Assembly: GCA_963823665.1 (NCBI GenBank) | Contig: CAWGMQ010000003.1 | Location: 1,184,001-1,248,000, forward strand | Reading direction: 5' to 3' | Source of the DNA: an uncultured Planctomycetota bacterium | Lineage (GTDB): Bacteria; Planctomycetota; Planctomycetia; Isosphaerales; Isosphaeraceae | Length of the DNA: 64,000 nt | Shown here: one piece after another, positions 1 to 64,000 of the stretch | Position numbering within the stretch: position 1 is the stretch's first letter | Layout: every line of letters begins with the position of its first letter | Translations under genes and position numbers: made by a program | The notes under the pieces: generated by a model | Told to the model about the DNA's origin: nothing | Seen by the model: only the letters and a program-made list of their open reading frames with translations | The model's database searches: none

Positions 1-2
1 CA

Positions 3-1045
3 GGCCAACGATCCGACGATGGCGAAGGGGTTGCGCCGGGCGTACTGACGGAGGCGGACCGCGCGCTCCTGCTCGCTATGCGGGCTTGGGCGCACGAGTG
101 CCGGCGCCCGGACGGAGCCGGCCTGCACGGAGAGCACGCTTTCATTCTGCGGTTCTGGGACTGGCTGGAGGCGGGCTGGGTGCGCCGGTTGTGCGACGCG
201 TGGGACCGCGAGCAGAAGGCAGGGGATGGGATGGCGGCGGCTCGGGCGATCGAGCGGCTTCGCGCGATGCACATCGCGACGATCGAAGCCTCATTCAGTC
301 ATGTGCACCCGAGCTGGATGGTCAGGGCGTTGCGCGAGGAATCACCGGCGGTGCAGAGGCTGGTCGCGGCGAGTGTTCCCGGGCCGCTGCGCCAATCGCT
401 GCAAGCCGGGCTGTTGCTCGACGCAGAGGACATCACTCCGGACCGCGCTGTCCAGCCGATGGTTCAGGAGTGGGTGATGGGGCTCTGGACGGAGCGGCTG
501 GTCGGGGGCGAGGCGTCGCGTCCTGACGATGCGCCGGCGCTCGTGGCCGTGTGCCGGATTTCGAACCGCGCTGGATATCGGCTGTGCCGGGTGGCGGGGC
601 TCGGCAAGATGGTCGTTGCGGGGGTGAAGCCGGCAAAAGCGACGGACCGCGCGCTCTGCGCAGCCGGTTGGAGTGGCTGGAAGGCCGGCTTGGCGGGAGC
701 GATCCGGAGTTTCGCGCGGCGGCGAGGGCTGATGTGCAATCGATGGCCCGATCGAAGCTGCCCCGGCGCAGGCACGCGGCGCGCTTCGGTTTGCTCACAC
801 TTGCGCGGCTGCTTGCTGATCTTGAGCCGTTCCGGCTGCGGTGGGCGCTGCAACACTGGCCGTATCCGATCGTGAAGCTGACGCGAACACTGATTTCGAG
901 CCCGGCGAAACCGACGCCGGCCGTACTCGCCGGCGAGATGGAGCTGTTGAAAACCGCATGGGAACGGCTCAAGCTGGAGGGGCGGCTGGACGAAGAATGG
1001 GGCGAGGTGAGAGGCGTTCGTGACGTCGAGAGCCGATTACCGTGA
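3..1045 (+). CDS. Hypothetical protein directly upstream of the SpoA-domain gene (5'-truncated by the window; apparent frameshift near 650); SctK-like position
   Basis: Frame of ORF 78..875 is open from base 3. Plausible protein sequence switches near 640-660 into ORF 551..1045 (LRSRLEWLEGRL...LRWALQHWPYP), whose stop overlaps the next GTG start (GTGA at 1042-1045). Confidence 0.55.
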
Positions 1046-2373
1046 ATACAGATACGCATATCGTGAATCACGATTCGGAGGAAGGGCTGGATGGGGCGGA
1101 ATCGCGCGGTGGCCCTTTGGCCGGCGGCGGGCCGTTTGACTGGCTGCCGCGGCTCGGCCGCGCTCAGGTGCGACTGGAGCGGCTGCTGGCGCGGTGGATT
1201 CCCGAAGGGAGGCTGCCGGAGGCGCTTGGGTGGCTCGAGGATGCGGCAGGCGAACACATTCGGGTCGAGCGGGCGGAGGTGGTCTGGCGGGCTTCGGCTC
1301 TGGGGCGGCCGGGCCTGATCATTCAATTGACGGCGCCTCGGCTGGGAACGCGGCTGGCGGTGGGCATCGAGATTCCGCTGGTGCATCACTGGGTCGACCG
1401 GCTACTGGGATTCGATCGTCCGTTTGCTCAGAGCCGGCTTCAGATCACGCCGGTCGAGTGGGGCATCTGGTCATTCCTGGCGCTGCGAGTGCTGGATGCG
1501 CTTGACGCCGGGGCCGCGACTGAAGCGGATAGGCGGGGTATTCCGGGCGTGCTCGGGCCAGGCGACTTGACGCTTGACCGCGTGGGGCCGGACGCGTTCA
1601 ACCCGACCGACCTGGGTGCGATGGTGACGATCCGCTGGCTGGTGCGTGCGGGGAGCTTGAGTGGGGCCGTGCGTTTGTGGGTTCCGGAGTCGGTGGTCCA
1701 GCTCTGGATCACATCACATGCAATAACGACGGCCGGCGAGCGGCAACGGATGGAGCAGGCGCGGACGACCGTGCAGCCGCGAGCGGATGGGACGACGGTT
1801 CCTCGCGCCGAGCTTGCCGGAACGTGGCGCGCGGAGGCGGGGTTCGTGACCATGCCGCAGGGGTTGCGGCGCCTGCGGGCCGGGGCGGTGCTGCCGCTTT
1901 CGGAGACTCGATTGATCGGCTCGCCGCGAAATCCGACGGGGCCGGTTGATTTGATCATCGACCTGGATGAGCAAGACGTTCGATTCAGGATTCCTACCAG
2001 GCCGGTGGCCGATACGGGCGGCCATTTGCTGCGGCTGGAAGCCGGTATCACCCGGGAGCGGCGACCGAGAGATCCAATCGACAAGACGAAACTTTCGAGA
2101 ACAGCCATGAGCCAACCGACTGATTCGCAAAGCGCGACGACAGGTTCCGGGGTTGCGCCGCTTGACGTGCCGGTCACGTTGACGGTCGAGCTCGGGCGGG
2201 TGAATTTGACAATCAATCAGCTCGCCGAATTGAAACCCGGCGATGTTGTCGAGCTGGGCCGGCACAGCCGCGCTCCGGTGGAGCTGACATCGAACGGGCG
2301 GCTGGTCGCCCGTGGCGAACTCGTGCAGATTGACACCGACCTGGGAATACGCGTGACGAATACGTTTTTGTGA
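1042..2373 (+). CDS. FliM/FliN (SpoA-domain) C-ring protein, SctQ/YscQ-like
   Basis: The C-terminal ~70 aa LDVPVTLTVELGRVNLTINQLAELKPGDVVELGRHSRAPVELTSNGRLVARGELVQIDTDLGIRVTN is a canonical FliN/SpoA domain. The 443-aa length fits SctQ-type proteins. Confidence 0.8.
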   Translation: MNTDTHIVNHDSEEGLDGAESRGGPLAGGGPFDWLPRLGRAQVRLERLLARWIPEGRLPEALGWLEDAAGEHIRVERAEVVWRASALGRPGLIIQLTAPRLGTRLAVGIEIPLVHHWVDRLLGFDRPFAQSRLQITPVEWGIWSFLALRVLDALDAGAATEADRRGIPGVLGPGDLTLDRVGPDAFNPTDLGAMVTIRWLVRAGSLSGAVRLWVPESVVQLWITSHAITTAGERQRMEQARTTVQPRADGTTVPRAELAGTWRAEAGFVTMPQGLRRLRAGAVLPLSETRLIGSPRNPTGPVDLIIDLDEQDVRFRIPTRPVADTGGHLLRLEAGITRERRPRDPIDKTKLSRTAMSQPTDSQSATTGSGVAPLDVPVTLTVELGRVNLTINQLAELKPGDVVELGRHSRAPVELTSNGRLVARGELVQIDTDLGIRVTNTFL

Positions 2374-2410
2374 AGCGCGGCGGGTTTGTGATGGCGGCCG
2401 CCGGGACGGA

Positions 2411-2440
2411 CCCCCCCTGGCCCCCCCTTCTAAAGGGGGG
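2411..2440. repeat. Short C/G-rich hairpin (CCCCCCTT-CTA-AAGGGGGG) between convergent genes; REP-like or terminator-like
   Basis: Perfect 8-bp inverted repeat at 2422-2440, preceded by CCCCCCCTGG, in the convergent intergenic gap. Confidence 0.5.
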
Positions 2441-2508
2441 AAGCTTTGCGCAACGTACGCGGCGGGAAATCTCTGCGCCTTGTTCTGCAAGTTTTCAACA
2501 GGCCGGCT

Positions 2509-4011
2509 TCACACCGGGTAGACAACCTGGATTAACGCCTGGAGTGCGAGCGTTTGTGCACCCAGTAGGGCTGCGGTTGCCGCGAGGGCAATCGGGCGCG
2601 CACCCAGTCGGCTGATCGCGACACCGGCGGCCAGGAGGAGCGGCGGCATGAAGAGCATCCAGAGCCGCGCAACTTCGCCCATGTTGCGGCCGATCAGGTT
2701 GCTCAAGATCAGCACGAGCAGCGTCGTCCAAGCTGAGGCTGGAACGCTTCGCCAAGCGGTGTAGCCGACCAGGCACCAGAGCGCGGAAGGCAAGCCGATG
2801 GCAATTGTCATCTCGACGGAGTTGCCGAGGATCCAGAGCCAGTAGGTTCGCGGATATTTCACGTAGAACTGCGCATGATGCTTGAGATTCCAGGACCCGA
2901 TGATGAAGGGATTGGCGGACGTGAGCGCCCAGGCTGCGAAAAGGCACGAGAAAAAGCCGGCGCCGGTGGCGAGAATGAGCAACGCGCGGGCTTTCGGCGA
3001 TGCGGACTTCGTCGCGATCAAGGTAAGTGCCACGATCAGTCCGACGGGAAGGAATGCCAGCGTGAACGACATTCCAAACGCCATGACCATTCCCGACGCG
3101 AGCGCGAGCAGGGAGGCGGCGACGTACGGGCCTTTCGGGTGTGCGGACCTGGCTCCCCAGACCGCCAGAGCCAATGCGGTCGTCGAGAGCAACGGATACG
3201 CGGCATCGGCGACGGGCTGAAAGAGGTTGGCACTCGGCGCCAGTGGCCAGAGCGCAGCCGCAGCCCAGGAAGCGGGGGCAGGCAGTGTGGCTCGCGCGAG
3301 CAAGTAGAGAGGTACGACGGTGCCGGCGCACGCGCAGAGCGTGAAGAGTGCGGTGGCGAAGAGGGCAGCCTGGTCGGCCCGCGAAAGTGGTCGGGCCTCG
3401 GGATTGGCGAAGACGCGAAAGCCCGCGTCGACCGTGGCTGGCGCGTGATCGAGAAGCGTGGCCGTGAGTCGTGGATTCTGGTCCATCATCCGCAGCAGGA
3501 GACACTGAGTCACAATCAATCCGGGTGGGTGGGTGCCGATGTGAAAGACGTCCTGGCTTTCTATCCAGTCGGGATAATCGGCCAGGAATTTCCACGGATC
3601 GGTCGCGGCTTTTTCTCTGGCGATCTGGAAATAGCCGCTCGATCCCGGGAGGTAGTTGACCGCAGCCCACTTGGTCAAGTCGTAACCGGGAGGTGCTCCC
3701 ATGGGAATGATCACTTGAATGCAAATCGACGCGAAGAACAGGCCGAGCACGGCAGCCGCTTCAAAGATGCGGGAGCGCTTCGTCGACAAGACGCGCAACC
3801 CGAGCGCGACGAAGGCGGCGTAGACGGCCACGCCGGGCAAGGCGATCGAGAGCCCGTCCCAACGAAGGGCTGCCCTGTCAGGCAGGCGATTCCATTCCCA
3901 TTCGCCGGGAACGCCGGTAGGGAGCAGTTTGGTGGCGAGTGCGGCTGTGACCGCAACGATCAAGATGGCCTGAAGCAGCAGGATTGCGGCGAGTCGGCGT
4001 TTCTGAGTCAT
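2509..4011 (-). CDS. Multi-pass membrane protein, probable GT-C fold glycosyltransferase
   Basis: Many hydrophobic segments and an HIGTHPPG luminal-loop motif of the kind seen in GT-C proteins. Likely start is MTQKRR at 4011. Confidence 0.55.
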   Translation of the reverse strand: MTQKRRLAAILLLQAILIVAVTAALATKLLPTGVPGEWEWNRLPDRAALRWDGLSIALPGVAVYAAFVALGLRVLSTKRSRIFEAAAVLGLFFASICIQVIIPMGAPPGYDLTKWAAVNYLPGSSGYFQIAREKAATDPWKFLADYPDWIESQDVFHIGTHPPGLIVTQCLLLRMMDQNPRLTATLLDHAPATVDAGFRVFANPEARPLSRADQAALFATALFTLCACAGTVVPLYLLARATLPAPASWAAAALWPLAPSANLFQPVADAAYPLLSTTALALAVWGARSAHPKGPYVAASLLALASGMVMAFGMSFTLAFLPVGLIVALTLIATKSASPKARALLILATGAGFFSCLFAAWALTSANPFIIGSWNLKHHAQFYVKYPRTYWLWILGNSVEMTIAIGLPSALWCLVGYTAWRSVPASAWTTLLVLILSNLIGRNMGEVARLWMLFMPPLLLAAGVAISRLGARPIALAATAALLGAQTLALQALIQVVYPV

Positions 4012-4220
4012 GCGATCGATCTTAGCGAGGGCGAGCGGCGCTCGCGAGGTTTGTTCGCCGCTCTCAGGGACCGGGACGTTGCCTCGGGCGAACGCGCGTG
4101 GTTTGATCGTTGCAGGATCGCCGGGCGCTTGGGCTGTCCAGGGCGGACTCTGCTCGTTGCGCCGCCGATCATTTATCGCGAACGATTGATGCGAGCCGCC
4201 GCCACCGCTTGGAGACACAC

Positions 4221-5624
4221 GTGATGCAGTTCGACGACGCACCCAAGTCCGCAGCGGATAGCGGCCGTGACGATCGACCGTGGTGGAGGGGTTTGACGAG
4301 TTACCAGTGGTTCGTGTTCATCGTCGCGTCGCTGGGCTGGCTGTTCGACACGATGGACCAGCAGCTTTTCATCTTGGCCCGGATCTCGGCGGTGCGCGAG
4401 CTGCTGGGCGTTCAGGCCGGGGATGCCGCGCACGAGGCGTCCGTCGATTGGTACGGCGGGGTTGCGACGACCTTCTTCATGGTCGGCTGGGCCCTGGGAG
4501 GGTTTTTCTTTGGTGTGCTCGGCGATCGCATCGGCCGTGCGAAGACCATGTTGCTGACAGTCTTGTGTTATTCGGCATTCACCGGCTTGAGTGCACGATC
4601 GGTGGGAGTTTGGGATTTCTCTGGTTACCGGTTTTTGACGGGGCTGGGGGTGGGCGGGCAATTTGCCGTAGGAGTCGCACTCGTCGCCGAGGTGATGCCG
4701 GACCGGTCGCGGCCGTTTGCGCTGGGTTGGCTCCAGGCGCTTTCCGCGGTCGGCAACATGCTTGCGGCGTGCACGAATCTTGTGCTCGGCAAGCTGGAGC
4801 AAGCGGGGAAGATTGAAAGCTCGTGGCGCATCATGTTCTTCATCGGGCTTGCGCCAGCGTTGCTGGCCATTCCGATCTTCATGCGGCTGAAGGAACCTGA
4901 GCGCTGGAAAGCGGCGGCCGAGGAGAAGGGATCGTCGGGGCCGAGCTCGGTCCGGTTGGGCTCGCTCGCCGAGCTTTTCGGAAATGCTCGGTTCAGGCGC
5001 AACACGATCGTGGGCATGATCCTCGCGTTTGCGGGCGTGGTCGGCTTGTGGGGCATCGGGTTTTTCAGTCCCGATCTGGTTGACGTCGTCTTCCGGAAGC
5101 ACTTTCAGAACCAGGGGCTCTCCGCACAGGAGATCGGCGGCAAGCTGACGTTCTGGAAGGGTATCACGTCGTTGTTACAGAACGCCGGGGCATTCCTGGG
5201 GATCTATGCCTTCGCGCGGATCACGCACATCATTGGGCGGAAACCCGCGTTTGCGATCTCGTTCGTGCTGGCAGCAGCCGCCACCGCCATGACTTTCTGG
5301 TTCCTCGACGCGTTCTGGCAGATCTTCGTGTTGATTCCGATCATGGGGTTCTGCCAGCTCGCGCTGTTCGGCGGCTATGCGATTTACTTCCCGGAGCTGT
5401 TCCCGACGCGGCTGCGCAGCACGGGGACATCATTCTGTTACAACGTGGGGCGGCTGGTGGCGGCCGCCGGACCGTCGATCAAAGGGCTGCTCACCAGCAA
5501 GGTCTTCGTGGGCTTCCCTGAGCCGATGCGGTATGCGGGAATCACGATGTGCTCGGTATTCCTGGTGGGGCTTTTGGCGCTGCCGTTTGCCCCCGAGACG
5601 AGAGGGAAGCCGCTGCCGGAGTGA
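4221..5624 (+). CDS. MFS transporter (sugar/organic acid type)
   Basis: Motif A GVLGDRIGRAKT, YFPELFPTRLRSTG and C-terminal PETRGKPL. GGAGA SD precedes GTG/ATG at 4221/4224. Confidence 0.9.
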   Translation: MMQFDDAPKSAADSGRDDRPWWRGLTSYQWFVFIVASLGWLFDTMDQQLFILARISAVRELLGVQAGDAAHEASVDWYGGVATTFFMVGWALGGFFFGVLGDRIGRAKTMLLTVLCYSAFTGLSARSVGVWDFSGYRFLTGLGVGGQFAVGVALVAEVMPDRSRPFALGWLQALSAVGNMLAACTNLVLGKLEQAGKIESSWRIMFFIGLAPALLAIPIFMRLKEPERWKAAAEEKGSSGPSSVRLGSLAELFGNARFRRNTIVGMILAFAGVVGLWGIGFFSPDLVDVVFRKHFQNQGLSAQEIGGKLTFWKGITSLLQNAGAFLGIYAFARITHIIGRKPAFAISFVLAAAATAMTFWFLDAFWQIFVLIPIMGFCQLALFGGYAIYFPELFPTRLRSTGTSFCYNVGRLVAAAGPSIKGLLTSKVFVGFPEPMRYAGITMCSVFLVGLLALPFAPETRGKPLPE

Positions 5625-5642
5625 AGGTCACGCATGCTGTTC

Positions 5643-6950
5643 CTAGCGGGCATCGGGGTTGGCGGGAACAGGCGCGGGCGTGAGCTTCATCTTGCGGATA
5701 AATGCGTCTTGCAAGGTTTGTTCGTCAAACTTCACGCCAGTCGAGCGAAATAGTTCTTTGGCCCAGAAGTTGACGTATTCCTTCAACAACTCATCGCGAT
5801 GGTCGACACTCACGAGCTGAAGTGCTCGAAGCATGAACGCCTCCTGGAGCATTGTGCCTGTAATCGATTGGATTGGCGCGCTCAATCGGTCGATTTCGGC
5901 GGTCTTCTTGACGATCTCGTCCCTGCCGACGATGAGCCGATCACCTGCGAAGATCTGAAAGTTTGTGGCCACTTCACCTCGTTCCTGGATTCCTTGCAGA
6001 TCAATCTTGTAGACCCTGGCGGGTTTGCCGCTTCGTTGTGGACGCACCAAGCTGATCTGTTTTGGGTCGGCTGTCGAAAGCAGGCCGCCGGCGTATTGCA
6101 GAGCGTCCAGGACCGTTTCGCTGCCCATGTGTGGCATCATTCCTGGGGTGGCAACGTCGCCCTGTACGTAATACTGCATGGAGTTATACGCCGTCACATC
6201 GACGAAGACACTCAATGATGCCTCCGGCGGAACGATCTTCCACGACACGCCACTCGGTGAGATTGCGGGCTCGTTAGCAGGACCGGCGGGGGCGGGCTGT
6301 TGGATACCGGGTCGAGCTTTACCACTGGGGATCTTGGCTGGCTTCGGGACCTCATCCGGATTGAAGGGGTTTGCCTCGTTACCTGGAAGCTGCGGAATCG
6401 GGGGCTGCTCAAGCGGCGTTGCATCGGGTTGCAGCTCTTCCATGAAGGCGAGCCCCAACATCTCGTCGTTCAGGAACTTTCTCATGTGTTTGATGATCGC
6501 GACCTTGATTTGCGCTACCGTCAATCCTCTCACGTGGATGTCGCCGTACCAGCCGAGGGAAATGTTGCCGTCGGGTCTGACCAGGCGCTCGCCGGAGATG
6601 GGACGCCCCGGCAGTCCTTCCAATAGCTCGACGAGAATCAAGTCGGGCGGCGCGACGACGTACGGCAAATCAATGAGCGCACCTTCATGAGGCGGTGGAT
6701 TGTCCGGAATGGGTGGCGAGGGACGTGGCGTCAGATCGTACCGTTCGATCATCTTGTCGATCAGCGCCTTGCGTTTCGCCGGATCCTGGAGCTCGGCTTG
6801 CGACGGTGATCTCCCCGTGGAGTCAGGCAGCGTAACCGGCGTGGGCTGATTCTTTGCCGGTTCCTGTGCCGGAGCGAAAGCGGTCATGCACAAAACGACT
6901 GAGGCGCACACCGATGCGGTTTCCGTCAAGGCCATTCGGCGAGAGAACAT
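5643..6950 (-). CDS. Polysaccharide export (Poly_export + SLBB, Wza-like) family protein
   Basis: Signal peptide; YVVAPPDLILVE...VRPDGNISLGWYGDIHVRGLTVAQ (Poly_export); YYVQGDVATPG...TVLDALQYAGGL (SLBB). Confidence 0.8.
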   Translation of the reverse strand: MFSRRMALTETASVCASVVLCMTAFAPAQEPAKNQPTPVTLPDSTGRSPSQAELQDPAKRKALIDKMIERYDLTPRPSPPIPDNPPPHEGALIDLPYVVAPPDLILVELLEGLPGRPISGERLVRPDGNISLGWYGDIHVRGLTVAQIKVAIIKHMRKFLNDEMLGLAFMEELQPDATPLEQPPIPQLPGNEANPFNPDEVPKPAKIPSGKARPGIQQPAPAGPANEPAISPSGVSWKIVPPEASLSVFVDVTAYNSMQYYVQGDVATPGMMPHMGSETVLDALQYAGGLLSTADPKQISLVRPQRSGKPARVYKIDLQGIQERGEVATNFQIFAGDRLIVGRDEIVKKTAEIDRLSAPIQSITGTMLQEAFMLRALQLVSVDHRDELLKEYVNFWAKELFRSTGVKFDEQTLQDAFIRKMKLTPAPVPANPDAR

Positions 6951-7077
6951 GCTGGTACCCTCTGTGTTGTGCGGTCGTGATTCGAGTCGGCGAACCCAAG
7001 AGTGGCTTACCGCGCAAATTAGCCGCAGCCGCTCTACGGGGCAAGTATTAGGCGCAGCAAGCCGGTCTCGACGATTT

Positions 7078-7872
7078 TCACATCACCAGCCGCGCCGCAT
7101 CGCGGTCGAGGTAGAGTTTTGCTCCGGGATGGCGGCGGAGGGCTGTTGCCGGGCATGACTCGTTGATCGGGCCGCGGAGGGTGGTGAGGACCGCATTTGC
7201 CTTGCGCGGGCCGGGAACGACAACCGAGGCGACCGGTGCGGCGAGCAGGGCGGGAATGGTCATGGTGTAGGCATGAGTGGGTATGTCTTCCGGTTTCGCG
7301 AAGCAGCCGTCATTGATCTGCTGTGCGCGGCAGGCTGCATCGAGCCGGACCACTTTGACGAAGACGGGATCGAGAAAATCGGCAACCGGGGGATCGTTGA
7401 ATGCGATGTGACCATTCTCGCCGATTCCCGCGCAGACGATGTCGGGGGGCTCTGTTTTGAGGCGATCTTCGTACTCCAGGCAGGTCTGGAGGGGCCGCCC
7501 GGTCTGTTCGCCGGGGATGAGCCGCAACTGATTGGACTTCAGGCCGACCAGGCGGAAGAGGTGTTCTTGAAGGTAGCGCCGGAATGACGCTGGGTGGTCG
7601 GCGTGGACGCCCATGTATTCGTCCATATGAAAAGCGACGACGCGTGTCCAATCGACGTTCTTGTCGGCGACGAGTCCCGCCATGAACTCATCCTGGCTGG
7701 GCGCAGCGGCGAATACGACGCGCGCGTTTCCGGAGGTGTGCTGCGCGGCGGCTATCGATGCGGCCACGGCCTGAGCGGCGGCGCGCCCGGCCAGAGCCCG
7801 GTTGTCGTAGACGAGCACATCGAGACAATCGACCATGAAACGAGCGACTGTTGCAACCTCGGAGACGTTCAT
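7078..7872 (-). CDS. Glucosamine-6-phosphate deaminase / 6-phosphogluconolactonase family protein
   Basis: FHMDEY, GIGENGHIAFNDPP and AYTMTIPALL motifs of the NagB family. Confidence 0.85.
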   Translation of the reverse strand: MNVSEVATVARFMVDCLDVLVYDNRALAGRAAAQAVAASIAAAQHTSGNARVVFAAAPSQDEFMAGLVADKNVDWTRVVAFHMDEYMGVHADHPASFRRYLQEHLFRLVGLKSNQLRLIPGEQTGRPLQTCLEYEDRLKTEPPDIVCAGIGENGHIAFNDPPVADFLDPVFVKVVRLDAACRAQQINDGCFAKPEDIPTHAYTMTIPALLAAPVASVVVPGPRKANAVLTTLRGPINESCPATALRRHPGAKLYLDRDAARLVM

Positions 7873-8057
7873 TCCCGGGGTCTCTTGCAGGGGAAAGCGA
7901 ATCGATGCGACCAAAATCGTGCGGTCTGCAAAGTAACTCGCTCGATGGCACGGGGCCAGACCCCTGGCCGGAATCCGCGTTCATGGAAACCGGGCAAGGG
8001 GTGATTGCTCTAGCGCGGCCATCGATCAGGGCGGGATTGAATACGAGGCGAGCGGCG

Positions 8058-8273
8058 TCACGAGGCGGCGAGCGCCGTCGCGCGGCCCTGGCGGGAATGT
8101 CCCGAGCGGAGCTGCTCGCAGAGTTTCTGACATTCGTTCAAGTCGCCGATCAAGGAATCAGCCAGGAATGACTGCGTCTCGCCGTCATTCGTCATCTCCA
8201 GTTGATCGTGGCAACGGGACATGTGCTCGATGAGGTCTTTCATCCAGAGCAGGGTGTGGCGCCGATTTCTCAT
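8058..8273 (-). CDS. Small hypothetical helical protein (71 aa)
   Basis: MRNRRHTLLWMKDLIEHMSRCHDQLE...; GAAGGA upstream; amphipathic, protein-like composition in an otherwise empty gap. Confidence 0.55.
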   Translation of the reverse strand: MRNRRHTLLWMKDLIEHMSRCHDQLEMTNDGETQSFLADSLIGDLNECQKLCEQLRSGHSRQGRATALAAS

Positions 8274-8677
8274 CTTGAGGTGTTCCTTCACCTGAATCGT
8301 CGAACAGGATCTAGACTTGGATTGCACGGAACCCGCACACGGATATTTCGTCCCCGGCCGTCGGACGCTGTTCACCGTCTTCCGGCCTCGGATCGCTCCG
8401 CCAGAGGGGAGCAAAGGCTGTGCCACAGCCGTCTGCTCGAGCGGGCTCGGCGCAACTCATTCACGGTGGGAATCTTGAGGAAAAAAGTTCAGACGGCGTC
8501 GAAATCATCGCGAAAGGGCGGATTGTAAGGCTTACCAGGCTTCGAGGGACGCTAGAGGCTGCATGAACTTCGGCGCGTCACTTCTTTCTTGAGCCCCAAG
8601 GCTTTACACTAGGGTCTGGGGCCGTGTTTCCTTGCTTGGGGGGAGAGGCCGTGGGGGCGCAACGGGCGGCGGAGAGC

Positions 8678-9586
8678 ATGAACACCGAGGAGGCAGGACG
8701 AAGCCTCGGCGGCGGCCGGAGTTGGCCCGCGTTCTTCGTGCGCTGGCTGTTCGGTCTGGGGGAAGAGCGTCGCCAGCCTGCACTATCGTCGATGCCGGCC
8801 GCGCGCTTCCAGAACATCTGCATCAGCCGGGAGGCCGGCGCGGGGGCCGGGCAGCTTGCAAAGCTCGTCGGGGCAGGTCTGGGATGGAAGGTCTACGACG
8901 AGGAGTTGGTGGAGGCGATCGCCCATCGGATGGGATCGCCGATCGAGGAAGTTCGCGCGCTCGACGAGCTGGCGCCCAGCATGGTGCAGGACTGGCTGTT
9001 ACCGCTCAGGGAAGAGTATTACGCGCCACAGGAAGCCTATCTGGACCACCTCGCGAAGATGATCGAAGCGATCGGCCGTGCGGGGGAATCGGTGCTCGTG
9101 GGACGCGGGGCGGGCTTCATGCTGCCGCGGGACACCACGCTCTCCATCCGCGTCATCGCGCCGATCAAGGAGCGCGCGCAGCGGCTGGCCGAGCGGATGG
9201 GCGTATCACCGCGGACGGCGCGGCGGGCTGCCCGAGAGCTCGATCGGCGCCGCGTTTCGTTCGACCGCACCATGCACCGGGCCAACCCAAACGACCCGCA
9301 CAACTTCGACCTGGTGCTGAACACGGACACGCTCGGTCTGGAGATTGCCGCGGAGTTGATTGTAAGCACCGTGAGGGCCGGGCGGCCGGATGCTCTGGCG
9401 GCGCGCATGCGCCAATCGGCCTCGCCAGCGCGTCTCGATTCTCCGCAAGCGTCAGGTGAGCAGTGGCTCGGCGAAGGCAATCCGGCGGCTTTGCCCAGTA
9501 GTGCGGTGCCTTCGTTGCCGTCGGCCCATGCTGACGGGGACGTGGATCAGGACGGCGATGACGGACCTTCGATCAACCGAGCCTGA
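8678..9586 (+). CDS. Cytidylate kinase-like family protein
   Basis: ICISREAGAGAG P-loop-like motif, VLVGRGAGFML and DPHNFDLVLNT. GGAGAG SD before ATG 8678. Confidence 0.85.
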   Translation: MNTEEAGRSLGGGRSWPAFFVRWLFGLGEERRQPALSSMPAARFQNICISREAGAGAGQLAKLVGAGLGWKVYDEELVEAIAHRMGSPIEEVRALDELAPSMVQDWLLPLREEYYAPQEAYLDHLAKMIEAIGRAGESVLVGRGAGFMLPRDTTLSIRVIAPIKERAQRLAERMGVSPRTARRAARELDRRRVSFDRTMHRANPNDPHNFDLVLNTDTLGLEIAAELIVSTVRAGRPDALAARMRQSASPARLDSPQASGEQWLGEGNPAALPSSAVPSLPSAHADGDVDQDGDDGPSINRA

Positions 9587-10488
9587 GCGCGAGCACCGTT
9601 CCTGATCGCCACGATGGAGAGGCCGTACCGGTCGGCCAAGGCGATGACGTGCGGCTCGTCGAGCAGGATCGTCTTGCCGGCCTCGATCGCCAGGACCTTC
9701 GCTCCGGCATTGTGGAGGTTTTCGATCGTTGTGACACCGATCGTCGGCACGTCAAAGCGCATATCCTGCTGGGGCTTGGCAACCTTGACAAGCGCCCATC
9801 CGCCCGAGCGGCAGAACTGGCCGGCGCGCTCGATGCAGCGATCGGTCCCTTCGATGGCCTCGACGGCGAGCGTCGCAAGCTCTTTGACGGCGACTGACTG
9901 GCCGACGTCGAGCCGGCCCATTTCCTTGGCGAGCGTCCAGCCGAACTCGATGTCCTTTTGCTCAGACGCAGTCGGTGCCCGCCGGGTCAAGATCCCTTCT
10001 TTCACGAGCAGCTCCGGGCAAAAATCGAGGGCCGAGGCAAACGTCATTCCATCACGCTCGAACTCGCTGATGATCGACAGCAGCAGCGAGTCATCGCGGT
10101 TGTCGGCGCGTGTCCGTCGGTACCACCACTGCAACGTCCGCACGTCCGGACAAAGCTGGAGGATTCTCCATGGCGTATAGATGACGTTTTTGGTGACTTT
10201 TCCCGCCATGACGATACGGCTGGCGCGCATGCGCTTGAAAGCCCGGATCATCCGTCCGAGCTTGGCGACTCCAACCCACTCGAACGAATCGCAGAGCGAC
10301 CGCAGCTCTTCATAAGCTTCGTACTTGATTCCGGCGCACGCGACGGGCAGACCCTGCTGTCGAGCCGCGAGGGCGAAGAGGATTGGAAACCGGCCGCTTC
10401 CCGCGAGCAGGCCGATCGGTTCCATTCGACCGAGACGCGCTGACCCGGAACGCTGCCGGAGCTGCGTCTCCTCTTCCATCACACTCAC
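9547..10488 (-). CDS. lpxI: UDP-2,3-diacylglucosamine diphosphatase LpxI (DUF1009)
   Basis: IGLLAGSGRFP, LDVGQSVAV, AVEAIEGTD and KPQQDMRFDVPTIG motifs; coupled to lpxD. Confidence 0.9.
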   Translation of the reverse strand: MSVMEEETQLRQRSGSARLGRMEPIGLLAGSGRFPILFALAARQQGLPVACAGIKYEAYEELRSLCDSFEWVGVAKLGRMIRAFKRMRASRIVMAGKVTKNVIYTPWRILQLCPDVRTLQWWYRRTRADNRDDSLLLSIISEFERDGMTFASALDFCPELLVKEGILTRRAPTASEQKDIEFGWTLAKEMGRLDVGQSVAVKELATLAVEAIEGTDRCIERAGQFCRSGGWALVKVAKPQQDMRFDVPTIGVTTIENLHNAGAKVLAIEAGKTILLDEPHVIALADRYGLSIVAIRNGARAQARLIEGPSSPS

Positions 10489-11588
10489 GAGCTTGGCTCC
10501 TGCTCGGGACGATCGGCGTGCGACGCATCGGCCGCCTGGGAGGGGACCGATATGCCCAGCGCGGCAAGCTGTGCCATCAGCTCGCGAAACTGCTTGTGCA
10601 TTTCCGGGAGTCGCGCGATCACCTGGAAAAGGCGTCGTTGCTCGCGAACGGGAATGGCAGGAGAGCCGAGCACGTTCTGACCGTCCGGAATACTTCGATG
10701 CACGCCGGCCTGTGCCCCGACGATCACGCGATGGCCGATCTGGGTATTGTCCTTGATCCCGGCCTGACCGGCGATCACGACGTAGTCGCCCGTCTTGCAG
10801 CTTCCGGCCAAGCCTACCTGGCCGCAGAGAAGATTGTGGCGGCCAATTTGATTGTTGTGGCCGATCATGACGAGGTTATCGATCTTCGTTCCTTCGCCGA
10901 CGCGCGACGTCTCGAACGTCGCGCGGTCGATCGTGCAGTTCGACCCGATCTCCACGTCAGAATCGATTTCGAGTCGACCTGTGTGCGGGATCTTCATGTG
11001 GCGGCCGTCGATCTGGCGATAACCGAAGCCATCACCGCCGAGCACAGTTCCGGAATGCACTTCGACCCGATCTCCCAAAACGACATCGGCATAGAGCACC
11101 GCGTTTGGGTGGATGATGCAATCCTTTCCCAGGCGGCAGCGATCGCTGATGACAACTCCGGGATAAAGCGTGGAGCCGTCGCCCAAGACGGCCGCGTCCC
11201 CCACGTAAACGAAGGGGTAGATTGCCACATCTTGACCGACCTGGGCGGTTGGCGCGACGCAGGCGAGCGGATGGATGCCGGTCCACCGGGGTGCGACACC
11301 GCCATTCAAGTGGGTGCGAACGGCCACGAATGCCGCGATCGGATCATCGACTTCGATCACGGTCAAGCTGGCGTTCGAGTCCTGCCTGCCGAGATTGAAA
11401 TGAGGTCCAACGATCGCCGCGGAGGCCGGCGAGGCTTTCAACAGCTTGACGAAACGCTCGCTCTCAATGAACGTGATATCGCCCGGTCCGGCTTCGGCTA
11501 CCGTTCGCGCCGAACGGATCGCGAGAGTTCCGTCTCCGACGAGACGGCCGTGCACCAGTGCCGCGAGTTGTTCCACCGTTGCTACCAC
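10485..11588 (-). CDS. lpxD: UDP-3-O-(3-hydroxyacyl)glucosamine N-acyltransferase
   Basis: Hexapeptide repeats, GGDGFGY, EIGSNCTIDRA and KIDNLVMIGHN. GTG start at 11588 after AAGGA. Confidence 0.95.
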   Translation of the reverse strand: MVATVEQLAALVHGRLVGDGTLAIRSARTVAEAGPGDITFIESERFVKLLKASPASAAIVGPHFNLGRQDSNASLTVIEVDDPIAAFVAVRTHLNGGVAPRWTGIHPLACVAPTAQVGQDVAIYPFVYVGDAAVLGDGSTLYPGVVISDRCRLGKDCIIHPNAVLYADVVLGDRVEVHSGTVLGGDGFGYRQIDGRHMKIPHTGRLEIDSDVEIGSNCTIDRATFETSRVGEGTKIDNLVMIGHNNQIGRHNLLCGQVGLAGSCKTGDYVVIAGQAGIKDNTQIGHRVIVGAQAGVHRSIPDGQNVLGSPAIPVREQRRLFQVIARLPEMHKQFRELMAQLAALGISVPSQAADASHADRPEQEPSS

Positions 11589-11877
11589 CGCTTTTTCCTT
11601 TCTTCCTTGAAAGGAGAACTCGAATACCAGGACGTGGCGGCAGTGGGGACCAGATAACGAGAACAGGCCGTTCCCGATCAACCCGCACGGGGTACGGATG
11701 TTCGTGTCGGAGGGCCGGACCGGCGCGACGCATGCTAATCCATGTCGGCAACTGGGGCAAGCCGACTCGAGCGAAGGAACGGGCAATCCGAGCAGAGCGG
11801 ACTAAGTCCATCCGCCGGGCGGCACTGATTGGCGAGGGCAGGCATTGTCACTCGGTGTGGCAAAACTTTTCGTTCCT

Positions 11878-12622
11878 TCACCGCGATTGCAGCCTGCTAT
11901 TGGGACGTTTCTGCGCGAATTTCATTTCGACCAAGGCGGTCAGCACCGGCACGTGCCGCAAGTCGGCAGGGCGGCTTCCCCCGCGATCGATCAAGATGCC
12001 CGAAAGGCCAGCGCGAATTGCGCCCCGGACGTCGTTTTCACTGTCATCTCCGACGCAGAGGACCTCCAGCGCGGGCAGACCGAGATGATTGCACACGGAC
12101 TCGAAGAATAGCGGATGAGGCTTGCGATAGCCGACTTCCGAAGAAATTACGAGTGAATCGACGCAGGCCCGTAATTCGGATAAGCCCTGCACGACACACC
12201 GGAGACGGCTGTCGAAGTTCGACCCGACGCAGACCGATATCCCCATATCGGCCAAGCCCCCGAGCGCGGGCTCGACGTCCGGGAAACATCGCCACGAACC
12301 AGGCTGGCTGAAATGGTCCCAGAGCTCCTCGAAAGCCCGGTCTGGATCCGGCACCTCGGCCAACACCCCGGCCACAATCGCGCCAACGTCGGCGCTCGGT
12401 CTCCTCATCGGTGGAAAAAGCCCCATTACCAGCATGCTCGGCTCCGTGCAGGAAATGATGCTGGAATCGCTCGCGGACTTCGGCAGGGTTGATCGTCACC
12501 CCCTGCCGGCTCGCCGCTGCCGTGTACACCTCAGGAACCGAAGGGACAGGCTTGATTAAAGTCCCAACGGCGTCGAAGACGATACCGCGGATACCATTCA
12601 ATGCCGTTTCAACACCCATCAT
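11878..12622 (-). CDS. HAD-IA family hydrolase (apparent frameshift near 12380)
   Basis: Motif I FDAVGTL lies in ORF 12044..12670; SNFDSRL, KPHP and VGDDSENDV lie in ORF 11878..12435. Restoring 2 nt at TGGCGCGATT joins them. Confidence 0.85.
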
Positions 12623-12998
12623 CGCACTTCGTCGCATACAAGCCGGTCCAGAAGCGTTCAGCCCGAACAATCGAGCTGTGAAGATTCGGAGATACGCAGA
12701 CTGGGCAGTCTATACAGACATTATGGACTGGAAACCGTCAGAGGGAATAGTGGGTGTCCGGCTTTGCGAGATTTGATTGTTCCAGACGGGGAGCATGGCT
12801 GATGAACAAACTTCACCCGCGCTGTCCTTCGATCATCCGGCGTCCTCACATCGCCTCGGTTCCCGCGAGCCACGAGCAGGCGCTTGAGCGGCGGCAGGAG
12901 CTCGACGCATTACAACGAGCGCACAGCGAGCGAGACTCCCACCGCGAAATCCCGCCGGTTCGATCGCGCTGTCCGAGTTGAAGCTGGGATGGCCGTTT

Positions 12999-14054
12999 TC
13001 ACGTGAGCGGTTGGCCAGGGCGGACCAAACCAGCGGTGACGTCGACATCCAGGCTCACGACCTGCCCGGAGGCGAGTTTTGGCAGAGCAATTCCGGCCAT
13101 GGCCGCGTTGTCCGTGCACAGCGCAGCCGGGGGGATGAAGAGCTCGACAGCGCAGGCGACGGCCATCTCACCGAGTTTCTGCCGCATCCGCGCGTTGGCG
13201 GCAACTCCGCCGCCGACTCCGAGCCGCTTCATCCCGGTGCGCTTCAGAGCCTGTCGCGTCTTGGCAACGACGGCGTCCACGACGGCTTCCTGAAAGCTTG
13301 CCGCGAGGTCGCTCACCAGCCCGGGGCTCGGGTCGACCACGACTTCCCGGGCATTCTGGCCGTGAAGGGCGTAGCGGACGGCGGTCTTGAGGCCCGAAAA
13401 GCTCAGCAGGAGCCGCTCGTCGTGCAGGAACGACCGCGGGAAGGCGAACGCCGTCGGACTCCCTTGCTTGGCGACACGTTCGATCTCCGGTCCGCCCGGG
13501 TATCCTAACCCGAGCAGGCTGGCGACCTTGTCAAATGCCTCGCCCGCCGCGTCATCAGTTGTGCCGCCCAGAAACTCGGATTGCGTCGGGCTTTCGCACC
13601 GGAAAAGACTCGTGTGCCCGCCCGAGATCACGAGGCCGACGCACGGGTAGACCTCCCGATCAGGATGTGCGAGCTGGCACGCGTATAGATGGCCCTCCAG
13701 GTGGTCGACGGCGACGAGCGGAATTCCCAGCGCGAGTGCCAATGTCTTTGCGGCGGTCAATCCGACGACCAGTGCTCCCACCAACCCAGGCCGTGTCGCC
13801 ACGGCGACCGCGCCCAGATCGTCCGGCGCAATCCCCGCGCGACGTAGGGCTTCGTCGATCGTGGGCAAGAGCTGGCGGATGTGAGCGCGGGACGCAATCT
13901 CGGGTACGACACCTCCGAAGCGGCCGTGCAGACCGGCCTGCGAGGCGACAACGCTCGAAAGGACGCGCGGCACGCTCGTTGCCGACAGCTCAGTAGCTTC
14001 TAGCACCGCCGCGGCCGTCTCATCGCACGTGGTCTCGATTGCGAGCAGAATCAC
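12999..14054 (-). CDS. tsaD: tRNA N6-adenosine threonylcarbamoyltransferase
   Basis: LAIETTCDET, GGVVPEIASRAH, HLEGH, SGGHT, DDAAGEAFDK, GGGVAAN and CTDNAAM. Confidence 0.97.
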   Translation of the reverse strand: MILLAIETTCDETAAAVLEATELSATSVPRVLSSVVASQAGLHGRFGGVVPEIASRAHIRQLLPTIDEALRRAGIAPDDLGAVAVATRPGLVGALVVGLTAAKTLALALGIPLVAVDHLEGHLYACQLAHPDREVYPCVGLVISGGHTSLFRCESPTQSEFLGGTTDDAAGEAFDKVASLLGLGYPGGPEIERVAKQGSPTAFAFPRSFLHDERLLLSFSGLKTAVRYALHGQNAREVVVDPSPGLVSDLAASFQEAVVDAVVAKTRQALKRTGMKRLGVGGGVAANARMRQKLGEMAVACAVELFIPPAALCTDNAAMAGIALPKLASGQVVSLDVDVTAGLVRPGQPLT

Positions 14055-14129
14055 GCGCGCTTGTCCGATCGAGGCTGAGAGGAAATTGATTGATCAGGAA
14101 ACGGATTCGGAGGACATCCAGTTCCGCAT

Positions 14130-15584
14130 TCAGGCGTTCTTGGCTTTCAGTTCCGCCAATCGGGCGCGGATGATCTCAAGTGCTTTGTCGAGTTGTTTGT
14201 CGACGAACCGAGCGGATGCGGCCCGCGCCTGCGCTGGACTGGGCTTGGTCGAGGCCTTATCCGCGGTCTTACCGTCGGCAGTCTTTTCTGCTGGCTTCTG
14301 CTGATCCTTCTTCTCTTCGGACTTCTCTCCTGTTTTAGCCTGCTCACCCGCCTTGCGATGGCCTTTGGCCAGGGCGCCCCGGTCGCGTTCGCGCCGGGCG
14401 ATGAACCAGTTGACGAATTCGCGATGGTTAAGCTTGACCTCCATCCCGGGGTCGGGCGAGACACCCCACTTGTCCGTCGTCTTGGCGTTCTTGAAGCGGT
14501 GAATGTTCTCTCCCGACGGGCGATAGTAGCTCGCGACGGTCAGCTTGAGGATGCTGCTGCCGCCGTCGAGATCGATCAGGTTTTGGACCGAGCCCTTGCC
14601 GTAGGAGCGCTGACCGACAACGGCGGCCCTTTTGTGGTCTTGTAGTGCCGCCGCGACGATCTCTGACGCCGAAGCCGAGTTCTGGTTGACCATCACGACC
14701 AAGGGTATATCGCTGTTCTCGAACGGGCTGTCCTTCTGCGCCTCGTAATGGCGAGGCTGGGTATTCCTCCCCTTGGTGCTCACAATTTCGCCCTTATCGA
14801 GAAACATGTCCGAAACCTCGACGGCCGCCGAGAGCAGTCCGCCCGGGTCATCGCGCAAGTCCACGATCAGCGCCTTTCCGCCGTCATCCTTGAATTGCTC
14901 GAGCAGTTTCTGGAGCTCGTCGGCGGTGTGCTCGTTGAACCCAGTGATTCGGAAGTAACCGATTTTCTTGTCCTTATCGATCAAGATGTCCCATTGATCG
15001 TTGGGTTTGCGCTGGTCGCCGATCACGCTCGGAATGTTGATAATCGCGCGGGTGAGTGTCACGGTCTCTGGGTCTTCAGAACCTTCGTGCAAAACCGTCA
15101 GCTTGACGTCCGTCCCCGGGCGCCCGGTCAGCACTTCGACCGCCTTGTCCGAGCTCATTCCCTCGGCCGACTTGCCGTCGATCTCCATGATCTGATCACC
15201 CGCCAGGATCCCTGCCTCATACGCGGGCGTGCCCACCATCGGGGCGATCACGAGCAGCCGGCCGCGCTCGTTATCAAAATCAACCTGAATGCCGATGCCG
15301 CCGAATTTGCCTTCGATCTGCCGTCTGAACTGGCGCCATTCACTGGTATTGATGAAAGACGAATGGGGATCCAGGTTCTGGAGCATGCCCTCCAGGGCAT
15401 TTTCGAGTAACTCGCGCCGGGTCACCGGCCGGACATAATTCAGCTCTACCTTCTCGACCGCATCGACGAACAGGCCGTAAAGCTCGAGCATTTCGTCCTT
15501 CGGCTTGGCTCCCTGAGTCGCCTGCCAGCAGCAAACGCTGACCGAGGCGATCAATCCGATCGAGAAAAAACTCCGGCGCAGCAT
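14130..15584 (-). CDS. S41 family C-terminal processing peptidase (CtpA-like, PDZ)
   Basis: LDPHS, GGIGI PDZ motif, DLRDDPGG, SASASEIV and YGKGSVQ. Confidence 0.93.
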   Translation of the reverse strand: MLRRSFFSIGLIASVSVCCWQATQGAKPKDEMLELYGLFVDAVEKVELNYVRPVTRRELLENALEGMLQNLDPHSSFINTSEWRQFRRQIEGKFGGIGIQVDFDNERGRLLVIAPMVGTPAYEAGILAGDQIMEIDGKSAEGMSSDKAVEVLTGRPGTDVKLTVLHEGSEDPETVTLTRAIINIPSVIGDQRKPNDQWDILIDKDKKIGYFRITGFNEHTADELQKLLEQFKDDGGKALIVDLRDDPGGLLSAAVEVSDMFLDKGEIVSTKGRNTQPRHYEAQKDSPFENSDIPLVVMVNQNSASASEIVAAALQDHKRAAVVGQRSYGKGSVQNLIDLDGGSSILKLTVASYYRPSGENIHRFKNAKTTDKWGVSPDPGMEVKLNHREFVNWFIARRERDRGALAKGHRKAGEQAKTGEKSEEKKDQQKPAEKTADGKTADKASTKPSPAQARAASARFVDKQLDKALEIIRARLAELKAKNA

Positions 15585-15976
15585 CGGCGAGTGCCCTCCT
15601 CAATCATCCTGGACGTTCGTGCGTTCACTCTATGGCGACAGAACTTAGGCGTTCGACCCCAAATTCCAGCCAGACGTCGTTCCAGCCCCGAAGTTCGTTG
15701 TTCCTATCTCAAAGTCTAGTCGATCGTTAGCACACTTGGCAAGCGGACGCGAAAATCCTGCCGACGATGCTCTGAGTGGAGTCGCATTCGTTCGGTGTTG
15801 CGAGCAGTCTTCCTGGGCGAATGTCCCGATTTGTCTGGATGCGCGAATCAAACAACACGAGAATAGGGGATCACAGAAGTTCCGCAGAACCGTAAGGAAA
15901 GCACAGGTGCGACTCGGCCGTCTGGATGACGACCGAGAAAACCTGATTCGCGGAGTGCTGGTGCGGGGAGGTTCTC

Positions 15977-16453
15977 ATGTGCACGACAGAAGGCCGGTTA
16001 GCCGCGACGCGACCCTTTGAGCACGCCTCACCCACCGCGACACCAGTATCTGTATCCGCCTCGCGCCGGGCCAAGCTGGAACAGGGCCGTGAGCGGCCGG
16101 CCCGAGTCCTTGTTGTGGACGACAACGTCGACCTGGCCAGAGGATTGGCACGACTCCTTCAGATCCACGGTCACGACGTGCGAATCGCCTTTGACGGTCC
16201 CACCGGGCTTGATGAAGCCAAGAACTCGAGGCCCGACGTTGTTCTCCTGGACATCGGACTCCCCGGCATGGATGGTTATCAATTGGCCGCCCAGCTCCGC
16301 CGGGACGAGACCGTCAAGGACGCCACATTGATCGCGATCTCGGGTTATGGACAAGAGGAAGACCTCCGGCTCGCCAGGGAGGCCGGCTTCGATCACCACC
16401 TGGTCAAACCCATCATTTCCGATGAGTTGATCAAGCTGCTCGAGGAATCTTGA
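15977..16453 (+). CDS. Single-domain response regulator receiver
   Basis: VLVVDDN, VLLDIGLPGMDG, ISGYG and HLVKP. GGAGG SD before ATG. Confidence 0.9.
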   Translation: MCTTEGRLAATRPFEHASPTATPVSVSASRRAKLEQGRERPARVLVVDDNVDLARGLARLLQIHGHDVRIAFDGPTGLDEAKNSRPDVVLLDIGLPGMDGYQLAAQLRRDETVKDATLIAISGYGQEEDLRLAREAGFDHHLVKPIISDELIKLLEES

Positions 16454-16455
16454 CG

Positions 16456-17099
16456 ATGAGCCGCGATCGAACGCTCGGCGCATCCTCGAGAGCGGAATTG
16501 TCGCCGTCGTTCGCGCGGCCACGGGCAAGTCGCTCGTCCAGGTCGCGAGCGCCCTCGCCCAGGGTGGAGTCACTGCGATCGAGGTCACGTTCACCGTGCC
16601 GGGAGCGCTCGACGTGATCCGCCAGGTGAACCAGGAATTCGGCGATTCGATCGTACTGGGTGCCGGCACAGTGCTCGATCCCGAAACCGCCCGCGCCGCC
16701 ATCCTCGCAGGGGCCGAATACATTGTTGCACCCACCCTCAACCACGATGTCATTCGCCTGTGCAGGCGCTATGACAAGGCCGTGATGCCCGGGGCATTCA
16801 CCCCCACTGAAATCCTCTCGGCCTGGGAATCGGGCGCCGACGTCGTGAAGGTCTTCCCCGCAGACTCGGGCGGCCCCGCCTATCTCAAGGCGCTTCGCGG
16901 TCCTCTTCCACATATTCGACTCATGCCTACCGGCGGCGTCGATCTCTCGACAGCCGAGAGCTTCCTGAAGGCCGGTGCCTGCTGCCTCGGCGTCGGATCC
17001 GCTCTGGTCGAGCCCGACGCCGTTTCGGCCGGCGACTTCGACCGCATTCGCGAGCTCGCAGCTCAGTTCATCGCCATCGTGCGACACTACCGAGCCTGA
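16456..17099 (+). CDS. eda: KDPG/KHG aldolase (apparent 1-nt deletion near 16477)
   Basis: ATG 16456 (MSRDRTL) is out of frame with RILESGIVAVVRA...IEVTFTVP, GAGTV, KVFPA and PTGGV. One added base gives 215 codons. Confidence 0.9.
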
Positions 17100-17376
17100 A
17101 ATCCGTGCACATCTCCCAGTGATTACCCACCCCCTGCTGGCTACTCGCCTTATCTAGTTCTCTCAATCGTTTCATTTTAACGCCAAAGCGACGGATTGCG
17201 TCAGTACGGCCGGCCTTCAAGCCGCCTGCGCAAACCATCTGATCCGAACATCCGGTCGATTCATTTCAAGCTTTCAGGGAGTTAAGGTCGATAAACCCGG
17301 CATGTCTATCATTCCGCGCACATGCTGCGAGAGGGTTTCGGCGATCGTCAGCCGGTCAGGAGGAGGGTGAAATCTG

Positions 17377-19169
17377 GTGGGGCCGAAGCGACGGGGAATG
17401 CGCCTGGTACTTGTTGGGCGGAGCTCGGTCGCCTTGGCGGCCAGTTTCTGCCTGATCGGCGCTTGGACCGCGCTGCCACATTGTCTCTCGAGCGTCGCCC
17501 GGGCCGGTGCCGACCAGAACAACGCTCCGCGAATTTATCACAAGGCGCGCAATTTCCGGATCCCGTTCAACTTGAACGCCGACGGCAAGGACCGGGTCAA
17601 AGAGCTGCATCTTCTCGTATCCGACGATTACGGTTACCACTGCGCGCGAGCAGCAAGACGTTTCCGGACCATCCCACCTTCACGTTCCGCTCGCCGCACG
17701 ACGGTGAATACTGGTTCGCGGTTCAGACGCGGACGGTCGACGGCAAGGTCTCGCCCTCCCTCGAATCGACGATTGAGCCGAACCTGAAAGTGGTGGTCGA
17801 TACAATGCCTCCGTCGCTCGTACTCGAACCAGAGGAGAGGCGAGGAAGCCTGGCTTCGGTTCATTGGGAGGTCAAGGACGAGAATCTGAACCTCAAATCG
17901 CTCGTGCTCGAGTACCAGGTCGAAGGGGCGACTTCCTGGCGCAAGGTGCCGACGAGCGCAGTCAAGCAGAGCGGCAGCCGTCGTTGGGATGCGGGCACGG
18001 CCGAAGCGATCAAGGTGCGGGGCTCGATCTCTGACCGCGCCGGCAACGTCAGTGAGGCGTTCGTTGACCTGCCCGAAGGAACCGGCAGCCAGCCGGACCT
18101 CGTGTCAGCGCCAGCCGGGTTCGACGAACCCCCGGGCATGTCCCAGTTTTCAAACGGCGGCGGCTCGGAGATCAGCGCCGGCCCCGGTTTCACGCCCGTC
18201 TCGGAGAGGCCACAGTCTTCCCAGGGAGCGGCGGTCGGATCCCCGCGCCAAGCCCGCGCTTCGCGGACGCGCCCTGCGAGCGACGTCGGACGCGGAGCAC
18301 GAGCAGCGCAGGCAAACCTGGACCGCGACTCGCGTCCGGGCGTGATGGGTCGATCCCAGTCTGGCGAGCCTGATCGGCCGAACGATGACCTCTTTTCGAG
18401 CGGCGGCAATGGAATCGGAGTCGGGGCAACTTTCCCGGCAACCGGGTCTTCCGACGGAGCCAAAACCAGCGCCGGGCCGGGCGCGCGGAACCCGGGCGAG
18501 ACCCTTCTCGTTTCCAGCCCGAAGTTCAAGCTGCAATACGCCGTCGACGACGCCGGGCCCGCTGGGCCGGCGACCGTCGAGCTCTGGATCACGCACGACG
18601 GCGGCCGGACTTGGATAAGGCGCGGCGGCGACGACGACCGAGTCTCGCCGATCAACGTCGATCTCGGGGGCGAAGGGACCTTCGGCTTATGCCTGGTCGC
18701 TCGCTCCGCTTCGGGCCTGGGCGACCAACCCCCCGCGCCGGGAGATCCCCCACAATCCTGGGTGGAAGTCGACTCGACCGCGCCCATCGTCCAGATCCAG
18801 ACCCCGCAGATCGGTACGGGAGTCAATGCCGGAAAGGTCGCGATCGCCTGGAAAGCCAGCGACCTCCATTTGCCGCCCAGGTCTGTGACGCTTTCCTGGC
18901 GCCCCGACGGGCCTGGCGCCCAGTGGCAGACGATCGCGGACGGTCTGGATAACGCCGGCCAGTACATCTGGAACGTTCCGCCGGCCGTGGTCGACCGCTT
19001 CCACTTGAAAGTCGAGGCGACCGACTCCGTCGGCCATCGCGGATCGGCCGACACGACCGAGTCCGGCTCGATCACAGTCGATCGCAGCCGCCCCCGCAGC
19101 CGGATCATCGGCCTGGACTCTAACGCCCATTCCGGCATCATCGGCGCCGAGCCGCGCCCGGTGCGGTGA
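17377..19169 (+). CDS. Secreted hypothetical protein with Ig-like beta-sandwich modules and a disordered linker (apparent 1-nt deletion near 17642)
   Basis: AGGAGG SD. Signal peptide and NFRIPFN are in ORF 17377..17787, continuing as FTFRSPHDGEYWFAVQT...GQYIWNVP in ORF 17322..19169. Confidence 0.7.
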
Positions 19170-19185
19170 CACGCAGTAAGTTGCC

Positions 19186-20181
19186 TCAAATCGCCGGCCC
19201 CAATAGCTCCTTGATCGCTTCGCGCTCGCCCGTCAGCTCGGCGGCCGACGCATCCAACCGCTTCCTCGCATCGGCGTCGATCGACACCCCCTGCACGATC
19301 GACCAGTCGCCGGCTCCCTTTGAAACCAGCGGGAAGCTGTAAATCAATCCACGAGGAATATCGTAGCTTCCGTCCGAGAGCACCGCCGCGCTGAAACAAT
19401 CGCCGGAGGGGGTCGCCGAAGTGATCGATCGCAGGCTGTCCACGATCGCATTCGCCGCCGATGCGGCTGACGACGCGCCGCGGGCTTTGATCACGGCCGA
19501 GCCGCGCTTCGCGACCGTTGGAATAAAAGTCTCCTCGAACCACGCTGCCTCCGGAATGACCTCCGTCGCTGCCCGGCCGTTGATCTTCGCATTCTTGTAG
19601 TCCGGATACTGCGTGTCGCTGTGATTGCCCCAGATCGTCATCCGGCTGACCGCGCTCACAGGTGCGCCGGCCTTCTTTGCCAGCACGGCCGCCGCACGGT
19701 TCTGGTCCAAACGCGTCATCGCAAACCAGCGATCGCTCGGAACCTTCGGAGAATGAGATCGCGCGATCAAACAATTGGTGTTGCACGGATTGGCCACCGT
19801 CAACACCCGGACCGCCGGCCCAGCCGCACTGTTGATCGCCTTGCCCTGCCCCGTGAAAATCGGGCTATTCGCCCTGATCAGGTCCCCGCGCGACTGTCCC
19901 TCCTTGCGGGGCAACCCTCCGACCAGCACCACCCAGTCCGCCCCGTCAAACGCCTGCTCCGGCTTGTCGGTCGCGATCACGCTGCGCAAAAGCGGGAACG
20001 CACAATCCTCAAGCTCCATCAAGGTTCCATCAAGCGCCGGCAGCGCCGGCGTGATTTCGAGCAGTTGAAGCGAAATCGGTTGGTCCGGCCCGAACGCAGC
20101 CCCCGAGGCCAATCGAAAAAGCAATGCGTATCCGATCTGCCCGCCGGCGCCGGTGACGGCGACGCGAATGGGTTTAGTCAT
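19186..20181 (-). CDS. mdh: Malate dehydrogenase
   Basis: VAVTGAGGQIGY, MELEDCAFP, VANPCNTN, MTRLDQNRA, IWGNHS and ARGASSAASAA. Confidence 0.97.
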   Translation of the reverse strand: MTKPIRVAVTGAGGQIGYALLFRLASGAAFGPDQPISLQLLEITPALPALDGTLMELEDCAFPLLRSVIATDKPEQAFDGADWVVLVGGLPRKEGQSRGDLIRANSPIFTGQGKAINSAAGPAVRVLTVANPCNTNCLIARSHSPKVPSDRWFAMTRLDQNRAAAVLAKKAGAPVSAVSRMTIWGNHSDTQYPDYKNAKINGRAATEVIPEAAWFEETFIPTVAKRGSAVIKARGASSAASAANAIVDSLRSITSATPSGDCFSAAVLSDGSYDIPRGLIYSFPLVSKGAGDWSIVQGVSIDADARKRLDASAAELTGEREAIKELLGPAI

Positions 20182-20259
20182 GGTCTAGAGCTCCATCGAA
20201 TAGTAACCAGTGCAACGCACTCGATTCTAATTCGCCGAAGCGCCTTGCGGGAGGGCGCA

Positions 20260-23200
20260 CTACTTCCGGTGCTCCTTCGCGGGCTTCTTGAACACCCGAT
20301 GAATCACCCTCGCACGCGCGTGGTGCTTGGGTGACTTGGTGACTACCGCTGCGCCCGAGCCATTCGCACCCGCCCAGGTCGGGCCGGAAATCGTCACCGT
20401 CACGCTCACTGTGTAGCGCCCGATCCTGGCATACGCATGACTGGCGTCCACAACGAACGTTCCGGCCCCTCCGGTGACGGCAGCCAGACTCGAATGCCCG
20501 TCCCCCCAGTTGATCGTCGCCACGAACTGCGAGGCGCTCGTTGTCATGTTGGCATCGGTGAAGCTCGCGACAGGTCCGGAAAACAAGATCTCTCGATTCA
20601 AGCTTAGCGCCGAGACGACCGCAGAAAGCACGTCGGGTTGTGGTCCTGTCTCCACCGTCACCACCGAGCTGAGCGCCGTCGCCCCTCCGGTTGACACAGC
20701 AGCAACGCAGTAACTGTACGTCGTCGAAAACGCAAGCTCCGTGTCGACAAAGTTTGTCGCGGTAACCCAAGGAGCAACAGCAGCCCAGTTCGCGCCGCTT
20801 GTGCTCCGCTCGACAATGTAATGGTTCGCCCCAAACGAGCCATTCCAGGAAAGGCCGATCTGATTCACACCCACCCGCTCCGCGAAAACGCCCGTAGGAG
20901 CCGCGAGCGCAGGAGGTGGTGGCGGCGGCGGGGGCGGAGGTGGCGGCGGGGGAGGCGGCGGCGGTAGCGGCGGCGGATCTGATCCAGTGCTCACATCAAG
21001 ATTCGCGAGATTGAAAGGATTATAGGGCTGATTTTGGTAAGACTGCTGAGCAGCCTCCGGTGCAACGACGCTTCCGTTAACAACGCCCGCATACACCTGG
21101 CCGAAAGCTCCGGTTCCTGTGGTGACCGCCCCGCTCGATCCGATCTCTTCGACCGTGTTTGCCTGCACCGTGACGACGTTCTCAGCCGGATCGACAAAAA
21201 TCGGCGAATCGGAGCCGTTGACTGTGTCGACCGCGCCCAGCGTCCAGGCGAAGCGCGGGCTGCCGTATGGGCCCGGAGCCTGCGCGCTCCAGCCGCTTCC
21301 AATCGTCACCGGCGGAGGCGAGGACGTCGCTGCGGGATTATTTCCGAAAGTTGGATACGACGTCGACCAGGCGTTCAAGAATGCCGCGTCGTATTCGAAG
21401 ACGTTTCCGGTGACTGCCGCGCTCACGAACACGCGGCCAGTTTCCGAGCTGCTCTCGACAAGTGCTTCCCAGTAATTCAGAAAGTGCTGCACGCCGACGA
21501 CAATCCCACCCACAAAGTCCCGGATCGTGTTACCTTGCACCACCGTCCCCAGGTCCGGAAGCGCCGTCCAGCCCTCCGGAAGCGGAAACGCCCCCGTGCC
21601 GGAAGCCGCCGAAAGGACGAGCGACGTCACCGAGATGGCGGTCTGCGTGTAGACAGGGCTGCCGCTTGATCCGCCAACAAAGTCGTTGCCCGTGACCTGC
21701 GTACCGTAGTCCGCCCCATTCAGAACCAGTCCAATAGACGACTTGCCCGCCAGGTCGATCTGATTCTTTTCAAAAGAATTATTCACAAAACCACTTGTCA
21801 CTTCGACGATGTAGTATCCGCCGGCCGGCGCGGGGGGCAACGGATCTTCCATGAGCAGCTCGATCGTGTTGTTCGCGCTCAAGCTCACTTGCAGAGCCAC
21901 GCGAAACCACTGGCCGGCTGGGCTCGAATCGCTCACGCCGCCGGGCCCTGCTTCGCCAAGAATCGAGACGACGAGTCCTGGCCCCGTCGAGCCGGCGGCG
22001 ACCCACGCCCTCACGTCGGGCAAGACGAGCAGCCGGCCGTCAGCCGAGGTCGCGCCGGGCCTTCCCTCGAACAAGACACCATAAGAGGCTCTCGGCCAGC
22101 ATGACCTCCGGATCGTTGATGCCGGCAAACCCTCCGCTCGAGACCGAGTAGGTAACCTCGTTGCCGGTCGCCCCGGCGCCACCGCCGAATGTGTTGCTCT
22201 GGATGACGTTGTCGTAGCCAGAGACCGCCAGCGCGACAAGCCGGAACTCTCGTCCTGACGGGTCGGACTGTGTGACCGTGTTCCCCTCGATCGTCACGTC
22301 GTGCGCCGAGTGGAGCGCAAAAGCAGCCGCCGAGTACGTCTCGGGCATCGACCCGCTGACCTTGTTCCCGCTGATCGTCCACGGCCCGCCGTACAGCTCG
22401 ATCGATCCTCCCTGAAAACTCGAGTTCGAGATCGTGCCGGTGTCGAGGTCATTGGTTCGCACCAGGTCGATGGCCAGCTCACCCGCATAGACAGCGCCCG
22501 AGCCCACACTTTCGCCCGCCTGTGACGAGAGCGTGGCAAATGACGAACCGTCAAAAGCAGGCGGGCCATCGATCTGCATGCTGTCGAGGACAAGCGATGT
22601 CAGGTTCAGATTGGTGTTGGAGTCTCGCGTATCGATCACCGCGTGCACGATTCCGGCGGGGTTGTTTTCGGGATCAAAAAGCGCCGGCCCGGCCCCGACA
22701 GGGTTGCTCCAACGAATCGGATCGCTCATGTCGAATGCGATGGTGAAGCCCGACAGTGTGAGCTGGATGTTTGTATAAGCCGGTGCATTCACGTAGATGG
22801 CTCCGGACGCGCTCGCCGGCCACGGCGCGCTCGAGCCCTGCTGAAAGAGCAAGGTCGAGTTGTTGCCGATGATCGCAACCGAATGAGTGATCTCCAGCGG
22901 CTGCGTCACGATGATCGTCGTGTTCGCCGGCAGATCGATCGTGTCGTATTCCGGGCTGGTGGAAGCAAGCAAGGCTCGAAGCTCGGCCTCGGTCGAGGGT
23001 GCCGGGCTGGGAGCCGGTTGGCTGTTCAAGGAATTCGCCCGCGCTGATACGTTCCAGTCGCCCCCCGCGAACGTGGTCGTGTAAACGCTGGACACACCGG
23101 GCACGAGAGTCAGCAACGTCATATCGGGTGAACTCGAGCCGCTCGGAGGCGCCTCATCTCGTCCGGGAGGAAAGTACAGATCGACCACGTTGTTTGTGCC

Positions 23201-23944
23201 CGTCCTGAGCGAAGCGTACACATGGTTGTGCCCCACCGTGGCGGCCGTGCTGTCCCAGGCGAGACCCGCTTGATCACCGAGCTCCCAGACCACCTGACTG
23301 AATGTCGACTGATCGAATGCTAGACCGCTCGTCGCCGTGGCCACCAGATGCACAAACCCTTGCTCGTAATACTGACCCGTTCCGTCCTGACCCAGGTCGA
23401 CCACTTGGATTGCATTCACAACGTTGGCGGGCACAGCCGGCTCTGGCATGGGATCCGTAGCGGAAACCAGGCCCGATACCGGGACAGTCACCGTCTCGGG
23501 ATCGAGCTGTGCTTGGTAGTCAATCGTCACTGTCAGGTTCATGCCGTTCGAGAGCGAAATCAGTCTCCCCGTCGAACCGCCCAGCGGCAGAGTGCCGCCT
23601 GGGGAAGGAAGGTCGCTTCTGACCTGGGGGTTCAAATAGAGGTCACCGGCTCCCGCGCTGGATGAAGGAAAATACTCGGCGAGGGCCGCCCCGGTGGGGT
23701 CCGGAGCGGTCGCCCACTCGAATCCTCCCGCGGCCTGGACGCCAATCTGCTCCACCGTGCCGGCCAGACCCGTGATGTGGAGATGGAGATCCTGGATCCC
23801 GTCGGGCCCCTGCGATGCATCTGGCCCAACAAGGTCCACGCCGTCTTGTCCCAGCGAACTCACGTTCGCTAGAAGTCTGCGCGATTCAAGGCACGTGATT
23901 CTTGGAAGGAACCGGCGCCTAAATCCAGGTGTCACACGGGCCAT
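20260..23944 (-). CDS. Secreted ~1,230-aa protein: planctomycete N-terminal motif, probable right-handed beta-helix, poly-Pro linker, FN3 and PKD-like domains (apparent +1 insertion near 22087)
   Basis: CLESRRLLA; parallel-beta-like xIxGNxx repeats; Pro run at ~20910-20975; LSWN..YIVERS..YSYCVAA (FN3); INWGDG..HAY..GRYTV (PKD-like). Removing one base joins the two ORFs. Confidence 0.75.
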
Positions 23945-24179
23945 CGGAGATCTTCGTGGTTCGCGGGTGCACGTCCGTGCGAGACGGGTCCGACGAATCC
24001 TTCCGAAGAACTCTAGGTTGGAACTTGAATCTTTCTCCCAGAATCCGGGAGGGATCTACTGATTACAAGGCGATTATTCCCGAATGCGTTCTGGAACAAT
24101 CGTTGCAATCGGAATGGGCCTCAAGGTCGTGCCAGACCAGCACCTGGCCAGACGATCACGACAGGCCCACAGGCGCAAT

Positions 24180-25673
24180 CTAAGGCCGGGATTGCGCCTT
24201 CCGATTCCGCGCCAGCCGGCTTGGGGTCGCCCGCAGTTTCGCGCCCAGAAGCGCCATCTCGCGCGGCAAGTGGCGCGAGCCGGCCAGCAGAACGCTTCCG
24301 GCGATGAGAAGCGCGGGCACGACGACGAGCATCGCAGCCGTCAAGTTCTGGGGGTCGAGGCCCGGCCGGGCCGCCGGTTGAGCTCCGAGCCTTTCGAGTG
24401 CCTGTCCAAATCCGGTGGCCATGGCGTCCCTCTGGCCGAACGTGTCGGCCACCCAGCCCATCAGAGTCGGCGACCAGATGGCTCCCAGAAGATTGACGGC
24501 CGCGAGGGCGACCCCGCAGCCGACGCCGCGCATGTTGGGCATCGTCACGCTCGAGATGATGGTGTAACAGGGCACGATGTTCAGGAACGTCGCGCCAATG
24601 GCCAGCGTCAACCCCCCGAAAATCGATGGCGCCCAGAGTGAATAGACCGCGACCAGAACGCACAAGATCGCGCCGAACATCGCTACCCCGGGAACGATGA
24701 AGAGTGCACGGACATTCCGCCGCGACGACCACCCCGCGAGCAGTCCTCCTGCCAGCGTCCCCACGATCGCCGCACCCAGAAAGCTGATCCCCAGCGTGGG
24801 ATCGACCAGGGCGTCCGGCAGACCCTTGGCCACCGTCAGGAAGGCCCGCGACCAGTACATGAGCCCAGCGAGCGCGAACGACGAAAACGTGATGCCAAAG
24901 AGTGAATATGTGTATGACGAGTTGACCATCAAGTCCGTGTAGTCCTCGGCGCTGGCACCAACCTTTTCGTGGAGCCGAACCCGCTCGATGTCGACTCCCT
25001 CGCTCAATCCACGCGTCGGGTCGGGGAAAACCAGCGCCACCAGTGCCAGCAGCAAGCCCGGCGCCCCTGTGACCAGGAACGCCAACTGCCAGTTCGTCTG
25101 GCTCGCAAGCGCTGCACCAAAGCTGAGCGCCAGCGCCGCTCCCGCCGGAACGGCCAGGAAATAAACGCACAGGGCGCGCGGGCGTCGAGTGCGAGGAAAC
25201 AGGTCCATGATGAGCGCGAGCCCGATCACGGCCGAGATCGCACTGCCGACACCGACCAGCACACGCGCCGCCAGCAACTGCTCGTTCGTACGCCCTAGCC
25301 CGGTCGAAACCGTTGCCAGGCTCCAGAGCGCAAACCCCAGCGCCAGCAATCTCGGCCTTCTGAACCGGTCGACCACATAGCCGATCAGCGGGCTTGAAAT
25401 CGCCAGGGAAAGCAGCACCACCGTTGGCAGCCAGCCAGCTTGGCTATCGGAGAGATCAAGCTTGGAACGCATCTCGGGCAAGACCGCAGCAAGCAGCCAG
25501 TGATCAGCGGAATCGAGCAAGTTCATCGTACTGACGAGGACCAGAACACCCCAGGCCCAACGCGGCGCACCAGGAGCCACCGCTGGCGAATCTCCAGCGT
25601 CGGTTGCCTCACGGGCCCGTCTTGCGTCCAGAGGCGCTGGGTCAAATCCGGAAGCCTCGCTGACTCGATCCAC
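24180..25673 (-). CDS. MFS transporter (spinster-like)
   Basis: NLLDSADHW, GYVVDRFRRPRLL and ARVLVGVG; about 12 TM segments. Start position is uncertain. Confidence 0.8.
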   Translation of the reverse strand: MDRVSEASGFDPAPLDARRAREATDAGDSPAVAPGAPRWAWGVLVLVSTMNLLDSADHWLLAAVLPEMRSKLDLSDSQAGWLPTVVLLSLAISSPLIGYVVDRFRRPRLLALGFALWSLATVSTGLGRTNEQLLAARVLVGVGSAISAVIGLALIMDLFPRTRRPRALCVYFLAVPAGAALALSFGAALASQTNWQLAFLVTGAPGLLLALVALVFPDPTRGLSEGVDIERVRLHEKVGASAEDYTDLMVNSSYTYSLFGITFSSFALAGLMYWSRAFLTVAKGLPDALVDPTLGISFLGAAIVGTLAGGLLAGWSSRRNVRALFIVPGVAMFGAILCVLVAVYSLWAPSIFGGLTLAIGATFLNIVPCYTIISSVTMPNMRGVGCGVALAAVNLLGAIWSPTLMGWVADTFGQRDAMATGFGQALERLGAQPAARPGLDPQNLTAAMLVVVPALLIAGSVLLAGSRHLPREMALLGAKLRATPSRLARNRKAQSRP

Positions 25674-25867
25674 GACGATGCAGCTCCGAGAAGGCCGCTT
25701 CACACTCTCGAAATGGGCAATGAAAGCGATGTTACGCAGCCGGCGCGCGGCCCGTCCAGAGTCCAGTGCAGACGAGGTCGAGCAGCCACTACACCAGCGT
25801 GGCCGCCTCATGCGTGACGAAACCTGGCGATTCTCGAGCGCTCGCGCACTCGTCACTCACAAAATCG

Positions 25868-28145
25868 CTACCTCTGTGCCAGCCCCGATGGCACCCGCTT
25901 CCGGTGAAGCACGCGATACTCCTGCGCAAATTCGGTCACTTCGAGCGCCTGGTCCGCGGCGATGTCATGAAAGACCTGGGTCGTGCCCGAGGTCGGCCAG
26001 TGAATCTCCACGAGCGCGACCTTCTCCGCCTTCGCCAGGCCGATGTGTTGCTCGAGCGGATTGGCTCCCCAGCTACTGCCGGAGGTCACGTGCCGGTACA
26101 CCGAGAGCGGGTGATCGCCGCTGGTCACCACCTTGATCCGCGCCGAGCGCCGCGCGATTCGTCTTCACACCCTTTAGCTTGAGCGACAGCCAGTGATTCC
26201 CCTGACCGGGATTCTCGAAGAGTATATCGTGGTACCGGTCACCTGGGCTGGCACCGCCCATCTCGATGAAAATGTCAAGGTCGCCGTCGCGGTCCCAGTC
26301 GGCACACGAGACACCGTGGCCTTTCTGAAGATGGCCGGTTCCAGAGGAAGCCGTGATCTCGGCAAACCGACGGCCGTCCACATTCTTGAACATGCGATTG
26401 GGAACCACGATGCCTAGGTCCGGCGCTCCCGTGCCCAGATAGAAGTCAAGCCACCCATCATTGTCGAAATCGCCGAAATTGCATCCCATCGTCGCGAACA
26501 CCAGGTCGAGCCCCGCCTCCTTCGTCTTGTTCTCGAATCTCTGCCCGTGCACATTGTGCCACAGCCGGTTCGAGGCACGCCTGTGCGGCTTGCCCGACAT
26601 CCCGTTTACCACGTCGCTCGTCGAGTGGTCGAAGCTGGTGGCGAACAGATCGAGCCATCCATCGTTGTCGTAGTCCCACGCCCAGCAAGAAAACCCGACC
26701 ATCGGTCCGTCGATCCCCATCGACTCGGTAATATCTTTAAACGTGCCGTTCCGGTTGTTGTGATAGAGCTTCGGGGTGCTGTTCAAGCGGTCGACAAACA
26801 GATCAGGGAAATCGTCGTTGTCGTAGTCAATCCAGTTTGCTCCTTTGCAATACGACCCGGGGTCGCCTTGCACGCCCAGCTTCGAGGCCACTTCCTTGAA
26901 CGTTCCATCGCCTCGGTTGTGATACAGCCGGCTCGGTTGCTGTTCGCAGATGATGTACACGTCGATCCAGCCGTCGTTATCGTAGTCCGCCCAGCTCGAG
27001 TTGGTGGAATTGAGTCCGTCTCGAAACCCCGACGATTCGGTCATGTCGCTGAACGTGCCGTCGCCGTTGTTTCGCAACAGGCTTTGGCGGATCGGGCTGC
27101 GCAGCCACGCACCGCGCGAAATGAAAAGATCCATTTGGCCGTCATTGTTGAAATCAGTCTGAACCAGGTTCTTCCCGCCAAGCTGCGCGGAAAGGCCCGC
27201 CGACGCCGTCACGTCCTGGAAAGTCCCGTCGCCCTGGTTATGGTAAAACGCCATCGGCACCGTCGCGTCAAACGAAGTCGTCGCCAGATCGAGCAAGCCA
27301 TCATTATCAAAGTCTTCCATCACGGCCCCGCCCGCCATGTTGAATCGGTCAACCTTGGCCGCGTGGCCGACATCCCGAAACTTGCCGATGTTGAACTCGG
27401 ACCGGAGAAATGGCTCGATCGAGATCAGATGCCTGGGATCGACCTTGTCCGGATACTCGCCCACCGTCATGTGCGCCAGATTAAGCAGCCACCGCACGTC
27501 GCCGTCATCCGGGAATCGCTCCAGATACTCCGTGAAATGGCCGATCGCAAGCCGGGAGCCCGTCTCGTCCGTGTGTACAGCCGCCGCCGCGATTGGCAGA
27601 ATGCACGAGCTCTCGCCCCGGCACATCACGCAGTTGTCCGTCTCACCGCGCCGCAGTGCACTCACTCCCTGTATATAAATAAGCGTGTATGTCGCGAGTT
27701 CCGCCAGCATATCGTCTTTCTCGGCGATCGCCCGCGCTTCTGCCGCCACCTCGTAAGCACGCTTCGGCTCTCCTTCGAAATGGAGCAAGAACGCCTTGTC
27801 TGCCATCAATTTCATTCGTTGCACGCCGGGCAGCCCCGGCCCCGCCAGCTCCGAGTCGATCTCCCCGATGCGCCGCGCGGGAGTTTCTCGCCAGATGTCG
27901 GCAATCGCCGCCAGCGTCTCGTCGCGCTTCCACTTCGGTAGACTGTCCACGAACGTCGTGAAGCCACTGGTATCCAGCCCAGCCCCCCGCCGCTGGTATC
28001 TCAAATCGCGAGCCGTGGCGGGCCGCGCATGCAGACCGTGCGAGGAGCGCACCAGCACGAATAACCCAATGCCCATCGCCACCGCCACGCATGCCAGTAT
28101 TCCCAGCACCACGCGTTTCGAGGATGGACTACGCGACGCTCTCAT
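25868..28145 (-). CDS. CRTAC1-family FG-GAP repeat protein with ASPIC/UnbV domain (apparent frameshift near 26140)
   Basis: Repeated D(F/Y)(D/N)NDG.LD FG-GAP motifs and GHLQKGHGVS. The ASPIC tail (GSSWGANPLEQHIGL...EIHWP) lies in ORF 25868..26131. Confidence 0.88.
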
Positions 28146-28436
28146 GTTGATTCCCCGCAACAATGTGGTGCTGTAAACCCGAGGTCGGCCAGTTGACCTG
28201 CACACTTCGTGATGCGGTCCAGCCGGCTTCGCCCAACGCGCGCAAAACTCACCCTCGCCGCAACGCAACCCCAGCGCCGGTCAGAACTAAGGAATTCGTA
28301 TTCAAGTGCAAAAAGCGTACAAATGGGCGCGAAGGTTTGAAAATCGCCCTTTCGAAACCCAGTTGGCCCGATCAGGCGCGCACGACCCCTAATTAGTTAG
28401 TGCGTCGCCAAACGAGCCTTCGGCCCGGCATTTCGC

Positions 28437-31400
28437 TCACTTCGGATTTCTTAACGTTTCGAGATAGGCGATCAGGTCGGCGAAATCCTGCGGGCTCAAT
28501 CCCTGCGCCAGCCCGTTGGGCATCACAGAGACTTCGCTCCGCTTCCGATCCTCGACCAATGACTTCGCGACCCGGATCGTCTTGGCATCAGCGTCCTGGA
28601 TTTCGACCGAGTCGGCCGTCTCGTTACGCACGATTCCCGTGAGCACGCGCCCGTCCGCCAGCGCCAGGGTGCTCGGCTCGTAGCCCGAGGAGATCTTGGC
28701 AGACGGGAACAGGACCGAGGCAATCAGCTCGTCGCGCGGATACTTCGCACCCACGCTCGACAGCTCGGGACCGACCGTCCCTCCTCCTTCCTTGCCGACC
28801 GAGTGGCACTTGATGCACGCCAGGCCTTTCAAGTCGCTGAAGAGACTCCGCCCGCGCGTGGCACTCCCCTGCCCTTTTAAAGCCATCGAGCGATAAGCCT
28901 CCGGGTTGAAGGTCTCTCGCGCCGGAGCTTTCAAAAACGCATGTTCGACCGCGCTCGTCACGGCAACCGCGAATTGCCAGCCGCCCCCTCGATTGCCGCA
29001 CCGAATCACCACGCGATTCGCCCCGCGCACAATCGGCACATCGAATCGGGCCTGCTCGTGCTCGAACCCGCGGCGATCCGCGAAGTCGTACACTTTCTTG
29101 CCGTTGAGCCACACCGTCAGTGTGTCGTCCGAGCCGACCACCATCTGGGCATTGCGTTCGATCGGGCTCTCGAATGTGGCCAGCGCGAACGCCGCTCGAT
29201 CATCGTCATGGGTAAGAAACCGTCCCAGATCGATTTGCCCCCGCGAATCGACGGCCTCCGCCGAACGCCAGCTCACTCGCCTCCCCTCGAACCCGCTCCA
29301 GCTCGCCTTGACGTCAATCGGCTTCTCCACATCAAAGCCCGGCCCCTGATCAAATGCGAATGGACCAAGCACATGCCACTTCATCACCGGCTCGAGCCCG
29401 GTATAAATCAAACGTAGCTCAGGCATCGCTTCCGCCGGCAGCTCATGCCGGACCGCAAGCTGGTCGAGCACCGCAGCCGCTTGATCGCGAATGCTCTCGA
29501 TCGCCGCCGCCGAAGCCTTCCTCAAATCGGTGCTCTTGTCGGTCAATCCACGAAGGTAGACCTGCAACGCGCGGATATCCGGCAGCGCCGCCAGCGCCAG
29601 CGACGCCTCGAATCGCGATGCCGGCGTCTCCGCCGCCGTGATCAAGGATACAACGGCCTCGCGATCACCGAGCGAGCCGGCCGCGGCAATCGCCCGATTG
29701 CGAACCTCGACTGCCGCGTCGCTTCGGCAAGGCGCGATCGCCCGCGTCACCTCGTCACGGGTTCGATCGTTCTTCGCCGCGCCACGCGTGTTCGACACGA
29801 TCGCAACCAGAGCGTCGATCGACGCCGACTTCACCGCCGGCGATGCTTCCTTGAGTGTATCGACCAGCGGCTTGATCGCCGATGGATCCTTCAGCCGTCC
29901 AAGCGCAGCAATCACCCGCGGCTTCCGCTCGGCGCTGAAGCTCTTCTGCCCCAGCAGCCCCGCCAGCGCAATCGCCGCCTTCTTCGAGCCGATCATCTCC
30001 ACGGCCTCGAGCACAGCGTCGCGCAGCGGCTGCTCCGAGCGAGGATCACGCAGCGCCGCCGTCAGCAAGTCGAGCGCCTCGGTATCCGCCATCTTGCCCA
30101 GCCCCAGCACGATCGCTCGCTTCACGCTCGCGTCTCGCTCTTCCCGGAACCGCATGCGCAGAATGCCCCGTGAATCCCGGTTGTCGGTCTTGACCACAGC
30201 GTCGACCGCCGCCAATCGCACCCCGGCCGCACGATCAGTCAGAAGCTCGCGCAACGTGGCCATCACCCGCGGCGTACCCTCCCACGCAATCGTCTTGGCT
30301 GGCGGCTTCCGGCTCGCGGGCTGCGTCCCCCACCAGTGCCCGTCCCATGGAACCGCCTTGCGATGGACCTCGGCCAGGTAGGCAATAGCGAGACTTCGTT
30401 CCTCGAGAGATCGCTTCGACGACGACGCAAACGCGGCCAGCTCGCCCGCAGCGCGCACGTCATAGACTTGCTCCATCGCAAGCAAAACGCCGGCTCGAAT
30501 TCTCGGATCCCCCGAATCGAAGCCTTTGGCCGCAGCGCCCCAGTCGCCGATGCGCTTGAGCGCCTGACGAGCCGAATAGGCGAGGTACACATCACTCTCG
30601 GCCAGAACCGGCAGCAAGGCCGGAATCGCCTCCGCCTGCCCGATCCGCCCCAGCGCAATCGTCGCTTGCAGCTTGACGGCCGCATCCCGGTCTCGCAGCA
30701 GCCGCTCGAGCGCCTCGCGTGCCATCGCAAGGGGCACGCCTCGCTCGCCCAGCGCGCGCGCCGCCTGGGCGCGCAGGTCAGGTACCTCTGACTTGAGCAG
30801 CTCCGCGAGCGGGTACGTTGCCTCCGGCGTCGCGCCCGCCAGCGCATCCACAACCCACAGCAAGTGCCGTTTGGCGAGCGGCTCGGTCTTCGGGCTCCCG
30901 AGCGCCGCGGTCACGGAAACGAGTGCTTTCTTGCCCTGTCGCAGAAGCGCCGCTTGAGCCCGGATCCTCTCATGATAAGCCGGATGATCAAGCTGGCGAA
31001 TTTGCGCTTCGACCGGGTCGCCGTCCTGGCCGCGCGGACGAGTCTTGACGGCATCCGCTCCCGCAAACGTCACTGCATACACCCGCCCCAGCTTTTCGGT
31101 CTTGTTGCCCCAGCTTCCCAGCGACCAGTCGGCGATGTACATCGTTTTTCCGTCGTGGCTGAACGCCACGTCGAGCGGGCGAAAGCTATCCACCGATCCG
31201 GCCTCGACGAAGTCGATCTTCTCGGCAATCTTGAAGCTCGCACCTTGCGGCGCGAACCGGAACGCCCGCACAACTCGCTGGCCCCACTCGGCCCAGAAAA
31301 GGCAGCCGCGGTACTTTTCCGGCCAGACGTCGTCGCCGTAGAAATCGCCGCCGCACGGCGAGCCGCCGCCAAATTCGGCAATCCGCGGCAGCATGCGATC

Positions 31401-32219
31401 GGTCCGTGTGTGATAGTCGTGCGGATACCCGAAATAACCACCGTCGACGTGATAGGTCACCCGTGTCCACCACCCCAGGCCGTCGTCGGTGTTGTCGTAA
31501 GTAAAGAGGTTGTCGCGGTCGTCGAGGTTTGGCTCCAGATGGTTGCGTGTTCCCGTCGAATAGACCTCGAGCCCCGTGCCATCGAGCCGGCAGCGCAAGA
31601 CCCCGCCTCCCACCACCTGCGCAGTTCGCCCATCGGGCCCCGTGGCCTCGGGCACCCCTTTGTCGCCGACGGAGACATAAAGGTATCCATCGAGCCCGAT
31701 CTTGAGGCCCGAGACGATGTGGTCGTTGAAATCATTCGGTGTGCCCGCAGGCACGCCCATGTTGGTGAAGATCTCTTTGCGCTCGTCCGCTTTGCCGTCG
31801 CCGTCCTTGTCGCGCAGAACGGTGAGATTCGGCATGTTCATGACATAAAGTGCTCCGTCGTGCCACACCATGCCGAAGACCGCGTTCAGCTTGTCGGCGA
31901 AGACGACGGGGTCCTTGCCGTCACGAAAGAGCAGGATGCGGTCAATCGGCTTCGTGGCCGGTCCGACCTGGTCCATCGGATCTTCGCCCACAAACAGCGA
32001 CCCATCGGGCGCCGTGGCCACCTGGCACGGATACTGCACCGCCGGCACAGTCGCAACCAGGCGAATCTTGAAGCCTTCCGGCACCTTGGGCAGGTCCGCT
32101 CGCGCCGGCACGGAAGAAGCGCATATGGCGATAGTGCACAACACGGCCAGCGCCACGGCGGCGCGCCACGCCTGGTGGCGGCGAGTGATAAAGCAGTGCA
32201 TCAGCGGGTGATTCCTCAT
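28437..32219 (-). CDS. PVC-type heme-binding CxxCH protein (dehydrogenase-like propeller, HEAT repeats, cytochrome c)
   Basis: LPKVPEGFKIRLVA, DKDGDGKAD, GLDGYLYVSVGD, many HEAT-like repeats, CIKCH, GPELS and MPNGL. Confidence 0.9.
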   Translation of the reverse strand: MRNHPLMHCFITRRHQAWRAAVALAVLCTIAICASSVPARADLPKVPEGFKIRLVATVPAVQYPCQVATAPDGSLFVGEDPMDQVGPATKPIDRILLFRDGKDPVVFADKLNAVFGMVWHDGALYVMNMPNLTVLRDKDGDGKADERKEIFTNMGVPAGTPNDFNDHIVSGLKIGLDGYLYVSVGDKGVPEATGPDGRTAQVVGGGVLRCRLDGTGLEVYSTGTRNHLEPNLDDRDNLFTYDNTDDGLGWWTRVTYHVDGGYFGYPHDYHTRTDRMLPRIAEFGGGSPCGGDFYGDDVWPEKYRGCLFWAEWGQRVVRAFRFAPQGASFKIAEKIDFVEAGSVDSFRPLDVAFSHDGKTMYIADWSLGSWGNKTEKLGRVYAVTFAGADAVKTRPRGQDGDPVEAQIRQLDHPAYHERIRAQAALLRQGKKALVSVTAALGSPKTEPLAKRHLLWVVDALAGATPEATYPLAELLKSEVPDLRAQAARALGERGVPLAMAREALERLLRDRDAAVKLQATIALGRIGQAEAIPALLPVLAESDVYLAYSARQALKRIGDWGAAAKGFDSGDPRIRAGVLLAMEQVYDVRAAGELAAFASSSKRSLEERSLAIAYLAEVHRKAVPWDGHWWGTQPASRKPPAKTIAWEGTPRVMATLRELLTDRAAGVRLAAVDAVVKTDNRDSRGILRMRFREERDASVKRAIVLGLGKMADTEALDLLTAALRDPRSEQPLRDAVLEAVEMIGSKKAAIALAGLLGQKSFSAERKPRVIAALGRLKDPSAIKPLVDTLKEASPAVKSASIDALVAIVSNTRGAAKNDRTRDEVTRAIAPCRSDAAVEVRNRAIAAAGSLGDREAVVSLITAAETPASRFEASLALAALPDIRALQVYLRGLTDKSTDLRKASAAAIESIRDQAAAVLDQLAVRHELPAEAMPELRLIYTGLEPVMKWHVLGPFAFDQGPGFDVEKPIDVKASWSGFEGRRVSWRSAEAVDSRGQIDLGRFLTHDDDRAAFALATFESPIERNAQMVVGSDDTLTVWLNGKKVYDFADRRGFEHEQARFDVPIVRGANRVVIRCGNRGGGWQFAVAVTSAVEHAFLKAPARETFNPEAYRSMALKGQGSATRGRSLFSDLKGLACIKCHSVGKEGGGTVGPELSSVGAKYPRDELIASVLFPSAKISSGYEPSTLALADGRVLTGIVRNETADSVEIQDADAKTIRVAKSLVEDRKRSEVSVMPNGLAQGLSPQDFADLIAYLETLRNPK

Positions 32220-32570
32220 TCCTCGCGGTGTGCGTTCGGCGGGAGACGAATGAACGCGACCGGCACGTCCATCCGTCAGGCAATGCAGGATGGTCAACTT
32301 GCGGCAGGCAATCCGATTATAGACCCACGCATCCAAACACTGCAACCTGAGGCGATACGCCGGCATCGCCAGAGATCGGATGGTACGAAATGGTAATATC
32401 TGGTAAGAAATTAAAGAAATCCGACTTCCCCCCACTCGCGGATCTCAGTCCCTGCCAAGGCTTTGCGTCGCTTGCCCGACGCAAGAGGCGGCAAAGCGTT
32501 ACCATCGCCCCACTCGCGGTTCGCCGGCGGCCCGCTTGTCTCGCGTGTTGAGAGTCGCTCGACCGCACCA

Positions 32571-32650
32571 CTCCCGCTCTTGATCTTCATCTTATTAATC
32601 TCAATCTTGATCCTAATCGTAATCCCAGTCCTAACTCTGCTCCCACCTCC
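32571..32650. repeat. Degenerate hexamer simple repeat (ATCYNN-like units)
   Basis: CTCTTG ATCTTC ATCTTA TTA ATCTCA ATCTTG ATCCTA ATCGTA ATCCCA GTCCTA. Confidence 0.6.
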
Positions 32651-33095
32651 ATGTTCAACCGTCCACTCCGAGCGACCACTTCGTTTTGTACATTCGTCTC
32701 GCGCCCTTATCCCACAAGGACTACGGGAACGCACTCGCTCGTTCTCGATGGCGAGCCACGGCCCAAACTCGAAGCCAAAAACTCGCCCGCGAGCACGTCG
32801 CTTTGATCCAAAATCGCCACGGCGCGGCCCGCGACGCGCTCCATCCCCAAATCCGGAGTCGGCCACCATCCGCAAGTGCAAATGGCAAAACGGCTTCGGT
32901 CCATCCATGAGCTTTTAGCCCCCTGGCGCAAAATGATATCTTTTGATAGCAAGAATCGAAGAACTTCGCCTTCCTCCGACCGGTGCCGGCGAGCGACTCC
33001 CGCACTTGAATGACGGCACGGCAAAGCGACGGAGTCACTCTGCGCAATGCCAAATCTTGCCTGGCTTTCGGTTTTTCTCGCACCGCATTTACGCG

Positions 33096-33130
33096 TTGCA
33101 CTTTCTTGCACTCGATTGCACTACTTGCGT
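33096..33130. promoter_or_regulatory. Three TTGCACT direct repeats at 10-bp period
   Basis: TTGCACT at 33096, 33106 and 33116, plus TTGCGT at 33125, inside the 2.2-kb divergent intergenic region. Confidence 0.35.
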
Positions 33131-34404
33131 GAATTTCGCCGCTGTTCTCACGAAGAGTAGAAATCGACGAGGAGGTAGGAAAGCAAAGGGAGCCGCCCCA
33201 GGTCAGCGGCCCAGGCCCGTCGGCACGCCGTCGAAGGGCTCGTAAGGGACGAGTGCGAGTTCTGAAGTTCAATGCTCGAATGTCGCTCATGTGAGATGGA
33301 GATTGGACAACGCCTGTTTCGAATTCGGGATGGAATGAATGGGAGATTCGAGCCACGGACCAACCAGCATGGTCGTCCCGGCAACCCGCACCCTCGCGAC
33401 GCCGTCCAGTCCAGCCCCGCGCGTGCGACGCGCTTCCCCCTGATGATAATATGCGACGGGTTTGCGGCCCCGACAACATTTTGTAAGTGCTTTCTTATTC
33501 GACTAAAAACGCAAGTTCAAGCGAGCAAAAGAATTGACCACGGTTTCATGTCGATATGTTGAGCCCGTTCAACGCGCATTGAAAACTGCCCGGCGGAACA
33601 TTCCTGATCACTCAGTCGGTGCCTGGCCCTCGACGCGGGGCAATCATTTTGCGCAATGCGGCGAGCGCGCCGAAATTGTGCGAATTGTCGCCGTCAGAAT
33701 CTTCGAACACCGAGTCCCGGTCCGACACAACCCGCTCACCGCGACGGACGACATCATCTCCTTCGATCCGATCCGTTCGCATTCGTGCGGATAATCATGA
33801 TGTGATTGCATCATGTTGACCATCAAGCGATCAAGCCTCTCTCCAATTGACCTGGATTTTTTCGACGAAGCGGCACGCTCACCGCATCGTGAAGCCAAGA
33901 CTCTAATTAGGCAAGTTTGTCGGACGCGCGACTCCCTGATTTGCGCGAAAGAACTCAGCTTAGTCGCGCAAGCTGCCTCAAGACCGTCCGTGATTACTGT
34001 TGGAGGCGCGCGATTCCGACGCACGTGAGTTATGCAACAATTCTTAAACTATTCATTGAGCCGTGCAGACGGGCCATTGCAGGGTAACTTGACGAGACCA
34101 GGCGACGGCGTGCGCCGTCATTCTGCTGATTTGCAAAGGAGCGCGGGACTAGGCCAAGCCTGTTGTCACTTTACATGAGCGAACGGCTGCCAGCAATGAT
34201 TGCCGGGTCAAGCAGCGTCTGTTCGCACGCAAGATTTTGATGCTCTGATTTCTGATCCCGAGACATCGACGATGATCTCGGGCGCATTTCACCCAGATTC
34301 GATTGCGATTCTGCACAGAACGATCGTCCACGATTCGACGAACGCCGTCGATTGATTCAAGAGCCCGTCGACGTAGAGCCAGTTCGCTCCATGAGGTGCA
34401 CCCA

Positions 34405-37400
34405 ATGAAACCCGACGCGCACAAATACCGTCCATCACGTCGTCAAAACGGTCGCATAGGCGACCACGCCCTCCGCTTGTTCTGCGAAGTGCTCGAAGAC
34501 CGCACAATGCTGTCGACGATGGACTTCACCAACCCCGCCGGCGGCCTCTGGGGCACTGCGGCCAATTGGACAAATGCAGCCGTCCCGACTGACCACCACG
34601 TTCCGAACTCGACCGACAACGCGGTCATCGACGTGGCCGGAAACGTTACGGTCACGTACCAAGGCAGCCAGCCTACAGTCGAGAACATTGAGAACGACGA
34701 CACGCTTTGGGTCAACGGCTCGAGCGCTGGAGGCACTGCCAACCTGACGATGAGTCAAGGGATGACGAACAGCGGTACGATCCTGCTCGAGTCGAGCAGC
34801 GGGGGCTACCAGTCCAGCATCGCCACCGGATCGAGCACCCTGACCAACCTCGGCACCATCCAAGCCTCCCTCGGCTCCGGCGGCGCTCGCATCATCAGCG
34901 GCACCCTCGCCAATCAGGGTTCGGTCTCCGCCGATAACAACGATTACCTCGAGATCACGGGTACCTATCAGGCGCAGGGTGGCACCACGACCGGGCCCGC
35001 CGAACTCTATAGCTGCAAGCTCTACGAGACCACCTCCCCAGCCGCAACGTCGACCATCGTCATCGCCAGCACCAGCGACACCCTGGAAACCGACAACCTG
35101 ACCGGATACACCCTCTGGGTCAACGGCAGTTCCCTGTTCAACACCGATGCAATCCTCAACCTGGGCGGCAACGTCAATAACCGGGGCGCAATCCTGCTTG
35201 AGTCGAGCAACGGCGCCTACCAGTCCAACATCGCCACAGGTTCGAGCACCCTGACCAACCTCGGCACCATCCAAGCCTCCCTCGGCTCCGGCGGCGCTCG
35301 CATCATCAGCGGCACCCTCGCCAATCAGGGTTCGGTCTCCGCCGATAACAACGATTACCTCGAGATCACGGGTACATATCAGGCGCAGGGTGGCACCACG
35401 ACCGGGCCCGCCGAACTCTATAGCTGCAAGCTCTACGAGACCACCTCCCCAGCCGCAACGTCGACCATCGTCATCGCCAGCACCAGCGACACCCTGGAAA
35501 CCGACAACCTGACCGGATACACCCTCTGGGTCAACGGCAGTTCCCTGTTCAACACCGATGCAATCCTCAACCTGGGCGGCAACGTCAATAACCGGGGCGC
35601 AATCCTGCTTGAGTCGAGCAACGGCGCCTACCAGTCCAACATCGCCACAGGTTCGAGCACCCTGACCAACCTCGGCACCATCCAAGCCTCCCTCGGCTCC
35701 GGCGGCGCTCGCATCATCAGCGGCACCCTCGCCAATCAGGGTTCGGTCTCCGCCGATAACAACGATTACCTCGAGATCACGGGTACCTATCAGGCGCAGG
35801 GTGGCACCACGACCGGGCCCGCCGAACTCTATAGCTGCAAGCTCTACGAGACCGCCTCGCCAGCCTCAGCGTCGACTATCGTCGTCGCCAGCACCAGCGA
35901 CACTCTGGAAACCGACAACCTCTCCGGGTACACCGTCTGGGTCAACGGCAGTTCCCTGTTCAACACCGATGCAATCCTCAACTTGGGCGCCAACGTCAAT
36001 AACCGAGGCGCAATCCTGCTTGAATCGAGCAACGGTGCCTACCAGTCCAACATCGCCACCGGATCGAGCACCCTGACCAACCTCGGCACCATCCAAGCCT
36101 CCCTCGGCTCCGGCGGCGCTCGCATCATCAGCGGCACCCTCGCCAATCAGGGTTCGGTCTCCGCCGATAACAACGATTACCTCGAGATCACGGGTACATA
36201 TCAGGCGCAGGGTGGCACCACGACCGGGCCCGCCGAACTCTATAGCTGCAAGCTCTACGAGACCACCTCCCCAGCCGCAACGTCGACCATCGTCATCGCC
36301 AGCACCAGCGACACCCTGGAAACCGACAACCTGACCGGATACACCCTCTGGGTCAACGGCAGTTCCCTGTTCGACACCGATGCAATCCTCAACCTGGGCG
36401 GCAACGTCAATAACCGGGGCGCAATCCTGCTTGAGTCGAGCAACGGCGCCTACCAGTCCAACATCGCCACAGGTTCGAGCACCCTGACCAACCTCGGCAC
36501 CATCCAAGCCTCCCTCGGCTCCGGCGGCGCTCGCATCATCAGCGGCACCCTCGCCAATCAGGGTTCGGTCTCCGCCGATAACAACGATTACCTCGAGATC
36601 ACGGGTACCTATCAGGCGCAGGGTGGCACCACGACCGGGCCCGCCGAACTCTATAGCTGCAAGCTCTACGAGACCGCCTCGCCAGCCTCAGCGTCGACTA
36701 TCGTCGTCGCCAGCACCAGCGACACTCTGGAAACCGACAACCTCTCCGGGTACACCGTCTGGGTCAACGGCAGTTCCCTGTTCAACACCGATGCAATCCT
36801 CAACTTGGGCGCCAACGTCAACAACAATGGCACGATCCTGCTGCAGTCCAGCAACGGCGCCTACCAGTCCAACATCGCGGCTGGCTCATTCACCTTGACC
36901 AATGCGCCTGGCGGCACGATCCAGATCAACCCCGGTAGCGGCGGGGCCCGCTCGATCGGCGCAACGAGCACCCTGACATCGAACCTGCTCACCAACCCCG
37001 GCGCGGAAACCGGGAATCTAGGCGGCTGGACCATCGGCGGAACTTCGAATCCCACGGTAGACAGCGGCTCGTTCGATCCCGGCATCAATCCACATAGCGG
37101 CAGCTACGATTTCCGCGGTGGCACCGGTGCGTCGGGCACGTTAACTCAGAACGTACCGCTCGTCGGCACGCAGGGCATCACCGCCGCGGCCATCGACACG
37201 GGAAGCTTGACAGCCATAGTCGGATTCTGGGAACAAGGCCTGAACCAGGGATCGCCCAGTGACGACGCTCAGGTTACGTTGACCTTCCGCAACGGTTCCG
37301 GCACCATTCTGAGCACAGCCTCAACGCCTGAGGTTGACTCACATAACGGAACCTGGCAGCAATACACAAGCGGCGTCTTGATTCCAGTCGGCACGCGCTC

Positions 37401-40400
37401 GATCGACTACACAATCCAGTTCATACGCCACTTCGGCAGTGACCTGGATGCCTTCGTGGACGACACAAGCCTCGCCGTCGGTGGCGCCGCCGTCGTGAAT
37501 AACGGCACCGTCAATTTCGACGCAAACACAACGCTCGGAGCGGCCGGAGCCAGCTTCGTCAACGCCGGCCTCATGAGCATCGCGGGCACGACCGTAACCC
37601 TGGTCGGCGCCGCGTTCACGAACTCCGTCGGCGGACTCGTGAGCGGTCACGGCACGTTCAGCACGTCCGGACTTACGCTGACAAACAACGGCATCATCGA
37701 CCTCTCCCCCCCAAGTATTCTCGGCGTGGACCTCGAATCATCCTTCCTCGCGATCACGTATTACGACGCCACCGGAATGAATGCGGCGACAGTCACGAAT
37801 GCCGCAAATTACACGATTCTGGGCAGCGGAGGGGATGGGATCTTCGGCAACGGCAACGACGTCAATCGCTCCGCGGCTATCTCGGGGGTGACCTACAATG
37901 CATCCACGGAAACCGCGTTCGTCCAGTTCTCAAGCGCGCTGCCCAACGACTTCTACCGCGTACAGGTGAATGGAAGCGCTGTACAGAACGCTGCCGGAAC
38001 GCAGCTCCTGGCTGGAACCCAGGACCAGGTGAATCGAGTCCTCGGCGCGGTGTCCGCACTGGCCACCGTGAATCTCGACCCGGCGAGTGACTCGGGCGCC
38101 TCGAACAGCGACGGCATCACGAACGTCAAGACGCCGACCTTCGACGTCCAGGTAAACCAGGCTGGCACGATCCAGATGGATTTCGACGGCAACGGCACGA
38201 TCGACGCGACTCTTTCCGTACAGATTGCGGGGGAGTACCCATTCACGGCGCCAACGCTGGCCGACGGGTCCTATCTCGCCACGGTTCACTTCACCGCCGC
38301 TAACGGCAGTTCGGACGTGACGACCACCGCTTTCACCATCGACACCAAAGCTCTCAGTGTCGTGCCGCAGGCGAGCGGGCCGGGCACTGCTCTGCACTTC
38401 GACGGCGTGAATGATTACGTGCCGGTCGGCAACCTCGGCGCCCGGCCGAGCCAGGGAACAATTTCCTTCTGGATGGAAGCGGACGTTGTCCAGAGTTACC
38501 GCAACGTTTTGACGACCGGTCCGGTCACCTCAGACGGCACGAATGGCAACCAGGGTATCCGCTTTGAAGAATTCACAGGCGGTGAGTTCGGCGCGGTCAT
38601 CGGCAGTGATACGGCGAACAGTACGAGCGGCTTCACTGGCCACTCTTATACCGAAAACCTGCAGGTCGGGACCTGGTACAACGTCGCTCTCACCTGGGAT
38701 TCCACAACCAACCGTGTGGAAGGCTACCTCAACGGCGTGCTCGCGTTCAATGACTCGAACACAACGTGGCCCTCCAACTTCGCAAATCTCACCTTCGGCG
38801 TCGGCTGGTCCACGAGTCGGTATTGGGAGGGCGACATTGACGATGTCCAGCTTTGGGACATCCAGCGCTCCGCGGCACAGATCCAGACCGACATGAGCAT
38901 CCCGTTGACCGGAACCGAGACCGGCCTGATTGGTTACTGGCGCTTCGACGAAGGCAGCGGCGACTACATCACCGACACGTCAGGCCACGTTCCCAACGCC
39001 ATCCTTGGCGGCGGCAATTCGGCTCAGAGTCCCACGTGGGTGCCGTCGGGGGCCAGCATCACGTCAAGCATCGAGGTTGCGCCCCTGACCAGCCGGACGG
39101 TCGTTTTCAGCGAGGCCGTGGACCCCGCCACCATTTCCACGAGTGACTTTGTCTTGGAAGAGCCGGGCAACGCAGGCAGTGAGCCGATCACGTCGCTGAG
39201 CGGCTCCGGCGCGACTTGGACTGTCGGCTTTGCCTCGATCACCACTCCCGGACTCTACACACTTCTCGTCGGACCTCAGATCGCCGACATCGCGGGCAAC
39301 GAATTCGACGGCAACGGCAACGGCATCCAGGGAGAGCCCACCGACGCCGGACGCGACTTGTTCAATCTTGTCCTGTCGGCGTCGGTATCGCTCACGATGG
39401 ACCCCGCCAGCGACTCGGGTGCGTCAAGCGACGACGGAATCACGAACGTCACAGACCCAACGTTCGACGTCACCGCCAACCAAGCCGGCACAATCACAAT
39501 CGACTTCGACGGCAACGGCACGACCGACGCCACCGTGAACTTGCCGGCTGCAGGCACTTACCAGGTCGCTGCCGGAAATCTGGGCGACGGTACCTACACG
39601 GCGGAGGTCAACTTCCAGACGGACACCGGGCAAGCCGCCCAGGCAACGACGACCTATACCATCGACACGGTCGGGGCTCATGTCACCTCGATGACTCCCA
39701 GCGGAACCATTGGCACGAGCGCGTCCGACGTCATGGTCACCTTCAGCGAGCCGGTGGACCTGAATACGTTCATCCCCTCAGCGATCACATTCACCGGGCC
39801 CGGCGGACCGATCTCGGTCAACCAGCCGCAGCTTGTTTCGGGATCGACCTACGCCATCGGTTTCGCCGTTCAGGCGGCATCGGGTGCTTATGCCTTGACC
39901 ATCGCGCCGAGCGTCACCGACCTTGCCGGGAATAAGCTCGATCAGAACCAGAACGGCATCAACGGCGAACCCAGCGACTCCTTTACTGGTTCGTTCACGG
40001 AGAACTTGCCGGTCGGCGGCCCAATCACCCTGAACACGCCGGCGCTGGGCTTCATTCCCGCGAACATGGTGGACGACTGGACGTTCTTCGGCCGGGCGGG
40101 CCAGACCATCACAACCGTCGTGAGTCCGAGCGCTCCTGCAACCGTCGTGTCGCCACCGCCCCTCAACTACGCTCAGGTCTCTCTCGTCGATTCCAGCAAC
40201 AACGTCCTCGGCACAGTCAGCAACATGCAGATTGGAACCACCGCAACGCTGGCAAGCATCACGCTCCCCGCCGACGGCGTCTACCACGTCGAGATCCAGG
40301 CGCCTGCCGGCGAGCCCGGCATCACGGGCTTTTATGACCTCACCGTCGCCGATGCGACCGTGCACCAGATGCCCCTCATCGTCAACGAGACTGAGACCGG

Positions 40401-43400
40401 TCAACTGCTCGATAGCTTTAGCTCCGACCAGTGGACATTCTCGACCACGGCCAATCAGCAAGTGCAGCTCAATCAGGTCGTAGCTTCAAATTCCGGCATC
40501 GAGTTTGACCTCACCGGCCCGAACGGCTACACAGCCTTCCGTGGGCTGACAACGGGCTCGGGCGAGATCGACCTCCCGTTCACCGGCACCTACACGCTAA
40601 CCGTTCACACAGTCGGCCAACCCGGCGGATATGGATTCGAGCTCGACCAGGCTTCCCAGATCGCGCTCTCTTTGAACTCGCCCTACCACGTGCCGCTCGC
40701 CGGCAGCGGCCAGTCGCAGCTCTTCGAAGTCACGATGACGGCAGCCAACCCGCTTGAGATCGCTCTGACCGACGCCAACCCACTGGATCATAACGAGGTC
40801 TACGTCTCGTACGGCCAGCTCCCAACCCGCGACAGCTATGACGACCGCTTCACCGGCGGAGCAGCCCCGGATCAAACAGTCGCGCTGACAGCCAAGCCCG
40901 GCACATATTACATCCTGGTGTACAACAACCTGGTGAACGCCGCGGGTACCTACACGATCGAGGCCGACAGCGAGCCGTTCCTTCTGAGCGGCCTGACGCC
41001 GGGCAAGGTCGGCAACGCCGACGACACGACCCTGCAATTTTCGGGTGTCTTCCCCCTGGCGACTTCCAATGGCGGATACGTCATCAGCGACGCGCCGACA
41101 GTGCAGCTCATCGCCCAGAACGGGACGGTCATCCCGGCGACACCGTTGCCACTCAAGCCGCCGCCCTTCGGTACCCTCGGCGATCAGTCGAGTGGCGTCA
41201 ATCCGGACGGCACCATGACCGTCACCGCGATCCTCCCCGGCGGCGTCATTCTGCCTGGAACCTACTCGGTCCGCGTCACCGACAACACCGGTTACTCGCA
41301 GGCGCTTTCGAAACGCGCTCACCGTCGTTCAGGGTGGTCTCGGGATCCTCAAGACCAATGTGATCGTCCCGAACCCCATCGGCTACCACGAAGCAGCCAC
41401 GATCTACGTCCAGTACACGAACATCGGCGATGCGCCCCTCGCGGCCCCGATCCTGGTGCTGTCGGCAACGCAGAACGGTGTCGAAGGCGCGCTGATGACA
41501 CTCGACGCATCCAAGATCGTCTCCGGCTTCTGGACCACAGCCACGCCCGACGGCTACAGCCAGTCCGTGGAGTTCCTTGCGAGTGGCTCCGTCCCCGGCA
41601 TCCTCCAGCCCGGCGAGAGCGAGACTGTGCCGGTCTACTACGCCGGCTGGCTCGAAAACCAATGGGACTTCTCGCGTCCGCCAATCGATTTCAGCCTGGG
41701 GGTGCTCGACAACACCAACACTCAAACGATCGATTGGGCTTCGCTCGAGAGCAGCCTGCAGCCGCCCTCCATCAGCCAGGTAGCCTGGGCCGCACTCTAT
41801 CCCGATCTTACGTCCGAGCTCGGTTCCACGTGGGGAGACTACGTCAATAAGCTGGACGCCGACGCCCAGTACCTTGCCGGCCTCGGCGACAACGTCACCG
41901 ACATCGGCCAGTTGTTCAGTTTCGAGGTCCAGCAGGCAAACGGCTTCAGCCCGCTCTCGACCTTGGCCAGCGCCACGGACGCCCAGGTCGCTGCGCCCGG
42001 CCTTTCGCTCAGCATCGACAGGGATTTCGCACCTGGGATCATCGCGCGAAACGAGTTTGGCCCATTCGGCTGGGGTTGGTCCGACTCCTGGGACACCTCC
42101 ATCTCCGTCGATTCGGATGGTTCTGTGAACGTGCTCGGGCCCGACGGCTCGCTGCGCCGGTTCCAACCCGATAGCCGCGGCGGCTATTTCGATCAGCCGG
42201 GCGACTACGGCACGCTGGCAGCGCTTCCCGGTGGCGGCTACACGCTGACCGAGCTCGACGGCCAGGTCACTGCATATAACCCGGACGGGACGCTGAACTA
42301 CATCCAAGACACCAACGGCAATCGCATCACCACGAGCTACACCGATGGCTTACTGACCAAGTTAACCCATTCGTCCGGCCAGTTCCTTCTGCTGGCCTAC
42401 AACAACGCAGGCCTGATTTCCTCGATCACCGATTCCGATGGCCGAACCACGACCTACCATTACGATCCGACGGATCAATACTTGACGTCGGTGGTCGACT
42501 TCAACGGCCAGACCACCAGCTACACCTACGACACCGGTGCGAATGCTGCGACCGCCCATGCCCTGCTTTCGGTAACCAACTCCGACGGCACGCACGACTA
42601 TTACACTTACAACAGCGTTGGCCAGCTCTCAGACGCACACCGGGACGGCGGCAGTGAGGACACGATCTTCTCCTACAGCGAAGGTCAGGTCGTTGTCGCA
42701 GACGCACTCGGCGACGCCACGACGTACTCATTTGACAATCGTGGCTTGCTGCTCCAGGTCCAGAATCCTCTTGGAGACACCGTTCACTACTCTTACGACA
42801 GCAACTTGAACCTGATCCAGACGACCGACGCCGCGGGACAGGTCTACACAAACACGTATGACAACTACGGGAACGTCCTCACCTCGACCGATCCGCTCGG
42901 TCATACTGTCAGCTACACCTACGACTGCACCTACGACACGTTGGCCTCTGTAACTGATCCCAACGGAAACACCACTAATTACGCCTACGACGGCAAGGCC
43001 AACCTCACTTCGACGACCTATCCCGATGGCACGGTGGAATCCGTGGCGTACGACCCGATCGGCAATGTCCTGAGCTCGACCGATCCGTTGGGCCAGACCA
43101 CGCAGTACACATACGACGCGGCTGGTGACATCCTCACAGAGACGTTCGCTGATGGCTCGGAGAATGTCTTCACATACGACTCCCATCAAAATCTCACGAG
43201 CGCCACCGACGCGAGCGGCACGACGATCTTGACCTACAACCCAAGCGACGAGTTGGTCCAGATTACCTATCCTGGCGGCCATTACTTGAAGTACAGCTAC
43301 GACCAGGCCGGCCGGCGCATCGCGATGGTGGATGACACCGGATTTACCGTCAACTACGCGTATGACGCTGCCGGCAATTTGTCCGCATTGACCGATGGTT

Positions 43401-46400
43401 CCGGGAACCTTATCGCTCAGTACACCTACGACGCCGCCGGTCGACTGAGTCGCGAGGACGACGGCAACGGAACCTACACAATCTACACGTATGACGCCGC
43501 CGGTGAATTGTTGGATGTCGTCAACTACGCGCCGGACGGCACGATCAATTCCCGGTTCGACGACACCTTTGATTCCCTTGGCCGGCTCATTACCAAGGCG
43601 ACGTTAGACGGAACCTGGACGTTCACCTACGACGCGGTCGGCGAGTTGACCCACGCCGTTTTTGTGTCAACCAATCCACAGGTTGCGGACGAGGATTTGG
43701 CGTACTCCTACGACGCCGCAGGTAATCGTACGCAGACGGTCATCAACGGCGTGACGACGGACTACACGACGAACAATATGAATGAGTACACCCAGGTGGG
43801 TGACGCGCAATACAGCTACAACGCCGATGGTGACGTCACATCCATTTCCGACGCCGGCGGGACGACCAACTACTCGTACAATGCCAACGATCAGCTCGTC
43901 GCCGAGACGAGTCCGAGCGGTTCCTGGACGTTTCAGTACGACGCATTTGGCAACCGCGCCGGTGAGACAGATAACGGGCAAACCACACAATTTCTCTTCG
44001 ACCCGAGCGGTGACTTGCTAGCGGCATACGGCGGGAACGGAAGCTCTGTCGCTCATTACACTTATGGTCTGGGATCCGGACCCATCAACGAGGTCATGCA
44101 GGGAGGCACGGAGTACTATTATGCTTATTGCTCCTCAGGCAACACCATGGGGCTCACAAACGCGGCAGGCGTTCAAATCCAGACGTATAATTACGACCCG
44201 TTCGGTAATTCCCTCGGTTCGTCGGGTAGTGTATTCAACCTTTTCACCGTCGGCGGCCAAGAGGGCGCAATTACCAATAGCGACGGCACCGTCAGTACTC
44301 CATCTGGCGATGACCACACCGATCTCGGCCGACCCGAAGACAAAAGCGAGTTCGAGATCGGTCCAATCCTCGCAACGATCTTCGATGTCGTTTCGAATGG
44401 CCTTGATGCGATTGGCAAGGAAGTGTCGCTCATAAGTAATGCAGAGCCATTCGTATCGATCTATTCAATCTATCACGCATATGGAGAGGGGCCGGCGAAC
44501 GTCGCTTTTACGCTCACAACCTATCTCGCCGGAATTGCTAGTTTTATAACCAAGTCCGACGCGAATTTGGTGGCAGAACGAGCAGTGACGGTCAGTACTC
44601 GATACGCACTCGTCAATGCGCGAATTCTGACGATCGAAGCGCCTTTCATCGAGTCAGTGTCCGTCTCTGCCATTCTCCCCTATAGCGAGACGATTCTGGA
44701 TGCCGCCTTGTTGGCTGATGCTGCCTTCCTGGACGTTGCCGCGGCGCGTTACGCCCTCGCGGCTCTAGCAATCATTGGCGCTGAGCAACTTTATAATTAC
44801 ATAGCCAATTATGTTAAGGTAATTTATGTTGACTCTTGCACCGCCGTCAACTCCCACGACCCCAACGACAAAGTCGGTCCCGCCGGCTACGGCCCACAAA
44901 ACTTCGTCAGCGCCGCCAACCCACTCCCCTACCGCGTCGACTTCGAAAACTCCCCCACAGCCACAGCCCCCGCCCAGCGTGTCGACGTCACCGATCAGCT
45001 CGACCCGAACCTCGACTGGTCCACTTTCCAGTGGACCAGCTTCGGCTTCGGCGACAACGTCATCACCATCCCGCCCAATACGCAGAACTACGAAACCACC
45101 GTGCCGATGACCTACAACGGCGTGACCTTCCGCGTCGTCATCGACCTCAACTTGAACCCGCTGACCGGTGTGCTCGACGCCTCGTTCCAGTCCTTGAACG
45201 CAGCCAACATGATGACCGGCCTCGCCACCTGCCCCGGCACGCTCAGCCTCGGTCCGGCCAACCCAGAGGCCGAGCTACCCCCGCCCGTCACGATCGGCTT
45301 CCTCCCGCCCGAAGACGGCACCGGACGCGGAATGGGCTTTATCACCTACACCGTCCAGCCCAAAGCCAGCGTGCCCACCGGCACCCAGATCCGCAACGTC
45401 GCCGACGTCACCTTCGACCTCGGCAACACGATCGCCACCGACCAGGTCAGTGACACCGACCCAACCCTCGGTGTCGACCCCACCAGGCAGGCCCTCGTCA
45501 CCATCGACAGCGTCGCACCCACGAGCAGCGTCGCCTCGCTTCCCGCCTTATCTTCAACGAACGCGTTCACCGTGAACTGGTCCGGCACGGATGACGCCGG
45601 CGGCTCAGGTCTCGCCTCCTACACGATCTTCGTCTCAAACGATGGCGGGCCGTTCGTCCCGTGGTTGACCAACACGACAGATACCTCTGCCAGCTATGTC
45701 GGACTCGACGGCCACACCTACGGCTTCTTCAGCATCGCCACCGACAACGTCGGCAACCAGGAGACGATCAAGACCGCGCCCGAAGCCTCGACCACGGTCG
45801 ATGTCGCCCCGCCGACCAGCTCCGTCACCGCACTCCCTCCGTTCAGTCCCGCGAGTTTCACCCTCGCCTGGTCCGGCACCGACACGAACGGTATCGGCAT
45901 CGCGTCGTACAACATCTATGTCTCCGATAACGGCGGTGCGTTCCAACCGCTCCTGATTGGCACAACCGCGACGTCCACCACGCTCACGGGTTCGAACGGC
46001 CACACCTACGGATTCTACAGCGTCGCCACCGACGACCTCGGCAACCAGCAGCCCGCTCAAGGATCCGCCCAGGCAAGCACCACGGTCGATTCCGCCGCAC
46101 CGACGAGCCTCCGTCGCCGCGTTGCCACTCTTCAGCCCGCTGACGTTCACAATCAGTTGGTCCGGCAGCGACAATCCCGGTGGCTCCGGACTGGCCAGCT
46201 ACTCTGTCTACGTTTCGGACAATGGAGCCGCCTTTGCCCCATTGATCACCGACACCACGCAGACAACCACGAGCTTCACCGGAGTCGACGGCCATCGCTA
46301 CGGTTTCTACAGCGTGGCGACGGACAACGTCGGCAACGTCGAGCCAACGCCGAGTTCCCCCGAAGCCACGACACTAGTCGACGTCACACCCCCGACCAGC

Positions 46401-48266
46401 ACCGTCAACTCGCTCCCCGCGATGACGACGTCCACAAGCATCACCGTCTCGGTCACCGGTTCCGATCCGGTACCCGCCGGCGGCACACCATCCGGTGTCG
46501 CATCATACGCCATCTACGACTCGACCAACGGTGGGGCCCTCACACTCTTCACGACCGTCCCAGCCTCCAACCCAACAACAACGTTCACCGCCCAGGCCGG
46601 GAACACCTACGGCTTCTACAGCGTCGCGACCGACAACGCCGGCAACATCCAGGCGACCCCCACCGCCGCGGAGGCAACCGTCCAGATCCTCCCTCCAATG
46701 AAAGTCGCCTCCGTTTCTTCCGTCACACCCAACCCGCGCAACAGCACGGTCTCCACCATCAATATCTCGCTGAGCGCGGCGATCACCGCCGGCTCCTTCA
46801 CAACCACCGCCCTGACGCTCACCGACAACGGCGGCCCTAACTTAATCACAAACGCCGTCACGATCAGCTTCGTCTCAGGCTCAACTTACCAGATCACTGG
46901 GCTCTCCAGCCTTACGAAGAGCGACGGCAACTACGTGATGACCGTCAATGCCGCCAACATCCTGGACACGTACGGCAACCCGGGCGCCGGCACCGCGTCG
47001 ACGTCATGGCTCATGGACACGACGCGCCCGACAAGCAAAGTCAATCCCCTCGCGCAGCGCGGCACAAGCCTGAGCTTCACGGTCTCCGCCGGCGGATCGG
47101 ATCCAAGCGGGCCAAACAACAGCCCGCCATCGGGCTTGGCATCCTTCGACATCTACGCCGCGATTAACGGTGGACCGTGGACGTTCTGGACCAACGTCCC
47201 TGCATCCCGCCCCTCGGCCACCTACACTGGCCAGAGCAACACGACGTACACGTTCTACAGCATCGCCCACGATCTGGCCGGAAACGTCGAGGTCAAGACG
47301 CCTCTGATCGAGGCGAGCACCTATCTTCCCGACCTGACGCCACCGGTGACGTCCGTCAACCGCTTGAACGGAACAAACCCCAGCTCGGTCAACTCCACGA
47401 CTGGCACCTTCACGCTTAACCTCACCGGCACGGACCAGGGTGGCAGCAACCTCGCGTACTTCGAAGTCTTCGTGTCAGTCGATTCCGGGCCGTACCACAT
47501 GGCCGCACCGCCCATACCCGCCGGCCCCGCAGACACCTCCGGAACCGTCCACGCCACGATCCCCTACCAGGCCCCCACCGACGGCGCCCAGCACACCTAC
47601 GCCTTCTACAGCATCGGCATCGACGGTGCCGGTAACACCCAGTCCGCCCCCACAAGTCCCAACCTCACCCTCCAAGAAACCTTCGCCACCCCATCCCAGC
47701 TCCAGACCACAAGCTTGATCGTCGAAGATGGCGCCGTCGAGCGTTCCTACATCCGCTACCTGCAAGTCGATTTCAACGAATCCGACACCCAGTCCGGTGG
47801 CCAGCTCACTCAGATCGTCAATTCCCTCAAGACGGCATCACCGGACATCCAGCTCTACCAGTACGACCTGAACGACGACGCATCGAGCAAGACAGCCGTG
47901 TCACTTTCCGGCGTGAGCGTCTCCCTGATCGACCACGCGATCGAGCTCGACTTCGGCGCAAACGGCCTGGGCGGCAGCCCCACCACGACGGCCGCCGACG
48001 GCTATTACGAGCTCGACATCAAGCTTCCGAGTGGAGCGACCGGAGTGCACAACTTCTTCCGCCTACTCGGCGACGTCACCGGCGATGGCACGGTAGACAA
48101 CAACGACCTGAACGAAATCGCCGCCGAAATCAATCTGTCGAACCCGACCGGGCTTGCACCGCTAGGCGCAGACGTGACCGGCGAAGGCACAATATCCGCG
48201 CTCGACCTGACGCTGGCAACCCGCGCCAAAGGCCACAAGCTAAAGTCCGGCCTCTTCCTCGGCTAA
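34405..48266 (+). CDS. Giant secreted RHS/YD-repeat protein (~4,619 aa after removing two +1 insertions at ~41311 and ~46108): tandem 137-aa repeats, carbohydrate-binding-like, Ig-like and LamG-like domains, RHS shell, internal variable cassette, DPNDK domain, FN3-like repeats, dockerin
   Basis: GAGGTG SD and ATG 34405; EVLEDRTMLS motif; ALHFDG...WYNVALTWD...GYWRFDEG (LamG-like); dense YxYD repeats at ~42150-44210; GDVTGDGTVDNNDL...ADVTGEGTISALDL (dockerin type I). 13,862 nt minus 2 = 4,620 codons. Confidence 0.88.
34837..36891 (+). repeat. Five near-identical 411-bp (137-aa) intragenic tandem repeats
   Basis: ACCCTGACCAACCTCGGCACC recurs at 34837, 35248, 35659, 36070 and 36481 (exact 411 spacing). 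Confidence 0.97.
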
Positions 48267-48445
48267 GAAAGGTGCCAGGCCCCGATTCGTGATTTGCCCC
48301 CCTCCGCAGACGAGGCGTGGTAATCCCGCGCCGTAAACCGGTGCAGGAAGCTGTTGTGCAAGTTCGAAGTCCTCACTTTGGGATCAAACCAACAGCCACG
48401 CAATGAACTAAGGCCTATCACATCCCATCGCTCGTTCAAAAAAAG

Positions 48446-48647
48446 TCACGACGCCCAGCTCTCAACTCTCAGCCCCGGTACGGCGGATAGATCCGCGTCG
48501 GTGGTCGCGACGCTACAATTGCCAAGACTCAGGGCGATCGCGGCAATTTGAAGGTCGATCGCTTGCATCGGGCGACCAATTCGACGCAGCTCTGCGAACA
48601 GCCTCCCGTAGACTCGTGCGGCCTCGGGCGTATAAGGCCAGCCTCAC
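48446..48647 (-). pseudogene. VapC/PIN-domain toxin remnant lacking its N-terminal half
   Basis: 48640..48446 translates as WPYTPEAARVYGRLFAELRRIGRPMQAIDLQIAAIALSLGNCSVATTDADLSAVPGLRVESWAS*, a PIN C-terminal half. The GTG start overlapping the upstream TGA is only 7 nt away and out of frame. Confidence 0.8.
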
Positions 48648-48969
48648 GGGAATAGGGCCTCGATTCGCCGCGCTCGCTCCTCGAACTTGGCGATCTCGGA
48701 TGCTTTCTGTGCTGCCCGAGCAGCTTGCCACTCCGCTTCTTCGGCAGGCGTCATCTCGAGCGGCGGAATCGCGTCAAACTCGGCGATCCAATGGGCGATC
48801 GACTCCGGATCATCGGCCTGCTCGTCGCCTGTCGTCCCGAGAACGTCGGGCGCATCTTCCCGCATCACAACAACACGGCATCCGTCCGGCCAGTCCGCCA
48901 GACCGTCGAGGATGAATGCCCGTTCTTCCAGATGCCAGTCAGCGCCGTCGCGTCATCGGATGCGCCCAT
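48644..48969 (-). CDS. Probable antitoxin (apparent 1-nt deletion near 48917)
   Basis: GAGG SD; MGASDDATALTGIWKNG + FILDGLADWPDGCRVVV joins the acidic ORF 48644..48868. GTGA overlap with the PIN remnant. Confidence 0.65.
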
Positions 48970-49053
48970 CGGTATACCTCGTTTCTCTTGCAATCTACCT
49001 ATCACTAGCGTAGCACCATGAAGCTGGACGAGGGAGGCGAATTCTGGACTGAC

Positions 49054-50433
49054 CTAAATCCCCTCACGAGATCTCAGAGTCGAATCAGCCCGAGTTGAAC
49101 CACTACTCTCAGATTCGCTGAAATGGGCCGTCGTCTCGAACCAGCCCGCCGAAAACAAGGCAGCGGTCTTCTGATGCTGGAGCAGCCGCCAGGCGTCCGG
49201 CAAATCGAGAACGCGAACGATCCGCGCATCCCGCCCTTCACGGGACCGGCAGACAAGAGATGCATGTTCCAGCACCGGCTTGCTCAGTCGAGCGAGCAGT
49301 TCCGGAGAATGCGTGGTGGCAACGACCTGAATACCCTTCTCCTTCACCTGAGTTTCTATCAGGTCGAGAAGCAGATTGAGGCGGCTCGGGTGGATTCCGC
49401 TCTCAAGCTCCTCGAAGAAATAGAAAGACGATGGATTCGGCCCTAGGAACGCCGCAAGAAACGCCAGGAACCTGAGCGTTCCATCGGAGGCCGAGGCAAA
49501 ACTCGTCTTTCGCCCGTTGCGTTCGACCATGGTGGCAGCGATCTTTCCGGATGGGCCTGCCGGAAACTCGAGGTCGACCACGTCCATCGACGTCAGCTCC
49601 TGGACCCAGGAAAGGAGATTCATCTTAGAAGCATGAGACGCACAAATCGCAAAGAGCGCCGAGCTCAGATTGCTTCCGTCGTCGCTCAACCGATCATGCC
49701 CAGGCAAAGACGGCTGGCAGAGTGCATCGAGCGACCAGTGAAAAAAACGGCAAGAACGATAAATGCTCAGCGCCTGATCCAGATCCTGGCTCACTTCTTT
49801 AAAATCAGCCACATGATCATGGAATCTCCTTGAGCGGCCGTGCCAGACCGCGGCATGGTCAGCCGGCATCTTCGCCGCAACCGCCATCTGGCCCAAAACT
49901 GGCAATCCGTTTGGAAAATAGAATTTTTGGAATGAATCAGTTGCAAGACCATACTCTCGGATCCTGACGACTTGATGCGTGCGATCTCTCACCTGGCTCG
50001 TAAAAATGCGGCCAAGCGCCCCGAACCCGAGCGACTCCGAACGGATTCTAGGAATTGACACTTTTCGATCGATTGCCACCTCGATGTGATAGTTTACAGT
50101 TTCCAGGCCAGACTCCAGTTCGCCAGAAAAGCCAATCATGTCAGCGGGGAGCGTGCTCTCGCCCGTGAGCGCAAATGAATTCTTGCCCGAGAAAGCGATC
50201 CCTTTGCAACCGCCTTTGATGCCTGCCCAGAGGCGCTGCCCGCCCTCCTCGATTTTGCCATCGATAGTCTCGGTCAGTTCGTAGGCCCGCCCAATTCCAT
50301 GCAAAAACCGAAACGCATCGCGAAGGTTGCTCTTACCCGACGCATTCGCCGCGATCAACACCGTGAACGGCCCAAGCTCGAGCTTGGCATCTTTGAAATT
50401 CTTGAATCGTTCCAATCGCAACGACTTGAACAT
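49054..50433 (-). CDS. ABC-type AAA family ATPase (AAA_21/RecF-like, defence-associated type)
   Basis: LERFKNF, Walker A IAANASGKSN, signature ASDGT, Walker B FFFEELESGIHP and H-loop TTHSP. Confidence 0.85.
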   Translation of the reverse strand: MFKSLRLERFKNFKDAKLELGPFTVLIAANASGKSNLRDAFRFLHGIGRAYELTETIDGKIEEGGQRLWAGIKGGCKGIAFSGKNSFALTGESTLPADMIGFSGELESGLETVNYHIEVAIDRKVSIPRIRSESLGFGALGRIFTSQVRDRTHQVVRIREYGLATDSFQKFYFPNGLPVLGQMAVAAKMPADHAAVWHGRSRRFHDHVADFKEVSQDLDQALSIYRSCRFFHWSLDALCQPSLPGHDRLSDDGSNLSSALFAICASHASKMNLLSWVQELTSMDVVDLEFPAGPSGKIAATMVERNGRKTSFASASDGTLRFLAFLAAFLGPNPSSFYFFEELESGIHPSRLNLLLDLIETQVKEKGIQVVATTHSPELLARLSKPVLEHASLVCRSREGRDARIVRVLDLPDAWRLLQHQKTAALFSAGWFETTAHFSESESSGSTRADSTLRSREGI

Positions 50434-50600
50434 CGGCCGGCTCCTCTCGATCGTTATCCGCATTGTATTCGGTGTGGCTCGGCCGAATGACGTAATGACA
50501 CAAGGAAACCCAAACGGTTCAGCCGGTTACACTTAAGTGACCGAAGCACCAATCGCCCGCAGAACTCACTCCCCGGTGCCCAAAACCCGCCCAAAGCAGC

Positions 50601-50629
50601 TTGAACCTCGCGCACCGCGCGGCTATGAT
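50601..50629 (+). promoter_or_regulatory. sigma70-like promoter upstream of the RbfA-like leader
   Basis: TTGAAC-N17-TATGAT. A GGCACC/GGTGCC hairpin begins at the expected start site (~50636). Confidence 0.6.
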
Positions 50630-50706
50630 TCTTACGGCACCCAAAAAAGCGGTGCCCTCACTTTCTCTCTGCCAAGCCAGCTCTCATACAGCACAGGAGG
50701 CCGGCG

Positions 50707-50829
50707 ATGTCTTCGATTTACTGCATGAGTGTGCCGTCGAGCCTGCATCGCGCGCCAGGGCGCCCTGAAGCCCCTGTCTCCGGGAAAACGCATCCTGCGT
50801 TCTCGGCGCGCGTCTCATTGACTGACTGA
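50707..50829 (+). CDS. Putative 40-aa leader peptide (uORF)
   Basis: Perfect AGGAGG at 50695-50700, 6 nt before ATG; MSSIYCMSVPSSLHRAPGRPEAPVSGKTHPAFSARVSLTD*. Confidence 0.5.
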   Translation: MSSIYCMSVPSSLHRAPGRPEAPVSGKTHPAFSARVSLTD

Positions 50830-50955
50830 CTGAACGAAGTCGCGTCGATCCAGGCTCACATCACGGCGGAACCGATCAAATGCGGTCCGAGCGGTCGGGC
50901 TGCGCGACGATGGGTGCCAGCCCCCCCATCGAAGAATCGATCTTCATTTGAAGGA
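50733..50955 (+). promoter_or_regulatory. Structured 5' leader / candidate attenuator
   Basis: GAGCCTG-c-ATCG (50739-50) pairs with CGAT-c-CAGGCTC (50846-57); GCCGT/ACGGC outer stem; CGCGCGCC/GGCGCGCG inner stem; CGATGGG/CCCATCG hairpin. Confidence 0.45.
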
Positions 50956-50967
50956 ATCGGTATCAGT

Positions 50968-51444
50968 ATGAGAGCAATCGAAAAATATCGAGGACCGTCC
51001 ATGGCCGAGGTCCATCGTTTCTGCGCCTCGCTCGGCGAGGAAGATGGTGAAGATCCCCATCTGGCGAAGCGGCGGCGGCCCAACAACAAGCGCGCCTCAT
51101 CAAACTCGGTCCCCGTCGCCCGGCTCGAGCGCAAGGCCTGCCAGCTCTGCCGCCAGGTGGCCGAAACCCTCGATGAAGTCCTGGCCGACTGTGGCGACGG
51201 CGTGCTGCGAGCGCTCCGGGTGGCGACCGTCGTGCCCTATCCAAACGCGTCGCGACTGCTCGTGACCGTCGCTCCGGTCGACGGCCGGCTCGCACCCGAG
51301 GCGGGACCGAAAGTCGTGCTGGACCATCTGGAAAAAGCCAGCGGTCACTTACGCCACGAAATCGCCGCGGCCGTCACCCGCAAACGCGCGCCGCTCATGT
51401 TGTACCGACTGGCCGAGCCCGCACTCGAGGGCGCTCAGTCATGA
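50968..51444 (+). CDS. RbfA-like protein (divergent ribosome-binding factor A family member)
   Basis: RKACQLCRQVAETL...LRVATVVPYPNASRLLVTV...LEKASGHLRHEIAAAVTRKRAPLMLYRL follows the RbfA KH-II pattern, with an extra N-terminal Cys/acidic/basic extension. Confidence 0.7.
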   Translation: MRAIEKYRGPSMAEVHRFCASLGEEDGEDPHLAKRRRPNNKRASSNSVPVARLERKACQLCRQVAETLDEVLADCGDGVLRALRVATVVPYPNASRLLVTVAPVDGRLAPEAGPKVVLDHLEKASGHLRHEIAAAVTRKRAPLMLYRLAEPALEGAQS

Positions 51445-52244
51445 CCCGGCCAAGGGCCAGGATCCGGCCTGTCACCGTGATCCTCGTGCTCGCGATTCTG
51501 GTCCTCGGCGTTCTTGTCACGGTCCAGCAGCGCAGGGAGGCGCGGCTCAGGCAGGCCCTCGCGCTGTTCCGGAATCGGGCTCATCAAAGTATCTACAAAC
51601 GCCTCGACGGCCCGTCTCCGCCCATGGGCACTTCGCCAAGGCTATCGCTCAATTGGGGCGCCACCGCCCCGCTGGAGGAGGTGATCAGCCAGCTCAAGCT
51701 CTTCACCAACCGGAGAACCACGCGCTTGAGATCCAGCTTCCCGATTGAGGTCGACTTCGCCGGTCTGGCAGAGTCGGGTCAATCCCTCACCTCCCTCGTG
51801 CGGCTTCCCCCGGAGCCGAGCCAAATCCTATCTCTCGACGAATTCATGCATCACGTCCTCGAGCCGATGAATCTCGATTTCGAGATCAGGGATGGCGCCC
51901 TTTTCATCACCTCTCACGTGGCCGTGGAGCGTTCTCATGATCGCATTCTTAAGTTTCTCGACCAGCCGGTTTTGCTGACCTGGCCCGACGGAGCATCCCT
52001 TGACGATGTGATCGCAGCGGTCCGATCGAGCACCATGGGACCTGAATTCCCGCTCGGCCTGCCTATGTATCCGGATCCTTCCAGTGTGGACGACTCGGAC
52101 TTGAAGACGGTCGTCGCACCCGCACCGAAACAGAGTGTTCCCGTCTGGGAGCACCTGGTCCGCATTCTGTCGCCGCTGCGAATGAAATTTGAGCTCAGAA
52201 ACGGGGCCCTCGTCATCCTTTCGCGGCCGCGACGGGAAGAGTGA
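51441..52244 (+). CDS. Membrane-anchored hypothetical protein with two STN-like domains
   Basis: One N-terminal TM helix; two copies of L.W....L..V...(L/F)P...D.......L..M.(L/M).FE.R.GAL.I.S. ATGA overlap with the RbfA-like gene. Confidence 0.6.
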   Translation: MTRPRARIRPVTVILVLAILVLGVLVTVQQRREARLRQALALFRNRAHQSIYKRLDGPSPPMGTSPRLSLNWGATAPLEEVISQLKLFTNRRTTRLRSSFPIEVDFAGLAESGQSLTSLVRLPPEPSQILSLDEFMHHVLEPMNLDFEIRDGALFITSHVAVERSHDRILKFLDQPVLLTWPDGASLDDVIAAVRSSTMGPEFPLGLPMYPDPSSVDDSDLKTVVAPAPKQSVPVWEHLVRILSPLRMKFELRNGALVILSRPRREE

Positions 52245-52337
52245 CAGAAAATCCACGGCGGTCGCTCCGATTAAGTTTCAGGTGGTCGCACGGCTTCGAT
52301 GCGCTTTCCCGACAACGTACGCTGGAGTTCTCGCGAT

Positions 52338-52838
52338 ATGAAATCGGGCCCGCGGATACGACTCAGCTCGCTGCTTCTCCTGCTGGTGGTACTTGGCCTC
52401 TTTTTCTGTCTATTCCTTCAAAAACGCCGCGAAAGGGAGCTCCAGGCAGCGATCTTGCCTTACCGCGATCAGACCGCGGAAGCGATCTTCACCACCCTGG
52501 ATCAGCCACTCGCGTTGACCTATCCCGACGGAACACCGCTGCAGGATGCGTTGAAGAACATCAGGCTGTGCTCAACCGGACCGAAGCTGCCAGCAGGCTT
52601 ACAAATCTATGTGGATCCATTCGGCTTGGCGACAGCAAATAAGACAATGAAGTCGCCCGTCAAGAAGCCGCGGGACCAGAGCCTTACCCTCCGCGAACAT
52701 CTGTCTGAAGTCCTCAAGTCCCTGGGGCTCGGGTTCGCGATCAGGGGTCGAGGCCTGGTGATTACTTCAGAGGATGCCGTGCATCTTCAACCGGAAGACG
52801 ACCCATATCTCGGCTACCGCGACGTGCTGCAAAAGTAA
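52338..52838 (+). CDS. Membrane-anchored hypothetical protein with one STN-like domain (paralog of the previous gene)
   Basis: N-terminal TM helix followed by QKRRERELQAA; LDQPLALTYPDGTPLQDALKNI...LQIYVDPFGL...LGFAIRGRGLVITS. Confidence 0.6.
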   Translation: MKSGPRIRLSSLLLLLVVLGLFFCLFLQKRRERELQAAILPYRDQTAEAIFTTLDQPLALTYPDGTPLQDALKNIRLCSTGPKLPAGLQIYVDPFGLATANKTMKSPVKKPRDQSLTLREHLSEVLKSLGLGFAIRGRGLVITSEDAVHLQPEDDPYLGYRDVLQK

Positions 52839-52839
52839 C

Positions 52840-55251
52840 CTACGGACGATCACCCTCCTCGGCTTTCTTCTCCTGTTGCATCAGATAAACCAGCGTCTTC
52901 CCCAAGAACTTGTTCATGATCCCGGGTGTCAGCTCGGTGGCCTTGGCGCGCCACTTCGCAGCCGCGTCGAGGTCGCCGGTCTCGTAACAGACCCGCGAGA
53001 GAACACCCAGCATTTCCGCGTCATTCCAGCCCGTGAGCTCACACGCCTTCGTCGCAAGTTCGACGGCGCGTTTCCCGTCGCGATACTTCGTGTCGGGACA
53101 GAGCGCGGCGATCCACGCCCGATGGGCCAGAGCCGACGCGAGCTTGGGGTCCAGCTCCAGCGCGTGGTCAAGATCGGCTATCGCCTTGTCGTACTGCTCC
53201 ATCTGAAACCAGGTGTCGCCGCGGCAGTCGTAGGCCTGAGCCTGCCGAGGATCGAGACGGATGGCCTCGTTCAGGTCAACGATGGCCTTGTCGTGATTCT
53301 GTTTGTTTTTCAGGGCCATGCCGCGGTAGATATACGCGTCAACGTCTTGAGCGTTGAGCTCAATGGCCCGGTTGCAATCGTGCAGCGCTTTGTCTTGAGC
53401 TTGCTTGCTCAGCCACGCACCAGCACGCTGTGTGTAGGCCTTGCCGAGTTTCGGGTTGAGCCGGAGCGCGTTGTTGTAATCCGCAATCGCCTGATCGGTC
53501 TTGCCGTCGTACTGCCGCGCCACACCGCGGTTGAAATAGCAGCCCGCGAGCTCGCCGGAGGCTCCGGCGTCTTTGGGATCAAGCCGGACAGCGCGACTCA
53601 AATCAGCGATCGCCTTGTCATGGTCTTCCTTGTTGGCCCGGGCGACGCCGCGGCACCGATAGGCCATAGCGAGCTTGGGATCGAGCGCGATAGCGGTCGT
53701 ACAGTCGGCGATCGCCTTGTCGTATTCCTTCTGGTAAAACCGAGCCCCAGCGCGCCGACAGTAAGCCTCGATCAAGCGCGGGTTGAGCCGGATGGCCTCC
53801 GAGAAATCGGCGATCGCCCGGGCGTGGTCGTGTTTGCCTTCCCAGGCCACACCGCGGTACACGAAGGTCTCGGCGATCGGTGATCCCAGTCGAATCGCCT
53901 GGTCACAGTCGGCGATTGCCTTGTCGAACTCGCCCTTCGAATTCCAGATGATCGCGCGAGCGGGAAATGCGATCGCGCACTTCGGTTCAAGCCGAATGGC
54001 TTGATTCAGGTCAGGCAGCGCCTTGTCGGCATCTCGCATGGCTGTCCAGGCAAGCCCTCGGCAATGGTAGGCCTCGCCCAGTTCGGGATCGAGGCGGATG
54101 GCCTCGTTGCAATCAGCAATGACGTTCTTGAGTTCGCCCTTGAGCAGCCAGACGCGGCTTCGGTTGCTGTAAGCGGTCGCTCTCTCCGGAGCGAGTCGGA
54201 CGACCTCATTGAAATCGGCCAAGGCCCGGTCGGCATCTCCCTTTGCGAACCAAAGAAATCCGCGATTCTGATACGCCAACCTCGACCGTGGATCGAGCCG
54301 GATGGCCTTGTTCAGATCGATCAGTGCCCCGTCGTAATCCCCTTTGCCGATGCGGGCTCCGCCGAGATTGCCGTAGGCCATCGCAAGTCGAGGCTCCAGG
54401 CGAATGGCCTCAGTGCAGTCGGCGACTGCCTTGTCGAACTCCATTTTGGCGCAAAACGCCCCACCGCGGTCGGCGTAGGCCTGCGCGTCGTGAGGATTGA
54501 GTTGAATCGCTGCGCTGAGGTCAGTGATGGCCTTGTCGTATTCGTTCTTGTAAACAAGGGCAACTCCGCGACTGTAATACGCGCCGGAATTGCGCGGGTC
54601 ATGCTGAATCGCTTGCGAGGAGTCTTCGATCGCCTTTGTGTAGTCCCGCTTGAACACCCAGCAGGCACCGCGAGTCTGGAAAGCCGAGGCAAGTTGGGGC
54701 TCGAGTCGCAGGGCTTCGTTGCAATCGGAGATGGCCTTGTCGGCCTCACCCATTTCGAGCCAGACTGTCGCGCGAACGACCAACGCTACCGCATCCGCTG
54801 GCTGGACACGGATCGCCGCGGCGGCGTCGGCCAAGGCGCGATTGAATTCTTTCTTGTCTCGCCAAACCCGGGCACGCATCATGTAGGCGAATGCGTCACG
54901 CGGCTGGTCTCGAATCTGCCTCGAGAAGTGATCGACGGCCTTCTCGATCGGAACGATTCGGTCAACGTCGGCCCAGCCAGAATGACCGCTGTTCTCCGCT
55001 TCCAGCCAGCCCCGAGGACCGTCGATCTTCCTCACCTGCCACACGTCAATGCCAACCGCACGATCCGTCTGTTCGTCGTCGGACCGGATCGCGAAATCCC
55101 GGTTCTTTTGAACAACGCGCCGGCCGATCCATTCCTTGCCCGCCGTCTGCTGGGCCACCACCGACGCAGGCAGAACGATCGCTAGCGCAATGGCCGCCGC
55201 CGCGATCCGGCCCACACCCCGGCGTCCAACAGTTTTCGCCTCTCCGTGCAT
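52840..55251 (-). CDS. Secreted tetratricopeptide-repeat protein
   Basis: Signal peptide, then many 34-aa AY..RG....GEYDKAIAD..EAIRLDP units; C-terminal CPDTKYRDGKRAVELATKACEL. Confidence 0.93.
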   Translation of the reverse strand: MHGEAKTVGRRGVGRIAAAAIALAIVLPASVVAQQTAGKEWIGRRVVQKNRDFAIRSDDEQTDRAVGIDVWQVRKIDGPRGWLEAENSGHSGWADVDRIVPIEKAVDHFSRQIRDQPRDAFAYMMRARVWRDKKEFNRALADAAAAIRVQPADAVALVVRATVWLEMGEADKAISDCNEALRLEPQLASAFQTRGACWVFKRDYTKAIEDSSQAIQHDPRNSGAYYSRGVALVYKNEYDKAITDLSAAIQLNPHDAQAYADRGGAFCAKMEFDKAVADCTEAIRLEPRLAMAYGNLGGARIGKGDYDGALIDLNKAIRLDPRSRLAYQNRGFLWFAKGDADRALADFNEVVRLAPERATAYSNRSRVWLLKGELKNVIADCNEAIRLDPELGEAYHCRGLAWTAMRDADKALPDLNQAIRLEPKCAIAFPARAIIWNSKGEFDKAIADCDQAIRLGSPIAETFVYRGVAWEGKHDHARAIADFSEAIRLNPRLIEAYCRRAGARFYQKEYDKAIADCTTAIALDPKLAMAYRCRGVARANKEDHDKAIADLSRAVRLDPKDAGASGELAGCYFNRGVARQYDGKTDQAIADYNNALRLNPKLGKAYTQRAGAWLSKQAQDKALHDCNRAIELNAQDVDAYIYRGMALKNKQNHDKAIVDLNEAIRLDPRQAQAYDCRGDTWFQMEQYDKAIADLDHALELDPKLASALAHRAWIAALCPDTKYRDGKRAVELATKACELTGWNDAEMLGVLSRVCYETGDLDAAAKWRAKATELTPGIMNKFLGKTLVYLMQQEKKAEEGDRP

Positions 55252-55451
55252 GGTTCAACGCCCCCGCGCCGGGGCTCCTCGCTGGGTGGCACTGGCTTCG
55301 CCAATGCGGGAGTGACGACTCACACAAACCGACTGGTCGTCGCAGAATCGCGAGATCAGATGAGATGAAGCCGTGCATCGACGGACTCGAATCGCGCGAT
55401 GAGAATAATCTCGATACGCGAACCTGGCAAGGCGAGTGATTCCACGCCGAA

Positions 55452-56516
55452 TCACTCAATCACCACGCGTGCCGCGCAGCCCTCATCGTCCCCCGCCTCG
55501 TCGACCCCGATCTTCCGATCCAGAAACGCACCAATGGTCTCAACGTTGGTCCGCAAATGCTCGGTCACGTGCGACACGCTGAATTCACTCCGTCCCCGAG
55601 CAAACGCCAGCGGCAGCAGGATCTGGTCGGCCGAGTGCAAATCGACCGCCGCGTCAGCGACCGATTCGAACCCCAGAAGCTGATCGACCGCCTCCTCAGC
55701 GACCGCCTCTGCAGGCTTCCCGCGCTCTCCCAGACCCACGAACGTCGCCGGCACCGCACCTTCGTGTTCGACAATCAGCGATATCGCAGCCCCCTGCCCC
55801 GGCCCGCGCCAGCGCACCAGCTCGATCTCACACGATAAGCCTTCCGAGCCCAGCCGGTCGATCGCGCGCTTGCGCATCCGTTCCGCGATGTTGTCAGGAA
55901 GATTCGAGACGCCCGCGACCCCGTGCAACTTGAGTAGCGGACCTCGAGTGATCTGCACGTAGCTCGCAGGAACCCCCGGCCCAATCACGGCCTCGATCTT
56001 GCCCCCGCCCTTGGGATAGAAACCCGCAGTGAGCATCGTCAGGTCCAGCGGCATCCCGAAGGCCCGGAGATACCCGCGCCAGGTCGTCTCCAGAAACGAG
56101 AACGCCGGGGCCATCGGGTTGAATGTTCCACCTTTCAGCCGCAGCGTGACCGAACGATCGCCCCGCAGGGCCATCGGCAAGTGCAGCGTTTGCAGCACCA
56201 GTCCGGTCGACCCCGCTGTGCCGATGTCGATCGTCAGATCCCCGGGAACATACTCGCCCGGCGCAAAGGAAATCTCGCGAGCCCCAAGCCGCGCGTCAAC
56301 AACTTCGGCTCGCCCCAGGAGCGCGGCCGTCTCGACAGCCTTCAAATGCTGCGGTCGAAGCCCGGGCTTGGACCGGTTGGCCCTGATCTTTTGCATGCGA
56401 AAAGAGCGGCCGGTCAAGAGCGAGAGGGTGAGTGCAGTGCGCAGGATCTGGCCTCCGCCCTCGCCGCGCGACCCGTCCAGCTCGATCTTGGCGCGATCAC
56501 CTCGCGACGATGACAT
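55452..56516 (-). CDS. rtcA: RNA 3'-terminal phosphate cyclase
   Basis: LDGSRGEGGGQILRTAL, IRANRSKPGLRPQH, GTAGS, GGT, GFYPKGGG, ADQ and HLRTN. Confidence 0.95.
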   Translation of the reverse strand: MSSSRGDRAKIELDGSRGEGGGQILRTALTLSLLTGRSFRMQKIRANRSKPGLRPQHLKAVETAALLGRAEVVDARLGAREISFAPGEYVPGDLTIDIGTAGSTGLVLQTLHLPMALRGDRSVTLRLKGGTFNPMAPAFSFLETTWRGYLRAFGMPLDLTMLTAGFYPKGGGKIEAVIGPGVPASYVQITRGPLLKLHGVAGVSNLPDNIAERMRKRAIDRLGSEGLSCEIELVRWRGPGQGAAISLIVEHEGAVPATFVGLGERGKPAEAVAEEAVDQLLGFESVADAAVDLHSADQILLPLAFARGRSEFSVSHVTEHLRTNVETIGAFLDRKIGVDEAGDDEGCAARVVIE

Positions 56517-56623
56517 CGAAGCCCGCCTCCCGCACACCTTCCGGCCCACATCACGCTTGATAGAGCATTATAGAGCGCACGCGGTTCGGGCCAGACGCGA
56601 GAAACGGCCAGTGGGAGTCAATC

Positions 56624-57730
56624 TCATGGCATCGGCTTCGACCCATCGGAGGCGCCGAGCGGCATCGGGGGCGGGCCGAGCGGCTGAGGCTGCGGCGCGG
56701 CTGACTTCGTCGCCGGGCCCGTCGTCGTCGTGCCGGGGCCTGGCAGCATCGTGTCGACTCCCGGAAACTCCGGCAAGATCGGGTCCGGCATCGCGGGCGA
56801 TTGAGGTCCACTTGGCGGCCCCACCTTGCGATGGAACAGGCTCGGACGATCGTTCGCCTTGGAGCTGCGATCGTCCGGTCCCAGGCCTTGCAGGTTGCGC
56901 GCAGCCCAGATCATGATCAGCTTCTGCATACGCTGATCGCTGTGGGCCACGGGCTGCGTGAAGAAGAACGTTCCCAGCCCCCGCTTCTGCTCCGGCCTGC
57001 AGCCGATCACGACGAGCTGGCCGGGTTCCAGCGTGACACTCGTCGAAAGCTCGCGAATCGTTTCCTCTTGCTGGCCATTGTTGATCTTGAATTCCTGTGG
57101 ACCAATCGCCGCCGCATTGGGCACAGTCTGGAACGTGCGCTGGATCGGGCCGTGGTGAAGCTCCGGAGCCATCCGCAAGGAGACATTGTTCGCTCCCTCG
57201 TGCGTGGCTGTCGTACGGAAGTATCCGCTCACGTCCCTGTAGTCAGAGCCGAGTGCTCGGTTGTCGCGATTCAAGAGAACCGTGGCCTGGTCAACCGGAT
57301 CGCTGATCTTGATCAAGGTGGCCTCGCCGCTTTCGACGAAGATATTCGTCGGGCTCACCTTTTGCTGGGAGGTCGTGTCATTCATGATAGCCTCGAGCTC
57401 GAGCGGGAGCTCGCCGATGATTCTGCCCAGACGCAGGCCGTTGGCTTCCCAGGCCCTGCGCTCCTTGGGCGGTATAATCTGTTCATCGGCCGCCTTCCAC
57501 ACAACCTCGTTGATCGCCCGGTCGCCGAACGAGCGGCTGATGATCGCCACTTTGATCAGGCAGCGCTTCGGTTCGAGAATCTGGCCACTGTGCCCGCCGA
57601 TGCGCACGAAGGTCTTCTGCGGCTGAATGCCGTCCTTGTTGAGCGAACAGCCCAGCACCACGAGCAAGCCCGCCGACGCGGCCCCGAACATGCTCACCAG
57701 TCGAGCCGAAACCCGGCTTTTCGCGTCCAT
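56624..57730 (-). CDS. Hypothetical lipoprotein with a secretin-core-like region and a Pro-rich tail
   Basis: Lipobox-like VLGC; VSLRMAPEL...RELSTSVTLEPGQLVVIG...LGTFFF...KLIMI. Confidence 0.55.
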   Translation of the reverse strand: MDAKSRVSARLVSMFGAASAGLLVVLGCSLNKDGIQPQKTFVRIGGHSGQILEPKRCLIKVAIISRSFGDRAINEVVWKAADEQIIPPKERRAWEANGLRLGRIIGELPLELEAIMNDTTSQQKVSPTNIFVESGEATLIKISDPVDQATVLLNRDNRALGSDYRDVSGYFRTTATHEGANNVSLRMAPELHHGPIQRTFQTVPNAAAIGPQEFKINNGQQEETIRELSTSVTLEPGQLVVIGCRPEQKRGLGTFFFTQPVAHSDQRMQKLIMIWAARNLQGLGPDDRSSKANDRPSLFHRKVGPPSGPQSPAMPDPILPEFPGVDTMLPGPGTTTTGPATKSAAPQPQPLGPPPMPLGASDGSKPMP

Positions 57731-57791
57731 GGGGTGGAATCCTTTCCGTGATACCCCGGCGCAAGTCGTCGAACAACGTGGACCGTGTTCT

Positions 57792-57852
57792 TCGTAGCAG
57801 GCACACTCCGTGTGCCGTCCGCCAGTTACGGCACACGGAGTGTGCCGACTCC
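57792..57852. repeat. GTAG-type REP-like inverted doublet
   Basis: GTAGCAGGCACACTCCGTGTGCCGT followed by its inverted copy ACGGCACACGGAGTGTGCC (57828-57846). Confidence 0.8.
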
Positions 57853-58072
57853 ATCGGAACACAAGCCGCTCAAATCGCTTTTTGTTTCAATGGGCTAAGA
57901 TCGGGCCGCAACCATCCTTGGCCGGCCCCCCATCGCGCTCGAAAGGGAATCGCGGCGGAGTTTAGATCGATTTCGGAAACGCGTCAATGCCAAGCGCGTC
58001 GCCGGAAGTCCATTTCCTGCCGTCACTGGCTCCCTCAGGCCGATGACCACGAAATCACGCGAGACATCCGTT

Positions 58073-58369
58073 CTATCCCCCAGCAATCGCCCCCACAACC
58101 AGGTAAGGCTCTGCCCCCGTAACAACCGCCTCCGGCAAGGGCGCATCCGGCGGCTCATGCGAAAGGTCCTCCCCGCACGCGAAGAATCGCAAGAACGGCC
58201 GGCGCTTGAGCGTCGTGTGGTCGCGGATCGTTCCCCGCAGCATGGGGTAGCGGGCTTCGAGCGCGTCCAGCACCGATCGCTGCGTGACCGGCCCTTCGAC
58301 GCTCAAGTGCACCTCACGGTCGACGCGCGCGATGGTTCGCAGATGGGTAGGAAGCTCGACTCGGATCAT
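58073..58369 (-). CDS. MoaD/ThiS family ubiquitin-like protein
   Basis: [11 protein letters not shown]...[10 protein letters not shown]...RPFLRFF...GAIAGG with a C-terminal Gly-Gly. ATGA overlap with the upstream gene. Confidence 0.9.
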
Positions 58370-59481
58370 GGCAGTGTCTGCACTTCGACGGAGAGCACGG
58401 CGGGCAGGTCGCGGACGATCGGTGCCCAACTGTCGCCGGAATCGGCCGAGGCATACACTTGCCCTCCGGTTGTCCCGAAGTAAACGCCGCACGATTCGAG
58501 CGAGTCAACAGCCATCGCGTTCCGCAGCACGTTGACATAACAATCGCGTTGCGGCAGTCCGTTCGTGAGCGGCTCCCACTCATTCCCCCCGCTCTTGCTG
58601 CGAAACACGCGCAGCTTCCCTTCGAGCGGGAAGTGCTCCGAGTCGCTCTTGATCGGGACGACGTAGACAGTATCCGGCTCGTGTGCATGCACGTCGATCG
58701 CAAACCCGAAATCGGTCGGCAAGTCGCCGCTGACTTCGTGCCACGAGTCGCCCGCGTCGTCGCTCCGCATCACGTCCCAGTGCTTCTGCATGAAGAGCAC
58801 GTTCGGCCGCGCCGCGTTCATCGCGATGCGGTGGACGCAGTGGCCGACTTCAGCGTTGGGGTCGGGAATAAACTCTGAACGCAACCCGCGGTTAATAGGC
58901 CGCCAGGTTTTCCCGCCGTCGTCCGTTCGAAAAGCCCCCGCCGCCGAGATCGCAATAAAGATCCGATCGGGATTCTTGGGATCAACGATGATCGTGTGCA
59001 GGCACATGCCCCCCGCGCCCGGCTGCCATCGCGGGCCTGACTCGTGGCCGCGCAGCCCGGGCAGCTCTTGCCATGTGCGCCCGCCATCGGCTGTGCGAAA
59101 CAGCGCCGCGTCCTCCACGCCGGCGTAGACCGCATCCGGATCGCTCTGCGACGGCTCAAGATGCCAGACGCGCTTGAACTCCCACGGGTGCTGCGTGCCG
59201 TCGTACCACTGGTGCGTACCCGGCGTGCCCTCGTATTTGAACTCGTTGCCGACGGCTTCCCACGTCTTGCCGCCGTCGTTCGATCGCTGCATCATCTGGC
59301 CGAACCAGCCGCTGGATTGCGATGCATACAGCCGATCCGGGTCGGCAGGCGAGCCCTTCAGGTGGTAGATTTCCCACCCGGCGAAGTGCGGGCCGCTGAT
59401 CTCCCAGTTCTTGCGCGTGGCGTCTGAAGTGCACACAAACGCGCCCTTGCGCGTGCCGACCAGGACTCGTACCCCGCTCAT
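58366..59481 (-). CDS. BNR/Asp-box beta-propeller (sialidase-like) protein
   Basis: Multiple (S/T).D.G.(T/S)W Asp-boxes; [10 protein letters not shown] start; GGAGG SD. Confidence 0.88.
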
Positions 59482-59568
59482 TCCTCCATCCCTCCCGATC
59501 AAACAATGACGCTGGTTCTCACCTCATACAATTGCTAATTCTATCACCGCGACGGCCCGCCGCTCAGG

Positions 59569-59928
59569 CTATTGCGACGGCAGGCCCGCTACCTCCATCA
59601 CCGGCCGGATCTCCACTGTGCCGTGCCGCGCGCCGGGAAGGCGTGCGGCAATTCCGATCGCCGCGTCGAGATCCTTGGCTTCGATCAGGAAGTAGCCGCC
59701 GAGCTGCTCGCGCGTCTCGGCGAACGGTCCATCAGTCACCAGCCGATCGCCGTCGCGCACCCGAACGCTCGTCGCTGTCGAGGTGGGATGCAGGGGGTTG
59801 CAGCCCAGGTACTGCCCGTTGGCGTGAAGGTCTTGTGCGCACTGAGCCGACTCGACGTAACAATTCTGGCGCTCGGCATCAGTCATCGCGTGAAGCTCAT
59901 CCATGTAAATCAGGAGCAGGTACTTCAT
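59569..59928 (-). CDS. YciI / DGPF-domain protein
   Basis: MKYLLLIY...VTDGPFAETREQLGGYFLI...VEIRP. Confidence 0.93.
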   Translation of the reverse strand: MKYLLLIYMDELHAMTDAERQNCYVESAQCAQDLHANGQYLGCNPLHPTSTATSVRVRDGDRLVTDGPFAETREQLGGYFLIEAKDLDAAIGIAARLPGARHGTVEIRPVMEVAGLPSQ

Positions 59929-60131
59929 GACCATTGGTTCTCCGATACGGTCGCGAAATGCGACTTTGCCGCACGGTTGGTTTGTTCCACTTCGTTGAAG
60001 AGGATCGCCAGGGCCGACATGAGGGCCGCACCGGGCCGCTCGGTCGCGCAGATGAAGCTGGCGAGCGGCTCGACGACTCGCTCCAGGTTGCTTTCAGGCG
60101 TCCAATGCGTTGCACGATTGATCTTAGTCAT
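59925..60131 (-). CDS. Small hypothetical protein (68 aa)
   Basis: GGAGA SD; stop overlaps the YciI ATG (ATGA); lies directly below an ECF42-type promoter. Confidence 0.6.
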   Translation of the reverse strand: MTKINRATHWTPESNLERVVEPLASFICATERPGAALMSALAILFNEVEQTNRAAKSHFATVSENQWS

Positions 60132-60173
60132 CGGATGTCTCCGTGCAGAAGGTGGTTGTTGTTACGCCAGTAA

Positions 60174-60200
60174 GTCGATCCGGAAACGCCCGGATCGACA
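60174..60200 (-). promoter_or_regulatory. ECF42-type promoter TGTCGA-N17-CGAC, itself a 10-bp perfect inverted repeat
   Basis: The minus strand reads TGTCGATCCGGGCGTTTCCGGATCGAC, matching the recalled ECF42 consensus (-35 TGTCGA, -10 CG(A/T)C). Confidence 0.75.
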
Positions 60201-60229
60201 CCCCGGCCGCGATTTTCTTACCATAGAGC

Positions 60230-61477
60230 ATGCGCACCAATATCGACACGACGATCGAGGCAGTCTATCGCTCCGATTGGGGCCGGATCGTCGCCACCCT
60301 CATCCGTAGTTTCGGTGACTTTGACCTGGCCGAAGAGACGGCGCAGGAAGCATTTGCAGCCGCATTAGATCAATGGAGAGTTTCCGGCATCCCCGAGTCG
60401 CCCGCCGCCTGGATCATCCAGACCGCGCGGCACAAGGCCGTCGACCGCATCCGGCGCCGCGCACATTTCGACCAGATCGTCAAATCTCAAGTCGCCAGCG
60501 GTTCGATTCCAACCGAGGAGGAGCCGGACTACACCACAACCGAGATCCCCGACGATCGCCTTCGCCTGATCTTCACCTGCTGCCACCCTGCCCTCGCAAA
60601 CGAATCACAGGTCGCGCTCACGCTCCGCACCCTCGGTGGCCTTGAAACCGACGAGATCGCGCGAGCGTTCGTGGTGCCCACCGCCACGATGGCCCAGCGC
60701 CTCGTGCGTGCCAAGCGCAAGATCCGCGAGGCCGGCATCCCGTTCTCCGTGCCCGACGCCGAAGACATGCCGGCGCGCCTGGACGCCGTGTTGACGGTCA
60801 TCTACTTGATCTTCAACGAGGGCTACACCGCCACCCGCGGCCAGGCGCTGGTACGAACCGATCTCTGCACGGAGGCTATCCGTCTTGGTCGTCTCGTGAA
60901 CACGCTCCTGGCGCCGGCGCCGCCCGCTGAGGCGACAGGCTTGCTCGCGCTGATGCTGCTCCACGACTCCAGACGCGCCGCCCGCTTCGACTCAGCCGGC
61001 GATTTGATCCTCCTCGAAGATCAGGATCGCAGCCTCTGGGATCACGAACAAATCGCCCAGGCCTTCCCGCTCGTGCAGGAGGCCATTCGCGGCGGCGCGC
61101 GTCCGTTCGCGCTGCAGGCGGCAATCGCCGCCCTGCACTGCCAGGCCGAACGCTCCGAGGATACCGACTGGCCGCAAATCCTCAGGCTCTACGACCTGCT
61201 CGAGCGCATCCAGCCCTCACCCATCGTTTCGCTCAACCGCGCCGTCGCACTCGCGATGGTTGAAGGCCCTCAGCCGGCGCTGGCACTCGTCGATGCACTC
61301 GCCGCGACCGGCGTTCTCGACCGCTATCACCTCCTGCACGCCGCCCGCGCCGATCTGCTCCGCCGCATCGGATCCGCGGAAGCTGCGGCCCGGAGCTACG
61401 AACAAGCACTCGCGCTCGCAACCAATGACAGCGAGCGACGATTCCTCGAGCGGCGCCTGCGCGAAGTCCAGTCGTAG
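60230..61477 (+). CDS. ECF sigma factor with C-terminal TPR-like extension (ECF42-type)
   Basis: GDFDLAEE, IPDDRLRLIFTCCHPAL, MAQRLVRAKRKI, IYLIFNEGY, LQAAIAA and TDWPQI; divergent from a DGPF gene. Confidence 0.93.
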   Translation: MRTNIDTTIEAVYRSDWGRIVATLIRSFGDFDLAEETAQEAFAAALDQWRVSGIPESPAAWIIQTARHKAVDRIRRRAHFDQIVKSQVASGSIPTEEEPDYTTTEIPDDRLRLIFTCCHPALANESQVALTLRTLGGLETDEIARAFVVPTATMAQRLVRAKRKIREAGIPFSVPDAEDMPARLDAVLTVIYLIFNEGYTATRGQALVRTDLCTEAIRLGRLVNTLLAPAPPAEATGLLALMLLHDSRRAARFDSAGDLILLEDQDRSLWDHEQIAQAFPLVQEAIRGGARPFALQAAIAALHCQAERSEDTDWPQILRLYDLLERIQPSPIVSLNRAVALAMVEGPQPALALVDALAATGVLDRYHLLHAARADLLRRIGSAEAAARSYEQALALATNDSERRFLERRLREVQS

Positions 61478-61532
61478 CAGGCACACTCCGTGTGCCGTCC
61501 GCCGGTGAACACGCGCGATGTGCACCGACTAC
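61472..61532. repeat. Second GTAG-type REP-like copy
   Basis: 61472-61503 is identical to 57792-57823 (32 nt). Its TAG is the sigma factor stop codon, and CTAC closes the gap. Confidence 0.8.
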
Positions 61533-62866
61533 TAGAGCCCTGCCTGCCACAATGCGCGCAGCCGTGTCAGCCGCGCGACAATCTCGGGCCGCCCAGCCGC
61601 AAGATTCGTCTTCTCCGATGGATCTTCCCTCAAATTGACCAGGTACGCCCCGCGGATCACCTTTCCCGGGGAGCGCTCGGTTGTGTCTTCGACGTCGAAC
61701 ATGAGCTTCCAGTCCCCCTCGCGCACGGCCCAGCTCTTGCCAATCTGCCAGTGCAGTACGGCATGCGGAGACGGAACCCGTCCGTCCTTGATGACCGCTA
61801 CCAAGCTCTTGCCATCAAGCATCACCTCCGGCACTTTCACGCCGCATAGTTCGGCAATCGTCGGCAACCAATCACAACCGTAACCCACCTGCGGCCGAAC
61901 CTCATTCTCGGGCAGCCGGCCCGACCAGCTTATGATCGCGGGCACGCGAATGCCCCCCTCGAACAGGCTGAACTTGGCGCCGCGATAGATGCCCGCGCTC
62001 CCGCCTCCCCAGAAAGAGCGTTCTTCCGTCGAGTGGCCGTGATCGGACTGAACGATCACAACCGTGCGCTCCCGCAAGCCGAGCGAGTCAACCTTCGCCA
62101 GCAGCTTGCCGATCCGCTCGTCCATCGTCCGCAGAAACGCCGCGTACAGATTACGCGGATGTTTGAGCGCGGCATAACGCGTGAGCCACTCGGGGTCGCC
62201 CTGCAATGGGTAATGAGGAGCGTTGATGGCGAAGTACAGGAAGAACGGCCGGTCTCGATTCCGTTCGAGAAAGGCGCCTGCTTCCTCGACCATCAGATCG
62301 CCGAAAAATCGCCCGGGCAACTGGACCTCCCGGCCGTCACGAAACAGGTCGTGCCGGTTCGGACCGCCCCAGTAAACAAAATGTGAATAATTGTCGATAC
62401 AACCACCCAAGTGGCCGAACGCGAAGTCGAAGCCCTGCCCCGCGGGCATCGTTTCCAGGCTGAAGCCGAGGTGCCACTTACCGACCAGGCCGGTAGCGTA
62501 CCCCGCCGACTTGAGCATCTCGGCAAGCGTGATCTCCCGCCCCGGCATTCCGGCAACACCCGCGTCGGCCGAGGCATTCGAAGGCATTCCGGCACGGAAC
62601 GGATGACGGCCGGTGAGCAGCCCCGCACGCGACGGCGAACAGACCGGTGCTGCAGCATAGAACTGACTGAATCGAACGCCGCGCTTCGCGAGGGCATCAA
62701 GATGCGGCGTTTCGACATCAGTCGCGCCCGCGGCCCCCAGGTCCGCGGTCCCCTGGTCGTCCGTCATGATCACGATCACGTTCGGCCGCTCCTCCGCGAC
62801 CGCCGCCGCAGCCGAGACTACGCTCAAGAAGATCGCGGCAATCAAGACGCGGATTGCATCACTCAT
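61532..62866 (-). CDS. Formylglycine-dependent sulfatase
   Basis: Signal peptide, RPNVIVIMTDDQG, CSPSRAGLLTGR, GKWHLG, SDHG and FEGGIRVP. Confidence 0.95.
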   Translation of the reverse strand: MSDAIRVLIAAIFLSVVSAAAAVAEERPNVIVIMTDDQGTADLGAAGATDVETPHLDALAKRGVRFSQFYAAAPVCSPSRAGLLTGRHPFRAGMPSNASADAGVAGMPGREITLAEMLKSAGYATGLVGKWHLGFSLETMPAGQGFDFAFGHLGGCIDNYSHFVYWGGPNRHDLFRDGREVQLPGRFFGDLMVEEAGAFLERNRDRPFFLYFAINAPHYPLQGDPEWLTRYAALKHPRNLYAAFLRTMDERIGKLLAKVDSLGLRERTVVIVQSDHGHSTEERSFWGGGSAGIYRGAKFSLFEGGIRVPAIISWSGRLPENEVRPQVGYGCDWLPTIAELCGVKVPEVMLDGKSLVAVIKDGRVPSPHAVLHWQIGKSWAVREGDWKLMFDVEDTTERSPGKVIRGAYLVNLREDPSEKTNLAAGRPEIVARLTRLRALWQAGL

Positions 62867-63065
62867 TGAACGGTTTCCGGTGCCCCGTGTTCGCCTGTCG
62901 ACCCCGTCGAAGTCGGTGTGACTGGAACAATCTGCACAATCGTTTGAGTTTCTCATCGAGCGGGACGATCTGATAAAGGGAGTGCCGATCGCGCTCGGCG
63001 ATCTGCGTCGCGCCATCCACCCAACGACACGCAAGGTGGGCTCCCGGGCCGTCGAGGGTGAGGTC

Positions 63066-64000
63066 ATGGCCGGTCGGAAGGCTTCATACTCCCTGTCGAC
63101 GCGGCTCTTTGCAACGATGCTGATGTTGCTACCCCTCCTCTCGGGCTGCGTCCTCGGCCCGACTGCCCTGCGAAAAACCCACGGGCGCTATCACGACGCA
63201 GTGAAGCAGGTGCAGGATGAGGCGCTCCTGCGCAACCTGGTCCGGCTCCGCTATACCGAAGCGCTCAGCACGCTGGATATCGCCTCGATCACCGCGCAGT
63301 TCGAGGCCGATGCCAGCGCCGAGGCGAGGCCCTTCTTCGGCACCCCGAATCCGGCCGGTACCAATATCTTCAGGACCTTCACGAAGGTCTTGCCCGATGT
63401 CCTCGTGAGCGGCGCCGACCGGCCGACCATTTCGCTCCAGCCATCGGATGAATCACAAGAAATCAATCGTTTCCTCAAGCGATTGAATGCAGAGAACTTC
63501 GCATTTTTCGTCGAGAGCGGGATCTCGCCGACCACGCTGGCAATGCTCTGGTTCGATGCCGTCAACCGCGTCAACAACGCACCGGCCGTGCGCAAAGCGA
63601 ACCTGCTCGACGCCGAGATCCGCGACTTTGCCGCATTTCGTCGGGCTATCGAACTGCTCGACGAGCTCGAACGGAACAAGATCGTCCAGTTCGTCGTGCG
63701 CGAGCCCTTTCGACCACTCGGCCGCCCTGTCGCCGCTGAGCGGGTTTCGCAGTCCGATCTGCTCGAGGCCGCCAAGGAAGGGATGGAGTATCAGGACGGC
63801 CCGAGCCCGGGAACACTCGCGCTGTCGCGGCGACAGCGAAGCCTGCAGCTCAAGATCAATCACCTGGCGCTCGCGTGCCCGCAGCTTCTGGAATTCTGCC
63901 ACCTGCTGAACCTCGAGCCTGGCCTGTCGGAGTATGAGTTGATCGTGGGCGAGGCCGACCCGTTCCCGGAATCCGTTCCGCCCGCGCCCCGCAGGCAGAT
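63066..64000 (+). CDS. Hypothetical lipoprotein (runs off the window; absent from the ORF track)
   Basis: GAGG SD; MAGRKAS...LLSGCVLGPTALRKTHGRYHDAVKQVQDEALLRNLVRLRY; lipobox LSGC; no stop seen before the window end. Confidence 0.75.
   Translation, partial: MAGRKASYSLSTRLFATMLMLLPLLSGCVLGPTALRKTHGRYHDAVKQVQDEALLRNLVRLRYTEALSTLDIASITAQFEADASAEARPFFGTPNPAGTNIFRTFTKVLPDVLVSGADRPTISLQPSDESQEINRFLKRLNAENFAFFVESGISPTTLAMLWFDAVNRVNNAPAVRKANLLDAEIRDFAAFRRAIELLDELERNKIVQFVVREPFRPLGRPVAAERVSQSDLLEAAKEGMEYQDGPSPGTLALSRRQRSLQLKINHLALACPQLLEFCHLLNLEPGLSEYELIVGEADPFPESVPPAPRRQ

Follow-up and report, generated by a model that had tools for sequence, protein, structure and literature searches.

Comparative sequence analysis of a 64,000-nt stretch of DNA from an uncultured planctomycete (the window) points to a conserved, covarying leader on an uncharacterized RbfA paralog, itself the invariant partner of one RtcB subfamily, and we regard this as the durable finding. 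We consider it probable (about 0.6) that the leader is a ribosome-dependent translational attenuator that would induce the RbfA paralog upon stalling at the initial codons in an upstream open reading frame (uORF). The original prediction had proposed, from the window alone, that ribosome behavior on the uORF and at its stop codon controls the gene; ribosome-dependent control did emerge as the likeliest function, whereas the stop-codon mechanism proved to be an accident of the window copy. Two helices missing from that proposal (1:2 and 3:4) would carry the logic of the switch, and the link to RtcB had likewise been overlooked.

The elements first described in the window, namely the promoter, the hairpin, the Shine-Dalgarno (SD) sequence, the uORF, the TGAC run, the stems, and the GAAGA/TCTTC/GAAGGA motifs, were all found there, and the promoter, the SD-led uORF, and the long stem are above chance (Table 1). 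The putative promoter, TTGAAC-17-TATGAT, has 9/12 consensus matches, and 3 kb contained two such sites against 0.7 expected. The 355-nt leader folded with a z score of -3.2, and equal stability was reached by 0/100 shuffles. Its MFE structure includes the long stem (50739-50754 with 50841-50857); a second stem (50749-50756 with 50805-50812), proposed as a competitor of the first, is present and mostly coexists with it in that structure. The uORF and the RbfA-like gene (ATG at 50968) share a frame, with 46 sense codons between them. There are three tetramer x3 repeats in the window, and all-frame stops arise from any TGAN x3. The GAAGGA region is the likely SD of the window's clade; the alternative pairings proposed for TCTTC at 50941 are available in the window and were not seen as a conserved element in relatives.

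Table 1. Features of the leader and its surroundings, in window coordinates
Feature	Position	Strand	Remark
Putative sigma70-type promoter TTGAAC-17-TATGAT	50601..50629	+	Predicted from sequence
5' hairpin GGCACC/GGTGCC	50636..50656	+	At predicted transcript start
GCTCTCATAC	50680..50689	+	Perfect 10-bp complement of 50966-50975
Segment 1 (uORF SD, spacer, ATG)	50695..50709	+	Partner: segment 2
uORF, 40 codons	50707..50829	+	AGGAGG 50695-50700, ATG 50707, TGA 50827-50829; 20 codons in same-genus relative G029
Segment 2 (CCGTCGAGCCTGCATCGCGCG)	50734..50754	+	Partner: segment 1 or segment 3
TGA equal to G029 uORF stop	50766..50768	+	Out of frame in window
TGAC x3.75 microsatellite TGACTGACTGACTGA	50819..50833	+	TGA in three frames
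Segment 3 (CGCGTCGATCCAGGCTCACAT)	50841..50861	+	Partners: segment 2 (for its 5' part) and segment 4 (for its 3' part, which overlaps the former)
GAAGA 50931 / TCTTC 50941 / GAAGGA 50950	50931..50955	+	Alternative 5-bp pairings
Segment 4 (GTATGAGAGC)	50966..50975	+	Start codon and codons 2-3 of window gene
RbfA-fold paralog, 158 aa	50968..51444	+	N-terminal extension with conserved D-G-x-D-P motif
rtcA (RNA 3'-phosphate cyclase)	55452..56549	-	Convergent, 4 kb from window gene

The Rfam search that had been suggested yielded no match to the leader at E<=5; the window was without a match in Rfam 15 at gathering thresholds, and four related loci gave two subthreshold matches and nothing above. 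The leader would represent a broadly distributed family of cis-regulatory RNAs that Rfam lacks. With a 66-nt RNA model, the window's genome yielded no further copy (next best, E=0.07), and when the model was run on 151 genomes of the phylum, G349 was the sole true leader among 29 non-self matches inspected, the remainder being chance-like. A plasmid search gave no match.

The window protein is, on the evidence of its predicted structure, a protein of the RbfA (type II KH) fold, as originally proposed. The AlphaFold model of the 158-residue ORF had a mean pLDDT of 74.8 (74-95 in the core), all four of its Foldseek matches at E<=0.001 were RbfA structures, and VIA aligned it with 2dyj_A over 89 residues (Z 12.0; rmsd, 1.9 A). 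By sequence, the protein missed the cutoffs of PF02033 (14.9 versus 34.7 bits) and of the NCBIfam RbfA model (16.1 versus 196), and no relative turned up when the PDB was searched by sequence; its relative L227 exceeded the PF02033 cutoff at 35.8 bits. It resembles RbfA (PF02033) in the order of its fold elements and in an ASGxLR...RxP region that aligns with the canonical RbfA of the same genome, but it differs in its N-terminal extension, in being encoded alone or with rtcB rather than in an infB operon, and in its patchy distribution. The separate canonical rbfA that had been anticipated (100 bits) is located on a different contig (C8), where it lies downstream of an ORF labeled IF2 by eye and read as the C-terminal part of IF2, and the window gene is therefore a paralog. 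Genes of this kind were present in 80/121 genomes of the window's family, 122/301 of its class, and 29/251 of its phylum, and a profile search returned 1,114 representatives (50% identity clusters) at E<=1e-10; database entries name the family members "ribosome-binding factor A" or not at all. Genome G250 carries three copies (L044, L045, L047), each with its own 21-codon uORF, and an RtcB gene follows two of them.

The leader recurs well outside the window. Of the 30 closest loci, 28 have an upstream promoter with the same 17-nt spacing (family consensus TTGATC-17-TATGAT), and an SD-led uORF begins about 72-92 nt past the -10 box. Under our scoring rule, a uORF was recognized in 63 of 96 oriented genome loci, including 49/58 in the family, as expected from the original prediction, and 14/38 in other families of the class; a recognizable uORF leader was absent in 33/96. 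Five of the 63 were dropped (four short overlapping uORFs of another type and one unclear start), seven uORF starts were set by hand, and the genome loci together with 36 metagenome loci made up 94 leaders, of which 88 were distinct. The metagenome loci were retrieved with a leader-only pattern, and of its 107 matches, 32 had an RbfA-like gene downstream according to tblastn, 2 more did so by eye, and in a further 2 a SpoU methylase gene took its place. Among 28 held-out loci from other classes, six combined a uORF with an anti-SD of -10 kcal/mol or lower, several of the rest had one part only or appeared leaderless, and most of the 28 were without a recognizable leader. One locus (L008:1267) has ATT in place of the uORF ATG, with the rest of the leader intact.

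In 78/88 leaders the uORF spans 16-24 codons and ends in TAG, TAA, or TGA. The window's uORF is longer because one base, between 50760 and 50761, is missing relative to G029, whose uORF of 20 codons stops at the TGA equivalent to window 50766-50768. The missing base may be a real change or an assembly error: public read sets contained at most 17% of words, and 50664-50927 was not spanned by any contig. These assemblies carry indels, as the RbfA-like gene is split between frames in G029 and rtcB is split between two frames in the window's own genome (G000:C4:1597775-1599086; L210, L211). The window and G029 leaders are 83% identical, with segments 1, 2, and 3 nearly the same in both. Across leaders, the uORF peptide showed no conservation beyond the RNA-constrained codons 10-13. 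The core of segment 2 starts at position 3 of codon 11 in 77/81 leaders, codons 11 and 12 each encode Ser in 49/57, codon 11 is TCG in 49/49 of the former, and codons 2-9 vary freely; selection thus acts on the RNA and on ribosome position, not on the peptide.

Other upstream arrangements were seen at related genes. A second leader type, about 60-75 nt before the gene in another planctomycete family (L059, L060, L063, L066, L071, L072, L075), has a strong SD and a uORF of 24-46 codons that overlaps or abuts the RbfA-like start. At L047, L049, L061, L064, L073, and L076, the sigma70-type promoter upstream of the uORF or gene is replaced by a recurring GAACC-N16/17-GTC, which we take to resemble an ECF sigma promoter. 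Finally, in five loci of one family (L281, L282, L287, L292, L293), the ATG is preceded at a distance of about 7-8 nt by a -10-like TTA(G/T)(A/G)NT, which makes the gene look leaderless.

Three overlapping helices covary in the leader. In helix 1:2, the uORF's own ribosome-binding site (RBS; AGGC-CGRCGA) pairs with codons 10-13; in helix 2:3, GAGCCUG (codons 11-15) pairs with CAGGCUC downstream of the uORF; and in helix 3:4, GCUCUCAC, which overlaps CAGGCUC, pairs with the SD region of the main gene. The homolog of segment 4 in relatives, GTGAGAGC, is that SD region. Variants on the two sides of helix 3:4 track each other (CUCUCAC/GUGAGAG, CUCCUC/GAGGAG, CUCCCAC/GUGGGAG, CUCCCCUUG/CAAGGGAG). 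We compared cognate with swapped partners, using either the consensus of a segment or its distance from the start codon as anchor (swap test). Dereplication at 70% identity left 61 leaders, and in these each of the three helices outperformed swaps at p=5e-5, a value that, like all of the swap-test and covariation p values here, is too strong because the leaders are related. Since the metagenome pattern includes the 1:2 complement, the tests were redone on 41 dereplicated leaders chosen through the protein only, with the following results: -13.9 versus -12.2 kcal/mol for 1:2 (p=5e-5), -17.2 versus -14.1 kcal/mol for 2:3 (p=5e-5), and -9.3 versus -8.3 kcal/mol for 3:4 (p=0.0015). Six control pairings in the same leaders gave p=0.20-0.78.

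Column counts agreed for two of the helices. Helix 2:3 was 87.6% paired with 11 double changes, and helix 1:2, in a gapless 57-row alignment, was 83.7% paired with 12; each was matched by 0/500 shuffles. On 37 compact leaders, 1:2 failed to exceed shuffles on most measures, and RNAalifold recovered just four pairs of 2:3. The long stem of the original prediction belongs to helix 2:3 and is conserved and covarying in relatives. Separated by length, the 3:4 swap test gave p=5e-5 in 28 compact leaders and p=0.066 in 33 long ones, the window's class; the window's own 3:4 pairing has an energy of -8.6 kcal/mol. The 5' segment at 50680-50689, which closes the entire window leader when it is folded globally, was rejected as a conserved anti-SD, as its pairing lacked covariation in relatives (swap test, p=0.55; null in long and compact leaders). 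Taken together, these comparisons argue that mutually exclusive helices link the uORF to the SD of the main gene.

Folding models with a ribosome mask (27-nt footprint) gave the corresponding exchange of helices. In 28 compact leaders, a mask at codon 1 gave P(2:3) of 0.82 and P(3:4) of 0.18, and one at codon 3 gave 0.78 and 0.21; with the mask at codon 8 the values were 0.07 and 0.53, and with the mask at codon 11 they were 0.00 and 0.54. P(3:4) stayed at 0.52-0.54 over codons 8-14. Because a mask on segment 2 necessarily releases segment 3, the informative part of these values is the capture of segment 3 by the RBS. P(3:4) was higher at codon 11 than at codon 1 in 19/27 compact leaders and lower in one. 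In long leaders with pair span limited to 170 nt or less, the P(3:4) shift had p=0.0006; with unrestricted folding, this class showed no switch. Effects on the RBS itself were weaker. In 27 compact leaders, shifting the mask from codon 1 to codon 11 raised the cost of opening the SD by 0.60 kcal/mol (an increase in 12 and a decrease in 5; Wilcoxon p=0.17), with p=0.007 relative to shuffles; in 32 long ones the increase was 0.45 kcal/mol (p=0.28; relative to shuffles, p=0.09), and global equilibrium walks of RBS opening gave a small effect or none. For the window, local folding took P(3:4) from 0.00 (mask at codon 1) to 0.54 (mask at codon 8; 0.70 in G029), while global folding placed the start codon in a 10-bp helix (-18) with 50680-50689 in every state. 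The models thus predict the helix exchange, give RBS opening weakly, and extend to the window copy only under local folding.

We envision the attenuator as follows. In untranslated nascent RNA, helix 1:2 would form first, before segment 3 exists (a folding order that we infer), and 3:4 would then close the main RBS (OFF). A ribosome moving through codons 8-14 would strip segment 2 from its partners and again permit 3:4 (OFF). With a ribosome halted at codons 1-3, segment 1 alone would be covered, so that 2:3 could form and the main RBS would be left free (ON). Since the uORF peptide is not conserved, such a sensor would answer any failure to leave the start codon, and candidate inducers include initiation-arresting drugs and damaged or immature 30S subunits.

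The same helices could instead report lost uORF traffic, that is, uncoupling from RNA polymerase, with an output mainly at the transcript level, e.g., through Rho termination, as proposed for PA5471.1-armZ. Naked leaders do favor 2:3 (0.60 versus 0.34 for 1:2 in compact leaders; 1.00, and not 1:2, in the window), so the absence of ribosomes could also give the ON state, and the changes in RBS accessibility noted above are small. However, segment 3 covaries with the SD itself, no terminator-like site was found on the + strand of 49500-52500, and helix 1:2 is conserved although an uncoupling sensor has no need of it. We consider this explanation unlikely.

It is somewhat less likely still that the switch functions in relatives and has decayed or been rewired in the window's clade. 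In this reading, the start codon is shifted 12 nt upstream, 3:4 is weakened, the uORF is frameshifted, and a new long-range helix holds the start codon; in the window, the opening cost changed by -0.4 kcal/mol for the SD window and by +1.2 kcal/mol for the start-codon window. Against decay, segments 1, 2, and 3 of the window hardly differ from those of G029 (leader identity, 83%), local folding still yields 3:4 at codon 8 in both, and an assembly error may account for the missing base, given that rtcB of the same genome is likewise split between frames.

Autoregulation, in which the RbfA-fold (KH-type) protein would repress its own leader when its 30S target is not free, is improbable. The window protein has an RNA-binding fold, and leader autoregulation is common among ribosome-associated proteins, but the same leader also precedes an unrelated SpoU methylase, and the fixed codon register of segment 2 suggests a translating ribosome.

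Two remaining explanations were ruled out by comparison across leaders and have very little probability left. In the first, poor UGA-C termination or the all-frame stops would sense RF2, with readthrough into the in-frame gene; the arrangement holds for the window sequence, two single-member database proteins (P0013, P0024) are open across the spacer, and a degenerate (TGAN)4 run stands at the equivalent position in G029, but the frames of uORF and gene are distributed 30/30/28 across 88 leaders, UGA-C occurs in 12/88 and tandem TGAC in 1/88 (the window), both other frames are stopped before segment 3 in 19/61 against 15 expected, and the G029 uORF terminates 57 nt ahead of its run. The in-frame relation, the UGA-C context, and the TGAC run thus lose the functions first assigned to them, and the run appears to be a genus-level feature outside the conserved switch. 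The second, Ser sensing or a Ser-specific arrest peptide at SSS in codons 10-12, draws on the frequent Ser codons described above, but codon 11 lacks synonymous variation, Leu, Pro, Met, or Gly replacements exist (several retaining helix 1:2), and a stall at SSS would favor OFF in the mask model; the conserved Ser-Ser-Ser is better read as an RNA-level constraint.

The translational attenuator that we favor probably works like those of ermC and toiL while standing outside any named family. The ermC leader (ErmCL) has four segments, with 1:2 plus 3:4 OFF and 2:3 ON. The leaders studied here share with it the SD-led uORF, the four segments, and, in the proposed model, the release of a downstream SD as output, but they lack a conserved arrest peptide and would control an RbfA paralog; moreover, their segment 1 is formed by the RBS of the uORF itself, which places the predicted inducing stall at codons 1-3, unlike in ermC. 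In the available text of the reports concerned, ribosomes held at the start codon (by tetracycline, retapamulin, or lincomycin) are sensed by the uORFs of Escherichia coli toiL-topAI, where toiL pairs directly with the topAI RBS (PMC12121999), and of Bacillus subtilis vmlR, which is terminator based and is also induced by ribosome assembly defects (PMC9226507). As far as those descriptions go, the sensing of start-codon-held ribosomes is shared, whereas window-type leaders relay the signal via an intervening segment, have a longer uORF, and are unrelated in sequence and target. If this is correct, the switch is a candidate sequence-independent reporter for initiation-stalled ribosomes.

In other planctomycete lineages, an RtcB-family ligase gene directly follows the RbfA-like gene, often with overlapping stop and start codons. 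The pair was found at 11/40 class-level loci outside the family, 11/28 held-out loci, and 6 metagenome loci. In 301 genomes, the partner RtcB had 18 matches; each of the best 15 (E<=1e-73) immediately followed an RbfA-like gene, and none of the 3 weakest did. The motifs DxH, DxGCG, GNHF, HxGSR, HRK, and HGAGR, the catalytic motifs of RtcB, are invariant in 24 partner sequences. In the genomes searched from the window's family, no RtcB was found beside the RbfA-like gene; the window's genome itself yielded neither the partner subfamily nor a PrfH above the cutoff. A SpoU-family RNA methyltransferase gene stands behind the same uORF and helices on two metagenome contigs (L176:835-1559, L189); its single planctomycete relative is located behind another ORF, and no such leader was seen in the 600 nt before it. 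Convergent rtcA was within the fetched flank of 22 related loci; its proximity may be plain synteny, and a link to the leader and the RbfA paralog is uncertain.

The RbfA paralog and RtcB possibly form an undescribed ribosome-repair module. The accessible portion of Tian et al. 2022 (PMC9304027) describes repair of the 30S subunit by RtcB2-PrfH and five RtcB clusters without substrate. Judged against that portion, the two systems are alike in being two-gene modules whose ligases best match the same NCBIfam models; they differ in that the partner ligases here fall below the cutoffs of TIGR03073 (about 190 versus 407) and PRK09588 (145 versus 271.8), the partner has an RbfA fold, and the window's locus is without a ligase. 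The Pseudomonas PA5471.1-armZ-prfH operon, according to the text available in PMC12057347, combines leader-peptide control by ribosome stress with an RtcB-like gene; transcription attenuation is proposed, PrfH is the partner, and ArmZ is an anti-repressor. Compared with that account, the first gene of the window-type module is RbfA-like, and behind the ligase no release factor gene turned up (0/15 downstream ORFs gave such a match). RbfA is described in part of PMC7145577 as a gatekeeper of the 30S subunit, and, by analogy, the window protein may bind 30S in the same manner and act in repair or re-maturation, possibly together with an RtcB ligase of its own in many lineages. A more speculative extension, against which we would bet, if not heavily, is a third route of ribosome repair, in which the RbfA paralog would replace PrfH as the partner of its own RtcB subfamily and hold the split, damaged 30S open for ligation and re-maturation, while a portable RNA switch that does not depend on the peptide would induce the module by counting ribosomes that cannot leave a start codon. 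For one RtcB subfamily, the present comparisons supply a partner gene that is invariant and a prediction of the inducing signal, which makes a directed test possible. In titles and abstract openings of the open literature (subscription journals and supplements lie outside this scope), we found no description of the paralog or leader; in the text available from the one paper combining RbfA, RtcB, and planctomycetes, RbfA is named only in passing (PMC8421152).

Several other genes surround the paralog in the window. On the - strand, 49054-50463 encodes a divergent AAA_21 ATPase with weak MAD3/PtuA similarity, a possible defense gene whose relatives flank the RbfA-like gene in seven loci, and 48446-48868 contains a small acidic ORF and then a VapC-like PIN fragment, apparently 5' incomplete, a possible toxin-antitoxin remnant. 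On the + strand, 51441-52838 holds two related ORFs that have a hydrophobic N terminus and match nothing in Pfam or NCBIfam. Relatives are present in 11 family loci, and the upstream one of the two overlaps the stop codon of the RbfA-like gene (ATGA).
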